64,000 nucleotides of DNA, from positions 5,792 through 69,791 of the forward strand of contig QEVC01000002.1 of assembly GCA_003576945.1 (NCBI GenBank). The letters are read 5' to 3'. Origin of the DNA: Candidatus Microgenomates bacterium (lineage in GTDB: Bacteria; Patescibacteriota; Microgenomatia; UBA1400; UBA12108). Below are positions 1-64,000 of the stretch, in pieces (positions within the stretch are counted from its first letter, which is position 1; every line of letters begins with the position of its first letter). The notes below the pieces were generated by a model. It was not told the origin of the DNA and made no database searches. It saw only the letters and a list, made by a program, of their open reading frames with translations. Made by a program: the position numbers and the translations under genes.

Positions 1-304
1 TCTCTCAGATCTAGAAACTGCCAAAAGACTTAGCCTAGATCTTGTAATTATCATATTGCATGATAATCGCTTTGGAATGATCGACTGGAAACAAGCCTCT
101 CACAACTATCCTAGCTTTGGTCTCGAATTTGGTAACCCAGATTTTGTACATCTTGCCCAAGCATACGGGCTAAAGGGATATCATCTCAACTCACCCTCAG
201 ATTTTAATCAAACTCTAGAGCTTAGTTTGTCAGAACCCGGCATTCACTTAATCGATTACCCTATCGACTACTCAGACAACCAATATCTAGGAAAAAAAGC
301 ATGA
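1..304 (+). CDS. TPP-dependent acetolactate synthase-like enzyme, C-terminal fragment (5' end outside window)
   Basis: Frame continues from position 2. C-terminal TPP-binding region resembles ALS/AlsS ('VIIILHDNRFGMIDWKQ', 'FGNPDFVHLAQAYGLKGY'). Ends 3 nt into the next gene. Confidence 0.55.
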   Translation, partial: LSDLETAKRLSLDLVIIILHDNRFGMIDWKQASHNYPSFGLEFGNPDFVHLAQAYGLKGYHLNSPSDFNQTLELSLSEPGIHLIDYPIDYSDNQYLGKKA

Positions 305-1665
305 ACTTTACCTCTATTAACCCCACAACAGGTAAAGTCATTAAGGAGTATGAATATCTCACTCCTGATCAGATACAAACTAAGCTAGAATTAGCCGAAA
401 CTGGCTACAAAACCTGGTCACAAACTCCTCTAAAATCACGAATTAAGCTCTTAAAAAAACTCGCCACTAACCTCCTTGCAAAAAAATCTGATTTTGCAAA
501 TCTCATGACCCTCGAAATGGGTAAAAGAACTGTAGATGGAATTGCCGAAATAGAAAAATGTGCTTGGGTATGCCAATATTACGCCGAAAACGCAGAGAAA
601 ATACTAAAGCCAAAAACAGTAAAAACTGATGCCGATGAGAGTTATGTTAGATATGACCCTCTAGGAGTTACTCTTGCTATCATGCCCTGGAACTTCCCCT
701 TTTGGCAAGTCTTTCGTGCCGCTGCCCCAGCACTAGTTGCTGGCAACTCTATGCTCCTCAAACATGCGAGCAGTGTTCCTGCCTGTGCACTCGCTATCGA
801 AGATCTATTTATCCAATCTGGCGCACCCCTTGGAACTTTTCAAACCTTACTAGTCGATAGCTCTAGCATAAAGCACGTCATTTCTCACCCCTCGATTCAC
901 AAGATTAGCCTGACCGGTAGCGAAAACGCCGGAATTAGTGTCGCAAGCCTCGCTGGCCAACATCTTAAACCCACAGTGCTCGAACTAGGTGGTAGCGACC
1001 CATTTATCATCCTCCCCGACTGTAATCTAGATCTTGCCCTTCAAGCCGCTAGTACCTCGAGATTGCTAGTCGCCGGACAATCCTGTATTGCAGCCAAAAG
1101 ATTTATTGTTCACAAGAATCTCTATGAAGCATTTATCGAAGGTTTTACCAAAATTCTCTCATCAAAAAAACTAGGTGACCCCTCTAATCCAGAAACCGAT
1201 ATCGGCCCCCTCATTAACAGGGAGGCTCTAGTAGCCCTAGATCGGCAAGTAAAACAAAGCCTTGATGCAGGAGCCAAGCTAATACTTGGCGGAAAACTCT
1301 TAGATTCAACTGGATACTTTTATCCTCCGACCATCCTCTCCGATGTTACACCTGAAATGCCAGTTTTTGCCGAAGAAACTTTTGGTCCAGTCGCGGCAAT
1401 TAGTATTTTTTCTGAATTAGATGAGGCACTCAAACTCGCAAACCATCCCCACTTTGGTCTCGGCGCCTCAGTCTGGACTAACAATAAAAATGTTATAAAC
1501 TTCTTTGCTCAAAAGCTAGAATCTGGCTCCGTCTTTGTTAACTCACTTGTAAAATCTGATCCTCGGCTTCCCTTTGGTGGCACAAAGTATAGCGGCTACG
1601 GACGCGAGCTAGCCTCCGAGGGATTATATGAATATACGAATATTAAAACTGTCTGGATAAACTAA
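301..1665 (+). CDS. NAD(P)-dependent aldehyde dehydrogenase (succinate-semialdehyde DH-like)
   Basis: 454 aa; ALDH hallmarks 'ELGGSDPFII' and catalytic Cys in 'GQSCIAAKRF'. Confidence 0.85.
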   Translation: MNFTSINPTTGKVIKEYEYLTPDQIQTKLELAETGYKTWSQTPLKSRIKLLKKLATNLLAKKSDFANLMTLEMGKRTVDGIAEIEKCAWVCQYYAENAEKILKPKTVKTDADESYVRYDPLGVTLAIMPWNFPFWQVFRAAAPALVAGNSMLLKHASSVPACALAIEDLFIQSGAPLGTFQTLLVDSSSIKHVISHPSIHKISLTGSENAGISVASLAGQHLKPTVLELGGSDPFIILPDCNLDLALQAASTSRLLVAGQSCIAAKRFIVHKNLYEAFIEGFTKILSSKKLGDPSNPETDIGPLINREALVALDRQVKQSLDAGAKLILGGKLLDSTGYFYPPTILSDVTPEMPVFAEETFGPVAAISIFSELDEALKLANHPHFGLGASVWTNNKNVINFFAQKLESGSVFVNSLVKSDPRLPFGGTKYSGYGRELASEGLYEYTNIKTVWIN

Positions 1666-2669
1666 AGACTCTCAAACCACCCCAAGTCCCTCGAAACTAC
1701 CATATTCCACTGTGGCCTCATATTATGGTCCGCCCCTGGGTATTCATAATAAGTATAACTTTTATCTTGCTCCTTTAATCTCTCTCCTAGCTCTCGATTC
1801 CACGTAACTGGCACCGCGTCATCCACTGTTCCCTGATGAATTACGAGCGGCATCTCGATCCAATCAAGATATTTATCGATCGAGTATTTAAAAACATCAT
1901 ACTCAGCTTCAAATTTTGCAATCTCGCTCCGTAGCCACTTGCCCTGATCTTCTGCCTCATCTGTATAAAACAGGATGTTATAAGGAAACGGTTTGGACAC
2001 CGGCGCCCAGAGAGTGGCACCTAATACGGATTCACGGCTATACGGATTCACGGATTTACGTTTACCTAGCACCTCTGCCACCGAGAGCATGATCTGTCCC
2101 CCGTTGCTATGTCCCCAGAGATAGACTTTGTTTAAATCTACTTGCGACAAACTCGACAAACTCGCGATTAAGTCCAGGATTTCTACCGGCTTAACCAGTC
2201 TCGCCCCGAGCGCATTTTCATCCTCTTGATCGCTTTCCCCATAACCCGAAAAATCCGGAGCAATAGTAATGTAACCATTCTTAGCATATATAGCCGCGGC
2301 GTTACGGGTCCCTGTGCCAGTCGTATAGCCATCTTTCTCGACATACCCCCTCGCCATCACTATAACCCCTACAGGGTGTAACCCCGTAGGCAGATTTAGC
2401 TGTCCACTAATCCGTCTCCTTTCGCTCTGGTAGTAAAAAACATAGCTACTATACTCGTCTGTCTTTGTAATTTCTCTACCTATCTCAATCTGACTAGCTT
2501 TATCCTCCCGCGCAACTAGTCGCTCAAAACTATACTTCTCGTAAGGTTTCTCCGCCACGGTAGCCTCACCCTGTGGCGAAACCACTCGCTCATTTTGGTT
2601 ACCTAAATAAAACCACGTTCCCACCCCAATCAGAGCTAGCAGGAGGATTAGTCTCACTCCACGTTTCAT
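1662..2669 (-). CDS. secreted alpha/beta-hydrolase (S9/dienelactone-hydrolase-like)
   Basis: N-terminal hydrophobic segment; nucleophile elbow 'GHSNGG'. Contains an ACGGATTC tandem repeat in frame (2024-2066). Confidence 0.55.
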   Translation of the reverse strand: MKRGVRLILLLALIGVGTWFYLGNQNERVVSPQGEATVAEKPYEKYSFERLVAREDKASQIEIGREITKTDEYSSYVFYYQSERRRISGQLNLPTGLHPVGVIVMARGYVEKDGYTTGTGTRNAAAIYAKNGYITIAPDFSGYGESDQEDENALGARLVKPVEILDLIASLSSLSQVDLNKVYLWGHSNGGQIMLSVAEVLGKRKSVNPYSRESVLGATLWAPVSKPFPYNILFYTDEAEDQGKWLRSEIAKFEAEYDVFKYSIDKYLDWIEMPLVIHQGTVDDAVPVTWNRELGERLKEQDKSYTYYEYPGADHNMRPQWNMVVSRDLGWFESL

Positions 2670-3922
2670 TTATCCACCCCCAACCCGAGTACTCGATCCC
2701 ACTCTAGGAGCAGTTCGACTTTGTCGAAGTTTGGGATATTCGACTTTACCATCCCCCAAACAGTCGCGAGCGCTTTTGGCATCGCTAGGTCATTCTCGAT
2801 CGCTGCCCTAAACTCGGCTTGGTATTTTTCTATTTGCTCCATTTTCTCGCTGGACAACGTGGTGCGCTCAGTCTGGTCGCTCTTTAGGTTTTGGTAAGTT
2901 TTGCGGAGTTTGGCAAGCGCTGTGGCCGCTGCGCCGAGGGCCTCCCAGGTAAAGTTAAGCTGCTTGCGGTAGTGGCCAGTTAAGTAAAAGTAGCGCAAAG
3001 CCAAAGGCTCATACCCTCGACTCTCAATCTCGTTCACGGTATATGCGTTCCCGAGTGATTTGCCCATCCTCCCCCCATCAACCAGTAAAAATGCGCCATG
3101 GACCCAGGTCTTAACAAATGGGTGTACCCCCGTTGCCCCCTCAGCTTGCGCGATCTCGTTGGGGTGGTGGGTACTACGGAGGTCCTCCCCTCCCACGTGG
3201 ATATCAAACTGATCCCCTAGGTATTTTGTACTCATGGCCGAACACTCGATATGCCAGCCAGGGAATCCCACTCCCCAGGGTGATCCCCACTCCATATCCC
3301 GCTTCGCTCCACTCTTAGGACTAAATTTCCACAGAGCAAAGTCGCGCGGATCCTTCTTCTCGGGGTTAGGCTCTAGCCGTGCCCCAAACTTGATCTGGTC
3401 GAGCGTCGAGAGCTCACCATACTTTTTCCCCGTTTTTTCGTAGGCTAATACATCAAAATATATCCCATCCCCTATTTTGTATGTCAAATCATTCTTTTCA
3501 AGATCAGAAACCATCGCGATCTGTTCAGGGATATGATCTGTTGCTTTGCATACCACCTCGGGACGCATAATTCCAAGTTTGGTCATATGTACAAAAAATT
3601 CTTGGGCGTACCCCTCACTCACGTCCCACGCACTGCGGCCTTCCTTTTTAGCTGCTTTCTCCAGCCTATCCTCTCCCTGACTACTGTCTCCTTCGTTGTC
3701 GCCCGTCAAATGTCCAACATCAGTCAGATTCATCACGTGAGTCACGTCATATCCGAGATATCGCAAACTCCGGCTCAAAATATCTGATAGTGTGTAAGTC
3801 CGAAAGTTGCCAATGGTAGCTGTCGAGTAGACCGTGGGTCCACAGGTGTACATCCCAACCTTGCCCTGCTCTCTTGGGACTACTTCTTCAACAGTCCTAG
3901 TTAGTGAATTAAATAATTTCAT
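2666..3922 (-). CDS. cysS: cysteinyl-tRNA synthetase
   Basis: 'WHIECSAM' and KMSKS variant 'RMGKSLGN'. The HIGH position reads 'TIGN' (see findings). Confidence 0.9.
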   Translation of the reverse strand: MKLFNSLTRTVEEVVPREQGKVGMYTCGPTVYSTATIGNFRTYTLSDILSRSLRYLGYDVTHVMNLTDVGHLTGDNEGDSSQGEDRLEKAAKKEGRSAWDVSEGYAQEFFVHMTKLGIMRPEVVCKATDHIPEQIAMVSDLEKNDLTYKIGDGIYFDVLAYEKTGKKYGELSTLDQIKFGARLEPNPEKKDPRDFALWKFSPKSGAKRDMEWGSPWGVGFPGWHIECSAMSTKYLGDQFDIHVGGEDLRSTHHPNEIAQAEGATGVHPFVKTWVHGAFLLVDGGRMGKSLGNAYTVNEIESRGYEPLALRYFYLTGHYRKQLNFTWEALGAAATALAKLRKTYQNLKSDQTERTTLSSEKMEQIEKYQAEFRAAIENDLAMPKALATVWGMVKSNIPNFDKVELLLEWDRVLGLGVDK

Positions 3923-3972
3923 AAATTCTCCTCGTTAATTTTACCATCGAATTTATAGGCAAAGTTCACACA

Positions 3973-4470
3973 CTATCCCGCCCCCCAGGCTTTATTTTCC
4001 GCACTCGAACTCTGAGTCGCCGCCTTAAGTCCGATGTCTTCTTGTTGTTTTTTCTGAAACTCAAACTCCTTCTTTTGTTCTTCCTTCTTCTCTTCTATTT
4101 GCTTACGTTGTTCCTCTTTTTGTTCATACTCCATTCTGGCTTTTTGCATCCCACTCTCTATGTTTGTGTCCAAGCCCCACTCGCGCACGAGCTGCTTCCT
4201 GAGCATCTCAATCTCCATTAGATCTTTTTGACCCGACAGGCCCGCATACTTGGCGTAGTCATCTTGGGTTTTAAACCCTGCCTTGGCAAGATCGGTCATC
4301 TGTTGGTTTGCCGGATCATCTCCGGGTGAGTTCGGCTGGGAGGTTTGGCCTTTTTCGTTCTGTACCCCCACCATATCCTTAACCACCTCTACCGGCTCGC
4401 TCGCCACACTCTTCACCACATGCTTAGCGAGTCCCGCCAGATTTTGTCCGACCTGTTTCCACACACTCAT
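3973..4470 (-). CDS. hypothetical coiled-coil protein (KEEQ-rich)
   Basis: 165 aa; low-complexity 'EQKEEQRKQIEEKKEEQKKEFEFQKKQQ'. No recognisable domain. Confidence 0.4.
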   Translation of the reverse strand: MSVWKQVGQNLAGLAKHVVKSVASEPVEVVKDMVGVQNEKGQTSQPNSPGDDPANQQMTDLAKAGFKTQDDYAKYAGLSGQKDLMEIEMLRKQLVREWGLDTNIESGMQKARMEYEQKEEQRKQIEEKKEEQKKEFEFQKKQQEDIGLKAATQSSSAENKAWGAG

Positions 4471-4505
4471 AGATCAACTATAAACTACACGCGAGTCAAA
4501 TTCAC

Positions 4506-4718
4506 TTATCCTAGGTACTGCCGCGCTACCATCAACAACACCAAAATAACCAAAGAATATAGGAGTGTCTTAGTCAAATCCTTCACCACATAGTGACTAG
4601 ATAAGTATCCAAACTCATTCCTGTCTTTTTCTACCTGTTTTTCTGCCACTTTCAAACTAAAATTTTGCAACCTGTATGCTGTCTTAATCTTTTCCTCACG
4701 TGTCTTGGTTCTACTCAT
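4506..4718 (-). CDS. small hypothetical membrane protein
   Basis: 70 aa; C-terminal hydrophobic helix. Overlaps the upstream gene by 8 nt, suggesting an operon. Confidence 0.3.
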   Translation of the reverse strand: MSRTKTREEKIKTAYRLQNFSLKVAEKQVEKDRNEFGYLSSHYVVKDLTKTLLYSLVILVLLMVARQYLG

Positions 4719-5292
4719 CAGTGCCTTCGTTATACTCTTTGTTACTTCTCATATCTTCTTCTATTAGGCGACGCAGGTATACCGCACGCGGCACTCTTTT
4801 ATTCTTTGATATCCAATCTAAATACCTACCTATCCGTGGTGATATAAAAAAGTTAAATCTTACGTCCTGAGCAGTTGAGATGTACTCTAGAGCACTTTTA
4901 ACAACACTCTGAATATCATTTTCATGATATTCGAGTAGAACAAGCTTATCATCTACTCTTCCTCTCAAAAAGAATGGCTCCCGCCCCACTTTATAAAGAG
5001 CCACCACTGGTTTACCAGAATCTAGAGCTTCAGTTAAAATATGACCAACATTTACAGTTGATGGGTACGACAACTCCACAAAAACTGCGTCTGCATTTCT
5101 AACCTTCAACGTAATTTCTTTGTACCATGACTCTATTTGTTGGTTTTCTACAAGATCACTATCCTTCACTCCCGAAAAGAGATGACCAGTAAAAACATCA
5201 ATCTTCTGTGACTTCAACTCATTAACAATCTGCTCGTAATAGGTACCTAACTCATCCTTCTGTGCTGCTGATGCTATAAATACTATTTTCAT
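4711..5292 (-). CDS. nucleoside 2-deoxyribosyltransferase-like (SLOG/DRTase-fold) domain fused to a C-terminal ribbon-helix-helix-like tail
   Basis: N-terminus 'MKIVFIASAA...AVFVELSYPSTVNVGHILTEALDSGKPVVALY' matches the Rossmann-like DRTase pattern. C-terminus 'VPRAVYLRRLIEEDM' resembles an RHH DNA-binding motif. Confidence 0.45.
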   Translation of the reverse strand: MKIVFIASAAQKDELGTYYEQIVNELKSQKIDVFTGHLFSGVKDSDLVENQQIESWYKEITLKVRNADAVFVELSYPSTVNVGHILTEALDSGKPVVALYKVGREPFFLRGRVDDKLVLLEYHENDIQSVVKSALEYISTAQDVRFNFFISPRIGRYLDWISKNKRVPRAVYLRRLIEEDMRSNKEYNEGTDE

Positions 5293-5307
5293 ATATGTCG
5301 TAGTATA

Positions 5308-6339
5308 TCATTTTTTTGTAAAGTCAAAGTAATTTGGATATACCTCGATCTTATCAAATCCTCTTAAGGGCATAAAATCCAAATCAATTACACTATGTGG
5401 AGTCATTTGAGCTAGATCATATTGCGAAGGAGATAGTATCCTAGTATGAAACCCATTATCACCTTTGCGCTCTAATACTCCAACACCCACCCAATGTTTA
5501 GCAACCGAAGTATAAGTACTCCCAATACCGATTGAGTCTTCTTTTGGTAAAGTTGAAAGTATTACCCCGCGACCAAACTTGTCGTTAACAAGTATGTCCT
5601 GAGTAACAGCATACTCATAAAGAACTGCTCTTTTAACTAACCTAATTTTTTGATCATCGGTCGTTTCATGCCAAGGCTCAACTCCATTCCATTTAATATT
5701 TAACCAAGCTCTTCTAATATAGTCTGTTTGCTTTGCTTGATTCCACGAATAAAACCTCTCCTCAGCGTAGGTCATAGCTTTTTGTATCTCTTCTTCATAT
5801 TTAGATCTAGTTCTACCGTCTAGTTCAGTCAGTATATTGATTTTAAAATTATCTGGTAAGTAACGACTAAAGATACTTAGAATTTCCGAAAATCCTACTC
5901 TGTAGGTATCTACTTCTTCTTGCGATAAGTTATTGTGAAGTTGTGGGAGTATAGTTAAAAAATAGTAAGACAAATCAACACCTTGTTTGTATGTAGCGAC
6001 AATCGGTGATAAATACGCAGCTAGATAGACTATATTAAAAAATTCTGCCCAGTTTGGCATAGGTGAAGACTCAACGCGCCATAACTTATAGCATCCTTGA
6101 GCAAAAAATACTCTAATCGGTCGGCACTCCTTGATCGCGTTCGATACCTCTTTATCTACCAATGCCCTACACTCTTCCTCTATACGCCACTTACGATATT
6201 TTTTTGAAAATAATTTTGATTTAATATACTCTTCTAGTCCTACTTTTTTTAGTAAATTTATATCATCCTTACTAGGAATGTAGTTACCACTCTTATGCAA
6301 GAGATCTCTTAGGTAATTATTAGTCAATCCATCTCTCAT
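5308..6339 (-). CDS. hypothetical protein, no recognisable domain
   Basis: 343 aa. Co-directional and tightly spaced with 4711-5292. Immediately 3' of a tRNA-like gene. Confidence 0.4.
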   Translation of the reverse strand: MRDGLTNNYLRDLLHKSGNYIPSKDDINLLKKVGLEEYIKSKLFSKKYRKWRIEEECRALVDKEVSNAIKECRPIRVFFAQGCYKLWRVESSPMPNWAEFFNIVYLAAYLSPIVATYKQGVDLSYYFLTILPQLHNNLSQEEVDTYRVGFSEILSIFSRYLPDNFKINILTELDGRTRSKYEEEIQKAMTYAEERFYSWNQAKQTDYIRRAWLNIKWNGVEPWHETTDDQKIRLVKRAVLYEYAVTQDILVNDKFGRGVILSTLPKEDSIGIGSTYTSVAKHWVGVGVLERKGDNGFHTRILSPSQYDLAQMTPHSVIDLDFMPLRGFDKIEVYPNYFDFTKK

Positions 6340-6344
6340 ATTTG

Positions 6345-6418
6345 AGATGCGAGAAGGATTCGAACCTCCGTCTTTTCGTTTTACAACGAAATGCCTGAAC
6401 CAACTCGGCTATCGCATC
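6345..6418 (-). tRNA. atypical tRNA-like gene (GUA anticodon = Tyr-like, short variable arm, 8-nt anticodon loop or 6-bp stem)
   Basis: Reverse complement gives a perfect 7-bp acceptor stem (GATGCGA/TCGCATC) and T-arm GGAGG-TTCGAAT-CCTTC. The anticodon arm is an 18-nt perfect hairpin TTTCGTTGTAAAACGAAA, one nt longer than canonical. No encoded CCA. Confidence 0.6.
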
Positions 6419-6451
6419 GATTTACACATATTATACTCATTAAAGTGAAAA

Positions 6452-7051
6452 TTATGACACTGCCCTTCTAGTAAGCAGCGCCTGGTGTAATGTAACTTCG
6501 TCGGCATATTCTATCTCAACTCCTGTTGGGAGTCCACGCCCAATCCGTGTAATTATCACATCACATCCATCCAATGCTTGTTTTATGTATAGCGCAGTCG
6601 CCTCCCCCTCCAAGCTCGTATTAGTCGAAAGTATTACCTCTTTTACCCCTCCGCTCTTCACCCGTTTAATTAAGGTGTCAATAAAGAGTTCCTCTGGTCC
6701 CACGTTATTTAGCGGGGAGATTGAGCCATGGAGTACATGATATAGCCCTTTGTAACTCCCTGATTTCTCGAGTGCAATCACATCCTGAAAAGACTCAACC
6801 ACACAAACCAGTGAATTATCTCTAGACTGATCGCTACAAACAGTACACTGATCACTATCAGTTAAGTTGTGGCATATCGTACATAACTTTGTTTGCTTTT
6901 TGAGATTAGTGAGACTCATCCCAAACATCTCGAGGTCTCTCTGAGGCATCCGCAGTAGATAAAAAGCGAGCCGTAGCGCACTGCGCCTACCGATCCCAGG
7001 CAGTTTCTCAAAACTGGATGCTACATCCTCTACAATCTTCGGTAATTTCAT
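6452..7051 (-). CDS. recR: recombination protein RecR
   Basis: HhH 'LPGIGRRSALRLAFYLL', C4 zinc finger 'CTICHNLTDSDQCTVCSD', Toprim region. Start trimmed to an internal Met. Confidence 0.9.
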   Translation of the reverse strand: MKLPKIVEDVASSFEKLPGIGRRSALRLAFYLLRMPQRDLEMFGMSLTNLKKQTKLCTICHNLTDSDQCTVCSDQSRDNSLVCVVESFQDVIALEKSGSYKGLYHVLHGSISPLNNVGPEELFIDTLIKRVKSGGVKEVILSTNTSLEGEATALYIKQALDGCDVIITRIGRGLPTGVEIEYADEVTLHQALLTRRAVS

Positions 7052-7061
7052 CGCAAAAGCT

Positions 7062-7373
7062 CTACTGAGGTTGTCCCCCACCCATTCCACCAAGTAGACC
7101 CTTGAGGCCACCACTCATTTCCTGCAGTTTTTTGGCCGCAATCTGCTGAGATTTCTTGATGGCATCGTTTAGGACTTTAACTAGTCTCTCTTCATATTTA
7201 CCATCGATTGTCACAGTCTGGACTTTTTGATCTGCTGTCATGACTACTCTTATCCCATCTTCCTCAACCTCAATCACTTCTGCTTGCAACTGCTTCTGCA
7301 TCTGTACTGCTTGGTCTCTAATTTGTTTCAATTGTGAAACTTGGCTACCCATCTGTTTAAACTTATCAAACAT
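7062..7373 (-). CDS. ybaB: nucleoid-associated protein YbaB/EbfC
   Basis: 103 aa with a Gly-rich tail; conserved dnaX-ybaB-recR order. Confidence 0.9.
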   Translation of the reverse strand: MFDKFKQMGSQVSQLKQIRDQAVQMQKQLQAEVIEVEEDGIRVVMTADQKVQTVTIDGKYEERLVKVLNDAIKKSQQIAAKKLQEMSGGLKGLLGGMGGGQPQ

Positions 7374-7382
7374 AATTTCCTC

Positions 7383-8618
7383 CTAACTAAATATTGCTAT
7401 TGCTTCATCTATTGTATCATCCGCGTCACTTTTCTTATCCACAACTATCTTCTTTCCCTCCAAAAACTGTGCTTTCATCTGCATCCAGGGTGATTTTAAT
7501 TCTTCTGTGCCCTGCATTTTGACACTGCCACTTTCCATCTTAATATCTACATCTTTAATCGTCTGTTTAGTTGACTTACTCCCATTTTGATTACCAGACC
7601 TGCCGAATTGCTGATTATCACTTATCTGTCCCCAATCAATAATCACCATCTCAAGCAGTAATTCTGGCACTGGACTAATTGCCACCTTTCTCGCAACATC
7701 ATCTAGATTAAACACCAGTTTAATTAACTCTTTACTCTCACCCGCTAGAACGTGGTTTCTCAGTTCCTTCATCAAGGTCACAATTAAATAAACTAGGTCC
7801 ACCCCACGTGAACTAGCAAGATGCAGTTCGTCTAAGGCCACTTGACTATTTCGCTCAATTAACGCTTTTGTAAGAGCAGCAACGCTGTATCCCGAAACCC
7901 CCATTATTGCTTCTTCCATCTGAGCAAGCTCCACCTGATCTGTCTGCGACAACACTTTGTCCAAAATCTTCACTCCATCTCTAAACGAACCATCGACACT
8001 CCGTGCCAGGTAATCTAGTGCCTCCTCACTTACCCTCTTTCCTTCCCCACTTATAACTCTGGCAAAACTGCGCTTCATCTCATCTGGGGTTGCCTTCATA
8101 AATCCAACACTCACGCATCGACTCTGGATTGTCTCTGGCACCTTGTGGGCCTCTGTCGTACATAGGATAAAGATCGCGTGAGCTGGTGGCTCCTCCAAGG
8201 TCTTAAGAAGCGCATTAAATGCCTCAGTCGTCAGCATGTGCACTTCGTCAATGATATAGACCTTATATTTAAGCTCAGCTGGTGCCAATCTTATTTTCTC
8301 TTTTAGTTCTCGGATATCATCAATTCCGCGGTTACTGGCCGCATCAATCTCAATAAAATCTAAGCTCCCACCCGAGAGTATAGATTTACACGCTGAGCAT
8401 TCGTTGCACGGTTCCCCCAACTTTGTCTCGTTCTTCTCACAATTTACGATTCTCGACAATATTCTGGCCGAACTGGTCTTGCCTGCACCTCGTGGACCCG
8501 TAAATAAATATGCATGAGCCACTTCATTCGATTTAATTAGTTTGTAAAATGCCTCACGCACGCTGGTTAGATCAAGTTCTTCAACTTTCTTGGGACGATA
8601 TTTAAGATACAAACTCAT
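7383..8618 (-). CDS. dnaX: DNA polymerase III subunit gamma/tau (short form)
   Basis: Walker A 'GPRGAGKTSSARIL' and zinc module 'CNECSACKSI'. Confidence 0.9.
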   Translation of the reverse strand: MSLYLKYRPKKVEELDLTSVREAFYKLIKSNEVAHAYLFTGPRGAGKTSSARILSRIVNCEKNETKLGEPCNECSACKSILSGGSLDFIEIDAASNRGIDDIRELKEKIRLAPAELKYKVYIIDEVHMLTTEAFNALLKTLEEPPAHAIFILCTTEAHKVPETIQSRCVSVGFMKATPDEMKRSFARVISGEGKRVSEEALDYLARSVDGSFRDGVKILDKVLSQTDQVELAQMEEAIMGVSGYSVAALTKALIERNSQVALDELHLASSRGVDLVYLIVTLMKELRNHVLAGESKELIKLVFNLDDVARKVAISPVPELLLEMVIIDWGQISDNQQFGRSGNQNGSKSTKQTIKDVDIKMESGSVKMQGTEELKSPWMQMKAQFLEGKKIVVDKKSDADDTIDEAIAIFS

Positions 8619-8779
8619 GTAACTACTTTACCACGTCGCGAACTTAACTTGCAGTCGTATCTCACAACAAAAAAATATTCGCAGAGCGGGTAGCTCGAGA
8701 CATAGATCAAAATTTCAGCAGAAATTTATGATCGGTTTTTTGTGTGATGGTACGACGAAAAGTTAAGAGTGAGCGACTC

Positions 8780-9172
8780 TTACTCGTGATGAAAACCTAA
8801 TAAATGCATGAGTCCATGCTCTGCCAAAAACTGGATCTGTGAATCTACTTTGATCTGTTTTTCGAGTGCCTCTTCTACCGCGACCGGATAGCAAATCACA
8901 ATATCTCCAAGTCTGAGCATCCCATCAGGCGATGCCACAAATGGCCTATCATCTGCTTGATCATTTAAAGGAAACGATAAAACGTCAGTCGGGCCCGGTA
9001 GCTGCATAAAGTCTAGGTGGAGCTGGGTCATTTTGCGTGACCCCACTACCTGCACCTCCACCACCACGTTATCCGTGAGTCTGTGACGCGCCAAAACTTT
9101 TGTTAAATGCGCACGTAGCGTTGCTCGATCAAAAGGGAACTTAGCATCTGCAATAATATCGATTGTAATCAT
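8780..9172 (-). CDS. ybeY: rRNA maturation endoribonuclease YbeY
   Basis: Metal-binding motif 'EHGLMHLLGFHHE'. Confidence 0.85.
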   Translation of the reverse strand: MITIDIIADAKFPFDRATLRAHLTKVLARHRLTDNVVVEVQVVGSRKMTQLHLDFMQLPGPTDVLSFPLNDQADDRPFVASPDGMLRLGDIVICYPVAVEEALEKQIKVDSQIQFLAEHGLMHLLGFHHE

Positions 9173-9603
9173 TTTGACAATAACTCTTTTACCACCTTTG
9201 CGACAACTGCCGAATCTGCCTGGCCCTTAAGCTCCGCAAGCGCCATCTTCATTACCTCACCCATATTCTTCCCTGCCCACTGTCCACTAACAGCTGACAG
9301 CTTACCTTTTACCTCCTCCTCACTCATCATCTTGGGGAGATACTGTTCGATGACGGATAGCTCAAATTCTTCGGTTTTAGCTAGCTCTTCTCGACCCCCA
9401 CTCCTGTATGCGAGCACGCTCTCCCGCCTCTTCTTCGCTTCTTTGGTCAGGATCGCCACTTCGTCTGCTTCGGTCATCTCTGGTTTATCTACCAGCGCAT
9501 ACTTCAAAGACGAGATTAACATCCGCACAGCCGACAGCCGCGCCGAATCTCGGGCCTTCATCGCCGTCTTCATCTCTTCTGTCAGCTTAGCTAGTATCGA
9601 CAT
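9169..9603 (-). CDS. GatB/YqeY domain protein
   Basis: 144 aa YqeY-like. Sits between rpsU and ybeY, as in many bacteria. Confidence 0.75.
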   Translation of the reverse strand: MSILAKLTEEMKTAMKARDSARLSAVRMLISSLKYALVDKPEMTEADEVAILTKEAKKRRESVLAYRSGGREELAKTEEFELSVIEQYLPKMMSEEEVKGKLSAVSGQWAGKNMGEVMKMALAELKGQADSAVVAKVVKELLSK

Positions 9604-9815
9604 TATTTTTTCTTGGCCGCTGCACGTTGCATACGATCCACATACTTTTTACGTCGAATTTCGTTATTACGTTCTTTACGTTTCATCGCATCAGTCTTGT
9701 GAAACTCACGGTCTCTCACTTCGTCAATGATATTTTCGTTCAGAACTTTTTTCTTAAATCGTTTGATCAAAGAATCTGCTGACTCATCTTTTTTTGCTTT
9801 GACTATGATTGGCAT
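9603..9815 (-). CDS. rpsU: 30S ribosomal protein S21
   Basis: 'MPIIVKAKKDESADSLIKRFKKKV...EFHKTDAMKRKERNNEIRRKK'. Confidence 0.9.
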   Translation of the reverse strand: MPIIVKAKKDESADSLIKRFKKKVLNENIIDEVRDREFHKTDAMKRKERNNEIRRKKYVDRMQRAAAKKK

Positions 9816-9820
9816 AAAAA

Positions 9821-10666
9821 TTAAAACACCTCCTTAACCAGCTCCACTACCTCATCTATTCCAAGGTGAGTAGGCTCTTTGGGACTCGATTTGTCCGACC
9901 CATTAAGTAGCATCTGACAAGATGGATGCAAAAACCATTGGTCAGGTCTATCGTGCTCTAGTATTTTATCATAAAGTACTGTTAGATCGATATTTTTCTC
10001 TGGCACCGCTTTAATCCGCATGTGGCCATAATCCGGATGTTTCAGTATAACAAGCGAATATCCTTGCTTCTGCGCGATCTTAATCGCCTCACTATTAGCC
10101 GACAACATCGCGATTCCTCGCCCCTTCTCCCAACTAAACTCAACACCCATTTTTATCTCTTCCTCTGCTTTTACTACCTGTTTAAGCCTCTGATAGACCC
10201 CATCTAAGTAAATAAAAACGTAGCGAGCCACCGCCTCATTATCCATAACTTGTAGGGTATGTAAGGATGGAATTACCTCGTGGAGTGTATAAGAGTAGCG
10301 GGTAGCCATGGGTTCATCCCAACCAGAATCCTCAAATCGATCAATCGCAAGCGAAAATTCTACCATCTGGCGAATCGCGGTATCACTTGGTGCTACTAAT
10401 CCTTGTGCTACTAAATGTTCATACACGAGCTTGGCCGCACACGTCTCATAGCCACCAGGTAGGTGGTGGTCAAATCGCCCATATCCCACATCCACATGTA
10501 TTACGTCAGGGTCAGTGTCTACCGGGAGGTTTTTATAAGTTGTGCTAGCAGGGACAAACTCTAGGTGAGCATCGCCATAGTGAGACTGATCAAACCTAAC
10601 TAAGAGCCAGAGTGAGGTAATAGCATCTAGATCTGGGTTTTTGTGGGTGACTAGTGTCTTGGCCAT
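9821..10666 (-). CDS. DHH-family phosphoesterase (nanoRNase-like, short)
   Basis: 'HKNPDLDAITS' and 'FDHH' motifs; 281 aa, apparently lacking a full DHHA1 domain. Confidence 0.55.
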   Translation of the reverse strand: MAKTLVTHKNPDLDAITSLWLLVRFDQSHYGDAHLEFVPASTTYKNLPVDTDPDVIHVDVGYGRFDHHLPGGYETCAAKLVYEHLVAQGLVAPSDTAIRQMVEFSLAIDRFEDSGWDEPMATRYSYTLHEVIPSLHTLQVMDNEAVARYVFIYLDGVYQRLKQVVKAEEEIKMGVEFSWEKGRGIAMLSANSEAIKIAQKQGYSLVILKHPDYGHMRIKAVPEKNIDLTVLYDKILEHDRPDQWFLHPSCQMLLNGSDKSSPKEPTHLGIDEVVELVKEVF

Positions 10667-10694
10667 ACACTCATTCTACAACTCAGCACGTGTC

Positions 10695-10723
10695 TTGACT
10701 ACCGCCAAGCAATGTCCTATAAT
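10695..10723 (+). promoter_or_regulatory. consensus sigma70-type promoter (TTGACT-N17-TATAAT)
   Basis: TTGACT at 10695-10700, 17-nt spacer, TATAAT at 10718-10723. A leader of about 160 nt precedes the ATG at 10886. Confidence 0.45.
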
Positions 10724-10885
10724 ACTATGAATGTTCACGCCTAGTGAGGTATCTGCCAATTATCATGTTCAAGGATATAACGACTTTGAACGTGCTCCAG
10801 ATAAAAAACAATTCTCTGGGGAGGATGTCAGGCATCTGTTCTACTCTTTTTAATAAGATCATTTACTAATAATACAAACCTATCC

Positions 10886-11556
10886 ATGTTAGATATTGCT
10901 AATATGGCTGAAAAAAGTGGTGTAGGATTTTTTGACTTAGAGTATGCAACCAAAATCTCTTATGCAGCTATATACACAATAGCCAACCTCGCACTACCCA
11001 ACCATAGAGTTGACTTTTATCATACTGCAGCCTACGAAGAAATAAGGGCCCAAAAACCCACAAACTACTTTGGGATAGAGGCGAGGAAAGTGTACTTAGA
11101 TATGAACGGAAAACAGACGACCCACTACGGAGCTAATGAATATTCTCAAGCTGCCTCAATATCAAAAACTCTTAGAAATGGAGGAGCCGCCATCCCACTG
11201 CTAGATGCTAATACTTTATATGGCAATAAAAAAAGAAAGGAATATTAAAATTAGCTGATAAAAATTCTAGTCACAAAGGAAAAGCTTCTCCACTTCATGT
11301 AGTAGCACTCACAGGATTAACCGAATCAGGAGATATATCTGTAGTTGATCCTGAGCCAGGATACTCAAATACACCAATACTTGCGTTGCTGGATTCATTA
11401 AATATGCTCCGTATCAAATCTGGTAAATTAACTTATGATCAAGCTCAAGAGTACGCCAAAAAATATCACCCATATCATTCAGTTTACTATAGCCTTCCTA
11501 CTACAACAATAATCGATGCACTTCGCTGGTGCACGATCACAATCAATCCGAGATAG
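10886..11556 (+). pseudogene. papain/C39-like peptidase-like gene interrupted by a -1 frameshift in an A7 run
   Basis: Frame 2 ORF ends at 11248. Frame 1 continues from about 11230 to the TAG at 11554-11556, encoding 'HVVALTGLTESGDISVVDPEPG' (C39_2-like His/Asp region). The break maps to aaaaaaa at 11230-11236. Confidence 0.4.
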
Positions 11557-11559
11557 TAC

Positions 11560-12558
11560 TCATGACATAACTCTAACCATCACCTTCGCGAGCTTGTCTG
11601 AGTCATGACGTACCATACTCCTGACAAGATTGTCCCCTTTTTCTTTTTTCACCTTCCCCTTTGCCAGTAGTTTTTCTCTAATTACTTGATACTTAGCACT
11701 CGGTACTTTCGTCTCGTCTAGATCATCCTCCACCCACTCTGCCCCCTCTTTTTTATACGCTTTTTCGACCGCCGGCTCAGTTGTCCTGTCTATGTTAACG
11801 ATGACATGAGTGAGGCGCGATAGTGGCAGATACCTACCTAAATCATTCAAATAATCGCTCGCCTTATAACCGTAGCTCTCTCCCCTCTTGGTCATCACAT
11901 TCATCACAAAGACGAGCTTGGCATAGCTCTTATTTATGGCCTCAGTTACTCCCCTAATCACCAAGTTGGCGACCGTATTGGTATAGAGATCACCTGGGCC
12001 GAGCACGATCAGATCGGCTTCTCTAATCGCCCGCTCAGCCTCAGGATCAATCTTAACCTGTGGAATGGTACGAAAACTCACGATCCGCTCTCGCCCTGTG
12101 GTCCCCTTCCCTGTATCTATCCCGTGCTCACCCAACACTTCTGTCCCGTCGGCATAGGTAGCAAGCAAGGACACCGTCTCATACGAAACTGGCAAAATCT
12201 TGCCGCGCACATCTAAGAGCTGTGCCGTCTGCTTTATCGCCTCACGCTGTGACCCTGTAATGTCTGAGACCGCCGCCATAAAGAGATTGCCAAACGTCAT
12301 TCCCGAGATCCCAACTCCTTGGTAGTAGCGGTAAGAAAATAGCTTGCGCAGTAGTCCTTCATTCTCCGATAATGCCACCATGCACTGCCTCACCCCAGAT
12401 GTTGGGAGTAGCCCAAACTCATCTCGCAGTACCTTATTGCTCCCCCCATCATCCGACATAGTAACAACAGCTGATATGTCGATGTCGTGGTATTTCTTTA
12501 ACCCACGCAAAACTGTGTAAGTCCCCGTCCCGCCGCCGATTACTACGATCCGCTTCAT
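11560..12558 (-). CDS. YvcK/CofD-like gluconeogenesis-factor family protein (UPF0052)
   Basis: 'RIVVIGGGTGTYTVLRGLK' N-terminus typical of the YvcK family. Confidence 0.75.
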   Translation of the reverse strand: MKRIVVIGGGTGTYTVLRGLKKYHDIDISAVVTMSDDGGSNKVLRDEFGLLPTSGVRQCMVALSENEGLLRKLFSYRYYQGVGISGMTFGNLFMAAVSDITGSQREAIKQTAQLLDVRGKILPVSYETVSLLATYADGTEVLGEHGIDTGKGTTGRERIVSFRTIPQVKIDPEAERAIREADLIVLGPGDLYTNTVANLVIRGVTEAINKSYAKLVFVMNVMTKRGESYGYKASDYLNDLGRYLPLSRLTHVIVNIDRTTEPAVEKAYKKEGAEWVEDDLDETKVPSAKYQVIREKLLAKGKVKKEKGDNLVRSMVRHDSDKLAKVMVRVMS

Positions 12559-12564
12559 ATGTTT

Positions 12565-12584
12565 CAGACAATCAGAAAACTCAG
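12565..12584. repeat. left arm of a perfect 20-bp inverted repeat (cagacaatcagaaaactcag) bracketing the four-helix-bundle gene; TCAGA-periodic flank
   Basis: Exact reverse complement of 13024-13043. TCAGA recurs every 8-16 nt through 12572-12628. Confidence 0.8.
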
Positions 12585-12604
12585 AACATCGGATTATCAG
12601 ATAT

Positions 12605-13000
12605 TCAGAATTTATCAGATCTCCAGATAGAATGTAATTTGTTGATCCTTTTTGAGAGTGTTTTATACTTAATAGCGAGATTCTCGATATCTTTTTGTAG
12701 TCTAGGTACTGCGTGATATATCGTTCTAAAGTGAGTTACCACTTCATCACTTGATCCAATGGAAATTTTCAAAAATCGCTTAAACTCTTTTTCGGATGAT
12801 CTTTTTGCAAACCCTTCAGAAATATTGGCAGAAATAGACTTAGCAGCACGTTTTAATTGGTTAATTGAGTCAGTCTCAGATTTAGGTAATTTTCGCAACA
12901 GGTCATATAAATGCTTAATTAAATCTAATGACTCTGTATACACACTAAGATCAGTGACGTCTCTTATCATTAACTTATAATACCAAATATTCTGGTTCAC
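12605..13000 (-). CDS. four-helix-bundle protein (23S rRNA intervening-sequence protein / Avd-like family)
   Basis: 'QLKRAAKSISANISEGFAKRSSEKEFKRFLKISIGSSDEVVTHF' is typical of TIGR02436. The track start is GTG; an ATG at 12968-12970 would give 121 aa. Confidence 0.8.
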   Translation of the reverse strand: MNQNIWYYKLMIRDVTDLSVYTESLDLIKHLYDLLRKLPKSETDSINQLKRAAKSISANISEGFAKRSSEKEFKRFLKISIGSSDEVVTHFRTIYHAVPRLQKDIENLAIKYKTLSKRINKLHSIWRSDKF

Positions 13001-13023
13001 CGACTCTCAGGCTCACTGATTCT

Positions 13024-13043
13024 CTGAGTTTTCTGATTGTCTG
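13024..13043. repeat. right arm of the 20-bp inverted repeat (ctgagttttctgattgtctg)
   Basis: Reverse complement of 12565-12584. The flank 13000-13043 is TCTG-periodic. Confidence 0.8.
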
Positions 13044-13048
13044 GAATG

Positions 13049-14125
13049 CTAGCTAAAAAAGATATCCTTAATCGTGATCACAATCAATAAGAGAATTAAT
13101 AGTCCCATTCCGACCGCGTTAACATACTGTTCCGCTTTGGCCACTCTCTTACGCCCGATCACCTTCTCTAGCCCCACCATGAGCAGCCTCCCACCATCTA
13201 GCGCTGGGATCGGTAGCAAATTGAAGATCGCCAGGTTTAGTGAGATTATCCCAACAAAACGGAGGGTTACATCCCAACCCATCGAGACAGCCTGCTGCCC
13301 CACCTTCACAACTTGTACTGGTCCACCTACATTCTTAATCAGCTCGGTCGGCTGCATAAAGGTTCGCAAAAATTCTCGACTCCAACCCATCGCTTCTTTA
13401 AATCCCTCTACAGTCCCAACAATTGGTGCTTGATACCACGGCAGTTTTTCATATTTAAAAATCGGTACAGTAGAAACCGCCACCCCCAGCGCTCCCTCAC
13501 CTACGGGTGGGTTTTCTCTTGGCACGACCGTAACCACTCGACTCTCGCCACTTCTCTCGCCATTAGCATCAACACTAGTTACCCAAAGTGTTACACTCAT
13601 CCCTTTGCGTTCTTTGATTAGGTCTACAAATTCACTCGAGTTCTTAATCTCAGTTTCGTCAATTTTATATACCACTTCCCCCGTCACAAGGTCAGCGATC
13701 GCAGCCGGCGAGTTGGGCAATACCTCCGAGATCATTACTTGCTCACCCACCTCTTTTGGCACTCCTTTTATTGAATAGATTGTTGAAAAAGCTAAGATGC
13801 CCACCACAAAATTAACAAACACGCCTGCCAGGATTACGAGTGCTCGCTGCCACGCAGGTTTTGCAAAGAACATTTTTTTACGCAAAAATGGGTTAACTTT
13901 TTCCCAGAGTGATGGGTCGTGATCCTCACCAGCTAGCCGCACAAATCCTCCAAGCGGAAGCCAGTTGAGGGTAAATTCAGTTTCTCGCCAGGTAAACAGT
14001 TTAAGCGCTTTTGGAGGTATCCCAATCCCAAATTCCTCAACCTTTACCCCAAAAATCTTAGCCACAATATAGTGCCCAAACTCATGAAGTAAAATGAGTA
14101 GCGACAAAAGTATAATTGTAGTCAT
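13049..14125 (-). CDS. rseP: site-2 protease RseP (M50 zinc metalloprotease with PDZ)
   Basis: 'HEFGHYIVAK' HExxH motif in a TM helix, PDZ region, LDGG motif. Confidence 0.9.
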   Translation of the reverse strand: MTTIILLSLLILLHEFGHYIVAKIFGVKVEEFGIGIPPKALKLFTWRETEFTLNWLPLGGFVRLAGEDHDPSLWEKVNPFLRKKMFFAKPAWQRALVILAGVFVNFVVGILAFSTIYSIKGVPKEVGEQVMISEVLPNSPAAIADLVTGEVVYKIDETEIKNSSEFVDLIKERKGMSVTLWVTSVDANGERSGESRVVTVVPRENPPVGEGALGVAVSTVPIFKYEKLPWYQAPIVGTVEGFKEAMGWSREFLRTFMQPTELIKNVGGPVQVVKVGQQAVSMGWDVTLRFVGIISLNLAIFNLLPIPALDGGRLLMVGLEKVIGRKRVAKAEQYVNAVGMGLLILLLIVITIKDIFFS

Positions 14126-14158
14126 CCTGCCATGATACCATGGCGGGCGCCCTAGAGC

Positions 14159-14608
14159 CTAGAGGACTGCAATCGAGAGAACACGAATGTTTTCGCCAGT
14201 TTTACCTGAAACAGATTTAATCAATTTTTCAATTGTCGAACTACTGTCTCTAAGATAATCTTGGGCCAAAAGCTCCTCTACATTTTCAGGTTTCATCGAA
14301 GCACATTGCATCGCGATCTCACGTCCGAGATGTTGAAAGTCTTCGGTCTTTGCGACAAAGTCTGTTTCGCAGGCAAGCTTAACCAGCGCCCCAACTTTAC
14401 CGTTAAAGTGAACATAGGAAAAGACATATCCCGCTTCAGTTGTTCGATCAGCTTTTTCTGCTGCTCGTGTTAGGCCTTTTTCCGTGATCCAGGCTTTAGC
14501 CTTTTTCATGTCGCCATCAGATGCAGTTAGTGCCTTGCGTACGTCCATAATCCCAGCCCCTGTTTCTTCGCGAAGCTGTTTAATCTGGTCCATTGTTATA
14601 TTTGTCAT
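14159..14608 (-). CDS. tsf: elongation factor Ts (short form)
   Basis: 'MTNITMDQIKQLREETGAGIMDVRKAL'. Start trimmed from 14665. Confidence 0.85.
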   Translation of the reverse strand: MTNITMDQIKQLREETGAGIMDVRKALTASDGDMKKAKAWITEKGLTRAAEKADRTTEAGYVFSYVHFNGKVGALVKLACETDFVAKTEDFQHLGREIAMQCASMKPENVEELLAQDYLRDSSSTIEKLIKSVSGKTGENIRVLSIAVL

Positions 14609-14636
14609 ATTATTTCCCCATACTAAATACAAAATT

Positions 14637-15407
14637 CTAAATATTAGACACTGCTCTCTTAGCAAGCGCTAACCCCTCCTCGATCGCGTGGGTTACTGCT
14701 GTAACTAGCATCACAACACTCTTTAGAGCGTCGTCATTCGCAGGAATTACCTTGGTAATTCCGTCTGGATTACAGTTACTATCACAGATCGCAACCACTG
14801 GGACCTCACGGAGTAAACTCTCACGTAATGCGGTAGTTTCACGCGTTGGATCAACTATAAAGATCGCTTTGGGAAGTTCTTTAAGTGTCACCACCCCACC
14901 GTACATGCGCGTGAGACGATCCATTTCTTTCTTGAGTACTACCTGTTCTTTTTTGGTATATTTAGCGTATGCTCCAGTCTCAAATGCCTTACGCATTTCA
15001 ACTAGTTTGTTAATACGACCCTTAAGCATTTCCCAGTTGGTAAATAGTCCGCCCACCCAGCGAGTTGCGATATAAGGCACCCCGATTCGTTCTGCTTCGG
15101 CTTTGATTGTTGGTGCAGCCTGTCCCTTAGTTCCAACCAAGAGTACCTGGCCACCTTTAGCAACTATTTCTTTGAGATATTCGCAAGCATCTTTTAGCTG
15201 TTCATGGGTCTTAATCAGGTCAAAGATCTGAACGCCATTCTTAACCGCATAAACATACTCATCCATTCTGGGGTTACGTCGCTTTACTGAATGTCCAAAA
15301 TGGACCCCAGCTTCGAGCATTTCTTTAAGTTCGGGAAAATGATATGCAGTATTTTCTACTGTCTTCTCTACTACTTCTTTTTTAGCTATTTTTGGCACTT
15401 TAGCCAT
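14637..15407 (-). CDS. rpsB: 30S ribosomal protein S2
   Basis: 'MLEAGVHFGHSVKRRNPRM'; rpsB-tsf operon. Confidence 0.9.
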   Translation of the reverse strand: MAKVPKIAKKEVVEKTVENTAYHFPELKEMLEAGVHFGHSVKRRNPRMDEYVYAVKNGVQIFDLIKTHEQLKDACEYLKEIVAKGGQVLLVGTKGQAAPTIKAEAERIGVPYIATRWVGGLFTNWEMLKGRINKLVEMRKAFETGAYAKYTKKEQVVLKKEMDRLTRMYGGVVTLKELPKAIFIVDPTRETTALRESLLREVPVVAICDSNCNPDGITKVIPANDDALKSVVMLVTAVTHAIEEGLALAKRAVSNI

Positions 15408-15505
15408 AGTTGCCTCCTTATACTTCTCTAGAGGCCTGATAATCAGGAGGTCGTCTCTAGATGTAGATTTTTATAACTTGAGGAATTATATCACAACACT
15501 CACCA

Positions 15506-15688
15506 CTACTCTATCAAATCTTTAAAACTATCTAACCACCTCTCAAAACTCATATTCTCTCTTAGATTTTCAGGTATCAGAACATACTCTAGCCAAATTC
15601 GTAAGTACTGCCAGCTAAGCGGGTGTAGCTCTGTGTCCGGAGCTACATCAGGGTCAACACGAACTATCTCATGCGCATTACTGTTCAT
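15506..15688 (-). CDS. small hypothetical protein
   Basis: 60-aa ORF between folD and rpsB; no homology recognised. Confidence 0.2.
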   Translation of the reverse strand: MNSNAHEIVRVDPDVAPDTELHPLSWQYLRIWLEYVLIPENLRENMSFERWLDSFKDLIE

Positions 15689-16448
15689 GTTTGCACCCCT
15701 TCTCCATCAGGCAGGCGATAGTCACTGGCCCTACTCCCCCAGGCACTTCCACCGACACTGATGCTTTTTGATATACTTCTTTTGCCATATCCCCACGCGG
15801 TGCGCCCACATCTATCACTACTGCCCCATCCTTTATCATCTCAGGTATAATTATCCCCTCCTCACCCACAGCGCTAATCACCACATCGCCGCTCAGGGTC
15901 ACTCCCATATCGTCCCCTCGCTCTACTCCTATCACCTGAGTCCCTCTTTTACCTAGCTCTGCTACGACTCCACTCCCCACAAATCCTTTTGCTCCCACTA
16001 CAACAATTTTTGAATCTTTAATTTTTAATTTTGAATTTACAGCAATTTCGTCAAGTATTATTAAAACTGCTGTTACTACTGGTGGTACCACCCCACTCTC
16101 CGGATATCGTAGTCCGTCCACATCTTTCTCACTCGGTATCGAAGACAGTACCTCCTTCAGGGTGTAACCCCGTAGGTCAGGGACTGGGAGCTGGAGCATC
16201 AAGCCAGTCACCTCATCTCGACTCGCGATCTCAGCTACTATATCTTTGCTTACTCTATCTAATCTCTCCACCTCAAAATCTATCCCTACCCGTATAGCCG
16301 CTTCCTGTTTGAGACGAGTATATAACACACTAGCTGGATCATTCCCTACTAAGATACTGACAATTTTTGGCTTCTGTTTTAACTGGGCGACTCTCGCCTT
16401 AACCTCATTTTCAATTTTATTTGCATAACCCTTGCCATCAAATTTCAT
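15678..16448 (-). CDS. folD: bifunctional methylene-THF dehydrogenase/methenyl-THF cyclohydrolase
   Basis: 'MKFDGKGYANKI...ILVGNDPASVLY...EKDVDGL...VPGGVGPVTIACLM'. Start trimmed to an internal Met. Confidence 0.85.
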   Translation of the reverse strand: MKFDGKGYANKIENEVKARVAQLKQKPKIVSILVGNDPASVLYTRLKQEAAIRVGIDFEVERLDRVSKDIVAEIASRDEVTGLMLQLPVPDLRGYTLKEVLSSIPSEKDVDGLRYPESGVVPPVVTAVLIILDEIAVNSKLKIKDSKIVVVGAKGFVGSGVVAELGKRGTQVIGVERGDDMGVTLSGDVVISAVGEEGIIIPEMIKDGAVVIDVGAPRGDMAKEVYQKASVSVEVPGGVGPVTIACLMEKGCKHEQ

Positions 16449-16455
16449 GTGGTTA

Positions 16456-16950
16456 TTATACCCGCTCGAGAATGAGATATCGGAATTTGATACCATTTTC
16501 TTCTTTAGACTCCTCCGAGAGGACTTTAGAAAAATCGCTATATTTTGGGAAAAATGCATCTCCCTCAACTTCTAGCTCGACTTTTGTCATATAAATTCGA
16601 GATACAAATGGCAAGGCTTGAGCAAAAATTGCAGCTCCACCAGCAACAAATACTTCATCACTTTCTATTTCTTTTGCTTTTACTAGTGCCTCTTCGAGGC
16701 TGTGACATACATAACACTTCGGCAAGCCTACTTGATATTCAGTATTTTTTGTCAAAATAATCTGCTTACGATCAGGTAATGGTTTACCTCTAGATTCATA
16801 GGCATTTTTCAGTTGCTCAAAGGTCAATCTTCCGACTATGATCGTTTTACCCTCTGTCATCATCCTAAAACGACGCAGGTCGTCACGTATATGCCAAGCC
16901 AACTCGTTACCGCTCCCGATTACTAAATTGTTAGCAACAGCTACTATCAT
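16456..16950 (-). CDS. folA: dihydrofolate reductase
   Basis: 'MIVAVANNLVIGSGNELAWHIRDDLRRF'. Confidence 0.85.
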   Translation of the reverse strand: MIVAVANNLVIGSGNELAWHIRDDLRRFRMMTEGKTIIVGRLTFEQLKNAYESRGKPLPDRKQIILTKNTEYQVGLPKCYVCHSLEEALVKAKEIESDEVFVAGGAAIFAQALPFVSRIYMTKVELEVEGDAFFPKYSDFSKVLSEESKEENGIKFRYLILERV

Positions 16951-16971
16951 CGATATACGTGGTTGCATGAT

Positions 16972-17943
16972 TTAGAACCCACCCACAACAGTAATATCAC
17001 CTTTGATCGGCGGGTGTGGGTCATACCCCTCTAGTTTGATATCCTCAAACTTAAACTCATCAATATTTTTAATCTCTGGGTTAATCCAGACTTTGGGAAA
17101 AGTTCTAGGCTCTCGCTTTAGTTGCTCTTTGCACTGCTCTAGGTGGTTCTCGTAGATATGTACGTCACCAAACACGTGCACAAACTCCCCTGGTTCATAC
17201 CCGGTCACCTGTGCAATCAGCATGGTAAGCAGTGCATATGAGGCTATGTTAAAGGGCACACCGAGGAACAGGTCCGCACTGCGTTGGTAGAGTAGGAGCG
17301 AGAGCTTTTTGCCAGTGATATTGATATGAAACATCGTGTGACATGGGGCAATCACCATTGAGGCACTATGTGACCCTGACATCTCATAAATACAACCCGC
17401 ATTCCAGGCAGATACTATGTAATGCTTCTTTTGTGGATACTTTTTTATCTTCTCTATCGCCCACCCAAGCTGATCCACCTCTGTAACCTTCCCTGTCATC
17501 TCATCGTGAGCCGGCCACTTGCGCCACTGTACTCCGTAGACAGGCCCGAGCTCCCCCCATTTTTCAAGGAATTTGGGGTCACTCTTGGCCCGTGCCATAA
17601 ACTGATCAAAAGTAAGCGGCTCTTTCGCGCTTCCAGCTTTAATTGCCCATTCATATTTTTTGTAGGCCCATTCGTCCCAGATGTGAACGTCATTATCTAC
17701 CAAGTATTTGATATTAGAAGAGCCAGATAAAAACCAGATCAGTTCGTGGATAATCCCGCGGGTAAATACTTTTTTGGTGGTTAAGACTGGTAATCCCTGA
17801 GAGAGATCATAGCGAGCGATCCGGCCAAATACGCTTTTTAGCTTGACACCTGTCGAGTGCGATACCTTCCACGCCCCATTATCCATAATGTCCTGCATCA
17901 GGTCGAGATATTGATACTCCGGGTGACGTACATTTTTTGTCAT
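16972..17943 (-). CDS. thyA: thymidylate synthase
   Basis: 'YLDLMQDIMDNG...HELIWFLSGSSN'; thyA-folA-folD operon. Confidence 0.9.
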   Translation of the reverse strand: MTKNVRHPEYQYLDLMQDIMDNGAWKVSHSTGVKLKSVFGRIARYDLSQGLPVLTTKKVFTRGIIHELIWFLSGSSNIKYLVDNDVHIWDEWAYKKYEWAIKAGSAKEPLTFDQFMARAKSDPKFLEKWGELGPVYGVQWRKWPAHDEMTGKVTEVDQLGWAIEKIKKYPQKKHYIVSAWNAGCIYEMSGSHSASMVIAPCHTMFHINITGKKLSLLLYQRSADLFLGVPFNIASYALLTMLIAQVTGYEPGEFVHVFGDVHIYENHLEQCKEQLKREPRTFPKVWINPEIKNIDEFKFEDIKLEGYDPHPPIKGDITVVGGF

Positions 17944-18233
17944 ACTATGAGACCTCCTGATCACCTAATTATGCAATTATTGGCGGTTTCTATGCATTAA
18001 TAAAAATAATGTCTATAATGAGTTTACCATGATCTAAAACAGCTCCAACAACTAAAGATGTCTTTGTAAAATATTTTTCGTACTTTATGCTTTGCGCAAT
18101 AAAGTAATTTAACAAATTAAGTAAAGTTGGCTCAAATGATTTTCAGCCCGGAGCGTCTCCTCTGATACGTCAGATAGCTGTGAGGACTGCAAAATCGTTG
18201 AGACAACTTTCATCCAACTATTTAGGAGAACCC

Positions 18234-19559
18234 ATGACACTAAAAAATCAAGATAAAACAATATTCAACGCAATCGAAAAAGAAAAAAAGCGCCAGTTCG
18301 AAGGACTAGAACTGATCCCCAGTGAAAACTATGTTAGTGAGGCAGTACTCGAAGCCATGGGGAGTATCTTAACCAACAAATACTCCGAAGGGTTTGTAGC
18401 TCATCGCTACTACGGCGGCAACATTCATATCGACGAAATCGAGAATGAGGCCGTCCAGCGCGCCAAGGCTCTCTTTGGCGTCGCGCACGTCAATGTCCAA
18501 CCCTATTCTGGCAGTCCCGCCAACTTTGCAGTCTATCACGCTCTCCTAAACCCTGGCGACGCAGTGTCGGGGATGAACCTCTTCGACGGCGGCCACCTCA
18601 CCCATGGCTGGAAAGTCTCGGCTACTGCCAGGTATTTTGAGTCTCACCCCTACCACGTCCTCCCCGAGGGGATCGTCGACTATGATGAGCTAGAGCAGAT
18701 TGCTAAAGAGCACAAACCCAAACTTATCTGGTGTGGCGCCACCGCCTACCCAAGAGTTATCGAATGGGCCAAGTTTGCGAAAATTGCAGATTCTATCGGT
18801 GCCTACCTCGTGGCCGATATCTCCCATATCTCAGGTCTTGTGGCAGCCGGAGTGCACGAGAGTCCGGTCCCCTACGTCCACGTCATAACCACCACTACTC
18901 ACAAAACCCTGCGTGGTCCCCGCGGAGCGATGATCATGGTCACCAAAAAAGGACTAGAAAAAGATCCGGAGATTAGTAGCAAGATCGACAAAGCAATCTT
19001 CCCTGGCTTGCAGGGTGGCCCCCACAATCACACGACCGCCGCCATCGCCGTGGCGCTCCAAGAAGCCTCAACCCCAGAGTTTAAGGAGTACGCCAAACAG
19101 ATCGTCAAAAACACCAAAACACTAGAAGCAGAGTTTAAAAAATCTGGGATCAACATGGTCTCAGCTGGGAGCGATAACCACCTTTTACTACTAGACTTAA
19201 GCAGCAATGGCAGCCTCGGCTCCCAGCTCGAATATGCTATGGATGTCGCTCACATGACCGCTAACAAAAATACTATTCCTGGTGAGCCCAGTTCCCCCTA
19301 CTACCCCTCCGGTCTACGCCTCGGTACCCCAGCCCTTACTACCCGTGGTTTTCAAGAAAAAGACATGGTCAAAGTCGCAGACTGGATCACCCGCGTTATC
19401 AGACATATCGAAAAAGATGTACTACCCAAAGAACAGTCGGAACGCGCAGCCTTTATCAAAGCCTTCAAAGCCAAAGCCGCTCAGGACCCATTCTTAAAAG
19501 CTATTGGTCAGGAGATCAAAGCTTACACCAAGGATTTTCCCATTCCAGGAACAAAATAG
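18234..19559 (+). CDS. glyA: serine hydroxymethyltransferase
   Basis: 'LELIPSENYVSEAVLEAMGSILTNKYSEG'. Divergent from the thyA operon. Confidence 0.9.
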   Translation: MTLKNQDKTIFNAIEKEKKRQFEGLELIPSENYVSEAVLEAMGSILTNKYSEGFVAHRYYGGNIHIDEIENEAVQRAKALFGVAHVNVQPYSGSPANFAVYHALLNPGDAVSGMNLFDGGHLTHGWKVSATARYFESHPYHVLPEGIVDYDELEQIAKEHKPKLIWCGATAYPRVIEWAKFAKIADSIGAYLVADISHISGLVAAGVHESPVPYVHVITTTTHKTLRGPRGAMIMVTKKGLEKDPEISSKIDKAIFPGLQGGPHNHTTAAIAVALQEASTPEFKEYAKQIVKNTKTLEAEFKKSGINMVSAGSDNHLLLLDLSSNGSLGSQLEYAMDVAHMTANKNTIPGEPSSPYYPSGLRLGTPALTTRGFQEKDMVKVADWITRVIRHIEKDVLPKEQSERAAFIKAFKAKAAQDPFLKAIGQEIKAYTKDFPIPGTK

Positions 19560-19572
19560 GATTTCCTTACAT

Positions 19573-19611
19573 TTGACATATGCCTTACGTTTTGATAATG
19601 TAAGGCATATG
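19573..19611 (+). promoter_or_regulatory. promoter (TTGACA...GATAAT) overlapped by a perfect 12-bp inverted repeat operator (catatgccttac / gtaaggcatatg)
   Basis: TTGACA 19573-19578, GATAAT 19594-19599. IR arms at 19577-19588 and 19600-19611. The ATG at 19609 lies in the right arm, so the mRNA is probably leaderless. Confidence 0.55.
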
Positions 19612-19896
19612 CAGACATCTTACACAGCTACGGTTACCAGCAAAGGTCAACTTACAATACCTAGCGCCTTTAGACGTGCCTCAAAAATCAAGGCTGGACA
19701 TAAAGTTACGATCTCAGTCCACCCAACCAAAAAACATCACTACACCCTCGCCATTTCTGACAAAGTACCCAGGATTTCTCTTGATCAGGCTTTTGGGGCA
19801 CTACATAAACTAGGGATAAAATATGTACCCATAGAAATAGTTCGTGAGATCGCAGGCAAAAAACTAGGCAAAAAGTATGCTCCTATTAGACGCTAA
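19609..19896 (+). CDS. AbrB/MazE/SpoVT-family antitoxin (VapB-like)
   Basis: 'TVTSKGQLTIPSAFRRASKIKAGHKVTI' swapped-hairpin motif. Overlaps the PIN gene by 20 nt. Confidence 0.7.
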   Translation: MQTSYTATVTSKGQLTIPSAFRRASKIKAGHKVTISVHPTKKHHYTLAISDKVPRISLDQAFGALHKLGIKYVPIEIVREIAGKKLGKKYAPIRR

Positions 19897-20239
19897 CATT
19901 TACCTCCGCTATATCCTCAACGACAACACGTCTCAAGCCAAAAAGTCTCAGGATTTTATCAAAAATAATGAGTTTTACACCGACCCTACTATCATCGCCG
20001 AGGTGATATGGGTATTTACCTCGTATTACAGAGCAAAAAAGGAGTCATTTGTCCCTGCACTCCTCGCGATAGTTGAACAAAAAAACAACAAGTCATCTTC
20101 AAAAAAAATAATTATTCAAGCGCTCGAATACTACTATACTCACGACTTTTCATATATCGACAGTTACTTGTACTGTTTGGCAAATACAAAAAATTTATCT
20201 CGCGCCACTTTTGACAAAAAACTCTCAAAAACAATTTAG
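19877..20239 (+). CDS. PIN-domain toxin (VapC-like)
   Basis: 'LLDANIYLRYIL' with the N-terminal acidic residue. 120 aa, directly downstream of the antitoxin. Confidence 0.65.
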   Translation: MLLLDANIYLRYILNDNTSQAKKSQDFIKNNEFYTDPTIIAEVIWVFTSYYRAKKESFVPALLAIVEQKNNKSSSKKIIIQALEYYYTHDFSYIDSYLYCLANTKNLSRATFDKKLSKTI

Positions 20240-20250
20240 CACAGCTTCTT

Positions 20251-21351
20251 TTACCTCACCACCTCGCAAACCAGCATCTCCCCCGGCGCCACCTGTCCCG
20301 GTATTCGCTTAGCATCAGACAAAAATACCTGGAAACGATTGATATAAGGATAAAGTAAAAAGATACTCATCGCCGCCATTCTAATTCTCGCTTCGTATAA
20401 CTCCAAAAACATCTCCGTAAAAATCTCTCGGTAAGACTGTCCTGCGATATATTTCGCATGAAATGCCTTTGGTACCCATATCCTACCATTCCCTTTGGTA
20501 AAACTCGCAAACTTGTCTTGCAATTGCTCAATCTCAAAATCTAGGTGCCAGACGTAAGAGTTAGCTGCCATCACCCAGGCACTCCTTACAATCAGGGCGT
20601 TTAAGAGAATGTGCACGTCTTCCTCTAGGGCGTTATTCGCAATTCCCGATTCATAAGAGCGATCTCCAATCCGATCTCTCCCCACGTGCATCTTATCTGC
20701 CGCAACCAGTGCCCACTGTAAGGGTATTCCAGAACTCAGGTTGACTGAGAGATCAACGAGCATTGGCTCCTCATGAAAGAGTATTGTATAAAGCACACTC
20801 CGCCACTCCTTTTGGTGTATCTCTGTATTGCCAAAGAGACGGGATAGTAGCCACGCCGAATACATCGAGTGACTCTTACGGTCTACCAAGTTGCCAAGGT
20901 CATGCGTCATCCCAACTAGGGTTAGCAGGACTTCGCTCTGACTATCATATAAATCTTCGCCGTTTTTATAGCTCCTCCCTGCGCGCGATAGCAGCTCGAC
21001 CGCCGTTTGGGTCACCCAGAGAGTATGTCGATCCGTATGATCATTAAATCCATGTGGCAGTTCGCGGTCCAGTACTGGCCCTACATAATTCCAAACTTTC
21101 CCCAATCCAGAATATAAATAAGATAAAGCTTCGCCCTTCCCCGATAAATGTAAAAACTCGCCAAAATCAAATAATCGCTTTACCCTCGGCACTTTATGGT
21201 TAGTTAAAAAGGGAAAGTCTTCTTTTTTATAATCAATCCCTGCCGAGTTAAAGTACTCCCATAGTCCCTGCCCGTCCGCCCGACGCATTTCATCACTCCC
21301 CAAGAATGGCGAGTTAATGTCTATTGACCATTTTGGAGTTGCCTGCATCAT
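20251..21351 (-). CDS. HD-domain phosphohydrolase-like protein
   Basis: 'HTDRHTLWV...LVGMTHDLGN' H...HD pattern. Last gene of a four-gene minus-strand cluster. Confidence 0.5.
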   Translation of the reverse strand: MMQATPKWSIDINSPFLGSDEMRRADGQGLWEYFNSAGIDYKKEDFPFLTNHKVPRVKRLFDFGEFLHLSGKGEALSYLYSGLGKVWNYVGPVLDRELPHGFNDHTDRHTLWVTQTAVELLSRAGRSYKNGEDLYDSQSEVLLTLVGMTHDLGNLVDRKSHSMYSAWLLSRLFGNTEIHQKEWRSVLYTILFHEEPMLVDLSVNLSSGIPLQWALVAADKMHVGRDRIGDRSYESGIANNALEEDVHILLNALIVRSAWVMAANSYVWHLDFEIEQLQDKFASFTKGNGRIWVPKAFHAKYIAGQSYREIFTEMFLELYEARIRMAAMSIFLLYPYINRFQVFLSDAKRIPGQVAPGEMLVCEVVR

Positions 21352-21401
21352 ACCCTATACATTTTACACATTAGTCCTATACACATTAACTATCCCCAAG
21401 C

Positions 21402-22439
21402 TTAGATTTGTAACATGGTGGCATTTTTTGGCTGCCGTGTAATATCAAAACCATTTGTCGTCCCAGGAGATGGATGTGTATTAGCAAAAAGCAGTAGAGC
21501 TCCAAAAAGCTTATAACTCCCACCTTCTGCTATCAATTTTATTGCCTTTAACTCATCTACTTCTCCGACTTCTGGTAGCTGTAACGAGATATCTATATTG
21601 TGATGTCGACAGAAAAATACAAGGTCTTCCATCCTACCTAGACCAGCTCTGCCATCGAAGACTTCGTAAGCTTCTTTCTCACTCATTCCAATCTCTTTAC
21701 TCCTTGCAACATGTTCGTCAAAAAACATTTTTCGCAGAACTTTGTCACTAAGCGGGTGAACATCCATAGTTAAACCCGCTGTCTCTCGGCCTGTAAATAC
21801 TTTGATAGTTGGTGGAACATATAAATCATTTTGTTTATGTACTGATGTTCGAACCGAAAAACGAGCACGAGTCAAACCGATTGTTGCGTCGACTGCTCTC
21901 GTAGCCTTTCTTCCCGCTGATCCATATTCCTTATCGCAATACGAATCTATTTCGTTTCTCATCTCGCTTGCAGTCATTTCTTTTGTTGGTTTTGAAAAAT
22001 GAAAATTGAGCACTCTTCTCCAGCTACCAACGCTCTCACCTATTTCATTCAGCCATATTTCTCTTGCCGCAACGTCTGTTGCTATAGTCCCAAATTCACC
22101 GCCATTTTCAACAATACTCAAAAACAGATCAGGAACTATACTATGTCTCTCTTCATCTATAGCCATCTCCCACATTTTCATAACTTGGTCGGAAGCCTTT
22201 TTTGTAATCAAGTCTGGAGTGCCGATCATCGCATCTTCTTCGACTACACTGATCGGTAAGTGTAGAACTCTATCCATGTATCCACCACTAAACGCAATTG
22301 TAAAATCAGCAAAATGTTTATTAATCAGAATAGACAAGTTATTAAGAAGAACTTCAAACTTCCATCTCGTACTCGTAATAATACAAGGATTCTTAAAAAA
22401 CACTTCGGTGGCTGTCAGTCCTGATTCAGCTAGAGTCAT
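21402..22439 (-). CDS. hypothetical protein
   Basis: Start trimmed to 'MTLAESG'; the longer track ORF would run through a hairpin/U-tract. No domain recognised. Confidence 0.4.
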   Translation of the reverse strand: MTLAESGLTATEVFFKNPCIITSTRWKFEVLLNNLSILINKHFADFTIAFSGGYMDRVLHLPISVVEEDAMIGTPDLITKKASDQVMKMWEMAIDEERHSIVPDLFLSIVENGGEFGTIATDVAAREIWLNEIGESVGSWRRVLNFHFSKPTKEMTASEMRNEIDSYCDKEYGSAGRKATRAVDATIGLTRARFSVRTSVHKQNDLYVPPTIKVFTGRETAGLTMDVHPLSDKVLRKMFFDEHVARSKEIGMSEKEAYEVFDGRAGLGRMEDLVFFCRHHNIDISLQLPEVGEVDELKAIKLIAEGGSYKLFGALLLFANTHPSPGTTNGFDITRQPKNATMLQI

Positions 22440-22448
22440 AGACAAAAA

Positions 22449-22466
22449 ATCCCGCTTACGCGGGAT
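22449..22466 (-). terminator. GNRA-loop hairpin (AUCCCGC-GUAA-GCGGGAU) + U6, ending 9 nt before the start codon of 21402-22439
   Basis: Read on the minus strand. Paralogous to the hairpin at 23471-23486. Confidence 0.5.
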
Positions 22467-22668
22467 AACCTCTCCATTGTGTAATGGCAAGAATACTACA
22501 AAGATAGTATTGACTAGGCTTTAATACCAAAAAAGCCCCCTTCTGATGTTTGGTTTCCATCCCATCCTATCGGGATTGCTGTTACTTGAATCAAAAGCGA
22601 GACTTGTCTCACTTCGAATTTAATCTAATTTACACAACTGTTACGCACGATCAATATATCAAAATATA

Positions 22669-23463
22669 TCATTTAACAAGTTCTCGATGTTTCTTAACCA
22701 CCCCTATTGCTCCAGCTACTAATCCAGGTGCAACTCCTCTTAGATAAGGATAGGCCATGATACTCGCTTCCCTCCCACTCTCTCTATCATCTACTTTTAT
22801 GGTTCTTCTTCCGTCACTCACTATCAACTCTTCTCTTCTTGTCCCACTAATTTCCTTACCTATTTCTCCCCAGATTCTAAACAATTGATCAAATCTCAAT
22901 CCTAAGTTTGAATCTGGAATCACGAGGCCAGTTTCAATCCACCCCTTATCTTGAGCCGCAGTTATTGCATCACCACTAGAAAGCCAACGAACAAAACTAT
23001 GAGGGACATTAATCGATAGGTTACGCCATCCGACCCATGTTGGATAGTCATATTCAATTAGTTCTGTAGTCAGTATATTGCTTACTACCAGGTCAAGTGC
23101 TCCTCCAACATTTTGAAAAAAAGACGTTAAATGGTTCCATGGATCACCCTTTGGCTTATTAAGCTGAACGCCTAAGGCCCTTATAGTTACGTCGAGACTC
23201 GTCCATGCCCAGGTATGAGTATCTGCCAATTTATCAAACGCTCCTGATTCGAGCAAGGGTATTTTCTGTGCTTCCTTTTTCCCTAGTCCCAATGATCTAT
23301 TATCTGTTCCAATCGGCTCAACTACATCAGGAACTTTGAGCCAGCCCCGTTTATGTTCAAAGAGCTCAGGTGCTTGAAAATATTTTGCTGCCTTATGCGC
23401 CATCTTTGTAGCTAGGGCTATCGCGAGAGGACGCTTTGACGATAATATTTGCTCTTTACCCAT
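22669..23463 (-). CDS. hypothetical protein
   Basis: Start taken at 'MGKEQILSS', immediately after the hairpin/U7. No domain recognised. Confidence 0.4.
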   Translation of the reverse strand: MGKEQILSSKRPLAIALATKMAHKAAKYFQAPELFEHKRGWLKVPDVVEPIGTDNRSLGLGKKEAQKIPLLESGAFDKLADTHTWAWTSLDVTIRALGVQLNKPKGDPWNHLTSFFQNVGGALDLVVSNILTTELIEYDYPTWVGWRNLSINVPHSFVRWLSSGDAITAAQDKGWIETGLVIPDSNLGLRFDQLFRIWGEIGKEISGTRREELIVSDGRRTIKVDDRESGREASIMAYPYLRGVAPGLVAGAIGVVKKHRELVK

Positions 23464-23470
23464 AAAAAAA

Positions 23471-23486
23471 TCCCGCTCTCGCGGGA
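23471..23486 (-). terminator. GNRA-loop hairpin (UCCCGC-GAGA-GCGGGA) + U7 directly abutting the AUG of 22669-23463
   Basis: Minus-strand read GGGUCCCGCGAGAGCGGGAUUUUUUUAUG. Intrinsic-terminator architecture with no leader. Confidence 0.5.
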
Positions 23487-23595
23487 CCCTCAATAATAAA
23501 GGAATACCTCATTTTAAGAGGATTTTGTACAAAAAAACCGATGTGCTCCTTTTTGCTCATCGGGAGTTAAGTATACACAATTGGTACACACTAAG

Positions 23596-24357
23596 TCAAC
23601 GGGGATAAGCATAATATTGCGATGCTTCCCTGGCATAAACCACCACATCTCTATATCTCTTCTGGGCTCCGCATTGTGCTTCAGGAACTTTTGGCATCTT
23701 ACTCTCGGCCTTTTGGATAGACTCATAAATCGGTGGTGTTATTTTTCTATCATTTAGTTTGCCACGCAAAGATTTTAATTTCATTTTGCGCTCTTTTTCA
23801 AAAACCCGTGCCATAACATCAATACTTGTATTTGGTGCAGCTCTCAATACTCTGTCTGGCCAATTCAAAACATTCTTATCTTTCACAGCCGATGCATTAG
23901 CTTTGGGATCAAATTCAGGATAAATTTTGGCTATACCATCAATAATACCCATAAAGCCAGAAATTAAGTTGCCCTCAGAAACGCCCAACTTATTACTCTT
24001 ATCTAAGTACCCAAGACCAACCCTCATCCCCAAAAACCATATCACATCACCACCTTCGCTTGAAGCACTAATAGGATTTAACTTAAGCACTTCACCATTT
24101 AAGATCGGAACCTCTTCACTCAACTCTTGCATTTCATCAATTGCGGAGTTAATTAGTGTAGCCGAGTTTCCTGCAAAATCACGCGCAAACATAACGTCGC
24201 GAGTTTTGAGCATTTCGATCTGGATACCCAGATAATGTGTCAAAATAGGATGTTCACCAAGCATTCCAGGCCTATCTTCAACTATTCTCTTAAGACTTTC
24301 ATACTTTCGTTTTAATTTTGGATGAATAGCGTCAAATGGCAACATACATCTATCCAC
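23596..24357 (-). CDS. hypothetical protein
   Basis: 253 aa; first gene of the cluster. No domain recognised. Confidence 0.4.
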   Translation of the reverse strand: MDRCMLPFDAIHPKLKRKYESLKRIVEDRPGMLGEHPILTHYLGIQIEMLKTRDVMFARDFAGNSATLINSAIDEMQELSEEVPILNGEVLKLNPISASSEGGDVIWFLGMRVGLGYLDKSNKLGVSEGNLISGFMGIIDGIAKIYPEFDPKANASAVKDKNVLNWPDRVLRAAPNTSIDVMARVFEKERKMKLKSLRGKLNDRKITPPIYESIQKAESKMPKVPEAQCGAQKRYRDVVVYAREASQYYAYPR

Positions 24358-24465
24358 TATATATAGGGTGAGGCATTATGGACAACCACTAAAAATACAT
24401 CACACTAGAACAATTATTATTTCAATGGGTTTCCAATAACGTTGGATAACAGTAAAAAGTGATTA

Positions 24466-27400
24466 TCAATCTCTCTTCATCATTGCTAATACTAGCGTGG
24501 TTCCAAGCAAAACAAAACCTAAATACTGCAATAATTGCGGCCAGTAAAAAATAATCACAATTCCGTTCCCCTCATTATTCATAATTCCTGATTCATTATT
24601 CACAACAAACCCATTTGCCCACCCATCCACTTTCAGATGTCTTAAACTTGCTACATGATACTTGATACTTGATACATTCAACCCCACCCATCCTTCATCA
24701 TACCCTTGACTCAGCCTGATAAGCCCATCACCTCGCACTCCCAACCCATACAACCAAGTCCCCGTCTTTTTTACATGTGTGATCCTAAGGTCTGATCTTG
24801 TAGGTTGCAAATCATTATCATAACCTACGAGGTCAGACCTTATAGGTACCAGCTTTGCCCTCACGATCTTCTCAATGGGTGCGTATCTAACCTCTACTTT
24901 ATCTACCCTATTCTCCGCATACTGCCCAAAACTGCGCGTCTCGATATTGAGGCTGTAGTGTCCATCCCAATCCCAAGGTAGTAGCGAGAATGTCTGATCA
25001 AACTTGCCCCTGTCCATCAGATATTCGATATCATTCCGTTCACTACCTGTATTGTAAAGAAAGAATTTGAGACTCCTACCAGCTTTATTTTCTCCCATTA
25101 CTCTCATTAGATGTGGTACACGGGTAAACGGCCCGCCCATGACTACGTAGTCACATACTGCACCTCTCCCGTCTGCCATATAGGTCGATCTTTCTTTCTC
25201 AGCGCTACCCCGCTTCAATACGTCACAATTTCCGATACTCCCCTGCCCTTGCCGGCCAAAGTCATAGATAAAGGCTTCTCCCATTATTTCTATACTTAAT
25301 TCATCATTCAAAATACTAAATACCTGTTCTCTCCTATATTCCTCCCATTCCTCTCCCTCACTCACTCTAGCGTAGAAATAGCTCTCCCCCTCTTTAGGCT
25401 TTTCCTCTCCCAAAAATCTCGGACCCTTTTCTCCGTTTATATAATATGCTGGCAACGCTTCATTATTAACAAAATCTACTCGAACGATCTCTCCCACCCC
25501 CCACCCCGGTATCACCAGCTCCCGTGATCCAAGGTCTGATCTTGTAGCGTTTACTCCTACGAGGTCAGACCTTAAAGTTATTCCTTTGTCTCCATACTCT
25601 ATATTTTTTATTTCCTCCCGCATCAGCTGCGCAAACGGATAAACTACTGTCCCCTGCGATTCAAGATCTGATCTTGTAGGTTGCAAGTCTTTCTCAAAAC
25701 CTACGAGGTCAGACCTTCCAGGTTGTTCCACATATGTTCCCATCTCCGCATAAATCACATCCTTTCTCGTTTTCAAAGTATCTCCCTCCACCCACATATA
25801 GCTCTCCGGCACCGTGATCCCAAGGTCTGATCTTGTAGGGTTTACTCCTACGAGGTCAGACCTTACAGGAATTTTCCAAACACTCAAAAAGTTCTCATTA
25901 AACACTCTCTCCCACCCTAGCTCTTGTGCCAGCTCTTTTGTCTCCTCTATTCGCAAAATATCTTTGTCCTGCCCCGGCGCAATCACGCTCTCATCTAGTA
26001 GCACATATCGCACGTCATACTTCTGCAAAACTTTTTGTACTTGCCCACTGCACCCTGCACCCTGCGCTCCAAGGTCTGATCTTGTAGGGTTTACTCCTAC
26101 GAGGTCAGGCCTTACAGGACAAGCATAAATTGCAGTCGCAAACTCGTTATAAAACCCCTCGTTATACGGACTCCACGCATAAAATGCCTTGTCTAGAATT
26201 GGCATATTTATCCCTTGCCATACAAACCCACTCCCCCTGTATCCCCACTCATTCAGCTCCCATCCCCAAAAATCCTGTTGCGGTAGTTGTAGCACTCTCC
26301 CCGATTCCACACTATCCATAAATCGAAACAACTCTTGATATTCACTCGGTAACTCTACCCGCAATTTATCGTAAAGCAACTCGCCACGAAAAACTGGAAA
26401 GCTCCACATAATCACCACTCCCACCAATCCAGCAGTGATTCCAAATCTAACCACCCCCCACTTCATCCATCCTAAAACCATCGTCAGTCCATATCCCATC
26501 ATCACAGCGAGACTCATCGCATAAACTAGTGAAAATTTCGTAAAAGCAAATCGGAATATCGCGTCATAATACGGCACATACTCCCTTAGTGTCCACCCCA
26601 CACTCGATACTATGGGGATTCTCAGTCCCAGGTTACACAAAGCGAACAACCACACTACTCCTATCGCCGCCACCCTCCACTCTCTCTTCCACATCGCCAT
26701 GACCCATCCCAACAAACCAGTTCCCACCACTCCCCATCCTATATAAAAAATCCACGCCTGCCCCCACCACTCTATCCACTGTGGCATCTGCAACCCAAAC
26801 TTTCCATCTCCTACATAATCTTCAAACGCTAGTGAGAATCCCTCCATCGCCACCACACTCCGAATGTCACCATATTCGGCGTTGCGCAGCACCACCTCAC
26901 TATTAGATAGTTGGCTCGATTTCGAGGCATTTATCCCTGCCGCACTCGTCATCGCCGAATAAATGTATGGCAGTCCCCAAAAAGCATTCACGGCAAATAG
27001 CACTACTACCACATTTCGCACTCGCTTCCACCCCACCCTCCAGTGTTTCATCCAATAGCTAACAATCAAAGTAAAAATGGTGAGACCGTACACAATAAAA
27101 ATGGTGGGCACGTGTGCTTGTGGGATCGCCAAAAAGTTAATGATCAGGAGTCGCCACAACTTCTTTCGCTCTGGTGCGTCAAAATAAGTCAGTAGTGCCC
27201 ATACTCCCCACGGCAGTGCCGCAAAGTGCATGACAAATAGCTCTAGCGGCTGATAAAACATCTGCACTGTATAGGGGTTCAGCATATAAAACAGTGCCGT
27301 AACTATTGCCACTCCCTGCCTCACTCTCTCCTGCTTACGCAGGATATACATGCTGAGAACATACATCCCCACGCCACCCATTAGGTGCATGAGTAGCACA

Positions 27401-27678
27401 TAAGCGTAACGAACATAGTTAGTAGGTAGTACGAGCGACAACAGCCACGCATACCCCACATGCACCAGGTTCGCCGCGTGCGCCATGGCATCCGTCATCC
27501 CTAGCCCCCGGTATTCTTGCCACACCGATGATAAATCACGCCACAAATGTGTCGAAAATGCCAGTTCTGGCTGTGTACTATCCCAGCCGATTAGCCACGT
27601 CCCAGTGCGGACATTCGCCCACACTATTCCCACTTCAACGAGAACTAATAAAAATACTCCCCACCACCGCTTGAGCAT
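24466..27678 (-). CDS. large polytopic membrane glycosyltransferase-like protein (GT-C/YfhO/ArnT-like N-terminus, soluble C-terminus) carrying five in-frame palindromic repeat units
   Basis: 1070 aa. About 14 predicted TM helices in the N-terminal ~430 aa. C-terminal part contains five copies of 'RSDLVG(xx)..PTRSDL'. Adjacent GT2 gene. Confidence 0.6.
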   Translation of the reverse strand: MLKRWWGVFLLVLVEVGIVWANVRTGTWLIGWDSTQPELAFSTHLWRDLSSVWQEYRGLGMTDAMAHAANLVHVGYAWLLSLVLPTNYVRYAYVLLMHLMGGVGMYVLSMYILRKQERVRQGVAIVTALFYMLNPYTVQMFYQPLELFVMHFAALPWGVWALLTYFDAPERKKLWRLLIINFLAIPQAHVPTIFIVYGLTIFTLIVSYWMKHWRVGWKRVRNVVVVLFAVNAFWGLPYIYSAMTSAAGINASKSSQLSNSEVVLRNAEYGDIRSVVAMEGFSLAFEDYVGDGKFGLQMPQWIEWWGQAWIFYIGWGVVGTGLLGWVMAMWKREWRVAAIGVVWLFALCNLGLRIPIVSSVGWTLREYVPYYDAIFRFAFTKFSLVYAMSLAVMMGYGLTMVLGWMKWGVVRFGITAGLVGVVIMWSFPVFRGELLYDKLRVELPSEYQELFRFMDSVESGRVLQLPQQDFWGWELNEWGYRGSGFVWQGINMPILDKAFYAWSPYNEGFYNEFATAIYACPVRPDLVGVNPTRSDLGAQGAGCSGQVQKVLQKYDVRYVLLDESVIAPGQDKDILRIEETKELAQELGWERVFNENFLSVWKIPVRSDLVGVNPTRSDLGITVPESYMWVEGDTLKTRKDVIYAEMGTYVEQPGRSDLVGFEKDLQPTRSDLESQGTVVYPFAQLMREEIKNIEYGDKGITLRSDLVGVNATRSDLGSRELVIPGWGVGEIVRVDFVNNEALPAYYINGEKGPRFLGEEKPKEGESYFYARVSEGEEWEEYRREQVFSILNDELSIEIMGEAFIYDFGRQGQGSIGNCDVLKRGSAEKERSTYMADGRGAVCDYVVMGGPFTRVPHLMRVMGENKAGRSLKFFLYNTGSERNDIEYLMDRGKFDQTFSLLPWDWDGHYSLNIETRSFGQYAENRVDKVEVRYAPIEKIVRAKLVPIRSDLVGYDNDLQPTRSDLRITHVKKTGTWLYGLGVRGDGLIRLSQGYDEGWVGLNVSSIKYHVASLRHLKVDGWANGFVVNNESGIMNNEGNGIVIIFYWPQLLQYLGFVLLGTTLVLAMMKRD
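24787..26113. repeat. five palindromic hairpin units (arms aggtctgatcttgtagg / cctacgaggtcagacct; spacers 7 or 19 nt) inside the 24466-27678 ORF
   Basis: Units at 24787-24842, 25531-25573, 25653-25708, 25822-25865, 26071-26113. Arms form a 17-bp stem with G-U pairs as RNA. All unit lengths keep the frame. Confidence 0.85.
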
Positions 27679-28570
27679 ATGCTTTCATTCTAGCAAGCTC
27701 TAAGCTCTCTGGATACAGCGCGTAGTCCTGCCAGCGCTTGATCCCCCGCACAAGGTAATACAGCTCTACCGTCAATCTCTCCGGCAGGAGCATTACTAGC
27801 ATTGCCTGCACCATCAGCTTGAGTATCGAGATCACACTCGGTCGATAACCCATATCTTTTATCGCCTTCATTCTGATTTTGAGCAAGTTGATAAAGTTGC
27901 GCCGCACATGAGCTAGTGAGTCATTGTGACCATGGATACGGTAAAAAAGTAACGGGGTGGCAATATTGGCAAAAACCTTCCCGCTTGTCAGGTAGGTAAA
28001 AAAGGTCAAATAGTCGTTGTTGGCTAGATACTCTATCCGGTAAAAAGATTTCGGGTTTACAGAACTGGCTCGTACCATCACGCTCGGGTGGATCATAGGG
28101 TGAAAAGTAAAAAACTCTCGCTCGATCTCACTATGTTTGATCGGTACTCGCTTTTGCCCTACTTCGCGCCCCTCTCTATCAATTACGATTGCGTTTGATC
28201 CTACGATATCAACTCGTTTATTTTTCTCCAAAAAAGCTACCTGTGTAGCTAATCGAGTCGGTAGTGCAACATCATCTCCGTCCATCCGGGCAATATAAGC
28301 TCCTCGGGCTTTAGCGAACCCGATATTCCCTGCTATATCACCTCCCGCATTACGGTTATTCCGCAATCGGTAAGCTCTAATTTTCTTGGTGTATTTTTTG
28401 GCAAAATTACTCACTATCTTCCAGGTATTATCCGTCGACGCATCGTCAATAATAATTAGTTCCCAGTTGGTATATGTTTGGTTAATGATCGACTCTATTG
28501 CTTGCCCGACAAACTCCCCCGCGTTATACACAGGCATCACCACACTAACTAATGGTTCTTTTCGTTTCAT
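27635..28570 (-). CDS. family 2 glycosyltransferase (polyprenyl-phosphate sugar synthase-like)
   Basis: 'VSVVMPVYNAGEFVGQAIESIINQTYTNWELIIIDDASTDNT' with the GT2 DxD motif. Confidence 0.85.
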   Translation of the reverse strand: MKRKEPLVSVVMPVYNAGEFVGQAIESIINQTYTNWELIIIDDASTDNTWKIVSNFAKKYTKKIRAYRLRNNRNAGGDIAGNIGFAKARGAYIARMDGDDVALPTRLATQVAFLEKNKRVDIVGSNAIVIDREGREVGQKRVPIKHSEIEREFFTFHPMIHPSVMVRASSVNPKSFYRIEYLANNDYLTFFTYLTSGKVFANIATPLLFYRIHGHNDSLAHVRRNFINLLKIRMKAIKDMGYRPSVISILKLMVQAMLVMLLPERLTVELYYLVRGIKRWQDYALYPESLELARMKAYAQAVVGSIFISSR

Positions 28571-28684
28571 AAGTTTTTGGACACAAAAATTTTATGTGCA
28601 AAAACTTACACGGCACAGAGAATTGATCCAAAGGGGACCAACCTCTGTGCCGGTAAGGCAATACGGGTGCAGGACTCAAACCTG

Positions 28685-29296
28685 CTAAGGCGCCACGCGG
28701 CGATCAAAGCGGACACGGAGCAAACCGTTGGCGATGAGATCGTCAACAGAAACAAAGCTGAAATAGCTTGTGTCTTGCATCCGTTGAGACATATGTGCCT
28801 GCATTTGTCGCTGAACTTCAGCAAACAAACACGAAGACTCATAGTCCCATCCGCGCCCTGCGCCGTTGACCACGTCGACCGAAAGTCCAGTCGGGATGAA
28901 GGTAGTAATCTCCTTCTTTCCCCAACCAGAAACCTTCTGGCCTCCGATGGTAACAGTTTCAGGCACGCCGCCAGGAAACCAGACATCGAGAACGATGCCA
29001 GCAGAGTCATTCGAAGCCGTGACTTCGTATGTCTCGCCAGCGCCATTGCTCGGTGCCCAAGGACCGAGGTCCCGGGCTTGACCGCAATAAGCGGAGTTGG
29101 CGGGCTGGGCGGGATTGTCATTCGCGACTGGGGCCTCTGCGGTGGCCTCGGGAGCGGGTACAGTCGCGGGCGTGTCGGACGTATCCAGGCTAACCCCATT
29201 GGGGCCAGCCGAAAACGTGCACGCCAGGGTTGCGGTTGCGAGGACCAGAACGGTCAACGCAATGAACAGGGGGGGTTTGGAGGTGTAGGGGGACAT
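28685..29296 (-). CDS. GC-rich lipoprotein (signal peptide + lipobox LAC), probably horizontally acquired
   Basis: 'MSPYTSKPPLFIALTVLVLATATLACTFS'. Local GC is about 60% against ~42% elsewhere. Overlapping plus-strand ORFs judged spurious. Confidence 0.55.
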   Translation of the reverse strand: MSPYTSKPPLFIALTVLVLATATLACTFSAGPNGVSLDTSDTPATVPAPEATAEAPVANDNPAQPANSAYCGQARDLGPWAPSNGAGETYEVTASNDSAGIVLDVWFPGGVPETVTIGGQKVSGWGKKEITTFIPTGLSVDVVNGAGRGWDYESSCLFAEVQRQMQAHMSQRMQDTSYFSFVSVDDLIANGLLRVRFDRRVAP

Positions 29297-29576
29297 TTTT
29301 TAGGCTTCCTTTCAAGAGCCTAACCTGCATAGAAATTTTCTACACAAATAAGGCTCCTGAGGTGTAACCTACCCTCTACTCGAATCCATCTTTACCCTTC
29401 CGTTGCCCATCCCATCCTTGCAGATGGTTGCGGCGCCGGAGTTTTTTGTTCTCCCGATTTTCATCGGGGAACCCGTATGCCTTGTTAAAGAACTAGCCCG
29501 CCACATTTTGCCGTGAGGCAATATGGGCTGGGCTGCTCTCATCCCAAACTATTACTCGCAACGAGTAGGTTTGAGT

Positions 29577-29677
29577 CTCGAGCTCCTGCCTCTATTTCTA
29601 GTAGCAGGTAGCTGCCTACTGTTACCAATAGACAAATACCTAATACTTATCTCTTATTCACTATAGGATATCACACT
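29577..29677 (+). repeat. copy A of a ~100-bp direct-repeat module (tcgagctcctgcc...ctagtagcaggtagctgcctactgttaccaatagacaaatacctaatac..cactataggatatcacact)
   Basis: About 95% identical to 30407-30506. Ends at the ATG of the MNT gene and is promoter-like. Confidence 0.8.
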
Positions 29678-30022
29678 ATGTCAAATTATTTATGTTATAC
29701 TTGGGGCATGAAGACCAATCCCTTGAGTAAATACCAAGACAAGATCAGCGAGCTGGCACAAAAGCACCACATCTCTTATCTTGCCCTCTTTGGCTCTCAC
29801 GCCAGAGGCGAAGCTAAGCAAGATAGTGACATAGATCTTCTAGTCGATTTTAAGCGCACTCCCGATCTAATCGAACTTTATGATGCCGAACAAGATTATG
29901 CCCGATTACTCAAAAAAGACCTTGATTTTGTAACAGTCGGCGGGCTTAATAAATATATTAAACCTTATATCCTACCAGACTTAATTACACTCTATGGCAC
30001 AAGACCCACAAGTATTTCTTAA
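29678..30022 (+). CDS. nucleotidyltransferase (MNT/MntA-like antitoxin)
   Basis: 'LALFGSHARGEAKQDSDIDLLVDF' GSx10DxD NTase motif. Confidence 0.8.
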   Translation: MSNYLCYTWGMKTNPLSKYQDKISELAQKHHISYLALFGSHARGEAKQDSDIDLLVDFKRTPDLIELYDAEQDYARLLKKDLDFVTVGGLNKYIKPYILPDLITLYGTRPTSIS

Positions 30023-30332
30023 ACAAATTCGTGATTACTGTGACAAAGTAATTGCTCACACAAAAGACATGTCGCTTGCCGATTTCAAGAGAAAAGAAAT
30101 TGTACAACTTGGTGTCATCAAACTCCTCGAAATGATCGGCGAAGCATGTAACAAACTAGAAAATAATTTTCGTGCCACTCATCCAGAAATCCCTTGGCGA
30201 CCCATTATTGGGATGCGCAATCGTACCGTCCACGAATATTGGGACATCAATCTCCCCATCGTGTGGAAAACTGCCATCATCAGAGTGCCAGAGCTACGAG
30301 ATTTGATTGCGCAACTCATTGACCCAGAGTGA
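29994..30332 (+). CDS. HEPN-domain toxin (HepT/DUF86)
   Basis: 'GMRNRTVHEY' Rx4-6H HEPN motif. Overlaps the MNT gene by 29 nt. Confidence 0.8.
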   Translation: MAQDPQVFLKQIRDYCDKVIAHTKDMSLADFKRKEIVQLGVIKLLEMIGEACNKLENNFRATHPEIPWRPIIGMRNRTVHEYWDINLPIVWKTAIIRVPELRDLIAQLIDPE

Positions 30333-30406
30333 TATCCTACATTTATTTATTTGTTAAAGAACTGCTCAATTTTTCGGGTTTTACACGCAGTGTGCATACC
30401 CAAAAT

Positions 30407-30506
30407 CTCGAGCTCCTGCTTCTACCTCTAGTAGCAGGTAGCTGCCTACTGTTACCAATAGACAAATACCTAATACCCATCTCTTATTCACTATAGGATA
30501 TCACAC
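30407..30506 (+). repeat. copy B of the ~100-bp module
   Basis: Followed by a short terminator-bounded transcript unit (30507-30636) instead of the MNT-HEPN pair. Confidence 0.8.
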
Positions 30507-30597
30507 TGTGTCAAGCCGTAGGTCCTGAGCGGAGTCGAAGGGATTATAGAGTTATCTGACTCTCCCCTCTTTTGTATTAAACCAACCTCACTAAAGC

Positions 30598-30636
30598 CCC
30601 CTGCAACAATCGAAAGATTCTTTGCAGGGTTTTTTA
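30598..30636 (+). terminator. intrinsic terminator (ccctgcaa...ttgcaggg + T6)
   Basis: 8-bp inverted repeat with a 13-nt loop followed by tttttt. Would end a ~125-nt transcript starting at the copy B promoter. Confidence 0.5.
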
Positions 30637-30955
30637 AGCTATGCTCGATTTATGAGCAAATCATTGCATACGACTATCTTGATAGACGACAGCAACTTCT
30701 TTTTCAAGCTCAAGGGTCTCAAAATCAAAAATCTCCTCAACTTCGACTTTGGCAAATTTCCCGAGTTTCTCGCAGGTGACAAACCAGTCTTCCAAGTTAT
30801 GCTTTAACCCAAAACACCCAGCACTCCACTCTCTTAACCAAAAGTGACATCCTACAATTTATTTAGTTTTTAAAGAACACCTGCTAGTAGCAGGTACACG
30901 TCTTCAAGGTCGGACCTTGAAGGCACATATCCACCACTGTGATATACTCAAATTT

Positions 30956-31207
30956 ATGAAAACTAAACCTAGCGCAACCACCAGCGGATTTCACGCTTTA
31001 GTCTGGCAAGAGGACGATCTTTTTGTTGCCAAAACTATTGAAATCGAGCTAGCTAGCCAAGGAAAAACCAAGAAAGAAGCTCTCAAAAACCTCGAAGAGG
31101 CCATCGAGCTCTACTTCCAGGACGAACCCAAGACAATCTTCAACTCAACCGCTCTACATAACCTCACATTCGAACAGATTAATCCTCGCTATCCCAACTA
31201 TGCCTAA
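30956..31207 (+). CDS. hicB: HicB-family antitoxin
   Basis: 'FHALVWQEDDLFVAKTIEIELASQGKTKKEALKNLEEAIELYFQD' UPF0150/HicB fold. Start trimmed from 30917. Confidence 0.7.
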   Translation: MKTKPSATTSGFHALVWQEDDLFVAKTIEIELASQGKTKKEALKNLEEAIELYFQDEPKTIFNSTALHNLTFEQINPRYPNYA

Positions 31208-31421
31208 GCGCTATACGGCCAAACAAGTTCTCAAAGCATTGCATCGACTCGGATTTTCAGAAGTTACCAAGAAAGGTAGTCATCTTAAAGTCAGGGGTAT
31301 TCGCGACGGCAAGCTGCAAACAGCCATCATCCCCATGCACCGGGAGGTCGCTATTGGCACGCTTTCCTCGATTCTTCGCCAAGCCAATGTGACCAAGCAA
31401 GAACTAGAAGACAATATTTAG
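31200..31421 (+). CDS. hicA: HicA-family mRNA interferase toxin
   Basis: 'KQVLKALHRLGFSEVTKKGSHLKV...IPMHREVAIGTLSSILRQANV'. Overlaps hicB by 8 nt. Confidence 0.75.
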   Translation: MPKRYTAKQVLKALHRLGFSEVTKKGSHLKVRGIRDGKLQTAIIPMHREVAIGTLSSILRQANVTKQELEDNI

Positions 31422-31618
31422 TTTTCATTTTTTAATGTGCCCCTAAGGTTAACCCTAGGAATCTGGACTACGAACCTGCCCCGGTCGTAATTCAGATTTC
31501 CAAGGTCAAAAAGACCTATAGCTATTTTGTTTTAAGGTACGACCCACTTCTTAGTGGTTTTGCCCTAAGTCGAATGTGTGGGTGGCTCAGGGCAAAGCCA
31601 AAAAGGTAATGGGAAAGT

Positions 31619-31885
31619 TTATCCTAGAATGTAGGATTTGTAGGTGAGCTTATATAGCCCAGTCGCAACGACAGCGGCTAGAGCAAAGCTACCTAAGAGC
31701 TTGTAAAGGTCGTTACTAGCGCCAGTCTCCACCACTTCGTGAGTAACAGTAGTGGTAGTAGTCGTGGTCTCACCACAAACTTCGCCACCACCATAAACAG
31801 ACGAACAGGTTCGTACTGTCTCAGCCGAGACAGATGTTGCGGTAAGAGCGAGTAATGTGGTTGCGAGCACGATTGCTTTTTTCAT
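31619..31885 (-). CDS. small secreted Thr-rich protein with C-terminal membrane anchor (possible sortase substrate)
   Basis: Signal peptide, T7 run, 'VVETGAS' then a hydrophobic tail. The sortase gene is 1.2 kb away. Confidence 0.35.
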   Translation of the reverse strand: MKKAIVLATTLLALTATSVSAETVRTCSSVYGGGEVCGETTTTTTTVTHEVVETGASNDLYKLLGSFALAAVVATGLYKLTYKSYILG

Positions 31886-31911
31886 ATGGGGCGGATCTTA
31901 CCACCCTATAA

Positions 31912-33066
31912 TCATTTTGTCAACCCTATAAGCCTATCTAGATAATTATTTTCATTAATCACCATACCAGTATTTTTCAATGGGAAGATGTCATTTATTT
32001 CCCCAGAATTTACTTTAATTTCTACTGTCGTATAATTTTTCTTATAATCCTCAATCACTAGATCAATTTCTCGGCCACCGTACTCCCGATAAAAATAGTA
32101 ATTAAGATTTAACCCATACAGCCTTCTCAATTTCTCAAGCTCTACCAAGATAAAGTTTTCAAATACACCTCCCCTATCTGGTCTAAGCTCTAGATCACGA
32201 AAATCCTTAACGAGCATATTACGAACTCCCAGGTCATAAAAATAGAGTTTTCGATTTTCTGAAACTGCGCGCCTAGCATTTGTTTTGAAAGATGGTAGTG
32301 GTATCAAAATATAGTTCTTAATAAAAATTTCAATATAATTAGCGACAGTCGTGTGATAGGCACCTAGCGAATTGGCTATTTCACGCACCGACACCTCACT
32401 CCCGATCTGAAGCGCTATTTTGGTTAAAATATCTTTAGCAAGTTTTTGATTCTTCAATTCATATATGTCAATTACATCCTTTAACACATAAGCATCGAGT
32501 ATTCGCTGCAATTTTTCGGTTCTTTCATTCTCTGACTTTCCTCGACTGGTATAAATCTCAGGATAATTGCCCCATATCTGCGCAAACTTGCTCAACTTCA
32601 AGTCAAAAGTACTTCTTTCAGATTGTTTTGGTTTCTCATTATCCAAAATCTCGACTACCGACAGCGGTAAACAATATATTTCACGGTATCTCCCTGCCAA
32701 AGAATCAAACTCTCTGCCGCTTTTTTGCCTTAGCTCAGAGCTCCCCGTCGCAATAACCTTAACCTTATATTCATCATGGAGTATTTTTAACATTACCGTT
32801 GCTTCTGGATAATTTTGAATTTCATCGATCAATACTACTTTATTATCTGCAACTATTCTCTCTAAAACCTCAGCTCTTGGTGCAAATTTGTCTCTATCAG
32901 ACACCAAATCAAAGTTGTATTTTGTGACACGTAACTTCTTTGCCAAATTTTCAATTAAAGTCGTTTTACCCGAACGTCTTGGACCCCAGATAAACAAAAT
33001 AGAGTCGTCGTCGCTCTTCAAGTACGCTTCTATATCATTCTCAATCACTCTCTTAATTAGCTTCAT
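31912..33066 (-). CDS. AAA-family ATPase with DUF4143-like C-terminal domain
   Basis: Walker A 'GPRRSGKTTLI', Walker B 'VVLIDEIQ'. Confidence 0.7.
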   Translation of the reverse strand: MKLIKRVIENDIEAYLKSDDDSILFIWGPRRSGKTTLIENLAKKLRVTKYNFDLVSDRDKFAPRAEVLERIVADNKVVLIDEIQNYPEATVMLKILHDEYKVKVIATGSSELRQKSGREFDSLAGRYREIYCLPLSVVEILDNEKPKQSERSTFDLKLSKFAQIWGNYPEIYTSRGKSENERTEKLQRILDAYVLKDVIDIYELKNQKLAKDILTKIALQIGSEVSVREIANSLGAYHTTVANYIEIFIKNYILIPLPSFKTNARRAVSENRKLYFYDLGVRNMLVKDFRDLELRPDRGGVFENFILVELEKLRRLYGLNLNYYFYREYGGREIDLVIEDYKKNYTTVEIKVNSGEINDIFPLKNTGMVINENNYLDRLIGLTK

Positions 33067-33126
33067 ATCTATATATTACTACCATTTTGGAGTTTGTCAA
33101 ACTCCAAATTAATATCATTTTGGAGT

Positions 33127-33840
33127 TTAAGAAATTAACTCTGCATACACAATAATCCTGATCGGCGACACTAAAAATTTACAGGTATACAATATCAAAT
33201 CACTCGAGTAATCACTGATCTCTGTCCCCTCCTCCACCTTTGTCACTTTGTAGGTATAGCGGTGTTGATTCCAGGTCAAAACCACACTCTCTCCCACTTT
33301 CACATCTGGCAAGTTGTAAAAAGAATGTTTTTCCCGATAATCCTGAGTCCAGGCGGTATAGCCAAACCGGTGCGCCGCCAAAATTATGGGTCGTCCTCCA
33401 CTAGACTCGGGAGTCGCAAACTCAGGCACCCGCCAAACCCCTTTGCGTAATGCTTCTTCATACGCTGAGCTAGATGCCTCCCACACTGTGGTATCTATAC
33501 CGAGAGTCGGTACAGCCAAGTATTGACCCTCAGGCAGGCTAGGATCTCGGGCAATGCTCGGCTTAGGTTCATCTGGTACCGCAACAGGCTCTTGCCTGAT
33601 AAACGCTGCCTCACTCTCATCACCAGTCTTGACTAGCGCTGTCGAAAGTAGCTTGGTCGTACTCGGCACGACTGTGTAATAAAGATAAAGAAAAACTGGG
33701 TATGAGGAAAGTAATGCAAAAATCCCCCAGAGTCCAATCGCCATCCCAGCAAAAACTAACGCGAGGGTCGACGGTCCACGTTTGTAAATAATCTGATATT
33801 TTCTCTCTCTGCGCCTCTTCCACAATGTCCAGTAGTCCAT
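33127..33840 (-). CDS. sortase (transpeptidase)
   Basis: N-terminal TM, catalytic His 'ILAAHRFGY', catalytic Cys 'LILYTCK'. Confidence 0.75.
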   Translation of the reverse strand: MDYWTLWKRRRERKYQIIYKRGPSTLALVFAGMAIGLWGIFALLSSYPVFLYLYYTVVPSTTKLLSTALVKTGDESEAAFIRQEPVAVPDEPKPSIARDPSLPEGQYLAVPTLGIDTTVWEASSSAYEEALRKGVWRVPEFATPESSGGRPIILAAHRFGYTAWTQDYREKHSFYNLPDVKVGESVVLTWNQHRYTYKVTKVEEGTEISDYSSDLILYTCKFLVSPIRIIVYAELIS

Positions 33841-33845
33841 GAGTA

Positions 33846-34484
33846 CTATTGTAGCTCAAATCGCTCTGCAACTACTCTCCATATCTCCTCCGAAACCTTT
33901 TCGATACTTTGGTTCGCATCTATTACTACAAAACGCTTCGGCTCACTTTCTGCTAGACTAAGATAAGCCTCGCGCACTTTTGTATGAAAGTCTTTACTTT
34001 TCAAATCTAGCCGGTCATTTTTATCGCTTGCCGCCCTCCTAGCTAGCCCTACTTCGACCGACACATCAAGCAAAAAAGTAATATCCGGATAAGTATCTTT
34101 GGTTGATAGTCCATTCAATTCCTTAATTATTTCGACTCCAAAATCACGCACAATTCCCTGATACACAATTGACGAGTCACTAGTCCGATCCGCGAGCACC
34201 CACTTACCAGTTTCAAGAGATGGTAATATCAACTCTCGATATACCTGAGCTCTTGCTGCCTGAAATAAAAGTACTTCAGTGGTATATGCCATGCCCATGT
34301 TTTTGATTGATAGCACTACCTCACGGATTTGTTCCGAAATCGCTGTTCCCCCTGGTTCACGAATTAGAACAATCTTTTTCCCCAGCTCTTCGAGCTTTTC
34401 GCGCAAACGGACTATTTGGACACTCTTACCAGCTCCTTCTCCACCCTCAAAACTAATAAAAACACCAGGCGAATTGTTTATCAT
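33846..34484 (-). CDS. tmk: thymidylate kinase
   Basis: 'ISFEGGEGAGKS' P-loop and 'REPGGT'. Start trimmed from 34520. Confidence 0.85.
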   Translation of the reverse strand: MINNSPGVFISFEGGEGAGKSVQIVRLREKLEELGKKIVLIREPGGTAISEQIREVVLSIKNMGMAYTTEVLLFQAARAQVYRELILPSLETGKWVLADRTSDSSIVYQGIVRDFGVEIIKELNGLSTKDTYPDITFLLDVSVEVGLARRAASDKNDRLDLKSKDFHTKVREAYLSLAESEPKRFVVIDANQSIEKVSEEIWRVVAERFELQ

Positions 34485-34545
34485 CACAACATCGTACCTT
34501 AAACTTATGTCACGAGGCAAGATTATCAGAATAGCTTAAACTGCC

Positions 34546-36759
34546 TCAACCGCACACCGCAAAGCCGCACCCATAGCATTTGCGACACCCCTCCTCTATC
34601 GCCAGCTTGCCTCCACAATTGGGGCACTCCGACCCGATCTGGCTGTCTGATTTCTCTGATTTCCTGGTAATCTGAGTTTTCTGGTTGTCTGAATTCTCTG
34701 ACTTTCCCACATTTAGGACTTGCCCCTCTCTACTCCCATCTCGGTATACCGTTATTCCTTTACAGTGTAGTTCAGAGGCTTGATAGAAAACCTTAATCAC
34801 ATCATCCACCGTTGCGGTACTAGGTAAGTTAATGGTTTTTGACACCGCATTATCCGTGTATTTCTGAAAAGCTGCGAGCATGGCCACATGGTCCTCAGCA
34901 CTTAAATCCATCGCAGTGACAAAAACATCTCTAATCTCTTTGGGAATACTACTTATATGTTTAATACTGCCGTGTCGCGCGATCTCATCCATGAGTTCAG
35001 TCGAATATAGACCATTTACATGTTTGATCGCTTTAACCAGATCAGTGTTTACTTCGGGTAGGGTGTATTGACCCATGCTTTTTCTAAAGTAAGCGAGCGC
35101 AAAATGTGGCTCTATTCCCCCACTCGCATTCGTCATCATGCTAATAGTCCCAGTCGGTGCGATCGTCGTCACTGTCGCATTGCGAAAATGTTTATAGCCT
35201 CGCTTCTGCCAAAGAGAACCTTTGAAATTGGGGAAACTCCCCTTTTCCTTACCCAAGGCCGAAGATGTTTCCCAGCCAATTTTTTGCACAAATTTCATGA
35301 GTTTCTCAGCTAAGCTTAGTGCTTCTTTTGAGTTGTATGGAATATGCAATTTAACCAACATGTCAGCCCAGCCCATGACCCCTAAGCCTATCTTTCTATT
35401 TCCCCGTACAACTTCTGCCACTTTTTTAAGCGGGTACTCACAGACAGAGACCACATCATCTAACATTCGAACTGCAACGCGCACCGTCTCCTCTAACTTA
35501 CCCCAATCAATTCCCATTCCGGATTCACTGCTATACGGATTCACGGATTTACTATCATCTTTTACATGCACCGCCAAATTAATGCTTCCCAAATTACACG
35601 CTTCGTAAGACAAAAGTGGTTGCTCTCCACATAGGTTAACCGTCTCTAGTATTCCCACGTGTGGTGTGGGGTTATATTTATTAATCTCATCAACAAAAAT
35701 CAAACCTGGATCTCCATTTTTCCAAGCCATTCTGGCTGCTTCTTCCAGTATTCCTCGAGCCGAAACTCGTGCCGTTATCGCCCCATTACGTGGATTAATC
35801 AACTCCCACTCCTCATTATTTTTTGCTGCCTCCATAAATTTGTGGGTCACCGCGAGCGAGTAGTTAATATGGGGCAAGTTTGAGCCCGACTCTTTACAGT
35901 GAATAAAATCAATCACATCGGGGTGTGACACCGGCAGCGTTACCATATTTCCACTTCGTCTCTTGCCTGCCTGCAAATAGATATCTGAGGCATCGTTCAC
36001 GAGCTGCATGAGAGCTACTGGCCCACAAGCCGCACCCGAGGTCGTACTCACCCGATCATCCTTAGGTCGAATATGTCCAAAGGTAAACCCAACTCCTCCT
36101 CCATATTTTTTGAGTATCGAAGATTCTTTGAGAGATTCAAAGATCCCCTCGATATCGTCTGGCATCGGCATCACAAAACAGTTAGCCAGCTGATTATTGG
36201 GAGTCCCCGAGTTCGCGAGCGTCCTCCCACCAGGCATAAACCTCAGTTCTCGCATAATATGTTCAAACTTTTCTTGCCAAAGCTTTTTATCCTTCTTTTC
36301 GGCACTCGCCAAAAACTTGGCAGTTCGAGCAAACATTTCACCTACCGACTCCACTACTTCCCCGCTCTCATCTTTCCTAATATATTTTTCTCTAGCGACC
36401 GTTAATGCGTTTAGCGATAGTCCAACCTCATCATGAACTCCGAGTGCATGTTTTGCTGCTTCAACCTGTCTCTTCTTCTCTCTGTTTAAGATGTAGGCTT
36501 TCGCTGTTTTGTAATGCGATTTCTCAAGGAGTACTCGCTCCACCATATCCCCAATCTCCGCGCTCGTTACCCGCCTGATCCTCCCATACTGTTTTTTTAG
36601 CCGCTCCACCGCCTCATGCGCTAGTTCAACTGCTAGCTTATGATCTGTCCCACCAACATCTTGTGCCGCGAGGAAGATCGAGTCTGCTATCTTACCCACA
36701 TCTAATATTTGCTCACTCTCGTTCCGCTTTAAAACCGTAACCTTATTTGTTTTTTGCAT
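34546..36759 (-). CDS. nrdJ: adenosylcobalamin-dependent (class II) ribonucleotide reductase with ATP-cone and C-terminal zinc ribbon
   Basis: ATP-cone N-terminus, 'ANCFVM', 'NLCGEQPL', C-terminal 'CPNCGG..CRKCYGCG'. The linker 'SENSDNQKTQITRKSEKSDSQ' is encoded by a TCAGA-periodic repeat (34637-34706). An ACGGATTC repeat lies at 35521-35556. Confidence 0.85.
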   Translation of the reverse strand: MQKTNKVTVLKRNESEQILDVGKIADSIFLAAQDVGGTDHKLAVELAHEAVERLKKQYGRIRRVTSAEIGDMVERVLLEKSHYKTAKAYILNREKKRQVEAAKHALGVHDEVGLSLNALTVAREKYIRKDESGEVVESVGEMFARTAKFLASAEKKDKKLWQEKFEHIMRELRFMPGGRTLANSGTPNNQLANCFVMPMPDDIEGIFESLKESSILKKYGGGVGFTFGHIRPKDDRVSTTSGAACGPVALMQLVNDASDIYLQAGKRRSGNMVTLPVSHPDVIDFIHCKESGSNLPHINYSLAVTHKFMEAAKNNEEWELINPRNGAITARVSARGILEEAARMAWKNGDPGLIFVDEINKYNPTPHVGILETVNLCGEQPLLSYEACNLGSINLAVHVKDDSKSVNPYSSESGMGIDWGKLEETVRVAVRMLDDVVSVCEYPLKKVAEVVRGNRKIGLGVMGWADMLVKLHIPYNSKEALSLAEKLMKFVQKIGWETSSALGKEKGSFPNFKGSLWQKRGYKHFRNATVTTIAPTGTISMMTNASGGIEPHFALAYFRKSMGQYTLPEVNTDLVKAIKHVNGLYSTELMDEIARHGSIKHISSIPKEIRDVFVTAMDLSAEDHVAMLAAFQKYTDNAVSKTINLPSTATVDDVIKVFYQASELHCKGITVYRDGSREGQVLNVGKSENSDNQKTQITRKSEKSDSQIGSECPNCGGKLAIEEGCRKCYGCGFAVCG
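34637..34706. repeat. TCAGA/TCTGA-periodic element half-copy inside nrdJ
   Basis: Contains ctgagttttctggttgtctg (34672-34691), a 19/20 match to the four-helix-bundle flanking IR. Confidence 0.7.
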
Positions 36760-36857
36760 AATTCAAAATACTCGATACTAAATACTGTGACTCAGTCTAT
36801 CCATCCTACCGGACAAAACCCAACTCCTGCAATATTACAAAGTGGTACAGTAGAAGC

Positions 36858-36985
36858 TTTCAGACAACCGGAATACTCGGAAAGTCAGAAATCCAGATAT
36901 TCGGAGATCCAGATTTTCCGCTTATCTGATTATCCGACACTCTGGTTCACTGAGTTTTCTGATTGTCTATTACTCTCTGATTTTT
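36858..36985. repeat. TCAGA/TCTGA-periodic imperfect hairpin element (ORF-less copy) at the topA 3' end / nrdJ upstream region
   Basis: Left half is CAGA-periodic, right half TCTG-periodic. ctgagttttctgattgtct at 36951-36969 is identical to 13024-13042. The topA stop codon (36930) lies inside it. Confidence 0.7.
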
Positions 36986-38897
36986 CAAGTCGCCACGCTG
37001 CCCACTTACACTCAGGATATTTCTCGCATCCGTAAAACTTCCCCTTCCGACTCTTTTTTATCACCACTCTCCCCCCACAGGTCGGACATAGATGGGTTCC
37101 TGCATACTCTACATACTGCGCTTTATAATCACACTCTGGGTAGCGATCACATGAGAGGAATTTCCCAAACTTCCCTGTCCTAATTATCACTTCACCTTGG
37201 CTGCATTTAGGACATTTCTCGCCTGTTGTCTCAACCGCCACTTTAACTCTAGATCCTGTCTCTTCCACTTTTTTAACAGTCTCGTTCATCGGAGTCCAAA
37301 AAGAGCTCACTACCTCGACCCATTTCTTTTTTCCATCCGCCACTGCGTCTAGATCCGATTCCATCCGGGCCGTAAATTCATACGCCATCACATTATCAAA
37401 GTTGGTGGTAAGAAACTCAACGACTGCTATGCCCACTGCCGTGGGGTGAAATCTCTTTTCTTCTTTGGTTACATAACCTCTGTCTTGAATCGTGCTAATA
37501 ATCGCCGCATAAGTGCTCGGCCGCCCTATCCCTCGCTTCTCAAGTTCCTTAATTAAGCCTGCTTCGCTATACCGCGCGGGCGGTTGGGTGAATTTTTGGA
37601 TGGGTTCTACCTTAATTAAAGACAAGACTTCACCACTTGTCACTTGCGGCAAAAATACATCATCCGTGCTCTTCCCCAGTCTCATATACCCATCAAAGAT
37701 CATTCGCTTGCCGTCGGCTTTAAGCTCGTAGTTACCAGCCCCAACCAAGATAGTTGTCTTATCATATCGGGCGTCCTGCATTTGACACTGCAAAAAACGA
37801 TTTCGGATTAACTCGTAGAGCTTTTTATCTCTTCCCTCTAGCTCGGGTGATGCTTTGAGGTTAGTCGGACGGATCGCCTCGTGGGCTTCCTGTGCACTCG
37901 CGGCTTTGGTTTTATAGACTCTAGGTGCTGCAGGTAAATACTCAGCACCATAATTCTTTTCGATATAGCTTCTCGCTGCCACGACCGCTTCGGTTGCGAG
38001 ATTATAAGAATCAGTACGATGGTAGGTTATTAGACCGCGCTCATACAAGGATTGGGCTATTTGCATGGTCTGCTTAGCTGAATACCCAAACATGTTAGAG
38101 CCCGCGCGCTGCAAAAGTGATGTTGTAAATGGGGGTTGTGGTGAGCTCTTTTGCTCTTCGTTACTTACATTTAACACCTTATAAGTTGCACCCTCGAGAT
38201 CTGCAACTACTTTCCCCGCCATCTCCCCGTTCTTAATATTTGCAGTCTTACCGTCAATTTTTACGAGCTCTACCTTCAGTTCACCTTTCGCCGTAACTTT
38301 AAGATTCGCAAATATTTCCCAATATTCTTCAGGTTTAAATGAGGTAATCTCTTTTTCCTTTTCTACAATTAATCGCACCGCCACCGATTGCACTCTTCCC
38401 GCCGAGAGACCTCTCCTTACCTTCTTCCACAAAACAGGAGACAAAGTATAGCCCACCAGACGGTCTAGCACCCGCCTTGCCTGCTGCGCATTCACCAGGT
38501 CCATGTTGACGACCCCAGGATGAGACAATGCCTCAAGAATTGCAGTTTTCGTAATTTCATGGAAAGTTACGCGCTTAAATTCCTTCTTTGCTCCGCGCTC
38601 AGAAAGCAAGTGTTGCACATGATAAGAAATCGCTTCACCCTCACGGTCCGGATCGGTTGCAAGGTAGATTACTTTTGCATTTTTAGCTAAAGCCTTAAGT
38701 TCTGCAACTCGCTTTTTCTTAGAGGATAGTACTTGGTAGTTCGGTTCAAAGCCATGCTCTACATCAATTGCGAGCCCGCCGCCCTTTTCCGGCAGATCCC
38801 GCACATGCCCCATCGATGCTTCAATTTTATAGTCATTGCCAAGAAACCGTGTTAGTGTCTTGGCTTTGGTAGGTGACTCAACAATAACTAAATCCAT
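36930..38897 (-). CDS. topA: DNA topoisomerase I
   Basis: Toprim 'MDLVIVESPTKAKT', catalytic region, C-terminal C4 zinc ribbons. The last ~18 aa 'KSESNRQSENSVNQSVG' are encoded by the repeat element. Confidence 0.9.
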   Translation of the reverse strand: MDLVIVESPTKAKTLTRFLGNDYKIEASMGHVRDLPEKGGGLAIDVEHGFEPNYQVLSSKKKRVAELKALAKNAKVIYLATDPDREGEAISYHVQHLLSERGAKKEFKRVTFHEITKTAILEALSHPGVVNMDLVNAQQARRVLDRLVGYTLSPVLWKKVRRGLSAGRVQSVAVRLIVEKEKEITSFKPEEYWEIFANLKVTAKGELKVELVKIDGKTANIKNGEMAGKVVADLEGATYKVLNVSNEEQKSSPQPPFTTSLLQRAGSNMFGYSAKQTMQIAQSLYERGLITYHRTDSYNLATEAVVAARSYIEKNYGAEYLPAAPRVYKTKAASAQEAHEAIRPTNLKASPELEGRDKKLYELIRNRFLQCQMQDARYDKTTILVGAGNYELKADGKRMIFDGYMRLGKSTDDVFLPQVTSGEVLSLIKVEPIQKFTQPPARYSEAGLIKELEKRGIGRPSTYAAIISTIQDRGYVTKEEKRFHPTAVGIAVVEFLTTNFDNVMAYEFTARMESDLDAVADGKKKWVEVVSSFWTPMNETVKKVEETGSRVKVAVETTGEKCPKCSQGEVIIRTGKFGKFLSCDRYPECDYKAQYVEYAGTHLCPTCGGRVVIKKSRKGKFYGCEKYPECKWAAWRLEKSESNRQSENSVNQSVG

Positions 38898-38931
38898 ATG
38901 TGATTAAAATACGCGCTTACTGCACCTGGTG

Positions 38932-39462
38932 TCAACCAATGATCCTCACAAGCTCAGTCACAACACTATCTATGACACTCTCCATAATCTGTCTCTCTTC
39001 TTGAGTAAAATCCTGCAAGCTGTAGACCATTCCGGGTACTCCCTTGTTACCCTTAACCTGTCTATTCTCGACCCCTACTCTCACGTTCCAATACTTATTC
39101 GTCCCCAGCGACTGCTCCACGGACAACAGTCCATTATGTACTTTTGGCGCTTTACCATGCTGAATTTTGTAACTGCCTAGTGGGATATCGAGATCATCGT
39201 GAATAATATATATATCTTCACTCTTTATCTTGTAAAAGCGCGATATCGCTAACACTGCCTTACCACTTTCGTTCATGAAAGTAGTAGGTTTTATTAAAAT
39301 AGACTTATCACTCTCACCCACTTCGCCAAAGAATTTTTTATTTACACTCCATCCGTCGATTTTCAATCGCTCACCGATCCTCTCAGCCACCACAAAACCT
39401 ATGTTATGTCGATTATTCTTATATTTATCACCTGGGTTACCAAGTCCAACTATGAGTTTCAT
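38932..39462 (-). CDS. pth: peptidyl-tRNA hydrolase
   Basis: 'MKLIVGLGNPGDKYKNNRHNIGF'. Confidence 0.9.
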   Translation of the reverse strand: MKLIVGLGNPGDKYKNNRHNIGFVVAERIGERLKIDGWSVNKKFFGEVGESDKSILIKPTTFMNESGKAVLAISRFYKIKSEDIYIIHDDLDIPLGSYKIQHGKAPKVHNGLLSVEQSLGTNKYWNVRVGVENRQVKGNKGVPGMVYSLQDFTQEERQIMESVIDSVVTELVRIIG

Positions 39463-40094
39463 AGGCTATCAGTATATCGTAACTGTTCGATTAAATCCTG
39501 CGGATTATACACGGGTATCCCGCCATTGCGGATAATTTCGACTGATCCATGGTAGCTTGCTTGAGTGATTGGACCAGGCACAACATACACATTTTTACCC
39601 TCTTCAGCCGCTGCACTCACGGTGATCTTGACACCACTTTTTCTAGGGCACTCTATCACGAGTACTGCGTGTGACAGTCTGACCATCAGCTGGTCTCGCT
39701 GTCGAAAGTGCTCAGGTTGTGGCCTTATCCCCGCACCATACTGAGCTACAAGCAGGCCGCCATGATCAACGATGTGCCGCTTAAGCGATGCATGTTCTTT
39801 TGGGTAGCACTGATCAAGTCCGTGTCCCAGTACGGCGATGGTTTTGCCACCACGCGCAAGAGTTGTCTCGTGCGCCACGCGATCAATCCCACGAGCCATG
39901 CCTGACACAATACACCATTCCTGCTCGACCAAATTCTTAACAAATACTCGACACATTATCTCTCCGTACGCAGACATCATCCGAGTACCAACTACTGCAA
40001 TGCGCTTCATTTTGAGACAATCTTGATTACCTAGTAGGTACAAATCCGAGTCCATAGCACTATAATACACACAAATACCCTCCTCTATGCTCAA
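39459..40094 (-). CDS. dprA: DNA-processing protein DprA (Rossmann-fold core only)
   Basis: 'VVGTRMMSAYGEIMCRVFVKNL...VSGMARGIDRVAHETTLARGGKTIAVLGHGLDQCYP'. Confidence 0.75.
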   Translation of the reverse strand: MSIEEGICVYYSAMDSDLYLLGNQDCLKMKRIAVVGTRMMSAYGEIMCRVFVKNLVEQEWCIVSGMARGIDRVAHETTLARGGKTIAVLGHGLDQCYPKEHASLKRHIVDHGGLLVAQYGAGIRPQPEHFRQRDQLMVRLSHAVLVIECPRKSGVKITVSAAAEEGKNVYVVPGPITQASYHGSVEIIRNGGIPVYNPQDLIEQLRYTDSL

Positions 40095-40313
40095 CGCTAT
40101 ACAGAGGAGGGTATTGTTTTAACTCCAGAGTATCCTGCTCGATGGAGATGTAAACTAATCCCATTCGTCACCAGGTTCACTGGAGGGTTTTGGTGGTTCT
40201 GGATTAGGTGCTGGACAGCCTCCTGGACCACCATCAGGTGGTGACCAATTTATAAACTGCTCCATGTTAGCAACTACTTCTCCTGCCATATTTACTCACC
40301 TCCTTTCACCTTA

Positions 40314-40345
40314 AAAAACCCGCCTCTCGGTGCGGGTTTGTGTAT
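40314..40345 (-). terminator. intrinsic terminator (hairpin acccgc..gcgggt flanked by A/T runs, possibly bidirectional)
   Basis: Lies downstream of the 40496-41383 gene on the minus strand. Confidence 0.5.
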
Positions 40346-40495
40346 TTTTGCTTTTTATTAGCTATTACTTACACACAACCCGCAACACCCCAGACGAGGA
40401 GGTGTTTAAAGTTAATGGTATAAATACGTGTCATGTTGTTCATAACTTTTTTCATTCTACAACTCTGATCTATTAGGTCAATATATCAAAATAGA

Positions 40496-41383
40496 TCAAT
40501 TATCTCGATTCGCTACCCACTCTACTATCTCATGTAATACTGACTCATCAACTACTGCTTTAGCTTGTGTTGAATATCTCTCTATCTCAGATAGTAGTTT
40601 CTCCCTACCATACATTAGCGCAAAACTATGTTTGTCTTCCCGTCGATCATTCCCCACAGGCTTACCAGTCTTAGCGCTCTCACCCCACTCAGCCAAATAA
40701 TCATCGCGGAGCTGAAAGACCCACCCTAGCTCCATCCCATATTTATATAGCTTATCCATGATTGCTTGGTTACCACCCGCTAGGGCTGCACCCAGTTGTA
40801 GCGGCAACACGCAGCTATACTCACCAGATTTTAGCGCTAAGATGCTTAGAAGACTTTTCTCATCCGCAGTCTTCAGAACATCTAGCGTCTGTCCATATCC
40901 CACTCTCGTAAAATATTTTCCCCATACCTGCATTGCCTTAAGCACGCTATCTTTTGGTAGATTGAGAGATGACAATATCTCTACCCCCCAGCCAAAGGTA
41001 TAGTCACCCGCGAGCACTGCCACACTCTCGCCAATATGTTGATCAGTATATCTGCTATGAATCGTCGCTACCCCTCGGCGTAGATCATCTTGGTCCATAA
41101 AATCATCGTGAATCAGTAGTCCTAGGTGAAATAACTCCATCACAACCGCTGCTTTTATTACTTCCTCCTCACCTTCTTTACTACCTTCTGCCAGTTGGTA
41201 TCCCAGTACCGTCAGTAGCCCCCTCATCCGCTTACCACCAACTGATAACTCTCGCATCATCTCCAATATCTTGACTAGTTCAGGTGAAATCTGCCCTACC
41301 TCGGCTGCCCGCCGCGCTACCTCTGTCGCAACCGCTGCATCTACTGGCGATTTATACCTCCCAACCAAATCCTGCAAATTCAT
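40496..41383 (-). CDS. polyprenyl diphosphate synthase (IspA/GGPPS family)
   Basis: First DDxxD 'LIHDDFMDQDD', second 'FQLRDDYLAEWG'. Confidence 0.85.
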   Translation of the reverse strand: MNLQDLVGRYKSPVDAAVATEVARRAAEVGQISPELVKILEMMRELSVGGKRMRGLLTVLGYQLAEGSKEGEEEVIKAAVVMELFHLGLLIHDDFMDQDDLRRGVATIHSRYTDQHIGESVAVLAGDYTFGWGVEILSSLNLPKDSVLKAMQVWGKYFTRVGYGQTLDVLKTADEKSLLSILALKSGEYSCVLPLQLGAALAGGNQAIMDKLYKYGMELGWVFQLRDDYLAEWGESAKTGKPVGNDRREDKHSFALMYGREKLLSEIERYSTQAKAVVDESVLHEIVEWVANRDN

Positions 41384-41392
41384 TATTCAATT

Positions 41393-42475
41393 CTACACCA
41401 GCAGCTTACCCTCTTTTAGCACCTCTTTCCCATCAATTGTCAAAACACTTCCCGATGTTCTCATATCCTTCACAATATCCCAGTGGATCGCGCTTTCGTT
41501 CTCTCCCCCACCTCGTTTCTCTTTGTAGGCTCGTCCTAGTGCCATGTGGATGGTCCCGCCAATTTTTTCGTCAAACAGCGTATTTAGCATCCCTCGAGTT
41601 ATCTTAAAGTTAGCGCCAATCGCAAACTCACCCAAGGTTCGTGCCCCAGGATCAGTCTCGAGCATCTTAAGCAGTGCTTCTTCCCCTTTTTCGGCTTTCG
41701 CATTAATCACTCGACCATCTTTAAACTCCAAATGAATTCCTGAGACTTCGTGTCCATAAGCGAGCGTTGGTAGCTCAAAATAAACCTCACCATTAACGCC
41801 GTCCGTAACTGGTGCGAGGAAACACTCGCCATCAGGAATGTTTCGCTCCCCAAAACAGGCCTGGGCGAGCCGGCCCTTTATGTTTACGCGTAGATCAGTC
41901 ATCCTCCCCACCACGTAAATCTCGCTGCCTTGATCCATGATTTTCTCCAGCGACTTAAGCTCACGCTCCATCTTTTTGTAATCAACAAGTACACTCTCAA
42001 AATAAAAATCTCTGAGAGATGATAGGCTCATCCCTGCTTCTTGCGCCATCGCGTCTGTTGGATAATATGTCAGGATCCAGCGATCCGAGTCGATCATGGG
42101 ATCCATTAGTGGTCTAATTAATTTAGATCTTTCGGTCATCCGAACAGGATCTATCTCAGAAAGAGATCTAAGGTTATCATCCGCTACTATTCGTACATAA
42201 GCGTCTGCCCAGGAGATCTTGGCTTTTACTACTTCCTCTGGGACATGTAGTAGTTGCCAATCATTAGCGAGCTTATAAAATTCAAAATCCATCCCGCTCG
42301 TTGCAACATCAAGCATGGGGTAGGCCCCACGCTTAAGCGTCTCGATATAAACCGCCTTGGCCAGTGGAATACCGAGATCACTTGTCGTGATTAAAACCTT
42401 TTCTTTCGCCTTAATAGAGACCGAGTGGTCTAGCATCACAGAGGCGAGTGCAAAGTCTTTATCTGTCGGAAACAT
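41393..42475 (-). CDS. aminopeptidase (M29/AmpS-like)
   Basis: N-terminal pattern similar to thermophilic aminopeptidase T/AmpS; 360 aa. Confidence 0.5.
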   Translation of the reverse strand: MFPTDKDFALASVMLDHSVSIKAKEKVLITTSDLGIPLAKAVYIETLKRGAYPMLDVATSGMDFEFYKLANDWQLLHVPEEVVKAKISWADAYVRIVADDNLRSLSEIDPVRMTERSKLIRPLMDPMIDSDRWILTYYPTDAMAQEAGMSLSSLRDFYFESVLVDYKKMERELKSLEKIMDQGSEIYVVGRMTDLRVNIKGRLAQACFGERNIPDGECFLAPVTDGVNGEVYFELPTLAYGHEVSGIHLEFKDGRVINAKAEKGEEALLKMLETDPGARTLGEFAIGANFKITRGMLNTLFDEKIGGTIHMALGRAYKEKRGGGENESAIHWDIVKDMRTSGSVLTIDGKEVLKEGKLLV

Positions 42476-42490
42476 TTTGCCAGTATAACA

Positions 42491-43903
42491 TTACTTTCTA
42501 GTCATTGTTAAGAGCACGGCATCACTAGCATTTAGCGAAATATCACGTGTATATGTCCCACCTACCACCGTCACGCTTGTATTAACCACACGACCTGATA
42601 GATATGTCTCACTCACACTATATACTCCATCCAACATCCCAATCATTGTGTATGGGACTACTTCGTCATGCTTACCAGTTTCGTCATAATTAACTAAAAG
42701 TACCCTGATAGTCTCATTAGCATCTCGCGTCGCCACCCCTGTCACATAACTCCCCTCGCCAGATAAGACCAACCGGTCTCCACTAATTGGCGCGAGCATC
42801 TCCCAAGCTTTAAACCTCGGCTTCTTCGCAACCGCCCCATATTTAGGATTAGTAAGCATTCCCCAGCCACCATGAAACTGTCCTTTGTCAGCAGGTGCCC
42901 CATCCATAATTTCAAACGCAAAAGCTAGATCAATATTTGAGTCCATCAGTGCTCTGTTGACTGCCAGATAGTGTGCGGCAGCCCATCTCCCATCGTATGC
43001 CGCTCCGCGCTCAGGGTTAATTCCCCATTCTGTTATATACAAGTCCTGTGGCTTGTGGATCCGCGTCTGCATCATTTCGGTCGCAGTCCGTGCGTCACGT
43101 ACAAAGAAATCAACTTCAGATGAATAGCGATGCCAAGAGAAGAAATCGATTCTTACATTTTCATCTAGTTTATCGTAGAAACCGGTTACCCATGCAGGGT
43201 AGAATCCCGTCGTGGCAGGTCCACCAATCTTAAATGGTTTAGTTCCACGCACGCCATTCGCCGCATTCGCTGCTGTTGCATAGAGCGTCACATAATTTTT
43301 ACTACCCCCCATCTTCCAGCCACCAAATAAATCTGGTTCATTCCACACCTCATAGATTACTCCATCAATCCCCCCCTTATAATCACGGCTGTAACGCGAT
43401 ACTGTAGCTGCTACCACCTGTCCCCACTCACCCCAGTTTTTCGGAAAGTCGAGAATATCTCCCTTACTAATGGCTGTGGGCATATATGACAAAGCAATAA
43501 AGGGTTTTGCCCCCATTGCCGTAATGTCTCCAATTATGTTGTCGAGCTTAGTCCAGTTATACGCAAGTCTTCCGTCACTGCCTCTAGAGATAACATCAAA
43601 TCCATCAAAAACATGGTCTATCCGAACATATCTAACCCCAGTGGGCTTAACGATTGACGCAACCTGATTTAATCTAAAATCAGCATCGGGCAACTTCTCA
43701 AAACCCTGCGCTACCCCATCCCAAACCCGCTTCACGCGCCCATTAGTCTGGCTCACATCAACTGTAATATTAGCCGGCGCATAGCTCGCACCCGTTAGAT
43801 ACTTCCACGCTCGCTGAGCCAGCGGAATAGTAATCGGTAAGAGCACAAAAAGTCCTAAGACTAAAGCTAATGTCTTCCAGTTTTTGGTCAAATATTTGCG
43901 CAT
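42491..43903 (-). CDS. membrane-anchored clan GH-A glycoside hydrolase (GH39/GH5-like)
   Basis: 'YEVWNEPDL' acid/base motif and 'YITEWG' nucleophile motif. N-terminal TM. Start trimmed from 43999. Confidence 0.55.
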   Translation of the reverse strand: MRKYLTKNWKTLALVLGLFVLLPITIPLAQRAWKYLTGASYAPANITVDVSQTNGRVKRVWDGVAQGFEKLPDADFRLNQVASIVKPTGVRYVRIDHVFDGFDVISRGSDGRLAYNWTKLDNIIGDITAMGAKPFIALSYMPTAISKGDILDFPKNWGEWGQVVAATVSRYSRDYKGGIDGVIYEVWNEPDLFGGWKMGGSKNYVTLYATAANAANGVRGTKPFKIGGPATTGFYPAWVTGFYDKLDENVRIDFFSWHRYSSEVDFFVRDARTATEMMQTRIHKPQDLYITEWGINPERGAAYDGRWAAAHYLAVNRALMDSNIDLAFAFEIMDGAPADKGQFHGGWGMLTNPKYGAVAKKPRFKAWEMLAPISGDRLVLSGEGSYVTGVATRDANETIRVLLVNYDETGKHDEVVPYTMIGMLDGVYSVSETYLSGRVVNTSVTVVGGTYTRDISLNASDAVLLTMTRK

Positions 43904-43933
43904 TACCCTAACTATGACATATAATCTCTTGCT

Positions 43934-44497
43934 ATGTCCAGCATCAAAGCAAATCAACTCAAAGGTGGAATGTTTGTCCTCTTTAAGGGTGCTCCTCACG
44001 AAGTCGTCAAATGTGAATTTTATTTTCCCGGCAAAGGCAGCGCTTTCGCCCGCACTAGACTAAAGAATGTCAAAACCGGCAGCGTTCAAGACTTTACCTA
44101 CAAAAGTAGCGAGACCGTGGAAATCGTTGAGGTCGACACCTTAGAGCTTCAATATCTCTACGGCGATGGCGATACCTACTATTTCATGAATCCTCGCACC
44201 TTTGATCAATTTGAGGTTAAGAAATGGGTCTTTGATGGCAAAGAAAAATACCTGCTCGCCGAAGCCAAGATGTTCTTTAATCAATACGAAGGTGAAGTAA
44301 TTGGCGTCCGCTTCCCCCCCAAAGTAAATCTCAAAATTACCGAAGCTCAGGATGCTGTTGCCGGAAATACCGTAAATGCTGCCAAAAAACCCGCGATGAC
44401 CGAGAACGGTTTTGAAGTCATGGTACCTCTCTTTGTCAAAACTGGTGAAACAGTAATAGTCGATACCGAGACTGGTGAGTACGTTAGTCGTGCGTAA
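43934..44497 (+). CDS. efp: elongation factor P
   Basis: 'PGKGSAFARTRLKN', the loop whose Lys is the EpmA substrate. Confidence 0.9.
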   Translation: MSSIKANQLKGGMFVLFKGAPHEVVKCEFYFPGKGSAFARTRLKNVKTGSVQDFTYKSSETVEIVEVDTLELQYLYGDGDTYYFMNPRTFDQFEVKKWVFDGKEKYLLAEAKMFFNQYEGEVIGVRFPPKVNLKITEAQDAVAGNTVNAAKKPAMTENGFEVMVPLFVKTGETVIVDTETGEYVSRA

Positions 44498-44500
44498 ACT

Positions 44501-45076
44501 TTATCTCTCAGCTGTAAGTTTTAGCCAGTTATCATTGTTCCCAGCGCAACTCTTAGACTCGACTCTGACCTTCATATAATCAACGCCCGAGATAGTTTTG
44601 ATTGTGCCGCTTCTGCCACCATAGGTAGTATTAGCTAGTAGTTCGTTGCCATCCTTCTTCCAAATCGTAATTCCAAAGCTGGTATTATCAATTAGCTCAT
44701 AGCGAAGAGTTAGTGGACCAGTAATATCTTTAACCTCCGTCATATAGCTAATCGGACAAATACTGGTCTTAACCAAGGTAAGTGTTAAATGTGAAGTAGT
44801 CGTAACTGTTTTTTTGGTTACCACAGTACTCTCTCCCTTAACCATTCCACCCTTAGTCGTTGTAACTCCTTTTGGTGTAGCAGATGGGTTTGCACTAGGC
44901 TTAACTGTCGCACTAGGTGTTGGAGTTATGGTGGGTATTGGTGTTGCGCTAGCAACTGGACTAGCACTATGGGTTGGAAATAGTTTGCCAAAGAGTCCTG
45001 TCACCCCACGAAAAGCGAGAACTCCCGCAACAACTAATAAAAGTACTGTAACTAAACCGATCAAAAATTGTTTCAT
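44501..45076 (-). CDS. secreted/membrane Thr/Pro-rich hypothetical protein
   Basis: Start trimmed to 'MKQFLIGLVTVLLLVVAG' (TM/signal); the track start lies inside the 130-bp repeat. Confidence 0.4.
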   Translation of the reverse strand: MKQFLIGLVTVLLLVVAGVLAFRGVTGLFGKLFPTHSASPVASATPIPTITPTPSATVKPSANPSATPKGVTTTKGGMVKGESTVVTKKTVTTTSHLTLTLVKTSICPISYMTEVKDITGPLTLRYELIDNTSFGITIWKKDGNELLANTTYGGRSGTIKTISGVDYMKVRVESKSCAGNNDNWLKLTAER

Positions 45077-45140
45077 ATGTCCTATATTATACGCCATGCT
45101 GTCAAATTTACATATTAATCCACCTGTCCTTTCACTCACA

Positions 45141-45270
45141 ATAGAGCATGCAGACGTCAATTTTTTGTGCATTGTAAGTATGAGAATTCAAGAGAAATTA
45201 GATGAGCAAGCACCAGCGGTCGAATCTAATTTATCCTGAAACGAATTTCTCAAAAACAAAAAATTGTAAA
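45141..45270 (+). repeat. copy 1 of a ~130-bp direct repeat (agacgt..attgtaagtatgaga..tcaagagaaa..gagcaag..cggtcgaa..cctgaaacgaatttctcaaaa.caaaaaa.tgtaa.tcgaaa)
   Basis: About 85% identical to 47497-47626, same orientation. Intergenic between the 44501 gene and the epmA 3' end. Confidence 0.75.
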
Positions 45271-45283
45271 TCGAAATGCTATC

Positions 45284-46327
45284 TTAGTTCTCAAACATCT
45301 CTTCTACCGGGAAAAACAGTGTCTCTGCAATACTGGGTGTATCTGCAAACAAAGCAACTAACCGATCCACTCCCACTGCGATTCCACCAGCTTCTGGCAT
45401 CCCGAGCTTTAATGCCTCAATAAAATCATGATCCATCGGATACTCTGTCTTACCCAGCTTCTTCCTTTTCACTAGATCAGCCTTACACCTAGCCTCTTGC
45501 TCCTGCCAATCGGTAAGCTCCGAAAAACAATTACCTAACTCATATCCCGCTAGATAAACCTCCCACCGCTCCGCAAACCGGGGATCCTTGGCTTTCTTGG
45601 CTAGCGCAGCTTGAGAAACGGGAAAGTCATACATTATAGTCGGACCAGCCACTCCGAGTTTTGGTTCTATTTCGTTTGCGATAATCTGATTCCACATCTC
45701 CTCCCAGGTACTCTCATCATCTACCTGGTAACCCTTCTTTTTACTTGCTTCTTTTAACTTGTCCCGATCAAGCATCGTCTCAACATCTATCCCCGCATAC
45801 CTTTCAAATGCCTCGGCGACACTTATCCGCTCCCACGGCGCTTGCAGCGAATACTCTTTACCCTGGTATTCCAAAACGGATTCACAGCCAGAAGGCTTTA
45901 CGGCTTTACGAATATGTTCCATTAGTTCTTCAAAATCTTGCGCAACTGTCATATAGTCACCTGGAGTGTGATACCACTCGAGTATCGTAAACTCTGGGTT
46001 ATGTCGACTAGACCTCCCTTCCCCATTACGGAAGGATTTGGTAATGGTAAAAATAGATCCAGAACCTGCCGATAAGAGTTTTTTTAATGCGAATTCGGGT
46101 GAAGATGGCAAAAAACTAACCCATTTACGACCATGGTCATCGACTAACTGAGTTTTAAATACCTCTAGAAATGGCTCGGTCGAGGGTGTGGGTAGTAAGA
46201 GTGGCACCTCCGCCTCATGAAATCCACGACCCTTAAAAAAGGCTCGGATGGCATCAATCACCCGCTCTCGCACCCAGTACTGCTGCCACAAATCTGGGTG
46301 CTGTTTCAGTTTTTGAAATGTTTTCAT
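45284..46327 (-). CDS. epmA: EF-P--(R)-beta-lysine ligase (LysRS class II paralogue, GenX/PoxA)
   Basis: Class II core 'FHEAEVPLL...FRNGEGRSSRHNPEFTILEWY...GGIAVGVDRLV', no anticodon-binding domain, 347 aa. efp is nearby. Confidence 0.8.
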   Translation of the reverse strand: MKTFQKLKQHPDLWQQYWVRERVIDAIRAFFKGRGFHEAEVPLLLPTPSTEPFLEVFKTQLVDDHGRKWVSFLPSSPEFALKKLLSAGSGSIFTITKSFRNGEGRSSRHNPEFTILEWYHTPGDYMTVAQDFEELMEHIRKAVKPSGCESVLEYQGKEYSLQAPWERISVAEAFERYAGIDVETMLDRDKLKEASKKKGYQVDDESTWEEMWNQIIANEIEPKLGVAGPTIMYDFPVSQAALAKKAKDPRFAERWEVYLAGYELGNCFSELTDWQEQEARCKADLVKRKKLGKTEYPMDHDFIEALKLGMPEAGGIAVGVDRLVALFADTPSIAETLFFPVEEMFEN

Positions 46328-46329
46328 AA

Positions 46330-47355
46330 TTAGTATCTCAACCTCGCTCCAACTTTAACTTTCTTTAATAGTCGCTCATCCGTTAGTAGCTTGCCGCACC
46401 CCCGAACAACCGCCGCCATCGGCTCCTCACACACATAGACTGGCATACTCGTTGCCTCAGATATCATTTTGTCTATTCCTTTAATTAAGGATCCTCCCCC
46501 CGCCATTGTGATCCCATGCTGAATAATGTCAGAGATTAACTCTGGTGGTGTCTCCTCAAGCACGTCCATCACTCCACGAACTATTTGTTGTAAGGTTGGG
46601 GCCAAAGCTTCTCTCACTTCACTGCTATTAAACTTCATCGACTTTGGTAGTCCTGATCCTAGATCTCTTCCTCTAACCACCGCTTGTAGTCCATCTAATT
46701 TCGAATCAGAAGAGGCACTCCCCACATTTATCTTTACCTCCTCCGCACTCGCATCACCCAAGAGTAATCCATATTTAACTCGTGCAAAGTGGATGATCGA
46801 TTCTGTTAGTTCGTCCCCTGCCACTCTTAGCGATTTATTAAGCACAATACCCCCAAGCGAGAGTACCGCTATCTCAGTAGTGCCACCACCTATATCTATA
46901 ATCATTTGCCCTCGTGGCTCATCAATCGGGAGTCCTGCCCCGATAGCCGCCGCCATCGGCTCCTCTACCAAAAAAGCTTCGCGCGCACCGGCTGCAACCG
47001 CTGCCTCAGACACTGCGCGTCGCTCTACTTCCGTAACTCCTGACGGTATTCCAATAATCACTCTCGGTCTTGGTACTTTGGCAATCCAGGGTGAGTGTTC
47101 GTGAACTTTTTTGATATAAAAATCAAGCATGGCCAGCGCCCCATCATAATCCGCAATCACCCCATCCCGCAGTGGTCGCACTGCTTCGATTGCTTGCGGA
47201 GTTTTCCCTGCCATGAGCTTTGCTTCACTGCCAATCGCCAGGACCGCTCCCGTTTTTTTGTGCCTCGCAACATAAGAAGGCTCTCTAATTAATATCCCTT
47301 TATTTTTTACAAAAACTAGCGTGTTGGCCGTCCCGAGATCAATCCCCATATCCAT
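46330..47355 (-). CDS. mreB: rod-shape determining actin homologue MreB
   Basis: 'MGIDLGTANTLVFVKNKGILIREPS'. Start trimmed. Confidence 0.9.
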   Translation of the reverse strand: MDMGIDLGTANTLVFVKNKGILIREPSYVARHKKTGAVLAIGSEAKLMAGKTPQAIEAVRPLRDGVIADYDGALAMLDFYIKKVHEHSPWIAKVPRPRVIIGIPSGVTEVERRAVSEAAVAAGAREAFLVEEPMAAAIGAGLPIDEPRGQMIIDIGGGTTEIAVLSLGGIVLNKSLRVAGDELTESIIHFARVKYGLLLGDASAEEVKINVGSASSDSKLDGLQAVVRGRDLGSGLPKSMKFNSSEVREALAPTLQQIVRGVMDVLEETPPELISDIIQHGITMAGGGSLIKGIDKMISEATSMPVYVCEEPMAAVVRGCGKLLTDERLLKKVKVGARLRY

Positions 47356-47496
47356 CGAAAATAGTCCCAAAAGTGAGTTCAACATATGCGTCCTATATGA
47401 TAGCACAGATCTGGAATAGAGACATCATAGAGCGATCATAAGACATCAAACAACATCAGAATGGTTGGTTTACAAAATAATTTTGAAATTACGCTC

Positions 47497-47626
47497 AATC
47501 AGTGCAGACGTTATTTTTTTGCGCATTGTAAGTATGAGAAATCAAGAAAAATATGAGTGAGCAAGTGACAACGGTCGAACCATATTTTTCCTGAAACGAA
47601 TTTCTCAAAAGCAAAAAAATGTAAGT
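47497..47626 (+). repeat. copy 2 of the ~130-bp direct repeat
   Basis: In the divergent region between mreB and the 47662 gene. Confidence 0.75.
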
Positions 47627-47661
47627 CGAAACTGATAAACAAATCCTGTTATAATTTTATT

Positions 47662-49632
47662 ATGCAAATCCTCATCCAGACCATCCTCCACCTCTCTGTC
47701 ATCTTTATTCCCCTCACCTTTACCACCCTCAACTCCGAGCTCTTTGAGTTCCCCAAGTTCATCCTCCTCCTCTCTGCTACCCTCACCATCCTCACCGCCG
47801 CCATAGTAGATTACTTACATAATCGTCATTCTCAGAGATATACGGATTTACGGGTTAACGGATTTACGAGTCCCATTAGTCTCGCCGTACTTGCAATCCT
47901 CGCCACCCAGCTCTTATCCACTATCTTTAGCATCAGTCCCTATACCAGTTTTTGGGGTTACTATAGTCGCTTCCACCAAGGTCTCTTAACTACCATTTGT
48001 TACACCATTCTCTACTTTGCCGCTTGCCTCTACCTGGATAAAGAAAGTGTGCAAAAACTTATAAAAGTATCTGTAGGAACAGCTTTTTTTATTAGCCTAT
48101 ATGCCATCTTACAGCGCCTGGGAATCGACAAATCGCTCTGGATCCAGGACGTGGTCAACCGCCCTTTTAGCTCGCTCGGCCAACCCAACTGGCTCGCTGC
48201 CTACCTCCTCCCCAATCTATTTTTATCTCTCTATCTTATTAGAGATTTTCCAAAATCACTTACACTGCGTACCGCCTACTGCGTCATACTCATTGGCCTC
48301 CTCCTCACCAAATCTCGCTCCGGTTTTATTGCCCTCGCACTTAGCTATCCACTTTATTGGCTCCTCCTCGCTCGCCAGTTCTCCTTCACCAAAATAAAAC
48401 AACAACTATTTCTTTCTACTTTCTACTTTCTACTTGTCACTCTTTTTGTCGGCACTCCCTACACTCCCAAGTTAATAGATCTCCTAAAATCTCCTAAGCA
48501 AGAAATTACTAGCTCCCAATCAACCGGCACCCAACTCGAAAATGGAGGGACTGAAAGTGGGGATATTCGTCGCATAGTCTGGTCCGGCGCTCTCAAGTTA
48601 ATTCAAAAACACCCCATGATCGGGACAGGTCCCGAAACCTTTGCTTATACCTATTATTGGCAGAGACCAGTCGCTCACAACAATACTTCAGAGTGGGACT
48701 ATCTTTACAACAAAGCCCACAACGAATATCTAAACATTGCGGCAACCACTGGCGTGCTCGGTCTCCTTGCCTACCTCTACTTTCACTATGCTGTCTTTCT
48801 TAAAAGTACAGAATTAGTTGTTAAATCCAAAAAAATCAATCAAGAAGAAGATAATAATTTGCGCAGTCTCTACCCTGTCTTAGGTGCCACCATTATTGGT
48901 TTCACCATCACCAACTTTTTTGGCTTCTCCGTGATCCCAGTCTATCTCTTGACGACCCTTATTGCCGCGCTGCCCCTATCTGTAAATCAACAACTAGATA
49001 AAGGCAAAAACGACAAGAATCTAGTCCTCCTAATCTTTCTCCCTCTCATCTACCCCGCCCACCTATTCTTCACCGATATTAGCTTTGCTAAAGGGAAAGC
49101 CTATTTAGATGCCAATCAACCTGGGAATGCTCTCCCACTCCTCCAGAAGGCCGTAAATAGTAGGCCAGGATTAGACTTGTATCATAGTACCGTCGGCGAA
49201 GCCTACGCCCAACTAGGCCAAACAGAACTCGCTGTCAAAGAAGCCGAGCTAACCAAGAAGCTCAATCCCTACCATCTCAACTTCTACAAGAGCCGAGCAA
49301 AAATCTATCTCACCCTATCCACCAACGACTCCCAATATTACCAGCCTGCCGCGAGAGAACTCGAAGAGGCCCGCACCCTCGCCCCCACCGACCCCAAACT
49401 CTACTACAACCTAGGCCTAATCTATACTCGCCTCGGCAATAATGATCAAGCCATAACCCAGTTTAAGCAAGCCATCTCCCTCAAGCCCAACTACGAGAGT
49501 CCCTACTATGCCCTCACTCTCCTCTACGAGCAAACTGATCAAAAGAAACTTATACCTGATCTACTCTCAAGCGCCAAAGAAAACCTGGCTACATATAGTG
49601 GCGCTTTAAACGAAAAAATTTTACTCTACTAA
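47662..49632 (+). CDS. O-antigen ligase/polymerase-family membrane protein with C-terminal TPR repeats
   Basis: Polytopic; 'KSRSGFIALALSYPLYW' Wzy_C-like. C-terminal TPR-like 'YYNLGLIYTRLGNNDQAITQFKQAISLKPN'. ACGGATTT tandem repeat in frame at 47839-47870. Confidence 0.65.
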   Translation: MQILIQTILHLSVIFIPLTFTTLNSELFEFPKFILLLSATLTILTAAIVDYLHNRHSQRYTDLRVNGFTSPISLAVLAILATQLLSTIFSISPYTSFWGYYSRFHQGLLTTICYTILYFAACLYLDKESVQKLIKVSVGTAFFISLYAILQRLGIDKSLWIQDVVNRPFSSLGQPNWLAAYLLPNLFLSLYLIRDFPKSLTLRTAYCVILIGLLLTKSRSGFIALALSYPLYWLLLARQFSFTKIKQQLFLSTFYFLLVTLFVGTPYTPKLIDLLKSPKQEITSSQSTGTQLENGGTESGDIRRIVWSGALKLIQKHPMIGTGPETFAYTYYWQRPVAHNNTSEWDYLYNKAHNEYLNIAATTGVLGLLAYLYFHYAVFLKSTELVVKSKKINQEEDNNLRSLYPVLGATIIGFTITNFFGFSVIPVYLLTTLIAALPLSVNQQLDKGKNDKNLVLLIFLPLIYPAHLFFTDISFAKGKAYLDANQPGNALPLLQKAVNSRPGLDLYHSTVGEAYAQLGQTELAVKEAELTKKLNPYHLNFYKSRAKIYLTLSTNDSQYYQPAARELEEARTLAPTDPKLYYNLGLIYTRLGNNDQAITQFKQAISLKPNYESPYYALTLLYEQTDQKKLIPDLLSSAKENLATYSGALNEKILLY

Positions 49633-49685
49633 AAAAAGTAGCATTAGATAAATATATCATACCATATCATTTATTTCTTGATATA

Positions 49686-50243
49686 ATGATCTACATGTCA
49701 ACTATAATCTCAGTCCCTCACCCCACCCTTCGCACCAAGTGTGAGCCAATTCAAAGCATTACTCTCGAAGTTCAAGAAGAAATCCAAGATCTAATCGACG
49801 CTCTAAAGGGTGCCCATAACCCCGAGGGCGTCGGCCTCAGTTTCCCCCAGATCGGGATCTCAAGGCGCGGCTTTGCCACCTATCTAGAAAAAAAAATTCG
49901 TATTTATCTCAACCCCGAAATCATAGACCAGAGTGAAGAGACCACCCTCGGTGGCACTCCCGAGCGCCCCACTCTCGAAGGCTGTCTCTCCATCCCTCAC
50001 CTCTATGGACCTGTCCCAAGGGCCAAAAAAATTAAAATTAAAGCAATTGACGAGCACGGTGTCGAAGTCTACAAAACTCTTACTAGTTTTGCGGCCCGCG
50101 TCTTTATGCACGAACAAGACCATCTAGACGGTATCCTCTTTACCGACTACACGCTCAAACACAATCTCCCTCTCTATTTCCTCGACAACGAGCAAGATAA
50201 GTTTATCCAGGTCGAAGATCCCATTAAAATTATCAAGTGGTAA
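49686..50243 (+). CDS. def: peptide deformylase
   Basis: 'EGCLSIP' and 'HEQDHLDG' (HExxH) motifs. Motif 1 is a variant, 'GVGLSFPQIG'. Confidence 0.8.
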   Translation: MIYMSTIISVPHPTLRTKCEPIQSITLEVQEEIQDLIDALKGAHNPEGVGLSFPQIGISRRGFATYLEKKIRIYLNPEIIDQSEETTLGGTPERPTLEGCLSIPHLYGPVPRAKKIKIKAIDEHGVEVYKTLTSFAARVFMHEQDHLDGILFTDYTLKHNLPLYFLDNEQDKFIQVEDPIKIIKW

Positions 50244-50279
50244 TAACCCACAACCCAACATCTGACAAAATCATACTTC

Positions 50280-50765
50280 TTACTCATTCACGGGAACACA
50301 GATTGCCGTTCCATTGGCGAGATGTGCTAATTCAGGGCTATTCTCTGGCAGAACTTTTATTGATTTGCCTTGGACAACTACGACTTGCCCACCAACCCCA
50401 TATCCCGCGCGCCTCAACCTTCCAATCGCGGCATTGGCAGTTGGTACTTCAGGTTTAAGAGGATCATAGTGTTCTGGAAAGCCCCATTTATCCGTATTAA
50501 TTGCCACACACGCTACAGGTATATTAAAAATATTTCTACCGCTAATATCGCCTGAATGGGGAGCTGGTGTGCCCGTCACAGGCATTGCTTCTGGAGGCAA
50601 AGTTTGCGTAGCATAAGGTTCATTGCCATAATCTCCATTAGCAATGGCCTTAAACCAAGCAGTATCTCCATAATTGGCTTCCACCACCATATAAGAAACA
50701 AGTAAAAAACTCAAAAATGCAGGAAGCACAAACTTAAAAATAGTCTCACGTTTTTCCATACACAC
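50280..50765 (-). CDS. hypothetical secreted protein
   Basis: N-terminal hydrophobic segment; no homology recognised. Confidence 0.3.
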   Translation of the reverse strand: MCMEKRETIFKFVLPAFLSFLLVSYMVVEANYGDTAWFKAIANGDYGNEPYATQTLPPEAMPVTGTPAPHSGDISGRNIFNIPVACVAINTDKWGFPEHYDPLKPEVPTANAAIGRLRRAGYGVGGQVVVVQGKSIKVLPENSPELAHLANGTAICVPVNE

Positions 50766-50816
50766 CCATTATACCTCCCTTGTCCAGTCCTAGCCCTCCC
50801 GCTATACTAGCCACAT

Positions 50817-51788
50817 ATGTCGCCTCTTATCTTTTTTGGCTCCGATCGTTTTAGTGCCGTCGTACTAAGTGAGCTAATCAGTCAAAATCACGCTCCAACA
50901 CTAGTAGTCACCGACCAACCAAAACCTGCCCGCAATACTTCGCATAGCGATGCAGGCGGGCCCAAAGGAAAGCAAGGTATTCTTAGTCCCAACGAAGTCG
51001 AAACTCTCGCCAAAACGCAAGACATAAAAATATTATATTATCAAGACAACAACGAAGAATTGATCAAATATATACAACATTCAAAATACAACATACAAAA
51101 TACCAATCTAACTGGCCTCTCTGCCTCTTTCCCCCACCTCTTCCCCGCCGACTTTATCAGTTTGTTTAGCGGTCATCTCTATAATCTCCACCCCTCCCTC
51201 CTCCCACAGTACCGCAATGTTGCACCAGGTCCTTACGCCATCATCATGGGCGATAAAGAGACCGGGATCACCCTCCAGCATATCGACGAGCGTATCGATA
51301 CTGGCAGTATCATCGCCCAGCAGTCAGCTCCCATTCATCCCTCCGATACCTCTACCACCCTCCTCAACCGACTTTTTACCAAGGGTGCTGAAATCTTTAT
51401 TCAGCATTTATCGGACGGATTTACGGATTTACGGATTAACAGATTTACGAATCAACTAATCTTTACCCGCAAGCTCACCCGCCAGTCTGGCTACATCGAG
51501 TGGGACATCGTCCAAAAGCTACTTCAAGGTCGGACCTTGAAGGTGGGTGACACAGTCAACCCCCTAATCCATCTCCGTCTCACCCATCATCCAGAGAGAA
51601 CAGAGAACATCCTCCCCGACCTAATCCGTGGCCTCAACCCATATGAGCGAGTCTGGACAGTAGCAAAAACCAAAAAAGGAGAACTCCAGCTCACACTATC
51701 CCTCTCACCCAACGGCGAAATTATGGTCCTAATCCCTGGCAAGCCAAAACCAATTCTCTATACTGATTTTGTAAAGTATTATCTCTAA
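50817..51788 (+). CDS. fmt: methionyl-tRNA formyltransferase
   Basis: 'NLHPSLLPQYRNVAPGPYAIIMGDKETGITLQHIDERIDTGSII'. The inter-domain linker carries the ACGGATTT tandem repeat (51412-51452) and the 21-bp palindrome (51522-51542). Confidence 0.8.
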   Translation: MSPLIFFGSDRFSAVVLSELISQNHAPTLVVTDQPKPARNTSHSDAGGPKGKQGILSPNEVETLAKTQDIKILYYQDNNEELIKYIQHSKYNIQNTNLTGLSASFPHLFPADFISLFSGHLYNLHPSLLPQYRNVAPGPYAIIMGDKETGITLQHIDERIDTGSIIAQQSAPIHPSDTSTTLLNRLFTKGAEIFIQHLSDGFTDLRINRFTNQLIFTRKLTRQSGYIEWDIVQKLLQGRTLKVGDTVNPLIHLRLTHHPERTENILPDLIRGLNPYERVWTVAKTKKGELQLTLSLSPNGEIMVLIPGKPKPILYTDFVKYYL

Positions 51789-53977
51789 CTTCTCCCCCAC
51801 CGCTCCCGACTCACCCTAATCACCTTTTCCCTATTCTGGTTCCGACTAGAGGGTAGCGGCAAGGTGCGGGCTACAAATGCGCGTCCCGACATCGAGTCCA
51901 CCATGAGTCGCAGTGCTATCTGGAAATTCTCGAGATTTACTAGATCTTTATCTGTAAACACATCCCCAAACTCTTTCATAATAATCCGCGCATCATCCGC
52001 TCCCATGGTAAAAGCCGCGATCGAGCCGGCATTGCCCAATATCGCCTTTTGCACCTCGATCGGGATCTGGGCCATATACTGGTTCGCCATCATCAGGTTT
52101 AGTTTGTACTTACGCGCTTCCGATAAGATTTTGATAAATGAGGTGGTCGCAAAGTTTTGAAACTCATCAACATAAAGGTAAAAGTCCCGCCGCTCTGCCT
52201 CGACCTGATCTACTCGATTCATCGCCGCGAGCTGAAACTTGGTAATCAGCATTGCACCGATTAGGGCCGCGTTATCCTCTCCCAGTTTTCCTTGTGAGAG
52301 ATTAGCAATCAGGATCTTGCCGTCATTCATCACTTCTTCAATATCCACGGAGCTCTGGGGCCGCTCAATGATCGCACGAATCAGTGGTGAGCTAATAAAC
52401 TGTCCGACCTTATTTAGGATTGGCGAGATCGACTCTTGCATCATTTTTTCAGGCATCTTTTCAAATTCATTCTCAAAATACCGCTTAATTACTGGATCTT
52501 TTAATCCTGATACCACCTGGGCTCTATATCCTCGCTCCGTCAATATTCTAGGGATATCTACGAGCGTAGCTCCTGGTGTTTCTGAGAGTGCGAGCAAAGT
52601 ATTTCGTAAAATATACTCGAGCCTGGGTCCCCAGGAATGCCCGTAGAGCTTATTAAAAATTGCCACAATTCCAGAGACTATTAACTCTCGCTGTGCCTGA
52701 TCTTTAACTTCGAGAATATTAAGTCTTACCGGCCGATCTCGATCTATTGGATTAAAGTAAATCACGTCATTAATGCGCGAGGCTGGGATGTAATCGAGGA
52801 TCGTCTCCGACAGGTCACCGTGGGGGTCGATTATGGCTATTCCCCTCCCTTTTTTAATATCATCAATCGCCATATTGGCAATCAATGTACTTTTACCTGT
52901 TCCCGTTTTCCCTATACTCCAGATATGGCGCCTTCTATCTGCTTCTTTAATTCCAAAAATTAAATCACGATTCTTAAATACTGTTCGGGCAAAAAAGTTA
53001 ATTTTTGCTTTCACTTCTTCACTCGCTCCCTCCGCCACCGGCAAGTTCTCGGGTGGTTCCGAAAATACCCTCGCACCCCAGACAATCATCGGGATCTTTA
53101 CTTTTTCGCTCGGCAGATGCCATAGGGTCGCCATTTCTGGCACCGAGACTACCCGTTTGCCCACTGGCTTGCGCATAACCAGTGCCCGGCGCGCCCCCTC
53201 CATCCCAAATAATGGAGTCGAGAGTGACCAACTATTCCCATCAGGACGGGAAAATACCCCAAACACGCTTGCTAGCTCCTTTAGCCTCCCAGATCGGTTA
53301 GTCCCTACCCGAAAACTGACCCCAAAGCCCTCATTTCCTATCTTCTCCTCAATCCCGCGAGCATTGGGTAGTGTCCCCCGACGCTCGGAGTATCCCTGCG
53401 CATTCTGGGTCACCCCCATGCTCCTCCCTCGGTCTAGCGCACTCCTCCCTTCTCCCTGCCACGACTCAGGTGCAGAAGAAAGTACCCAGGATAGCCAAAT
53501 TACCTCACCTGGCTCTGCCTTAGATAGTACTGAGAGATAGGAGTTAATCGGATCTGTATCACGAAAATCACTCCACGTTTTTAGTGGGTAAAATGAGGCT
53601 AGAGAGAGCTTAAGTTCTCCGACATTAAGCCCACCCACGAGGTTGGGTAGTGGATCAGTCATGGGCGTAATGGTGGCGAGTGGATAGGTAGACTGAATCT
53701 GGGAGGTTACAAACTGAGAAAGATAGGAGGAACACGTCACCAAAAATCTTATTTTCTGCTCCCACACCCCGATCTCAAGCGCCACCACTGGCTTTGGCTC
53801 ACCCTTAATCCAGATATCAAAAAGGGATTTGTGCAGAATCCTGGGGAAAGTGGACAAAAACGTGGCCGCCGACTCAGGCGTAACCTCAGTCTCTCTCGGG
53901 ATCGTAACTAAGTGAGTTGTTAGGGCAGCCATACATAGTCTAGTATATAACAAAAATCCCTCTCTCGAGGGACTCAT
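51785..53977 (-). CDS. P-loop NTPase, VirD4/TraG/HerA-like type IV coupling-protein family
   Basis: 'HIWSIGKTGTGKSTLIANMAIDDIKKGRGIAIIDPHGDL'; 730 aa. Confidence 0.5.
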   Translation of the reverse strand: MSPSREGFLLYTRLCMAALTTHLVTIPRETEVTPESAATFLSTFPRILHKSLFDIWIKGEPKPVVALEIGVWEQKIRFLVTCSSYLSQFVTSQIQSTYPLATITPMTDPLPNLVGGLNVGELKLSLASFYPLKTWSDFRDTDPINSYLSVLSKAEPGEVIWLSWVLSSAPESWQGEGRSALDRGRSMGVTQNAQGYSERRGTLPNARGIEEKIGNEGFGVSFRVGTNRSGRLKELASVFGVFSRPDGNSWSLSTPLFGMEGARRALVMRKPVGKRVVSVPEMATLWHLPSEKVKIPMIVWGARVFSEPPENLPVAEGASEEVKAKINFFARTVFKNRDLIFGIKEADRRRHIWSIGKTGTGKSTLIANMAIDDIKKGRGIAIIDPHGDLSETILDYIPASRINDVIYFNPIDRDRPVRLNILEVKDQAQRELIVSGIVAIFNKLYGHSWGPRLEYILRNTLLALSETPGATLVDIPRILTERGYRAQVVSGLKDPVIKRYFENEFEKMPEKMMQESISPILNKVGQFISSPLIRAIIERPQSSVDIEEVMNDGKILIANLSQGKLGEDNAALIGAMLITKFQLAAMNRVDQVEAERRDFYLYVDEFQNFATTSFIKILSEARKYKLNLMMANQYMAQIPIEVQKAILGNAGSIAAFTMGADDARIIMKEFGDVFTDKDLVNLENFQIALRLMVDSMSGRAFVARTLPLPSSRNQNREKVIRVSRERWGRS

Positions 53978-54007
53978 ACATTATTCAAAATACTAAATAC
54001 AAAATAC

Positions 54008-54190
54008 TTACTTCCCCTTCACACTGCGCAGACACTTGGTACAGAGGCGTAGTCTAAGTCTGGCTTCGCCTAGCTGCATACGGTGGGTATGGAGGTTTGG
54101 TTTACGAACTCTTTGGGTGCGGTTTTTAGCATGGGAGACGTTGTGTCCTACATCACGCTTTTTACCACAAAAATCACACATGTTTGCCAT
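54008..54190 (-). CDS. rpmB: 50S ribosomal protein L28
   Basis: 'MANMCDFCGKKRDVGHNVSHAKNRTQRVRKPNLHTHR'. Confidence 0.85.
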   Translation of the reverse strand: MANMCDFCGKKRDVGHNVSHAKNRTQRVRKPNLHTHRMQLGEARLRLRLCTKCLRSVKGK

Positions 54191-54211
54191 AGATATGTAG
54201 TTTAGCACAAC

Positions 54212-54841
54212 TTAGTGACTTACACTACCCCTGTTTCTAAATATCAGTGATGCACCAATCGCTATACCCACGATCACGAGGATAATAACCAACAGTGATG
54301 TCAATATCCGTCCGATCACACTACCAGCCGTACTGGTAGCCGCAGTAACTTTTGAAGTTGTGTCTTGAACAGTCATCCCAGTGGGAGCAGTCGAAGCAGC
54401 AGGAGTCGTAGTAGTAGTCGTAGAGATAGTAACCTTAGATTTATCAAAATCAAAAACGGTCAATTTGCCAGAGACCACCACTTTATCACTAGGCTTACGC
54501 ACGAGGTTGTCTGTCTCAGCGGTTATTACCATGTCGCCAAATGGACTGGCAATGTTACCAGAGAAATATCCAGCCTCAACTGCCCCGATTCTAATCAGCT
54601 CTCCACGAGCAATCGTTTTGCCCCATAAGACGTATTTGTTATAGGTAGTCTCGTGTGGGTAAACCAAGCCATCGCAGCGGCCAAATATTCGGTAAGAACC
54701 ACTCTGAAATAGTGAAATGCCTTTACAAGATACGCTAGAGCTCGTTAGGTCAATCGATCCTTCCCTCGCCGAAGCTGGCGAAGCGATGGTGAATAAAAAG
54801 CTAAACACGATCAGTGCAATGAGTTTTTTCATATATCCCAT
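54212..54841 (-). CDS. surface protein: signal peptide, Thr-rich stretch, C-terminal TM + basic tail
   Basis: 'TTTTTPAASTAPTG', then 'ILTSLLVIILVIVGIAIGASLIFRNRG'. Confidence 0.4.
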   Translation of the reverse strand: MGYMKKLIALIVFSFLFTIASPASAREGSIDLTSSSVSCKGISLFQSGSYRIFGRCDGLVYPHETTYNKYVLWGKTIARGELIRIGAVEAGYFSGNIASPFGDMVITAETDNLVRKPSDKVVVSGKLTVFDFDKSKVTISTTTTTTPAASTAPTGMTVQDTTSKVTAATSTAGSVIGRILTSLLVIILVIVGIAIGASLIFRNRGSVSH

Positions 54842-54862
54842 AATATATCACAGATTGTCCAG

Positions 54863-55507
54863 ATGTCAAGGTTTGGTTATACTACCCTCATGTTATCCAC
54901 CCTCTTTACCAACCCTATCGTCTTCATTATCTGGGCGATCAGCTTGGTAGTTGCCTTAACCATCCACGAATACGCCCACGCCAAAACGGCCGACTACCTC
55001 GGCGACCCCACTCCTCGCGCCAATGGGCGCATCACTCTCGATCCCCGCGCCCACTTAGATCCACTCGGTACGATCCTAATCTTAATAGTCGGCTTTGGCT
55101 GGGGTCGACCAGTCGAATTTGATCCTTATAATTTAAGAAACCCAAAAAGAGACACCGCCCTAATCGCTCTCGCCGGACCGGCCAGCAATATCGTTCTAGC
55201 GATTATTCTCTCTATTCTATCTAGCTTTCTCGGAGCAGGTAGCTTAATTGCGAGCATTATCCCCCTCATGATCATGATGAACATTTCGCTCGCGATTTTT
55301 AACCTTGTCCCCGTTTTCCCCCTTGATGGCGAAAAAATCCTCAAAGGCTTCCTCCCCACCGAGCTTGCTGTCGAATACGACAACCTCATGCATCAATATG
55401 GAACTCTAATCCTAATCATGCTCCTCCTCCCCATCGCCAGTGGCAGTTCTCCTATTTCTGTCCTCATCTCCCCCGCTATCAGCTTTGTTAGCAACTTACT
55501 ACTCTAA
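54863..55507 (+). CDS. M50-family site-2 protease-like zinc metalloprotease
   Basis: 'HEYAHAKTADYLGDPT' HExxH in a TM helix, later 'PLDGEKIL'. Confidence 0.75.
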   Translation: MSRFGYTTLMLSTLFTNPIVFIIWAISLVVALTIHEYAHAKTADYLGDPTPRANGRITLDPRAHLDPLGTILILIVGFGWGRPVEFDPYNLRNPKRDTALIALAGPASNIVLAIILSILSSFLGAGSLIASIIPLMIMMNISLAIFNLVPVFPLDGEKILKGFLPTELAVEYDNLMHQYGTLILIMLLLPIASGSSPISVLISPAISFVSNLLL

Positions 55508-55741
55508 ATTTACTTTCTACTCATCCATTTAGCATTACTAACAATTGCAAAAAATAATCCTACCCCAACCGGGCCAACGCAAATCATGATAGAGCACATC
55601 AGCCGCCTAGTCTCTTCAGGTATCTGCATCCACCCCTCTCTCATCATGAGGACAGCTAATCCCACACCAAAGATTTCCACTCCCAAATTACGTTTCATCG
55701 GGACAGATTATACAAGATAGGTTAAAATAAGCCCACTACCT

Positions 55742-55812
55742 AGGGATGTCGTTCAGCGGTAGGACGGAGGTCTCCAAAACCTCTAACGAAGGTTCGATTC
55801 CTTCCATCCCTG
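55742..55812 (+). tRNA. tRNA-Trp (CCA)
   Basis: Acceptor AGGGATG/CATCCCT, anticodon arm GAGGT-CTCCAAA-ACCTC, T-arm GAAGG-TTCGATT-CCTTC. No encoded CCA. Confidence 0.75.
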
Positions 55813-55852
55813 CTTATTTACAAAACGTGACTCACGCAGTTAAAGTTAAACC

Positions 55853-57181
55853 ATGCCCACAATTACTCACTCCCCCATTCCCGAAGATCTAGAGTTTAAG
55901 CGCACCGCCCACGAAGAGCGACATCTCCTAGAGACTGTCGATATCCCCATTGTGACAGTGAGCGCTACTTTTAAAAATGAATTAAAGGAAAAATTTGGCG
56001 AAGATCCAGAGGAAAATACTCCCGATGTCACCTTTAGTCGTGCTCACTACAGTATGGCTAACGCTCTAGTTGTCGCCGCCACCAAATCCAGGCAAACTTT
56101 TTGGATGATCGACCCCACCAACTACGTCTCCGCCCGCGACTGGCCCAAGATCATGTTTACACAGAGGATGGGTCGCCTAATTGCGCGCTCTCCCCTCCTC
56201 AAAGAACTCAAAGATTTGATGGACACTAGACTCAGAAATCAACTCCCCTTAACCGCTGCGATTCGTGAGCCTCTCACCTATGTCACTGGACGCGTTGAAC
56301 GTCCCATCATTAGTCTGCACTACGAAGCCGGCAACATCCTCCTTGAAAATGGCAAAGCGGTCCTGCAGGTCATAACCGATCCTCATGTCAGACCACAATA
56401 TCTGACTCATGCGGATAATCCCAAACTCACCTGGGCTGTCTTTGACAAAGCCACCAAAGCCAGAGTGATCGAGCTCGGCTACATTCTCGGCCACAAAATC
56501 GACCATTCGCGCGTCCATGTTACTGGCTGTCCCGTCGATCCTCGCATCCCCATTAAAGACAAAAATACTGCCATTCGTGGCTACCGCTACCGTCCCCTAA
56601 GACTCGCCATCACCACTGGTGGACTCGGCACCAACAAAGATGAGATCCAAGATCTCCTAGTTCACTTAGCTCCCGCGATTAAAAAAGGCGAAGTTCACAT
56701 CGCCGCTTACGCTGGAGTCCACGAAGATTTTGAAACCATGTTTACCACTTTTGCCAAAACGCACAATATTAAAACTGGCGAATCAAATGATGATCAGTCA
56801 CCTTTTCGAATCTTTAGAGATAATGACATAATCGGCGCGAATGAACTCCTCCTTGACCATATCTTTCCTTGGGCTGACGGCTTTATTAGCAAGCCCAGTG
56901 GCGATATGGCGTATGAGGCTGTCGCCGCCGGCTGCTTCCTCCTAACTCTTCGCCCCTGGGGTGAGTGGGAAGAAAACATACGTGCCGTCACTGAAAACTG
57001 GGGAGTCTCCCTCCGTGCAGATATTGAAAACATTCTCCCTCAACTTAGAGCCATTACCACCATGCCAATCGAGGGTAAATTACCGTGGGTTGAATTAGCT
57101 CTCACCCGCGCCCACCGCCTCGCCCCAACCATCGCAAGGAGTGCCGATAATATCCTCAAACTCCACCGTAAAATCAAATAA
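55853..57181 (+). CDS. GT-B glycosyltransferase (MGDG-synthase/UgtP/MurG-like)
   Basis: 'ITTGGLGT' and the C-terminal 'SKPSGDMAYEAVAAGCFLL' resemble the GT28 C-terminal donor-binding region. Confidence 0.45.
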   Translation: MPTITHSPIPEDLEFKRTAHEERHLLETVDIPIVTVSATFKNELKEKFGEDPEENTPDVTFSRAHYSMANALVVAATKSRQTFWMIDPTNYVSARDWPKIMFTQRMGRLIARSPLLKELKDLMDTRLRNQLPLTAAIREPLTYVTGRVERPIISLHYEAGNILLENGKAVLQVITDPHVRPQYLTHADNPKLTWAVFDKATKARVIELGYILGHKIDHSRVHVTGCPVDPRIPIKDKNTAIRGYRYRPLRLAITTGGLGTNKDEIQDLLVHLAPAIKKGEVHIAAYAGVHEDFETMFTTFAKTHNIKTGESNDDQSPFRIFRDNDIIGANELLLDHIFPWADGFISKPSGDMAYEAVAAGCFLLTLRPWGEWEENIRAVTENWGVSLRADIENILPQLRAITTMPIEGKLPWVELALTRAHRLAPTIARSADNILKLHRKIK

Positions 57182-57182
57182 A

Positions 57183-57362
57183 CTACTTTAGCTTCTTCGC
57201 TTCTTTATGTGTGGTATGTTTGCGACAAGTCGAACAATACTTACTTGGAGTCAACTTCTCGGGCGTATTTAGTTTATTGCGAGTGGTTGTGTAATTAAAG
57301 TTATTACACACACTACATTTCAACCCAAACAATTGTCGTGGACCTTTTTTTGCTTTTGCCAT
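57183..57362 (-). CDS. rpmG: 50S ribosomal protein L33
   Basis: Minus-strand translation 'MAKAKKGPRQLFGLKCSVCNNFNYTTTRNKLNTPEKLTPSKYCSTCRKHTTHKEAKKLK'. Not in the ORF track (<60 aa). Confidence 0.85.
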   Translation of the reverse strand: MAKAKKGPRQLFGLKCSVCNNFNYTTTRNKLNTPEKLTPSKYCSTCRKHTTHKEAKKLK

Positions 57363-57422
57363 GTGGGTATTCTACCAATTACCCGCTTGACACACAATAG
57401 GTATAAAGTTAAAGTTAATGTA

Positions 57423-58055
57423 ATGCCCGATACAATTAATAAGCAAACACTTATCAACTTGTTGATAGACTCACCACTGCGCGAGCCGATCAAGATCAAT
57501 CTTATTGACATCGTCAACAACACGAGTGAGCCCGATCTCCCCAAAGTCTACCCCACCATCGTTAAAGAATTAGAGATTTTTCAAAAAGCCACTGAGCGTA
57601 GGATGAAGCTCGCCGAAGAAACTATCGCTAAGTTAAGTGGTAATTCGCAACCTGATACTTCACTACCACCCGCAGTGGACAGCGTTCCCCCAGTCTCATC
57701 ACAAACTGATAAACCAAACCCAATCCTTCCTCCCCTAGATTTACCCCCACTCCCCACACCTCAGCCTCCCTCACCCGCAGCTGCTACACCACTTAGCGTC
57801 CCCCCACTTGACCTTCCTCCCATGCCAGCAGTTCCAACTCCGGCCGAGCCACCCACGCCACCAACCACAGAACCTCCAGCGCCAGCTGTCCCCAGTAGCC
57901 TACCCTCACCCGAACCACTCGGTGGACCAGTTGCAACTCAAAGTAGTGACGAGGCCGCTCTCGCCGAGATTCAAAAAGAACTAGAATCTCTAAAAGCCGG
58001 TGTAACTGCGGATGCTACCCAAACCACCAATCCCGCTCCTGCTCCAACCGCTTAG
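57423..58055 (+). CDS. proline-rich hypothetical protein
   Basis: 'LPPLDLPPLPTPQPPSPAAATPLSVPPLDLPPMPAVPTPAEPPTPPTTEPPAPA'. Start trimmed to 'MPDTINKQ'. Confidence 0.4.
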   Translation: MPDTINKQTLINLLIDSPLREPIKINLIDIVNNTSEPDLPKVYPTIVKELEIFQKATERRMKLAEETIAKLSGNSQPDTSLPPAVDSVPPVSSQTDKPNPILPPLDLPPLPTPQPPSPAAATPLSVPPLDLPPMPAVPTPAEPPTPPTTEPPAPAVPSSLPSPEPLGGPVATQSSDEAALAEIQKELESLKAGVTADATQTTNPAPAPTA

Positions 58056-58092
58056 TCCTTCTTAAAATTTTTCTTTACTCTTTTATTTGTTG

Positions 58093-58166
58093 AGCCACCT
58101 CGGGGAATCGAACCCTGGACCTGCTGTTTACAAAACAGCCGCTCTAACCAACTGAGCTAAGGTGGC
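58093..58166 (-). tRNA. tRNA-Thr (TGT)
   Basis: Reverse complement GCCACCT..GCTGT-TTTGTAA-ACAGC..GGGTTCGATTCCC..AGGTGGC. Confidence 0.85.
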
Positions 58167-58192
58167 AGTAACTTTATTTTATCTTATCTTAG

Positions 58193-59899
58193 CTAATTAC
58201 CCAACCCCTTCCACTCTTCGAGAATCTGTTTAGCAATCGGCCCCGCTACTGCCGATCCTTCACCCCCTGATTCAACTAGTACTGTCAAAATCATTTCTGG
58301 GTTCTCGCCTGGATAAGCCACTGTAATCCAGGCATGTGGCAGATCATCTTCCTTTTTTTGTCCCGCGTGCTGAGCTGTCCCTGTTTTACACAAAACATAT
58401 GGTTCAAAATTGAAGAATGGGTAAGCCGTACCGCCCGAGGAACATGCGGCCTTCATTCCTTCTTTTATAACCTCAATATACTCCGTGGGTATCTCAAGAT
58501 CACTACACCGCGCCTCTGAGTCAAGCGTTATATGTGCCATACACTCTCTTCCTGTCACCGTCGCCACACTCATTCTCGCAACTTGGATTGGTGTAACAAG
58601 GAGATCACCTTGTCCAATTGATAAGTGATAAGTGTTACCAAGGAACCATGATTCCCCCGTCCGCCTCTCCTTCCACAATGGATCAGGTACCAGGCCCTCC
58701 GCCTCACTCCCAATCTCAATCCCCGTCGCTCTCCCTAAGCCAAATTTCTTCGCCATTTTAACGAGAGCTTCTACACCCGCCATTTCTCCAACCCGGTAAA
58801 AATAGATGTCATTACTGCGCGACAAGGCTTTGACCAAACTTAAATTACCTTCTTTTTTTCCTGCCTGATCAAAGTTCCAGGTACCATATCGGTACTCACC
58901 CACTTTTATCTCCCCCGTGTCTTCAATTTCTGTTTCTTTGGTAATTTTGCCACCAACAAGTCCAGCATAGGCCGTTACCATCTTAAACACACTCCCTGGT
59001 GGATATAACCCATTTGTCGCCCGATTTAAAAAATAATTCTCTGAGCTATCCCTCAAATAGTGGGTAATATCACTCGGATCGTAACTGGGATACGTTACCA
59101 AAGCCATTACCTCTCCCTGCATATTCATCGCCACCACCGCTCCCCTAACTTTCTGGTCCTTAACCCTGGCGCTATCCATAACACGATAGCTGATCTCCTG
59201 CAGTCTAGCGTCTATTGTTAATTTTACTGGCTTACCCTCCTCACTTTCATTTCTTCCTCGCTCCCTAACTACTTGACCTGTCGCATCCACTTCCTGGATG
59301 AGTCCACCATCATTGCCTCTCAAAAGCTGCTCATAGGCTGATTCCACCCCAGCTCGTCCGATTAACATCCCCTGGTTATAACATAACCCCTCTCGACAGC
59401 CGATCTCCTGTGGGTTAACCTCAGACAAATATCCAAGCACGCTCGCTCCCATGACCCCTAGTGGATACTTCCGCTTCCAAGCACTCGGACTCGCTTCTTT
59501 AACATTTTCAGAAAGCACACTCTCAGCGATGACTACTCCACGTCTATCTAAGATGCTACCCCGACGCGCAGTTATACGTACTTGTTCAATGTGATTTGTT
59601 TCCGATAAAAGTAGTTGCTGATTGGCTTCAAAAATATGTAGATATGTGACGCGTGCGAAAACAATCCCCAACATGAGTATCGCCATAACCCAAATCATTC
59701 TCACTCTCAAACGCGTAGACCACTGGGCTTGCTCCTCCGCTCTTGCTTTAAACCCAACTCTACCTTGTTGTGAGACTGTAACGAGCTCTTCTTGCCACCC
59801 CCCCAATGCCCCAGATTCTTTTCTCATACTTATGATTATAACCTCCAGACACTTTACTCCACTCGGACTTTGTACTACGATGAGCTTGCCCTGCGACAA
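58193..59899 (-). CDS. penicillin-binding protein 2 / FtsI-type transpeptidase
   Basis: 'SVFKMVT' SxxK, 'SRSND' SxN and 'KTGTA' motifs, with an N-terminal TM anchor. Confidence 0.85.
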   Translation of the reverse strand: MSQGKLIVVQSPSGVKCLEVIIISMRKESGALGGWQEELVTVSQQGRVGFKARAEEQAQWSTRLRVRMIWVMAILMLGIVFARVTYLHIFEANQQLLLSETNHIEQVRITARRGSILDRRGVVIAESVLSENVKEASPSAWKRKYPLGVMGASVLGYLSEVNPQEIGCREGLCYNQGMLIGRAGVESAYEQLLRGNDGGLIQEVDATGQVVRERGRNESEEGKPVKLTIDARLQEISYRVMDSARVKDQKVRGAVVAMNMQGEVMALVTYPSYDPSDITHYLRDSSENYFLNRATNGLYPPGSVFKMVTAYAGLVGGKITKETEIEDTGEIKVGEYRYGTWNFDQAGKKEGNLSLVKALSRSNDIYFYRVGEMAGVEALVKMAKKFGLGRATGIEIGSEAEGLVPDPLWKERRTGESWFLGNTYHLSIGQGDLLVTPIQVARMSVATVTGRECMAHITLDSEARCSDLEIPTEYIEVIKEGMKAACSSGGTAYPFFNFEPYVLCKTGTAQHAGQKKEDDLPHAWITVAYPGENPEMILTVLVESGGEGSAVAGPIAKQILEEWKGLGN

Positions 59900-60094
59900 T
59901 TGATAGGGACTGCGAGGAATTTTTTCCTCGACAAAATGTCGCTTTACGGGAGAGTGCGTATCTTTACTCCATTGGACTAAAGATCAACTCACCCACCTTG
60001 GATTCAACTCCGGGGAAAGCTTCATCGCAACCCCCTTAGTCGCGGGGCATTTTTATATCTAGACATTCGGTGTTTATTTGGTAATACTTAAATC

Positions 60095-60739
60095 ATGCCC
60101 TACCCTAAGTTCTGGACAGAGTCAGAACTCGAAAAACTAAAGTCTCTTTATAACTCTGGTCTTAGTATGCGAGAGGTAGGTGAATACTATGGTAAATCAG
60201 TACGAGCCATCGTTAGTGTGATGAAACGTCACCATATAATCAGAAGACCAGCCTCAATCACACGCACTTACCAGTTTTCAAAATCACCATTATCCTTTCA
60301 AGTTAAACAAAATCTAAATCATCACGAAGAACTACTCAAGATCGCGGGCCTAATGCTCTATTGGGGTGAAGGAGGCAAGAAAAATTCTAAAGGAGTAGAT
60401 TTTGTCAACTCTGATCCCGATATGATTATAGTTTTTTTACGGTTCCTCCGTATTGTCTATCAAATAGATGAGGCTAGACTCCGAGTCTACCTCTACACAT
60501 ACCAGTCACTCCCAACACCACGTCTGGTTGATTATTGGTCTAAGTTAACTAAGATCCCTAACACACAATTTACCAAGCCATATATCAGAGAGAAAAGCAG
60601 TCAAAAACATGATAAAATGTCACATGGCCTCATTCATATCAGATACTCTGACAAACGTTTGTTTGAATTAATAATGAGTGAGATCAGCTCTTTTATATCA
60701 AGCTGGGATGGTGGAGCGGTCAAACACACGACTCTGTAA
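60095..60739 (+). CDS. hypothetical HTH-containing protein with a degenerate LAGLIDADG-like segment; 3' end overlaps tRNA-Tyr
   Basis: N-terminal HTH 'LSMREVGEYYGKSVRAIVSVMKRH'; 'IAGLMLYWGEGGK'. The last ~12 codons are the tRNA-Tyr 5' half, so the true stop may be earlier. Confidence 0.3.
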   Translation: MPYPKFWTESELEKLKSLYNSGLSMREVGEYYGKSVRAIVSVMKRHHIIRRPASITRTYQFSKSPLSFQVKQNLNHHEELLKIAGLMLYWGEGGKKNSKGVDFVNSDPDMIIVFLRFLRIVYQIDEARLRVYLYTYQSLPTPRLVDYWSKLTKIPNTQFTKPYIREKSSQKHDKMSHGLIHIRYSDKRLFELIMSEISSFISSWDGGAVKHTTL

Positions 60740-60789
60740 AAGTCGCGCCTCACGGCTACGCAAGTTCGAATCTTGCTCCCAGCACCAAA
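60702..60789 (+). tRNA. tRNA-Tyr (GTA), class II with long variable arm, CCA encoded
   Basis: GCTGGGA..CGACT-CTGTAAA-AGTCG..long arm CGCCTCACGGCTACG..GCAAG-TTCGAAT-CTTGC-TCCCAGC-A-CCA. Confidence 0.85.
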
Positions 60790-60791
60790 AT

Positions 60792-60864
60792 GCCAAGATA
60801 GCTCAGTTGGTAGAGCATCCCCATGGTAAGGGGAAGGTCTCGGGTCCGATTCCCGATCTTGGCT
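60792..60864 (+). tRNA. tRNA-Thr (GGT)
   Basis: GCCAAGA..TAGCTCAGTTGGTAGAGC..TCCCC-ATGGTAA-GGGGA..TCGGG-TCCGATT-CCCGA-TCTTGGC. Confidence 0.85.
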
Positions 60865-60867
60865 CAG

Positions 60868-61569
60868 ATGAATCTAGCAGATAAAACTATTCTAATCACA
60901 GGCGCAACCGGCGGAATCGGCAGCGTCCTCTCTCAGAAACTGAAAGATCAAGGCAGTAACGTCATTACCATTGGGCGTGATCCTAATAAGCCAGCGACTT
61001 ATCACGCCGACCTAACCGACCCAATTTCGCGCCAAGAACTAGTTAACCGAATAATTCAGGATTATAAAAAAATCGACATCCTAATTCACAGCGCTGGTGT
61101 TGGTATCTACAAACCACTCTCAGAGATCACTCAATCGGACTGGAATCTTTCCTTCACTTTAAACGTCGAAGCACCATTTTTCCTCACCCAAGCACTATCT
61201 CCAATCTTAGAAAAATCAAGTGACTCCCTAGTCTTAACCATTGGCTCAGGCGCAGGCACAATCCCCATGCGAGGACGCAGCCTCTACTGTGCAACCAAAT
61301 TTGCTCTCCGTGGACTCATGCTCTCGCTCGCTGAAGAATCTCGAAACACCCATCCCTCCTACTGCCTTATAACCCTTGGCTCTACCCTGACGCCATTTGG
61401 TCCTCTCTCACTGGATAAAAAAGTTGAAGAAAGTTTAAATGGTAAGGCCTACTTCACCCCAGAATGGGTCGCCAATAAGCTGGTTGAGATCATGCAAAAT
61501 GACGACCGGGAAGATGAGATCACCCTTTTTCCTGGCGACTATGGCTTTGGTGAGTGGAAAAAGCCATAA
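60868..61569 (+). CDS. short-chain dehydrogenase/reductase (SDR)
   Basis: 'ILITGATGGIGSVLSQKL' and catalytic 'YCATKFALRGL'. Start trimmed so as not to overlap tRNA-Thr. Confidence 0.8.
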   Translation: MNLADKTILITGATGGIGSVLSQKLKDQGSNVITIGRDPNKPATYHADLTDPISRQELVNRIIQDYKKIDILIHSAGVGIYKPLSEITQSDWNLSFTLNVEAPFFLTQALSPILEKSSDSLVLTIGSGAGTIPMRGRSLYCATKFALRGLMLSLAEESRNTHPSYCLITLGSTLTPFGPLSLDKKVEESLNGKAYFTPEWVANKLVEIMQNDDREDEITLFPGDYGFGEWKKP

Positions 61570-61582
61570 TAAATCAGAATTA

Positions 61583-62725
61583 TCACGCTTCAACTGATTT
61601 TTTAACTGATTCTAGATGCTCCCTAGCCTCAACTACTCTATCAATGTCAAACACGCTTGGTATCAACGGAGTCGCAATAATTGCCAAAACTCCCGAAAGC
61701 ACTATAGCCTCAATCGGAGAACAGTCACCAAAACTTCCAGGTTCTGGGAACATGGGCATCCCACGCTTCAACCCTTCCAAAGCAGCAAACCCAAATAGTA
61801 GTGCCAATCCACCAAACCAAACACTAGCTCCTACCGGCACGACATATTCATGTCTAGCTTCTCTATATTTTCCTTCTGCCACCCTTAATTTATCAACATT
61901 TGTGCCGATGCCAAATTTTCTCAATTTTTGAGAGATAACAGCTGACAAAGCATTATTTTTAATTTTGCCCAATATATCTAATCCAACTCCAAATTCAGCT
62001 CTTCTGCTAGTAATTGCCTCAAACTTTTCCACCAGTCTCTTTTCATTAGGGCCCTTACTAGCAATTAAACTTCGAACATCATAGGTAATTACCTGCTCAT
62101 TATTCTTACCCAGAGCTTCACGTGTTCCTCCATCTTTATATAGCTGGTCATCAAATATTAACTGTGTACTTCCATGTCCCACTTTTCTCCAAAATTTGAT
62201 CGTATTTTCTGGTTCTCCGACTATGCAATCTTGATATTCTGTCTTAGACATTTGTAATCCCTTATCTATCGCTGCCGTGTACAACCAATAAAATGCATTC
62301 TCGCCCCCAACTATTTTACTAAAAGAATTAAAGATTAAGTCACCAGCCTCTGTATCACCCCTACTCGTTCCAAACCAAAAATCTGTTATTATGCCAGCTA
62401 TAGCGCGCTGCGCATCCTCTTCATATCTCAATAGTTCATTTTCCATTACCCCATCGCCAACCTCATGTGCATACTTCCCTGCCGCTAATACGCCTTTAAT
62501 TCTCAAGCCAATTTCATCTATGGAATCACGATATGGAGCGTTAAGTACACTTTCATCCACCAAGTCATGTGGCCTGAGATCAAGTTTGCCCCATCCCCCA
62601 TTATCATTAGATCTTTTCCATTTATCATTTATCCAATCTAATGCCTCGTAGGCTAGAAAGACAAATTTATGAACATCACCTATTCCTACTGGCTCGTAAC
62701 CACCAATTTTTTCTAAGGTATTCAT
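61583..62725 (-). CDS. hypothetical protein with C-terminal TM helices
   Basis: 380 aa; no recognised domain. Confidence 0.35.
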   Translation of the reverse strand: MNTLEKIGGYEPVGIGDVHKFVFLAYEALDWINDKWKRSNDNGGWGKLDLRPHDLVDESVLNAPYRDSIDEIGLRIKGVLAAGKYAHEVGDGVMENELLRYEEDAQRAIAGIITDFWFGTSRGDTEAGDLIFNSFSKIVGGENAFYWLYTAAIDKGLQMSKTEYQDCIVGEPENTIKFWRKVGHGSTQLIFDDQLYKDGGTREALGKNNEQVITYDVRSLIASKGPNEKRLVEKFEAITSRRAEFGVGLDILGKIKNNALSAVISQKLRKFGIGTNVDKLRVAEGKYREARHEYVVPVGASVWFGGLALLFGFAALEGLKRGMPMFPEPGSFGDCSPIEAIVLSGVLAIIATPLIPSVFDIDRVVEAREHLESVKKSVEA

Positions 62726-62797
62726 AAATATATTATAACCCTATAATAATAATTGTCAAGAACTACCAAATAATTAATTAAGCTGTTAGTTGGTCGG

Positions 62798-63694
62798 CTA
62801 AATCTGCAACCCCTTAATAAACTCCTTTAGGTCTCCACTCATCGATGGATCTTTTAGGGCAAACTCGATCTGGGTCTTCATGTACTCTAACTTGTTGCCA
62901 GTGTCATAGTACTTACCATTCTTAATCTCAGTCGCGAGTACATGCTTACCATCCTTGAGCATGAGTTTAAGCGCATCGTTGTAATAAAACTCGTCACCAT
63001 CTTGCAAATTAGCTAGTACCGCATCAAGGTATTCAAAAATATCAGGCGTAAATAGAAATCCTGAGACATTAGCTAGGTCGCTTGGCGCATTAGCCTTGCC
63101 TGGCTTTTCAATAATAGTTGTACAATCTATCACTCCAGGCTCTATCTCGTTTCCTGCCGCAAAACCATAGCGATCATAATCCGCGTCGCTCTTGGCGCGT
63201 ACACTAGCCATACAAGAATATCCGTATTTCTCATACGCTGCTAACAGTTGCTTAAATCGAGAGGGCTCAGCGGCAATAAAATCATCACTCCAGGTATAAA
63301 TAAATGGCTCATCCCCTATTAGGTGTCGTACATTCATGAGTGGCGTGCCATTCCCATAAGGTCCCTTTTGGCGTACATAGGCAAAGTTGGCCATAGATGA
63401 GATCTTCATCACCGAATCAAGGAGTGGCTTCTTCTTCTCCCCACCCATCTTGAGGTTTTCAATCAAATCCGTTGATGGATTATCAAAATGATCTTCAATC
63501 GTTCGCTTGTGATATCCCGTCACAATAATAATGTCTTCAATGCCAGCATCAACTAGTTCTTCAACAATATATTGAATAACAGGTTTATCAACAATCGGGA
63601 GCATCTCCTTTGGCATCGCCTTGGTCTGTGGCAGAAATCTGGTACCAAATCCTGCGGCTGGGATAACTGCCTTACGAACTTTTTGAAATGACAT
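62798..63694 (-). CDS. galU: UTP--glucose-1-phosphate uridylyltransferase
   Basis: 'KAVIPAAGFGTRFLPQTKAMPKEMLPIVDKPVIQYIVEE'. Confidence 0.85.
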   Translation of the reverse strand: MSFQKVRKAVIPAAGFGTRFLPQTKAMPKEMLPIVDKPVIQYIVEELVDAGIEDIIIVTGYHKRTIEDHFDNPSTDLIENLKMGGEKKKPLLDSVMKISSMANFAYVRQKGPYGNGTPLMNVRHLIGDEPFIYTWSDDFIAAEPSRFKQLLAAYEKYGYSCMASVRAKSDADYDRYGFAAGNEIEPGVIDCTTIIEKPGKANAPSDLANVSGFLFTPDIFEYLDAVLANLQDGDEFYYNDALKLMLKDGKHVLATEIKNGKYYDTGNKLEYMKTQIEFALKDPSMSGDLKEFIKGLQI

Positions 63695-63738
63695 ATTAAT
63701 CTCCTGTATTATAGTTTTATAAACTAGGTACTTTTAAC

Positions 63739-64000
63739 TTACAAAGTCATCAGTTCTTTTTCTTTATCTTTCCTCACCTCTTCCACTCTAACAATTGCCC
63801 CATCCACACTTTTCTGCATCGATTCTAGCCAGCCCTTAATACTATCTTCAGAGATCCCTGACTCCCCCTTTTGAGCTTCGATCTCTTCTTTGATCTCAGT
63901 TCGAATCTGTCTAATCATTACCTTGCCACTCTCAATCTTTTGGTGCACTAGTTTGACTAGTTCCTCTCTTCTCTCTTGGGTGAGTGGTGGAATTGCAATC
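63739..64000 (-). CDS. frr: ribosome recycling factor, C-terminal part (N-terminus beyond window)
   Basis: Minus-strand frame continues upstream of the track Met: '...IPPLTQERREELVKLVHQKIESGKVMIRQIRTEIKEE...'. Confidence 0.75.
   Translation of the reverse strand, partial: IAIPPLTQERREELVKLVHQKIESGKVMIRQIRTEIKEEIEAQKGESGISEDSIKGWLESMQKSVDGAIVRVEEVRKDKEKELMTL

Follow-up and report, generated by a model that had tools for sequence, protein, structure and literature searches.

Gene content of the recR-cysS interval

We analysed a 64,000-nt stretch of contig QEVC01000002.1 from a Candidatus Microgenomates bacterium (hereafter 'the window'; positions count from its first letter). Between recR and cysS the window carries four co-directional open reading frames (ORFs) on the minus strand, encoding proteins of 343, 193, 70 and 165 aa, and a tRNA-like gene; genes, sizes and the 8-nt overlap of the 193-aa and 70-aa genes are exactly as a preliminary description of the locus had given them. 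The features are as follows:

2666-3922, minus strand: cysS, flanking gene, encoding a 418-aa CysRS
3973-4470, minus strand: 165-aa ORF, Glu/Lys-rich, between the 70-aa gene and cysS
4506-4718, minus strand: 70-aa ORF with the C-terminal hydrophobic segment TLLYSLVILVLLMVA, overlapping the 193-aa gene by 8 nt
4711-5292, minus strand: 193-aa ORF with a DNPH1/Rcl/NDT-like N-terminal domain and RHH-like C-terminal 50 residues
5308-6339, minus strand: 343-aa ORF, isonitrile synthase (IsnA/PvcA/Dit1, PF05141) superfamily
6344-6418, minus strand: tRNA-Cys-derived gene (ARAGORN, Rfam, tRNA-Cys model R1)
6430-6435, minus strand: putative -10 box TATAAT, 11 nt upstream of the tRNA 5' end (direct reading)
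6456-6482, minus strand: terminator-like hairpin with a T-rich tail at the recR end (consensus scan only)
6452-7114: recR, flanking gene

Single-sequence scans against Pfam and NCBIfam gave no significant match for any of the four proteins, and PHROGs likewise returned nothing significant. The gene set had been called unlike any described system, and we too found no system that matches it.

Fold and family profiles place the 343-aa protein distantly within the isonitrile synthase superfamily

The preliminary description had noted no recognisable motif in the 343-aa protein, which holds for scans of the single sequence but not at the level of the family. When the AF2 model (pLDDT 92, pTM 0.91) was searched with Foldseek, the top seven PDB matches were PIsnA/PvcA structures (E 1e-8, TM 0.58-0.69, about 335 columns). 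A profile of the close family (alignment A2) matched no solved structure; the broader alignment A3 gave 9dh4, and the family profile matches 9dh4 at E 6e-7 and 3e59 at E 1.6e-3, covering the PI..P.(F/G)..K and D.AE motifs. While the window protein itself has no match to PF05141, 31 of 61 diverse members of its family do (best 7e-9). We conclude that the 343-aa protein belongs, as a distant relative, to the isonitrile synthase (IsnA/PvcA/Dit1) superfamily; by this membership it may modify an amino acid at its alpha-amino group.

The likeness to IsnA/PvcA/Dit1 (PF05141; PDB 9DH4, 9DHM and 3E59) extends over the full-length fold (TM 0.6-0.69) and the profile motifs. There are differences too: the window protein shares about 14% identity with these enzymes, lacks a Pfam match and has invariant motifs of its own family (SKKFRKW and GSTxTSxAKHWVGxGVLE), and its gene is, in CPR, joined to a tRNA-Cys gene. 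Neither an IsnB/PvcB-type Fe/2OG dioxygenase nor a Dit2-type P450 recurs beside the homologs, and the window encodes no oxygenase. The genes that do recur there encode an EamA transporter (13 loci) and a TrmB-like regulator (9 loci), and both are absent from the window. The Myxococcus/Corallococcus homologs lie beside a type I PKS, in a natural-product setting. The branch comprises about 450 clusters at 50% identity, and a literature search found no description of the CPR family. It is a widespread, uncharacterised isonitrile synthase/Dit1 branch in minimal-genome CPR, which are not expected to afford secondary metabolism.

The tRNA-like gene derives from tRNA-Cys and has an aberrant anticodon loop

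ARAGORN places a tRNA at 6344-6418 on the minus strand with a four-base 'anticodon', gtaa, and Rfam recognises the element as tRNA (58 bits, E 4e-11). With the tRNA-Cys model R1 it scores 73 bits, as compared to at most 47 bits for other tRNAs. The element folds into a full cloverleaf with the acceptor stem GAUGCGA/UCGCAUC and discriminator U73, and the orthologous site of L001 holds a normal tRNA-Cys(GCA); the 'atypical tRNA' of the preliminary description is, therefore, an ortholog of tRNA-Cys. The anticodon loop, UUGUAAAA, is 8 nt long, with GUA in place of GCA and one extra A, so the RNA is unlikely to decode Cys codons. An assembly error does not account for the loop, since the same sequence recurs in four further independent assemblies. 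Two further Rfam matches in the region, MIR5285 and Plastid-ycf2, were rejected as far below threshold, the latter lying on the antisense strand of the tRNA.

Anticodon-loop decay is seen in other lineages too: the loop reads UUGCAAAA in L007 and UUAUAUAAA in L008, is a tetraloop in L045 and L050, and in L026 and L056 a degenerate tRNA-like element is found. The aberrant tRNA bodies still score 65-76 bits and are fully paired, and in at least four lineages only the anticodon arm has decayed. The cloverleaf is backed by covariation (98.7% of cells paired). None of the 39 distinct sequences departs from the common first four acceptor base pairs or from U73, and C74, which follows, is conserved too. 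Even a degenerate Saccharibacteria element keeps the four pairs and U73; CCA is also retained, in some cases, in elements that have lost the anticodon, D- and T-loops. These natural 'experiments', in which a tRNA is kept without its anticodon loop, point to a non-decoding role, in which the tRNA body would be either a cis-acting handle for processing or a substrate of the enzyme.

A tight junction couples the tRNA-Cys gene to the 343-aa gene in many CPR lineages

We surveyed 60 loci from several CPR phyla, with the cut-off for the tRNA-Cys model set at 65 bits or more. All 41 hits at this cut-off lie directly upstream of a homolog of the 343-aa gene, and the gap between the tRNA end and the start codon is 0-9 nt in 35 of 40 distinct cases. 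For other tRNAs the gap is at least 20 nt in 16 of the 17 cases with a downstream ORF, and four more have no downstream ORF. The association spans 28-100% protein identity, and the flanking genes of the pair are shuffled among loci while the junction is kept. In L048 and L049 the encoded CCA overlaps the ATG of the 343-aa homolog; in the window, the ATG lies 4 nt past the tRNA end called by ARAGORN, which leaves no room for a Shine-Dalgarno site. To our knowledge, this junction is among the tightest and most conserved tRNA-ORF junctions in bacteria.

The sequences around the pair are consistent with a shared transcript. The TATAAT upstream of the tRNA is conserved in L007 and L008 (TATAAT) and L001 (TATAAA) and is absent from the promoter-scan list; we regard it as a putative promoter element of the tRNA-343 transcript. 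In the consensus scan, the terminator-like hairpin at the recR end, predicted to mark the end of the upstream transcription unit, is the only such site on the minus strand there; from the tRNA to cysS the scan gave no terminator-like site on this strand.

The best explanation of the arrangement, with a probability of roughly 0.55, is that tRNA and mRNA form one transcript from which tRNA processing frees a near-leaderless mRNA. A promoter downstream of the recR terminator would drive the tRNA-Cys-derived gene and the 343-aa ORF together; RNase P would cut at the tRNA 5' end and a 3' endonuclease at the acceptor end; and the released 343-aa mRNA, with a leader of at most 10 nt, would be translated leaderless. 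The tRNA body would be kept as a processing handle needed in cis, which could explain its retention despite a decayed anticodon loop, as in the window. The -10 boxes of the tRNA-less loci L003 and L060, which end 6-7 nt before the ATG of the 343-aa homolog, fit leaderless expression of this family, although a suitably placed -10 box is found in only some of the tRNA-less loci, which counts against it. Further considerations weigh on the other side: C74 is kept behind U73, an exonucleolytic 3' pathway would destroy a leader of 0-9 nt, and a pure processing signal would not need the invariant first four base pairs and U73, which recognition by CysRS or the enzyme fits at least equally well.

In mitochondrial 'tRNA punctuation' and in the t-elements of plant mitochondria, tRNAs or tRNA-like structures serve as signals for mRNA end processing. 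What we propose here would be the equivalent in bacteria, with an ORF that follows a tRNA or tRNA-like structure after a leader of 0-9 nt and with non-decoding tRNA-like versions retained. It differs in that it occurs in a free-living-type bacterial genome and is restricted to a single gene family and a single tRNA species, and in that processing is a proposal made from the gene arrangement. A literature search found neither a described tRNA-released leaderless mRNA in bacteria nor a bacterial precedent for tRNA punctuation; the tRNA-Cys/343 junction allows leaderless, tRNA-punctuated expression to be tested outside organelles.

Alternatively, the tRNA-Cys(-like) RNA, charged with Cys by CysRS, could serve the 343-aa IsnA-like enzyme alone, as its substrate or cofactor, with the loss of the anticodon loop keeping the RNA out of translation. 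We consider this unlikely. The association is exclusive to tRNA-Cys across the whole range of protein identity and of changing flanks, the acceptor-end elements are those that outlast the loss of the loops, and tRNA and enzyme are gained and lost jointly at the slot next to recR. Moreover, the window CysRS (418 aa) is without the C-terminal DALR_2/CysS_C anticodon-binding part that is present in the 472-485-aa enzymes of relatives, and it is the window clade that has the aberrant loops; this correlation comes, however, from a single lineage. After IsnA, the next-best fold matches of the 343-aa protein are TyrRS/TrpRS and cyclodipeptide synthases, but this likeness to class I aaRS and CDPS is a weak and partial, Rossmann-level one (TM 0.25-0.32; E 1e-3 to 3e-2), and direct reading of the sequence shows neither an HxGH nor a KMSKS motif. 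Furthermore, the characterised IsnA/PvcA/Dit1 enzymes take free Tyr or Trp, with ribulose-5-phosphate, as substrates (PMC7949033). We also considered the N-terminal SKKFRKW as a tRNA-linked motif and rejected it: the tRNA-less homologs (Myxococcus, Kerfeldbacteria and L003) retain all family motifs, this one included, so the motif lends no support to RNA binding. Finally, a functional link alone would not demand a spacing of 0-9 nt.

The fuller version of this alternative, which we hold to be rather improbable, is a two-part CPR system in which a tRNA-Cys-derived RNA, non-decoding in several lineages, would be charged by CysRS (in the lineage of the window, one without its anticodon-binding domain) and the enzyme would act on, or take cysteine from, the aminoacyl-RNA. 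Aminoacyl-tRNA-dependent enzymes do exist, as exemplified by cyclodipeptide synthases and by the Fem transferases, which use non-proteinogenic tRNA-Gly. The resemblance lies in a specific tRNA tied to an enzyme, in some of the linked tRNAs being non-decoding and in the weak CDPS/TyrRS fold likeness; as a difference, the closest structural relatives of the 343-aa protein use free amino acids, and the role of the RNA is hypothetical. If true, the IsnA/Dit1 superfamily would gain a new tRNA-dependent branch, and tRNAs a new use outside translation.

Still less probable is an adjacency that reflects inherited synteny without any mechanism, the aberrant tRNAs being decaying pseudogenes and the functional tRNA-Cys residing elsewhere. 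Old gene orders do persist in compact CPR genomes, and the window genome must encode a canonical tRNA-Cys at another site, since Cys codons are used (as in the RecR zinc finger). Neutral decay would, however, strike the stems as well, and the high-scoring, fully paired bodies have decayed in the anticodon arm only; nor would it account for a 0-9 nt junction that outlives its flanks. Whether the tRNA body acts as the cis-acting processing handle that we favour or as an enzyme substrate, either outcome informs CPR gene expression and the recruitment of tRNAs to new functions.

The 193-aa protein is probably a nucleotide-sensing regulator

The nucleoside-deoxyribosyltransferase-like Rossmann domain that had been proposed for the 193-aa protein is borne out: the family profile matches Rcl at E 2.7e-11, and Foldseek with the AF2 model (pLDDT 83) retrieves DNPH1/Rcl at E 1e-7, with TMt up to 0.81 and 22-25% identity. 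While the window protein has no Pfam match at E<=1, relatives at up to 61% identity to it pass the cut-off of PF05014 (e.g. L006 with 34.6 bits against 28.8). DNPH1/Rcl is a 2'-deoxynucleoside 5'-phosphate N-hydrolase. The 193-aa protein shares with it and with the NDTs (PF05014) the Rossmann-like fold (TMt 0.7-0.8) and the P-S phosphate-binding motif, which is conserved in the family, Ser78 being invariant. It departs from them in three respects. First, the window protein has G83-H84-I85 at the site of Rcl Glu93 (motif GYELG), placing Ile85 where the catalytic Glu would be; among 120 homologs this position holds Glu in 58 and Ile, Leu or Val in 61, with Ile in the whole close subclade. Second, equivalents of Rcl Tyr13 and Asp69 are missing, the positions being Val/Thr and Val/Ser, respectively, across the family. 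Third, it carries an additional 50-residue RHH-like extension, which is invariant and is the most conserved part of the protein.

The claim of an RHH-like tail stays plausible, on weak signals: RHH_3 matches three relatives at the same C-terminal position below its threshold (E 0.0018-0.06, 14-19 bits against a cut-off of 21.6) and does not match the window protein. The C-terminus of the AF2 monomer has two helices modelled, with the strand missing, and hhalign of this part against Arc, Mnt and CopG gave no support, in what is a weak test.

Given Ile at the position of the catalytic Glu, we read the 193-aa protein as probably a nucleotide-sensing, DNA-binding regulator among nucleotide-salvage genes. 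Genes of nucleotide metabolism (AAA_33 kinase, NUDIX, PfkB and ThyA) are among the neighbours of its homologs. Nucleotide-sensing repressors built from enzyme-like domains are known in NrdR, PyrR and PurR. As in these, an enzyme-derived nucleotide-binding domain is combined with a small, putative DNA-binding module in a nucleotide-metabolism gene context; the combination of a DNPH1-like with an RHH-like domain is different. The protein is a candidate for a class of nucleotide-sensing regulators not described before.

That the protein is instead an active nucleoside 2-deoxyribosyltransferase or dNMP N-glycosidase serving salvage, with no regulatory role, strikes us as rather doubtful. The homology to DNPH1/Rcl, the invariant Ser78, the salvage-type neighbours and the retention of Glu in half of the family would suit such an enzyme, but Ile takes the place of the nucleophile in the window protein and throughout its subclade, the Tyr13 and Asp69 positions are replaced family-wide, and conservation is strongest in the C-terminal RHH-like module.

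The genes form a conserved block

The order recR-slot-193-70-165-cysS is kept in every relative examined (L001, L006, L007, L009 and the Collierbacteria locus L073). In this Microgenomates (CPR) genome the region is, therefore, a co-directional block of conserved genes and no acquired islet. What varies is the content of the slot next to recR, which, depending on the lineage, is tRNA-Cys with the 343-aa gene or an AAA_33 kinase gene. Both the tRNA and the 343-aa gene are missing from L006 and L073, indicating that the two come and go as a unit. The 343-aa and 193-aa genes, in turn, are no obligate pair: each is widespread without the other.

The preliminary description had proposed a mobile islet at the tRNA 3' end, in which a DRTase/SLOG-like protein and its 343-aa partner would form a conflict or defence or nucleotide-modifying system; apart from the DNPH1/NDT-type fold of the 193-aa protein, the varying slot and a dip in GC over the 343-aa and 193-aa genes (GC 0.36-0.38 and GC3 0.29-0.33 versus about 0.45-0.55 in the flanks), little favours this highly improbable reading, as 193-70-165 is syntenic with cysS across the lineage, a finding that the description itself had named as refuting it, the supposed partners mostly occur apart, and the tRNA belongs to the variable unit instead of being its target, so that the variable-cargo pattern of tRNA islands is absent. 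No ORF between recR and cysS encodes an integrase, transposase or recombinase, the tRNA 3'-end 22-mer has no second copy in the window at up to three mismatches, as would be looked for in an att site, and no relevant repeat of 12 nt or more lies within 3800-6500. Matches in PADLOC-DB were short, partial and not significant (CARF3, E 0.0016; PDC-S31, E 0.0023; DndF, E 0.029). The low GC3 is no evidence of recent transfer, because orthologs in the distant relatives L001, L009 and L073 share the dip.

The two small genes belong to the conserved part of the block. The 165-aa protein has no family match in single-sequence scans of Pfam and NCBIfam, and in relatives its gene likewise separates the 70-aa gene, itself next to the 193-aa gene, from cysS.

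Linkage of a tRNA-Cys gene to the 343-aa gene

The region between recR (6452-7114, minus strand) and cysS (2666-3922, minus strand) contains one tRNA-like gene and four protein-coding genes:

6344-6418, minus strand, tRNA-like gene (ARAGORN, four-base anticodon 'gtaa'; Rfam tRNA, 58 bits)
5308-6339, minus strand, 343-aa protein
4711-5292, minus strand, 193-aa protein
4506-4718, minus strand, 70-aa protein, overlapping the 193-aa gene by 8 nt
3973-4470, minus strand, 165-aa protein

The four minus-strand ORFs, including the 8-nt overlap, lie exactly where the preliminary description had placed them, and its observation of the genes is confirmed. The tRNA-like gene folds into a normal cloverleaf in which the anticodon loop has 8 nt (UUGUAAAA) and the discriminator is U; its sequence is identical in four further independent assemblies and, therefore, is not an assembly error. 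At the same position the related locus L001 carries an ordinary tRNA-Cys(GCA) with the 7-nt loop UUGCAAA, of which the window gene is the ortholog.

We collected loci encoding 343-aa homologs, 26 from genomes and 38 from metagenomes. A tRNA-Cys or Cys-like tRNA is called by ARAGORN directly upstream on the same strand in 40 of the 62 loci with upstream sequence. Copies that ARAGORN had missed (L062, L054, L033 and, weakly, L026/L056) were recovered with a covariance model trained on 32 canonical tRNA-Cys copies. Over 60 loci, its matches of at least 65 bits number 41, every one of them directly upstream of a 343-aa homolog; non-Cys tRNAs of the same set score at most 47 bits. The genes bordering the pair vary between lineages, and the loci L006, L073 and L074, which have no 343-aa gene, yielded no Cys-type tRNA either. 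The tRNA-Cys and the 343-aa gene thus act as a unit; we hold with high confidence that the pair is a conserved, selected module. Covariation supports the cloverleaf: 98.7% of cells are paired, and both sides have changed in 15 of its 21 pairs. The first four pairs of the acceptor stem are invariant.

The spacing is equally characteristic. The first in-frame ATG follows the tRNA end by 0-9 nt in 35 of 40 distinct cases, leaving no space for a Shine-Dalgarno sequence, and in L048 and L049 the A of the encoded CCA doubles as the A of the ATG. As a background, these loci contain 21 further tRNAs, 17 of them with a downstream ORF, and the gap is at least 20 nt in 16 of these 17. The sole short-gap non-Cys tRNA is the window tRNA-Thr(GGT) (60792-60865), after which the longest ORF (60823-61569, plus strand) begins inside the tRNA; this is probably an over-extended call with the true start further downstream.

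Two minor features were seen near the module. In the window (6330-6350, minus strand), the acceptor 3' strand CATCTC and the ORF start (ATGAGAGATGG) make up a perfect inverted repeat of 6 nt round the start codon, which is partial in L007, absent from L008 and probably incidental. In L034 a second odd tRNA ('tRNA-???' with a 2-base anticodon in ARAGORN; 4504-4576), not of Cys type by sequence, lies 1.3 kb upstream of the module.

Loss of the anticodon loop with retention of the tRNA body

In several lineages of the linked set the functional anticodon loop is lost and the rest of the tRNA is kept:

Window, anticodon loop UUGUAAAA
L007, anticodon loop UUGCAAAA
L008, anticodon loop UUAUAUAAA
L045, 2759-2831, arm capped by a UGCU tetraloop, anticodon loop wholly lost
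L050, 2884-2959, arm capped by a GGAA tetraloop, anticodon loop wholly lost
L026/L056 (Saccharibacteria; L026:4570-4641), only the stems (acceptor stem included), U73 and CCA kept; canonical D-loop, T-loop and anticodon gone
L021, 5930-5985, 3' part only, adjoining the ATG

With the exception of L026/L056 (34 bits) and L021, where no complete tRNA-like match adjoins the ATG of the 343-aa homolog, the decayed copies still score 65-76 bits with the tRNA-Cys covariance model. The confinement of decay to the decoding part speaks for a tRNA body selected for a role other than decoding, one linked to the downstream 343-aa gene.

The CysRS enzymes of the window (2666-3922, minus strand, 418 aa) and L007 (417-418 aa in the two) lack the DALR_2/CysS_C anticodon-binding region, which is present in the 472-485-aa CysRS of L001, L006 and L073; the short form is reproduced in L007 and four independent assemblies. 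The truncation falls in the same lineage as the aberrant anticodon loop of the linked tRNA-Cys, a single-lineage coincidence that is worth noting and not a proven correlation.

The 343-aa protein is a probable isonitrile synthase-like enzyme

As a single sequence, the 343-aa window protein matches no family, and the preliminary description had found no recognisable motif in it; this does not hold at the level of family profile and fold, both of which place it in the isonitrile synthase superfamily. AF2 models the protein with confidence (pLDDT 92, pTM 0.91), and the model's top PDB matches, covering the whole chain, are the isonitrile synthases PIsnA (9DHM, 9DH4) and PvcA (3E59), with E values of 1e-8 to 1e-6 and TM of 0.58-0.69; TyrRS/TrpRS and cyclodipeptide synthases follow with far lower scores. 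A profile of 61 diverse members matches 9dh4 at E 6e-7 and 3e59 at 1.6e-3, pairing the PI..P.G.YK and D(W)AE motifs, and 31 of the 61 individually match PF05141. The family, with 35 close homologs and 446 clusters at 50% identity by profile search, is found in Levyibacteriota, WWE3, Kerfeldbacteria, Saccharibacteria, Paceibacterota and other Patescibacteria, as well as in Myxococcus and Corallococcus, and is a new, uncharacterised branch of the superfamily. In the literature searched we found no earlier description of a module of tRNA-Cys and an IsnA-like gene, and it is this conserved module, with its anticodon-less variants, that is worth pursuing.

In the reaction of IsnA-type enzymes, a carbon from ribulose-5-phosphate is attached to the alpha-nitrogen of Tyr or Trp (PMC7949033). 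Neither a partner dioxygenase nor a partner P450 recurs beside the 343-aa genes of CPR bacteria; what does recur there is an EamA-type transporter, at 13 loci, and a TrmB-like regulator, at 9. In CPR lineages other than that of the window, the transporter gene lies on the opposite strand just downstream of the module (L011:7023-7886 and 12 other loci) and the TrmB-like gene likewise adjoins the module (L027:4174-4935 and 8 others); judging by gene neighbourhood, they could serve in export and regulation of the enzyme's product. The Myxococcus and Corallococcus homologs (32-34% identity) are encoded directly downstream of a type I PKS of 1,898 aa with the domain order KS-AT-KR-DH-ACP (L018:161-7041, L020:197-7044, L022), next to two large proteins without a Pfam match; the locus may be an uncharacterised biosynthetic cluster.

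Possible roles of the tRNA(-like) RNA

A TATAAT box, conserved in L007, L008 and L001, is located 11 nt upstream of the tRNA; the terminator-like hairpin just after recR is the only one on this strand, with no such site detected between the tRNA and the genes down to cysS. A single transcript from this putative promoter would carry both the tRNA(-like) RNA and the 343-aa mRNA, and excision of the former would leave an mRNA with a leader of at most 10 nt. In mitochondria, including the t-elements of plant mitochondria, tRNA(-like) structures are excised from transcripts, freeing mRNAs, and the excision proposed here would be similar. Two homolog loci without the tRNA, L003 and L060, have a -10 box whose end precedes the ATG by 6-7 nt, and a leaderless mRNA is therefore predicted there; the other tRNA-less loci are not clear-cut. 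Expression of the 343-aa gene by tRNA processing into a near-leaderless mRNA is the simplest model, and we hold it with moderate confidence. It would explain the tight spacing and the kept tRNA body; it leaves unexplained why U73 and the sequence of the acceptor stem are invariant, even where the element is most degenerate.

This invariance, as well as the exclusive tie to tRNA-Cys, would be explained if the 343-aa enzyme had this RNA, perhaps cysteinylated, as its dedicated substrate. However, the structural support for such a role, the likeness of the 343-aa model to TyrRS/TrpRS and cyclodipeptide synthases, is weak, and the association of the SKKFRKW motif with tRNA linkage, tested across the family, lends it no support. 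Our confidence in a substrate role is low yet not negligible; such a role is compatible with tRNA processing, as the two are not mutually exclusive.

The gene block is neither an islet nor a defence system

The window belongs to a CPR/Microgenomates genome, and the genes around the block are the usual compact CPR ones (S21, yqeY, ybeY, dnaX, ybaB, recR, cysS). The order recR – tRNA – 343 – 193 – 70 – 165 – cysS – hydrolase is common to L001, L007, L008 and L009, relatives with 54-80% identity in the 343-aa protein. The more distant L006 (Microgenomates) and L073 (Collierbacteria) have recR – AAA_33 kinase – 193 – 70 – 165/173 – cysS, and the still more distant L074 has thyA – recR – NUDIX – radical SAM – 193 – PfkB – second 193-like – 170 – PIG-L – cysS. 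Variation is limited to one slot, that flanked by recR and the 193-aa gene, in which either the kinase or the tRNA with its 343-aa gene is found; the 193-, 70- and 165-aa genes are therefore in core synteny with cysS, an outcome that the preliminary description, which took the block for a candidate mobile defence or nucleotide-modifying islet integrated at the tRNA 3' end, had itself named as its refutation. The att repeat looked for was not found: nowhere in the window does the tRNA 3' end occur again, even with 3 mismatches allowed, and no relevant repeats border the four genes. Nor is there a recombinase gene among the ORFs of the recR-cysS region. None of the four proteins gave a significant match to a defence HMM, and the supposed pairing of the 343- and 193-aa proteins dissolves, as each is common without the other. 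The GC3 dip over both genes is real in the window and recurs in the orthologs of L001, L009 and L073, including the slot kinase there, and is therefore not evidence of recent transfer. With high confidence, the region is neither an islet nor a defence system.

The 193-aa protein is a putative nucleotide-responsive regulator

The nucleoside-2-deoxyribosyltransferase-like assignment of the 193-aa protein proved right: the profile of its very conserved family (at least 286 members; best match named as from a Microgenomates MAG) aligns with Rcl/DNPH1 over residues 3-136 (E 2.7e-11), and comparison of the AF2 model (pLDDT 83) with DNPH1 structures reaches a TMt of 0.81. Opposite the Rcl nucleophile Glu93 (GYELG), the family's distant half has GHELT, whereas the window protein and its whole subclade have GHILT (Ile85); among 120 homologs the position is Glu in 58 versus Ile/Leu/Val in 61. 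It is because of this replacement, seen in the alignment, that the window protein fails PF05014, which relatives at up to 61% identity pass. Equivalents of Rcl Tyr13 and Asp69 are conserved nowhere in the family, and the phosphate-binding Ser78, His84 and Glu73 are invariant.

The most conserved part is the C-terminal 50 residues (RFNFFISP…PRAVYLRRLIEEDM). The suggested RHH-like tail is plausible: three relatives give sub-threshold RHH_3 matches at the same position, but the window sequence gives none, and the monomer model has the two C-terminal helices and not the strand. Comparison with Arc, Mnt and CopG, a weak test, gave no match. We infer a nucleotide-monophosphate-binding sensor domain joined to a putative DNA-binding tail; by analogy with NrdR or PyrR, the protein would be a regulator rather than an enzyme or defence effector. 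The 193-aa gene has nucleotide-salvage genes as its neighbourhood. In L074 (5001-7162) two paralogous DNPH1-like/RHH-like genes stand either side of a PfkB kinase gene, with thyA, NUDIX and radical-SAM genes upstream of the pair, all reported as lying between recR and cysS.

Follow-up and report, generated by a model that had tools for sequence, protein, structure and literature searches.

The anticodon loop is normally the most conserved part of a tRNA. In E. coli, tRNAs with their own promoter head the operons metY-nusA-infB and thrU-tyrU-glyT-thrT-tufB, in which the mRNA is freed by the tRNA processing enzymes. A cysteine tRNA that has left its usual anticodon is described from the Desulfobacterales, where selC* tRNACys is paired with CysRS* (Mukai et al. 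2017, PMC5389517; reviewed in PMC7609411). This tRNA has an 8/4 acceptor/T arrangement, a long variable arm and a normal loop that carries a UCA anticodon, and its decoding is proven; CysRS* is a second gene copy with changes in CP1. Loops with one extra nucleotide occur in sufD, SufA6 and SufB2, single mutants of decoding tRNAs that were selected on a specific frameshift site (PMC7803779, PMC9094753). An 8-nt loop is naturally fixed in yeast mitochondrial tRNAThr1(UAG), whose anticodon was switched from that of its ancestor and which combines a conserved loop with a dedicated synthetase recognition mode and a dependent codon reassignment (PMC4267643, PMC4756836). Finally, tRNAOther of Bacillus cereus is a tRNA-shaped chromosomal gene that flanks a genomic island, is retained outside translation and has a regulatory effect (PMC3399842).

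The locus described here resembles these systems in part. As in the selC*/CysRS* pair, a Cys-identity tRNA with U73, a non-GCA anticodon and a longer than usual anticodon stem is encoded near a CysRS without an anticodon-binding domain, but this tRNA (hereafter the odd tRNA) is a 7/5, class I molecule with a 4-nt variable region, GUA and an abnormal loop that varies between species, and its CysRS is the orthologous housekeeping locus from which only the last ~59 aa are missing. Like sufD, SufA6 and SufB2, it has one extra anticodon-loop nucleotide and a 4-base anticodon according to ARAGORN; in contrast to these mutants, one clade carries the extra nucleotide as a fixed feature, its loop sequence is not conserved, and covariation links the complementary loop ends. 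With tRNAThr1 it shares a naturally fixed 8-nt loop and a switched anticodon, whereas no codon reassignment was seen. It would resemble tRNAOther as a tRNA-shaped gene retained outside translation, yet the two are unrelated in sequence, and the odd tRNA is clearly orthologous to tRNA-Cys, precedes an ORF and shows signs of selection in comparisons. In contrast to the normal decoders of the E. coli operons, it seems to have given up its decoding end and kept a processing-competent body. Our literature search retrieved no earlier report of a tRNA-Cys with such loops in CPR bacteria.

The tRNA-like gene and its anticodon arm

The gene lies at positions 6345-6418 on the minus strand of the window, by which we mean the whole 64,000-nt stretch of DNA that was analysed; it stems from an uncultured bacterium of the Woesebacteria (CPR). 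It is 74 nt long, ends in U73 and does not encode CCA, and reads GAUGCGA UA GCCG AGUUGGUUC AGGC A UUUCG UUGUAAAA CGAAA AGAC GGAGG UUCGAAU CCUUC UCGCAUC U. Rfam model RF00005, whose gathering score is 29, was matched over positions 1-71 of 71 with 58.0 bits (E 6.4e-10 in a search of the whole window), and ARAGORN, which had been proposed as a check, called 6344-6418 as tRNA-??? with the 4-base 'anticodon' gtaa. The acceptor stem has 7 bp, the D and T loops are canonical (G18G19, UUCGAAU), the variable region comprises 4 nt, and U8, A14 and G53-C61 can be recognised. By its score, its acceptor, D and T arms and its tertiary nucleotides, the gene belongs to the RF00005 cloverleaf family; the 5-bp anticodon stem with a 7-nt loop of a canonical elongator is absent, and the distance from the end of the D stem to the start of the T stem is 23 nt compared with 22 in canonical relatives. 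An Rfam match to Plastid-ycf2 on the opposite strand (24.5 bits, gathering score 65.7) mirrors the odd tRNA and was rejected.

The gene is real and not an assembly error. All 74 nt are identical in GCA_025993845.1 and in the Logan assemblies of SRR22392803 and ERR10655378, and a contig of SRR24682841 that ends within the odd tRNA covers its first 52 nt, loop included. Over 1.5-5.6 kb, these four independent loci match the window at 99.95-100% identity, and they come from different samples. Because the 18-nt hairpin is identical in all four other assemblies, the extra A was not introduced by assembly, which speaks against the suggestion of a miscounted homopolymer; removing one A would in any case still leave GUA and not GCA. 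Three other species carry an anticodon arm of the same length class; an alignment with relatives had been proposed in the original prediction.

The anticodon arm (6374-6391, minus strand) has the sequence UUUCGUUGUAAAACGAAA and can be drawn as 5 bp with an 8-nt loop, as 6 bp with a 6-nt loop, or as 7 bp with a GUAA (GNRA) tetraloop. The earlier structural description thus held for the textbook acceptor and T arms, the 18-nt perfect hairpin, the GUA after U33 and the 4-nt variable arm, and both of its hairpin readings are valid, but it missed the third. In RNAfold the minimum for the window arm is 7 bp plus GUAA, which lies 3.4 kcal/mol below the form with an open 8-nt loop, and the arm of the nearest relative, L031, folds into 7 bp plus GCAA. 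Since nearest-neighbour folding also over-pairs normal anticodon loops (the canonical L034 arm is predicted as 7 bp with a 3-nt loop), the predicted tetraloop is suggestive at most. The sixth pair of the arm covaries across orthologues (U-A, C-G, U.G); the 8-nt loop called by ARAGORN is a possible reading, but the covariation of the loop ends favours the closed form.

In the subclade of the window, the loop exceeds the standard UUGCAAA by one nucleotide (UUGCAAAA, CCGCAAAG). L031 has UUGCAAAA, that is, GCA within the same 8-nt loop, and the remainder of its tRNA is near-identical to that of the window; compared with it, the GUA at the anticodon position of the window (6382-6384, minus strand) represents a change of C35 to U, at the free N of the GNRA tetraloop. 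This change could be very recent, judging from the few differences that separate the two genes. Among the odd-loop orthologues the loops are GCAA, GUAA, UAUAUAA (with A33) and CGCAAA, and the AUAUA loop of L032 is not of the GNRA type. L033 is contained in GCA_964594015.1, and L031 and L032 in Logan runs. The GCA anticodon was lost twice independently, to GUA in the window species and to UAUAUAA in another, i.e., in 2 of 4 lineages. L031 and L033 both keep G-C-A-A-A in their odd loops despite saturated divergence from each other, so the odd loop is not simply neutral; the tRNA of these two species may still decode or be recognised by CysRS.

By synteny and similarity, we assign the odd tRNA as an orthologue of tRNA-Cys. 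The order recR - tRNA - ORF343 is common to 11 distinct loci, in 9 of which the tRNA is a tRNA-Cys with GCA, U73 and the acceptor stem GAUGCGR; this acceptor stem and the T arm are common to the odd tRNA and its tRNA-Cys orthologues. The orthologues with GCA and 7-nt loops are L004, L006, L034-L038, L044 and L045, and GCA is found in these nine as well as in L031 and L033, while the window has GUA. The odd tRNA is 75-80% identical to the syntenic tRNA-Cys(GCA) but 59-65% to the four further tRNAs in the window, with tRNA-Tyr, at 60%, among them; these identities are pairwise, as MAFFT placed the two gaps of members with a 5-bp stem inconsistently and no family covariance model was therefore built. 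The discriminator is U73 in the window and in 12 of 12 other orthologues read, and U73 by itself confers Cys identity on minihelices (PMC9976931). The original prediction had called the gene Tyr-like. This label does not stand in view of U73 instead of A73, the higher identity to tRNA-Cys and the GCA of the nearest relative; of the hallmarks of a bacterial tRNA-Tyr (class-II long variable arm, A73, GUA), only GUA fits. The normal tRNA-Tyr noted elsewhere in the window is real: ARAGORN and Rfam both identify a class-II tRNA-Tyr(GUA) at 60702-60787 on the plus strand.

As the loop of the odd tRNA lacks a C, it would be unable to read Cys codons, and we infer that decoding has been lost. The window uses UGU 90 and UGC 46 times as well as all three stop codons, and the conserved Cys and Tyr positions of RecR and CysRS are encoded normally. 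A normal tRNA-Cys(GCA) would thus be required elsewhere in the genome; no second tRNA-Cys was present among the five tRNA-like matches in the window (E <= 0.1) or in the fetched loci. A pattern scan of JGI metagenomes yielded three loci, each of which has a normal tRNA-Cys, and added no member with an odd loop.

Neighbourhood, promoter and selection

Upstream of the odd tRNA lies recR (6452-7081, minus strand), the last gene of a dnaX-ybaB-recR run, recognised by its Pfam RecR domains (209-aa product P0001, 100% identical). A terminator-like hairpin, called by consensus match only, is located at the 3' end of recR (6456-6482, minus strand) just upstream of the putative tRNA promoter. The latter is a TATAAT -10 box (6430-6435, minus strand) 11 nt upstream of the 5' end of the tRNA; the call rests on conservation, and a simple promoter scan did not list the box (no -35 match). 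The motif GTATAAT(A/G)TGTGTA is kept in 4 of 4 odd-loop orthologues despite saturated 4-fold sites in ORF343.

Downstream, on the same strand, follow ORF343 (5308-6339), the nucleoside 2-deoxyribosyltransferase-like ORF193 (4711-5292; weak to moderate PF05014 matches of its orthologues), ORF70 (4506-4718) and ORF165 (3973-4470), the last two being conserved backbone genes of unknown function according to the comparison of loci, and cysS (2666-3922), which is part of the same gene run as the tRNA and ORF343. The ATG of ORF343 is located 5 nt past the tRNA 3' end, and 5-7 nt after U73 in all measured loci but one. At the locus, tRNA and ORF343 occur together in 11 cases, both are missing in 19, and neither is found alone; the joint losses may be single deletions of adjacent genes. 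ORF193 is 67-94% identical in loci with ORF343 compared with 36-59% in loci without, i.e., its sequence type travels with the tRNA and ORF343; a single-sequence structure model of ORF193 (pLDDT 56.5) was left unused. Because the relatives L041-L043 and L001, which have the short CysRS, contain neither tRNA nor ORF343 at the locus, the odd tRNA is dispensable. The slot after recR, up to ORF193, is variable among relatives. The GC content at 4001-6000 is 39.8%, and that of the window is about 45%.

The body of the tRNA contrasts with its loop. Of the columns that vary between the four odd-loop orthologues, 7 fall into the 66-column body and 7 into the loop, which has 9 columns (Fisher p 5e-5), and the 66-nt body is 91-97% identical, while the 4-fold sites of ORF343 are saturated (25-35% identity across the deeper splits). 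Between L031 and L033, 4 of the 66 positions of the body have changed, and stem changes are compensatory, although their 4-fold sites are 26% identical, and L032 shows at least 4 loop changes versus 2-6 in the body. All of the 204 cells in alignment A3 are paired, and 7 pairs have changed on both sides; within the odd-loop clade, compensatory changes affect the pairs 7:66 (G-C to G.U to A-U) and 30:40 (C-G to U-A). The window and L031 differ at three positions overall, 2 of them in the body, where we would expect about 20 substitutions since their split if the body were neutral. These comparisons argue that body, promoter and stems are under purifying selection.

ORF343 and the short cysteinyl-tRNA synthetase

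Searched by sequence, ORF343 matched nothing in Pfam, NCBIfam or PHROGs, and its profile returned noise against PDB sequences. Its AlphaFold model (pLDDT 93.5) points to a divergent IsnA/PvcA/Dit1-like fold: the top Foldseek matches are PIsnA (9dhm, 9dh4) and PvcA (3e59) with E 5e-9 and TM 0.6-0.7, followed by the catalytic domains of TyrRS and TrpRS and by cyclodipeptide synthases, which are weak (E 1e-3 to 1e-2, TM ~0.3). Two close homologues match PF05141 (DIT1_PvcA) with E 3.6e-4, whereas the window ORF343 does not; with a cut-off of 26.4, the best score in the wider family is 29.5 bits, and others lie at 19-24 bits. Enzymes of the IsnA/PvcA/Dit1 type use free amino acids as substrates and are not known to use aminoacyl-tRNA.

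The CysRS of the window has 418 aa and matches TIGR00435 at positions 1-374 of 466. It ends ...VLGLGVDK where relatives of 473-480 aa continue (alignment A4), and its stop codon overlaps the start of the next gene; only the C-terminal CysS_C / anticodon-binding domain of ~59 aa is missing, and the helical bundle is retained. Among the CysRS homologues listed, the 13 closest (84-100% identical) and one at 81% have 417-424 aa, while nearly all others at 81% or below have 463-489 aa. Among loci with a readable tRNA and cysS, odd loops accompanied the short CysRS only (window, L031), and the long CysRS went with normal GCA loops (L037, L044, L045), a correlation of 2 + 3 loci.

Explanations and meaning

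With about even confidence, we propose that the odd tRNA is a non-decoding derivative of tRNA-Cys kept as the transcribed and processed head of the ORF343 cassette. An ancestral tRNA-Cys(GCA) with its own promoter would have stood directly before ORF343 and been co-transcribed with it. In one subclade of the Woesebacteria (CPR), the anticodon arm would then have been remodelled by one additional loop nucleotide, allowing the loop to form a GNRA tetraloop on top of two further U-A pairs, after which the anticodon would have been free to change, as from GCA to GUA in the window species. Selection would still maintain the promoter, acceptor stem, U73, D/T elbow and anticodon stem, and the preferred reason for retention is that the tRNA-shaped RNA serves as a transcription and processing unit heading the cassette: a cut by RNase P at its 5' end and by RNase Z after U73 would leave an ORF343 mRNA with a 5-nt leader. 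The RNA may still be cysteinylated, as its U73 is intact and the CysRS lacks the anticodon-reading tail. The analysis demonstrates the tRNA-Cys orthology, an odd loop that recurs across independent assemblies, a conserved body with a variable loop, compensatory pairing, joint occurrence with ORF343 and the short CysRS; lost decoding, folding into a tetraloop, joint transcription and processing, charging and a further tRNA-Cys in the genome are inferred.

In some bacteria, non-proteinogenic tRNAs serve cell-wall synthesis, and cyclodipeptide synthases use aminoacyl-tRNAs. By analogy, the odd tRNA could be a dedicated Cys carrier that is charged by the short CysRS, is held off the ribosome by its closed arm and delivers Cys or a Cys-derived group to ORF343. 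We regard this as unlikely, although conservation extends over U73 and the entire acceptor/T/D body, tRNA and ORF343 are strictly found together, cysS belongs to the same gene run, and odd loops accompany the short CysRS. There is also precedent for a CysRS without anticodon-binding domain working with a non-GCA tRNACys (PMC5389517). The lower-ranking matches of the ORF343 fold to synthetase catalytic domains and cyclodipeptide synthases would fit, but they are weak and rank below the IsnA/PvcA/Dit1 enzymes, which are the best structural and Pfam relatives. Furthermore, a distant ORF343 homologue (L039/L040) has no adjoining tRNA, the short CysRS is also found where tRNA and ORF343 are absent (L041-L043), and the correlation of loop and CysRS comprises five loci. 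A more specific version, in which an anticodon-blind short CysRS loads the RNA via U73, the GNRA cap keeps it off the ribosome and the Cys-RNA is a substrate or cofactor of ORF343, the fold of which is distantly akin to class-Ic synthetases and cyclodipeptide synthases, is a rather doubtful speculation. Alternatively, the gene could be a redundant recR-linked tRNA-Cys that died recently, with the anticodon just lost and decay yet to come. The three differences from L031, itself still GCA, the independent losses of GCA and the outright deletion of the tRNA in several short-CysRS relatives would agree with this, but the odd-loop state appears old and maintained, given the few body differences between L031 and L033 at saturated 4-fold sites. 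The at least 4 loop changes of L032 alongside 2-6 in its body, the conserved -10 box and the at most 2 of about 20 expected body substitutions likewise make a recently dead pseudogene rather improbable. Of the earlier description as a decayed tRNA, the loss of the anticodon holds, whereas decay of body, promoter and stems does not.

The original prediction had also considered a frameshift suppressor. The 8-nt loop with U33-G-U-A-A has the anatomy of laboratory +1 suppressors (PMC7803779, PMC9094753), natural 8-nt loops can decode in yeast mitochondrial tRNAThr1 (PMC4267643), and the short CysRS could charge the odd tRNA whatever its anticodon, so that quadruplet UUAC decoding, a +1 shift at UAC/UAU or insertion of Cys at Tyr codons can be imagined. 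Such an active decoder is nevertheless very unlikely. Neither the length nor the sequence of the loop is constant among the four orthologues (GCAA, GUAA, AUAUA, CGCAAA), which share no 4-base anticodon, and a suppressor reading is unsupported because such loops do not fit conserved quadruplet decoding or a conserved recoding target. The first nucleotide of the loop covaries with the last, in support of their pairing, conserved Tyr and Cys columns have normal codons next to a standard tRNA-Tyr, and relatives dispense with the odd tRNA; the window, with 59 ORFs at 87% coding density, has ordinary stops. Extremely improbable, in our view, is that the gene is a relic of an integration site of the adjacent islet or a homopolymer artefact in an ordinary 7-nt loop. 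The variable slot between recR and ORF193 and the lower GC content would suit a relic, and the identical loops in other assemblies and the arms of three other species contradict an artefact. No integrase was found in Pfam, PHROGs or PADLOC, where four 'islet' ORFs gave only weak phage/defence matches, no direct repeat derived from the tRNA 3' end was present in 3700-6600, and neither the ORF343 profile scan nor the tRNA pattern scan matched viral contigs. The tRNA at an island site would be expected to persist without the island; here no locus without the cassette has kept the tRNA, and the integration-site idea is not supported.

The odd-loop clade keeps all of the tRNA but its anticodon loop and would thus offer a natural view of selection on a tRNA once decoding has been given up, and the odd tRNA appears beside a CysRS without an anticodon-reading domain. 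In annotation, such genes appear as 'tRNA-???' or even 'tRNA-Ile'; they should neither be listed among the decoders nor be taken to indicate a code change. If the RNA is charged, it would be the second natural case, after selC*/CysRS*, of a synthetase truncation uncoupling Cys identity from the anticodon, and would provide an orthogonal-pair idea from a CPR genome. If Cys-RNA indeed serves ORF343, this would represent a new tRNA-dependent non-ribosomal pathway, and the loss of a synthetase domain would have freed the anticodon of a tRNA. If the RNA is a processing handle only, as in our preferred explanation, it would be a bacterial 'tRNA punctuation' that has outlived the death of the tRNA.

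Descent and anticodon arm of the odd tRNA

Of the five tRNA genes that ARAGORN identified in the window, four are ordinary (Trp CCA, Thr UGU, an 86-nt class II Tyr GUA and Thr GGU), which confirms that a normal class II tRNA-Tyr lies elsewhere. The fifth, at 6344-6418 on the minus strand, was called as tRNA-??? with the four-base anticodon 'gtaa', and the Rfam tRNA model covers 6345-6418 (-) end to end, scoring 58 bits (gathering score 29). The RNA reads GAUGCGA-UA-GCCG-AGUUGGUUC-AGGC-A-UUUCG-UUGUAAAA-CGAAA to the end of its anticodon arm (UUUCG-UUGUAAAA-CGAAA), followed by AGAC-GGAGG-UUCGAAU-CCUUC-UCGCAUC-U. Its acceptor, D and T arms conform to the canonical tRNA pattern, as do the expected tertiary nucleotides; it has a 4-nt variable region and a U discriminator, and the gene does not encode CCA. 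The predicted 18-nt perfect hairpin is present at 6374-6391. A sub-threshold Rfam match to the Plastid-ycf2 5'UTR RNA (6344-6418, plus strand; 24.5 bits, gathering score 65.7) was rejected as the mirror image of the tRNA on the opposite strand.

The original prediction had allowed for resequencing that shows one A fewer in the TAAAA run. The identical 74 nt are also present in the NCBI MAG GCA_025993845.1 and two Logan assemblies from unrelated runs, and a third Logan contig stops within the tRNA gene with the loop still included; all of these loci are 99.95-100% identical to the window. Because the sequence recurs in separate assemblies, the extra A is not an assembly artefact.

The gene had also been described as Tyr-like. 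In relatives, the slot between recR and the homologue of ORF343, the gene directly after the tRNA, is occupied by a tRNA-Cys with anticodon GCA and U73 (loci L004, L006, L034-L036, L037, L038, L044 and L045). The odd tRNA, which also carries U73, is 75-80% identical to these genes, as opposed to 59-65% to the other window tRNAs (60% to tRNA-Tyr), and shares with them the acceptor stem GAUGCGR/YCGCAUC, the AGAC variable region and the T arm. Judged by its slot, its identity and these shared elements, it is a tRNA-Cys orthologue and not Tyr-like. In the tRNA-Cys of L045 (4893-4963), the pair at the acceptor-stem base is mismatched, with A7 facing C66 where its relatives have G-C, G.U or A-U.

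The three nearest ORF343 relatives (80%, 70% and 69% protein identity) come with this tRNA body too, but each has an abnormal loop of its own. The arm is UUUCG-UUGCAAAA-CGAAA in L031 (ARAGORN 'gcaa'), UUUUG-CCGCAAAG-CAAAA in L033 (a two-base anticodon, i.e. 6 bp + 6 nt) and UUUCG-UUAUAUAAA-CGAAA in L032 (called as tRNA-Ile UAU). Sorted by the distance from D-stem end to T-stem start, the family comprises canonical members with 22 nt and 5 bp + 7 nt (L006, L034-36, L044, L045), members with 24 nt and 6 bp + 7 nt (L004, L037, L038), and odd loops with 23 nt (window, L031, L033) or 24 nt (L032). The window loop is best described as an ancestral xxGCAAAx, one nucleotide over normal length, with C35 changed to U. 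ARAGORN called the tRNA-Cys of L037 (769-843), L038 (128-202) and L004 (3631-3703) normal, yet they have a 6-bp anticodon stem; in L037 and L038, C33 replaces U33 and the loop CCGCAAG(G) can close C-C/G-G around a GCAA tetraloop. Given these stems and C33, remodelling of the arm may have begun before the window's subclade.

Linkage to ORF343 and a shortened CysRS

On the minus strand, dnaX (8618-7383), ybaB and recR (7081-6452) lie before the tRNA, with recR directly adjacent; ORF343 (6339-5308) has its ATG 5 nt after the tRNA and is followed by ORF193, ORF70, ORF165, cysS (2666-3922) and a hydrolase gene. Homologues of RecR, CysRS and ORF343 come from Candidatus Microgenomates/Woesebacteria MAGs. 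Several TPA MAG records titled 'uncultured Pseudomonadales bacterium' (L001, L004-L006, L009, L010, L014, L015, L017 and L018 bear this title) carry Woesebacteria-type loci, with RecR 70-90% identical and the same gene order, which makes a taxonomic mislabel in the deposited records likely. The window as a whole seems to belong to a single replichore whose genes strongly favour one strand: all 2-kb intervals of 1-64000 have a negative GC skew (-0.07 to -0.36), and the minus strand carries 43 of the 59 ORFs.

The backbone from recR through ORF193, ORF70 and ORF165 to cysS is kept in all Woesebacteria relatives compared, and the slot between recR and ORF193 (4711-6450, minus strand) is variable, being empty or holding an AAA_33 P-loop kinase, a methyltransferase, or the tRNA with ORF343. 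The tRNA and ORF343 always occur together or not at all (both in 11 loci, neither in 19). ORF193, which resembles nucleoside 2-deoxyribosyltransferases, occurs as two sequence types that track ORF343 and not the backbone or flanking genes; the tRNA and these two ORFs therefore act as a single cassette, and the variable slot together with the two types suggests exchange by recombination. Searches around the cassette turned up neither an integrase nor an att repeat nor a phage signature, and none of the loci has the tRNA alone, which speaks against the proposed integration site of an adjacent islet. A search for defence families at the cassette gave weak matches only.

The ORF343 protein has no Pfam match. 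Its predicted model, of high confidence (pLDDT 93.5), best matches the isonitrile synthases PIsnA and PvcA (E 5e-9, TM 0.6-0.7), followed by TrpRS/TyrRS catalytic domains and cyclodipeptide synthases (E 1e-3 to 1e-2). The unannotated family comprises about 446 clusters at 50% identity, some members of which match PF05141 DIT1_PvcA, one above the gathering score. One member, P0391 (593 aa), is fused to a short-chain dehydrogenase. A distant homologue from Patescibacteria (38% identical; L039 5960-6003, and L040) has no upstream tRNA and a TATAAT 7 nt before its ATG, suggesting a leaderless mRNA, comparable to the window, where a leader of 5 nt remains behind the tRNA.

The window CysRS has 418 aa, and its TIGR00435 match is limited to positions 1-374 of 466. 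It ends in ...VLGLGVDK, and relatives of 473-480 aa run about 59 residues further in the alignment, with a tail (...RExARxxKxxxxADKIRxxIEKLGYxxxDxG...) corresponding to Pfam CysS_C, the anticodon-binding domain. In the E. coli complex, the C-terminal domain of CysRS contacts the GCA anticodon. Nothing has been split off, since the cysS stop codon overlaps the start of the next gene. Among the homologues listed, lengths of 417-424 aa are shared by the 13 closest (84-100% identity) and a further one with 81%, against 463-489 aa for almost all the rest at or below 81%; the truncation is therefore the mark of a Woesebacteria clade. In a small sample of loci with both genes readable, two of the four odd-loop loci among them, short CysRS accompanies the odd loop in the window and L031, and long CysRS accompanies the normal GCA loop in L037, L044 and L045. 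L041, L042, L043 and the L001 contig have a short CysRS and lack both the tRNA and ORF343 at this locus.

Selection and predicted folding

At four-fold degenerate sites of ORF343, the window and L031 are 58% identical, and all other pairs among the four odd-loop loci are 25-35% identical, that is, saturated. The 66 nt outside the loop nevertheless show only 2-6 differences per pair; variable columns number 7/66 in the body against 7/9 in the loop (Fisher p = 5e-5). In a ten-sequence alignment, standard pairs fill 204/204 pair cells, with changes on both sides in seven pairs, including all six of the extended anticodon stem (pair 30:40 is C-G in the window, U-A in L033). Pair 7:66 is another of the seven, being G-C in normal members, G.U in L031 and A-U in the window, L032 and L033. 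The motif GTATAAT(A/G)TGTGTA, which ends 11 nt before the tRNA, is kept in 4/4 odd-loop loci. Together, body conservation, two-sided pair changes and the kept promoter-like motif exclude a long-dead pseudogene. As a caution, L031 and L033, though mutually saturated, both retain G-C-A-A-A, so the central loop is not simply neutral in those lineages. A terminator-like hairpin at 6456-6482 (-), overlapping the recR end directly before the tRNA -10 box, fits a separate transcription start for the tRNA-ORF343 unit.

Covariation extends to the pair between the outermost positions of the '8-nt loop' (U-A, C-G, U.G), which favours reading the arm as closed. RNAfold predicts a cloverleaf for the window with a 7-bp anticodon arm and GUAA tetraloop, better than the open 8-nt loop by 3.4 kcal/mol, 7 bp with GCAA for L031, and for L037 a GCAA tetraloop closed by C-C/G-G with a bulged U; these tetraloops are thermodynamic inferences from a model that over-pairs canonical loops too (L034). 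GUAA and GCAA would be GNRA tetraloops, with C35U on the unconstrained N; the loop AUAUA of L032 is not GNRA. The extra nucleotide would make the tetraloop possible, because pairing 32:38 and 33:37 in a normal 7-nt loop would leave 3 nt.

A proposed role outside decoding

Natural tRNAs with odd anticodon loops, pseudo-tRNAs and tRNA-mRNA co-transcripts are already known, as is one case of a CysRS without the anticodon-binding domain with a non-GCA tRNACys, namely in Desulfobacterales (PMC5389517, PMC7609411). Our literature search found no description of the full combination in a CPR tRNA-Cys lineage: a body maintained by selection, an anticodon loop altered in length and variable between species, a strict link with an IsnA/PvcA-like gene and a tail-less CysRS that occurs alongside.

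Every reading requires another tRNA-Cys(GCA), presumed to lie elsewhere in the genome; Cys codons in the window number 90 UGU and 46 UGC of 18,525, and all three stop codons are used. That the RNA is an active frameshift or mistranslating decoder is quite improbable. Less probable still is an artefact or att relic, given the recurrence in other assemblies and the lack of integrase, att repeat or phage signature at the cassette. A freshly dead gene is unlikely; C35U, found in the window species alone, could be recent. That the RNA serves as a dedicated Cys carrier for ORF343 is a minor possibility. The major Cys identity elements are U73 and GCA, and U73 alone is enough in minihelices (PMC9976931).

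We give about an even chance to a tRNA-Cys derivative that has left decoding: its loop has no base able to pair with the G of UGY, a normal tRNA-Tyr competes with it, the loop sequence changes from one species to another, and the arm can adopt a closed form in the predicted fold. Between U73 and the ORF343 ATG there is no room for a promoter, the trailer being CAAAU-AUG. The RNA would be maintained because it forms the promoter-proximal head of the transcript of ORF343, which RNase P/Z could process, and it may still be a substrate of the truncated CysRS.

Follow-up and report, generated by a model that had tools for sequence, protein, structure and literature searches.

In the 64-kb stretch of DNA analysed here, referred to as the window, a CofD/YvcK-family gene (11560-12558) and an M50/RseP protease gene (13049-14125), both on the minus strand, enclose a compact cassette of 485 bp (12562..13046, minus strand). 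The cassette starts a few bases past the rseP stop codon, ends 3 nt before the ATG of cofD/yvcK, and consists of a 5′ arm, a promoter-like box, an open reading frame (ORF) for a four-helix-bundle (4HB) protein and a 3′ arm. The 4HB gene (12605..12970, minus strand) encodes 121 amino acids and belongs to the S23p / 23S_rRNA_IVP / TIGR02436 family; its final residues and stop codon (WRSDKF*) are encoded within the inner units of the 3′ arm, with which the ORF overlaps. Neither rRNA nor a second 4HB gene occurs in the window. An earlier note on this DNA had described a gene of the four-helix-bundle family, enclosed by a perfect 20-bp inverted repeat and lying between yvcK and rseP rather than in rRNA. 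That description holds: the repeat is found at 12565-12584 / 13024-13043, the flanking genes on both sides were identified in a window without rRNA, and the family is established by matches to PF05635 and TIGR02436 together with a 2GSC-like predicted fold.

The perfect 20-nt inverted repeat is formed by CAGACAATCAGAAAACTCAG at 12565-12584 and its exact reverse complement at 13024-13043, and extends to 29 nt at 90% complementarity (12562-12590 / 13018-13046). In 100 dinucleotide-preserving shuffles of the window, the CAGACAATCAGAAAACTCAG 20-mer with up to three mismatches occurred 0 times. The 20-mer is not private to the cassette, as one-mismatch copies are present in the window at 34672-34691 and 36950-36969. 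On both sides, the inverted repeat forms the outer stretch of a longer, degenerate array of 8-10-nt CAGA/CGGA units (12562-12630 and 12988-13046). Read in the sense of the gene, the 5′ arm (12988..13046, minus strand, including the perfect 20-mer at 13024-13043) contains about seven TCRGAnnn units, namely CCAGACAA TCAGAAAAC TCAGAGAA TCAGTGAGCC TGAGAG TCGGTGAA CCAGAATA, and the 3′ arm (12562..12630, minus strand, including the perfect 20-mer at 12565-12584) is an inverted array of TCRGAnnn units. Across approximately 70 related cassettes, the consensus unit begins with T-C-R-G-A and continues with three or four bases, mostly A/T/G; its spacing is most commonly 8 nt, then 9, then 10, and after reverse complementation of the 3′ arm both arms show the same unit. 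Conservation is highest in the outermost units (GAAAACTCRG).

Several features of known mobile or structured elements were sought at the locus. No known RNA family, including the group I intron core, matched positions 12450-13150 in Rfam at E ≤ 1. By eye, the only possible target-site duplication at the window cassette is CAT on both sides, which is too short to count. No transposase or recombinase recurs among the neighbours of the cassette in same-species contigs and three other contexts, the 4HB gene being its only ORF. A search of the 64-kb window for an RNase III signature found none, a result that concerns the window and says nothing about the whole genome.

The 4HB protein, its promoter-like box and the predicted pairing of the arms

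The 4HB ORF matches both family profiles well above their cut-offs, with 4e-21 and 75.7 bits (cut-off 33.8) for PF05635 and 8.7e-22 and 77.4 bits (cut-off 24) for TIGR02436, and the PF05635 match recurs in 38 of 38 aligned homologues. The mechanically called ORF is 131 aa long and begins at a GTG at 13000, whereas the conserved and publicly annotated form has 121 aa and begins at the ATG at 12970; since several hundred homologues are mostly exactly 121 aa long and begin with MIRDV, the ATG at 12970 is taken as the real start. Within the subfamily, length is nearly constant (121 aa) and mean column identity is 77%. Among homologues for which dS could be computed, dN/dS is approximately 0.11, dS being saturated between the window cassette and other cassettes. 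Judged by this substitution pattern, the ORF is under purifying selection and encodes a working protein.

An AF2 model built from the 38 homologues, with the protein modelled as a monomer, has four helices and a pLDDT of 91. Foldseek searches of the PDB returned 2GSC (XCC0516, TM 0.80-0.86) and 2RLD (BT_0352) as the best matches, followed by Avd proteins of diversity-generating retroelements (8UB7, 4DWL), and hmmsearch against the PDB retrieved 2gsc at 5.7e-12. No nuclease, recombinase or HEPN family matched the protein in Pfam at E ≤ 1, nor did any such fold appear among the PDB matches. A conserved R-x4-H motif in the last helix (KRLNKLH) had suggested a HEPN reading, which was dropped on these Pfam and PDB fold results. 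Our best guess is that the 4HB protein binds the repeat arrays, either as RNA or as DNA.

Alignment of the 60 nt upstream of start codons revealed a promoter-like box. In the window it is an extended −10 element, TGGTATTAT (12977..12985, minus strand), which ends 7 nt upstream of the first base of the start codon. Of 66 non-redundant cassettes, 50 have the pattern TGnTAnnnT with its last T placed 7-8 nt ahead of that base, compared with 0.5% of shuffles, and the TAnnnT core occupies the same position in 59 of the 66, compared with 14% of shuffles. The box is common to rRNA-borne and free-standing copies. No Shine-Dalgarno-like sequence is evident by eye between box and ATG, and a simple sigma-70 scan, which needs a −35 hexamer, did not report the minus-strand box. 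From the geometry of the box we infer a promoter for a leaderless 4HB mRNA. If correct, a promoter of its own and a leaderless message would allow the 4HB protein to be expressed from inside an rRNA gene or an intron. Moreover, an mRNA that begins at the ATG would lack the 5′ arm, so that the stem could form only in read-through transcripts.

In the minus-strand (sense) RNA of positions 12550-13055, the arms pair as an outer stem in both the minimum free energy (MFE) and the centroid fold, in agreement with the proposal of the earlier note that the inverted repeat forms a long stem enclosing the ORF. Family-wide, aligned arms are 76% Watson-Crick paired. Complementarity averages 32.3 for cognate arms and 26.2 for non-cognate arms, and the cognate partner ranked first in 8 of 65 cases, where about one is expected. 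The small margin between cognate and non-cognate pairing indicates that the shared unit accounts for much of the complementarity, to which co-variation between partners adds some. Among transition mismatches on the sense RNA, G.U outnumbers A.C (207 vs 169, p=0.056, a non-significant trend), and in 40 of 63 cassettes the sense strand has the more favourable duplex energy (p=0.08). No terminator-like site was found in the arms.

Filled and empty sites, and copies in rRNA

All contigs encoding the identical 4HB protein have the gene order rpsB-tsf-rseP-4HB-cofD, and the site is thus fixed among same-species contigs. In the closest relative found (L110/L111, CofD 87% identical), rseP and cofD are separated by a 156-nt spacer that contains neither a 4HB gene nor CAGA arrays. 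In two further relatives (L112 and L113/L114, CofD 78% and 74% identical), rseP and cofD overlap by ATGA, again without a 4HB gene. The remaining gene row is conserved in the relatives, and no remnant arrays were seen at their empty rseP-cofD sites. Since gene and arrays are absent in three relatives, two of them with overlapping genes, the cassette is a lineage-specific insertion and not a conserved member of the operon, and the junction that it entered was probably tight and translationally coupled originally. The earlier note had named, as evidence that would count against its reading, a yvcK-4HB-rseP order conserved at the same spacing in relatives without the inverted repeat; no such arrangement was seen, the relatives having no 4HB gene at this site. 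The presence of a single ORF-bearing copy in 64 kb and the fixation of the site within the species indicate that movement is rare or ancient on that scale.

Homologues with 64-75% identity to the 4HB protein occur in unrelated contexts, each flanked by inverted arrays of the TCRGAnnn type. One of them (L021) lies in a pilus-gene context and has a perfect 23-nt repeat, TTCAGACAACCGGAAAACTCAGA, which differs from that of the window at two positions, both matched by compensating changes on the two arms. In a further group (L022-L028), the cassette is located between a gene for a 720-760-aa protein and mreB, with L022 and L025 upstream of mreB. A metagenome scan yielded 80 loci with homologues at 50-80% identity. 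The flanking inverted repeat scored well above shuffled controls in 50 of 78 testable loci, and unit arrays were recognized by eye in almost all of the testable loci; overall, 131 arrays were counted in 832 kb, compared with 0-3 in shuffles.

Many of these copies reside in or next to rRNA genes, as placed with Rfam and with BLAST against the E. coli rrn operon (E. coli numbering). Within the 23S gene, cassettes are located at about position 2500 (L031, L032, L075-L080, L083), after about 2584 (L045), at about 2593-2603 (L057, L058, L064, L074) and at about 2660 (L053). One copy lies at about position 790 of the 16S gene (L030), and others lie just 3′ of 16S, in the 16S-23S spacer (L038, L063/65/66, L088). 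The suggestion in the earlier note that the cassette can also land in rRNA is thereby borne out for the cassette family, with homologues bearing like arms in 23S, in 16S and just 3′ of 16S. In the 23S and 16S genes, the inserts measure approximately 715-840 nt, which corresponds to the cassette plus roughly 300 nt. At three independent 23S sites, a group I intron core was detected just 3′ of the cassette (L045, 68 bits; L058, 29 bits, E=2.8e-5; L075, 21.7 bits, E=0.004). The 23S cassettes, which lie in domain V, therefore appear to ride in or beside group I introns and not at the classical helix 25/45 sites of intervening sequences (IVS). The nested element at L077 matched no known RNA family at E ≤ 1. 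Protein identity does not separate rRNA from non-rRNA copies, which are intermixed, the non-rRNA class including short contigs of unclassifiable context; the loci nearest to the window protein are L021 (protein-gene context, 75%), L030 (16S, 72%), L031 (23S, 70%) and L038 (spacer, 68%).

Hairpins and solo arrays lacking the 4HB gene

TCRGAnnn units also occur in arrangements that lack the 4HB ORF. At 36857..36980 (minus strand) of the window, a 5′ arm is followed directly by a 3′ arm, forming an ORF-less hairpin that supplies topA with its last 16 codons and stop codon and has an RNA fold z of about −3. The hairpin is identical in L115, a contig of GCA_025993845.1, an assembly that also carries an identical 4HB gene (L012). 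It is absent in a more distant relative (L116), where topA ends in ...WKLPTKPVVAEA and is followed by a 57-nt spacer before the reductase gene. On this sequence comparison, the ORF-less hairpins also behave as insertions. A solo array of TCRGAnnn units in one orientation lies at 34628..34700 (minus strand) within the gene for a class II ribonucleotide reductase; it is translated as a low-complexity linker of the reductase, SENSDNQKTQITRKSEKSDSQ, and RNA folding gave no hairpin potential for it.

ORF-less members are not confined to the window. In L007 they are long interrupted hairpins with z=−6 to −7. Hairpins of TCRGAnnn units are also located inside 23S rRNA, between E. coli positions 1703 and 1770 (L083 7533-7667), which we take to be the helix 63 region, between positions 517 and 667 (L083 5927-5996) and after position 2723 (L074 1898-1965), and one lies upstream of a 23S gene (L083 4332-4396).

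Interpretation, alternatives and relation to known systems

We consider it likely that the feature in the window belongs to a family of small relocating cassettes, each self-contained, found in Microgenomates (Patescibacteria). Read in the sense of the gene, such a cassette comprises a 5′ arm of 4-8 TCRGAnnn units, an extended −10 box located 7-8 nt ahead of the start codon, a gene for a 121-aa 4HB protein of the S23p/Avd family and a 3′ arm formed by an inverted array. In the present lineage, the cassette has inserted into the conserved rpsB-tsf-rseP-cofD row, at a point where rseP and cofD overlap in relatives. The 4HB protein would be translated from a leaderless mRNA started at the promoter within the cassette, so that expression could occur even inside rRNA. 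The arms would pair into a long imperfect stem in the read-through RNA of the host, be it pre-rRNA, an intron or the rseP-cofD mRNA, and the stem may close off the insert in such a way that the host RNA still folds. By analogy with the IVS of Coxiella and Leptospira, RNase III probably cuts the stem; at the window site, such a cut would split the rseP and cofD messages. Taken at the level of sequence, the comparisons support the view that the window cassette is a free-standing 4HB cassette of the IVS type, members of which have relocated between rRNA and protein-gene spacers.

The arms might instead act at the DNA level, as terminal inverted repeats or as iteron-like arrays of 8-9-bp protein-binding sites for transposition or maintenance, with RNA pairing incidental; the TCAGAAAA arrays would then be bound by a factor from the host or the element, which might be the 4HB protein. 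This alternative overlaps the relocating-cassette reading except on what the arms do, and the two are not exclusive. A T-C-R-G-A unit with a fixed 8-9-nt period in both arms goes beyond what pairing needs, and solo arrays and ORF-less hairpins exist, yet the placement of cassettes in rRNA and introns favours a need for closure at the RNA level. Similarly, non-cognate arms are nearly as complementary as cognate ones and the strand bias of G.U over A.C is non-significant, but the bias leans towards the sense RNA, and cognate arms do co-vary, as seen in the compensating changes of L021 and in the higher scores of cognate pairs. The outermost units (GAAAACTCRG) are the best conserved, like transposon ends, although the cassette is devoid of a transposase or recombinase and no target-site duplication was seen at the window site. 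On balance, we regard action of the arms at the DNA level as rather unlikely.

The 4HB gene could instead be an ordinary resident of the rseP-cofD operon, flanked by regulatory or terminator hairpins and neither mobile nor kin to the rRNA elements, which would suit its co-orientation with the neighbours and its fixation in every same-species contig. Such a resident gene is very improbable, given that the site is empty in three relatives (two with overlapping rseP/cofD), that the same ORF and arms recur in unrelated contexts and in rRNA, and that the arms contain no terminator-like site. Diversity-generating retroelements (DGRs) are common in CPR bacteria, and the fold of the 4HB protein resembles DGR Avd (8UB7, 4DWL; TM-score ~0.7), which could make the gene a leftover Avd of a decayed DGR. 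However, precomputed Pfam annotations of same-species contigs contain no reverse transcriptase (RVT) between roughly 5 kb upstream of the 4HB gene and 10 kb downstream of it, the annotated flanks of three other cassette contexts contain no RVT family, and no direct repeat of at least 35 nt, of the template/variable (TR/VR) kind, lies within ±10 kb (window positions 2500-23000). Without a reverse transcriptase in the annotated flanks or a TR/VR-like repeat within ±10 kb, the locus agrees with the earlier note, which had argued that it is not a DGR. In addition, sequence and fold are much closer to the non-DGR proteins 2GSC and 2RLD than to Avd, and purifying selection acts on the ORF, which is accompanied by conserved arms and a promoter-like box of its own; we give the decayed-DGR reading hardly any credence.

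Returning to the relocating cassette, a bolder extension of it would treat the TCRGAnnn-array hairpins and the 4HB gene together as a class of mobile element that has so far escaped notice. Its mobility or maintenance would depend on the 4HB protein as a factor of its own, which might bind the arrays and promote copying or insertion of the hairpins into RNA or DNA, and the ORF-less hairpins located in variable helices of rRNA, at the ends of genes and in coding linkers would be non-autonomous derivatives. Avd of DGRs, which binds nucleic acid and the reverse transcriptase, offers a model for the 4HB protein as an array-binding mobility factor. We regard this extension as speculative and quite unlikely to hold in full. 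If it were true, it would settle a 30-year-old question about the purpose of the IVS ORF and give a role to many thousands of orphan "four helix bundle protein" genes.

ORF-bearing intervening sequences in rRNA have been known since the early 1990s. Movement of these rRNA elements, the way in which their ORF could be expressed from within rRNA and the function of the encoded protein are not known to have been demonstrated. In Coxiella, the IVS spans 428-444 nt, carries an S23p ORF between termini that form a 28-bp stem, and is cleaved by RNase III in vitro; the ORF is reportedly decaying and goes untranslated in vivo (PMC4990558). A mobile-element origin of S23p IVS was proposed long ago, and their distribution suggests horizontal spread (PMC4990558). 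The window cassette resembles the S23p IVS of Coxiella and Leptospira in size (485 bp here) and in the arrangement of complementary termini, forming a stem of approximately 28 bp, around a PF05635 ORF. Those IVS lie in helix 45 of 23S rRNA and are excised by RNase III, whereas the window copy lies between protein genes; because the 23S rRNA location was examined and the window copy was not found there, it is not a member of the classical IVS class. It also differs from those IVS in its arms built of TCRGAnnn units and its conserved extended −10 box at a leaderless distance, and its ORF is under purifying selection, in contrast to the decay reported for Coxiella.

The rRNA-borne loci found here evidently belong to the class of CPR rRNA insertions described by Tsurumaki et al. 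2024 (PMC11270868), who report 23S_rRNA_IVP ORFs scattered across several 16S/23S insertion sites; the phylum and the protein family are the same, and Brown et al. 2015, as cited there, described CPR rRNA insertions earlier. In contrast to the present set, the available part of PMC11270868 deals with rRNA insertions only, with the IVP ORFs uncharacterised, and describes no free-standing copies, array arms, promoter box or ORF-less derivatives. DGR Avd has the same four-helix-bundle fold and Pfam family as the 4HB protein, but the cassette lacks a reverse transcriptase and TR/VR repeats, identity to Avd is only ~6-12% in structural alignments, and the genomic logic differs. Like homing endonuclease genes, the cassette is a small ORF-bearing unit found beside group I intron cores in rRNA as well as free-standing, with ORF-containing and ORF-less versions sharing sites; unlike them, its protein has no recognisable nuclease domain, and inverted repeat arrays are found only in the cassette. 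Short dispersed hairpins such as REP/BIME, Correia, ERIC and MITEs likewise occur at gene ends, are insertion-polymorphic and are sometimes absorbed into coding sequence, as at 36857-36980. The cassette differs from REP/BIME-type repeats in having arms of tandem 8-9-nt units, a 4HB gene in place of a transposase or RAYT, and copies inside rRNA. With transposons and MITEs, it shares terminal inverted repeats and presence/absence polymorphism at orthologous sites, the latter seen for both the cassette and the ORF-less hairpin.

Judged by the literature that could be searched, several features are new, namely free-standing copies with empty orthologous sites, the unit-array arms, the conserved promoter box of the leaderless type, the association with group I introns in 23S and the ORF-less derivatives that reach into coding sequence. 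On the relocating-cassette reading, the "intervening sequence" elements of rRNA would belong to a wider family that relocates around the genome, and the combination of cassette anatomy, filled and empty sites and a link between rRNA, introns and free-standing copies makes the mobile-element hypothesis testable. The cassettes may also explain a large set of so far unexplained "four helix bundle protein" genes in CPR genomes, and in very small genomes they may be one origin of expansion hairpins in rRNA and of low-complexity tails on proteins. As a minor observation, a scan of genome contigs for the exact 20-mer returned one relevant relative (L007) and eight single matches in proteobacterial MAGs, mostly Pseudomonadales; the sole proteobacterial match inspected (L010) lacks arrays and resembles ordinary sequence that is probably coding.

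Cassettes and repeat hairpins in 23S rRNA

At three of the metagenome loci that carry related four-helix-bundle (4HB) gene cassettes in 23S rRNA, a group I intron core lies directly 3′ of the cassette (L045 859-1075, L058 1082-1306 and L075 1162-1410). These cores adjoin the cassette at three different 23S insertion sites, an arrangement which suggests that the 4HB cassette takes the place usually held by homing endonuclease genes.

In related organisms, the TCRGA units also form hairpins without an ORF. Within 23S, such hairpins are located between E. coli positions 517-667 (L083 5927-5996), between positions 1703-1770 (L083 7533-7667) and after position 2723 (L074 1898-1965), all of them variable regions, and another precedes the 23S gene (L083 4332-4396). 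The hairpins of these two loci look like short intervening sequences or expansion segments derived from the repeats.

In a further rRNA-borne locus, L077, the arrays are nested (9760-10811): the inner pair (9932-9967 and 10365-10400) holds the 4HB gene, while the outer pair (9761-9796 and 10776-10811) encloses both the inner pair and about 375 nt of further, partly GC-rich sequence between the inner and outer 3′ arrays (10400-10776). An Rfam search of the nested element returned no match at E<=1.

Repeat units within coding sequences

An ORF-less hairpin of the TCRGAnnn family at window positions 36857-36980 (minus strand) lies at the 3′ end of topA and supplies the final 16 codons of the gene (SESNRQSENSVNQSVG) together with its stop codon; in the more distant relative L116, the topA tail differs and lacks this hairpin. 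A one-orientation array of TCRGAnnn units at 34628-34700 (minus strand), inside the ORF 34546-36759, codes for the linker that joins the catalytic domain of a B12-dependent ribonucleotide reductase to its C-terminal zinc-ribbon. Linkers resembling SDNQKTQ..RKSEKSD occur in some homologues with 78-86% identity, and a 92%-identical homologue (assembly GCA_025993845.1) has a linker unrelated to the array-encoded one; the same assembly carries a 4HB gene and a topA hairpin identical to those of the window.

Tandem 8-nt units (cggatttacggatttacggattaacagattt) at 51412-51443, within a 325-aa ORF (50811-51785, plus strand), read as ..SDGFTDLRINRFTNQ.. in its product. They may be one more array, built from a related unit, that a coding sequence has absorbed, or they may be coincidental.

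Surroundings of the cassettes

Two Logan contigs from short-read assemblies of the window species (L001 and L002) are broken at their starts within or just outside the cassette 5′ arm, which fits with recurrence of the arm sequence elsewhere in the genome. At two loci with the cassette upstream of mreB, small ORFs matching Hint/intein-splicing domains (L022 1793-2440; L025 3394-3765) lie directly upstream of the large protein preceding the cassette, and may constitute a second selfish element of that neighbourhood. Elsewhere in the window, ARAGORN called a tRNA of unassigned identity with a four-base anticodon (gtaa) at 6344-6418 (minus strand), where the Rfam match is an ordinary tRNA (58 bits).
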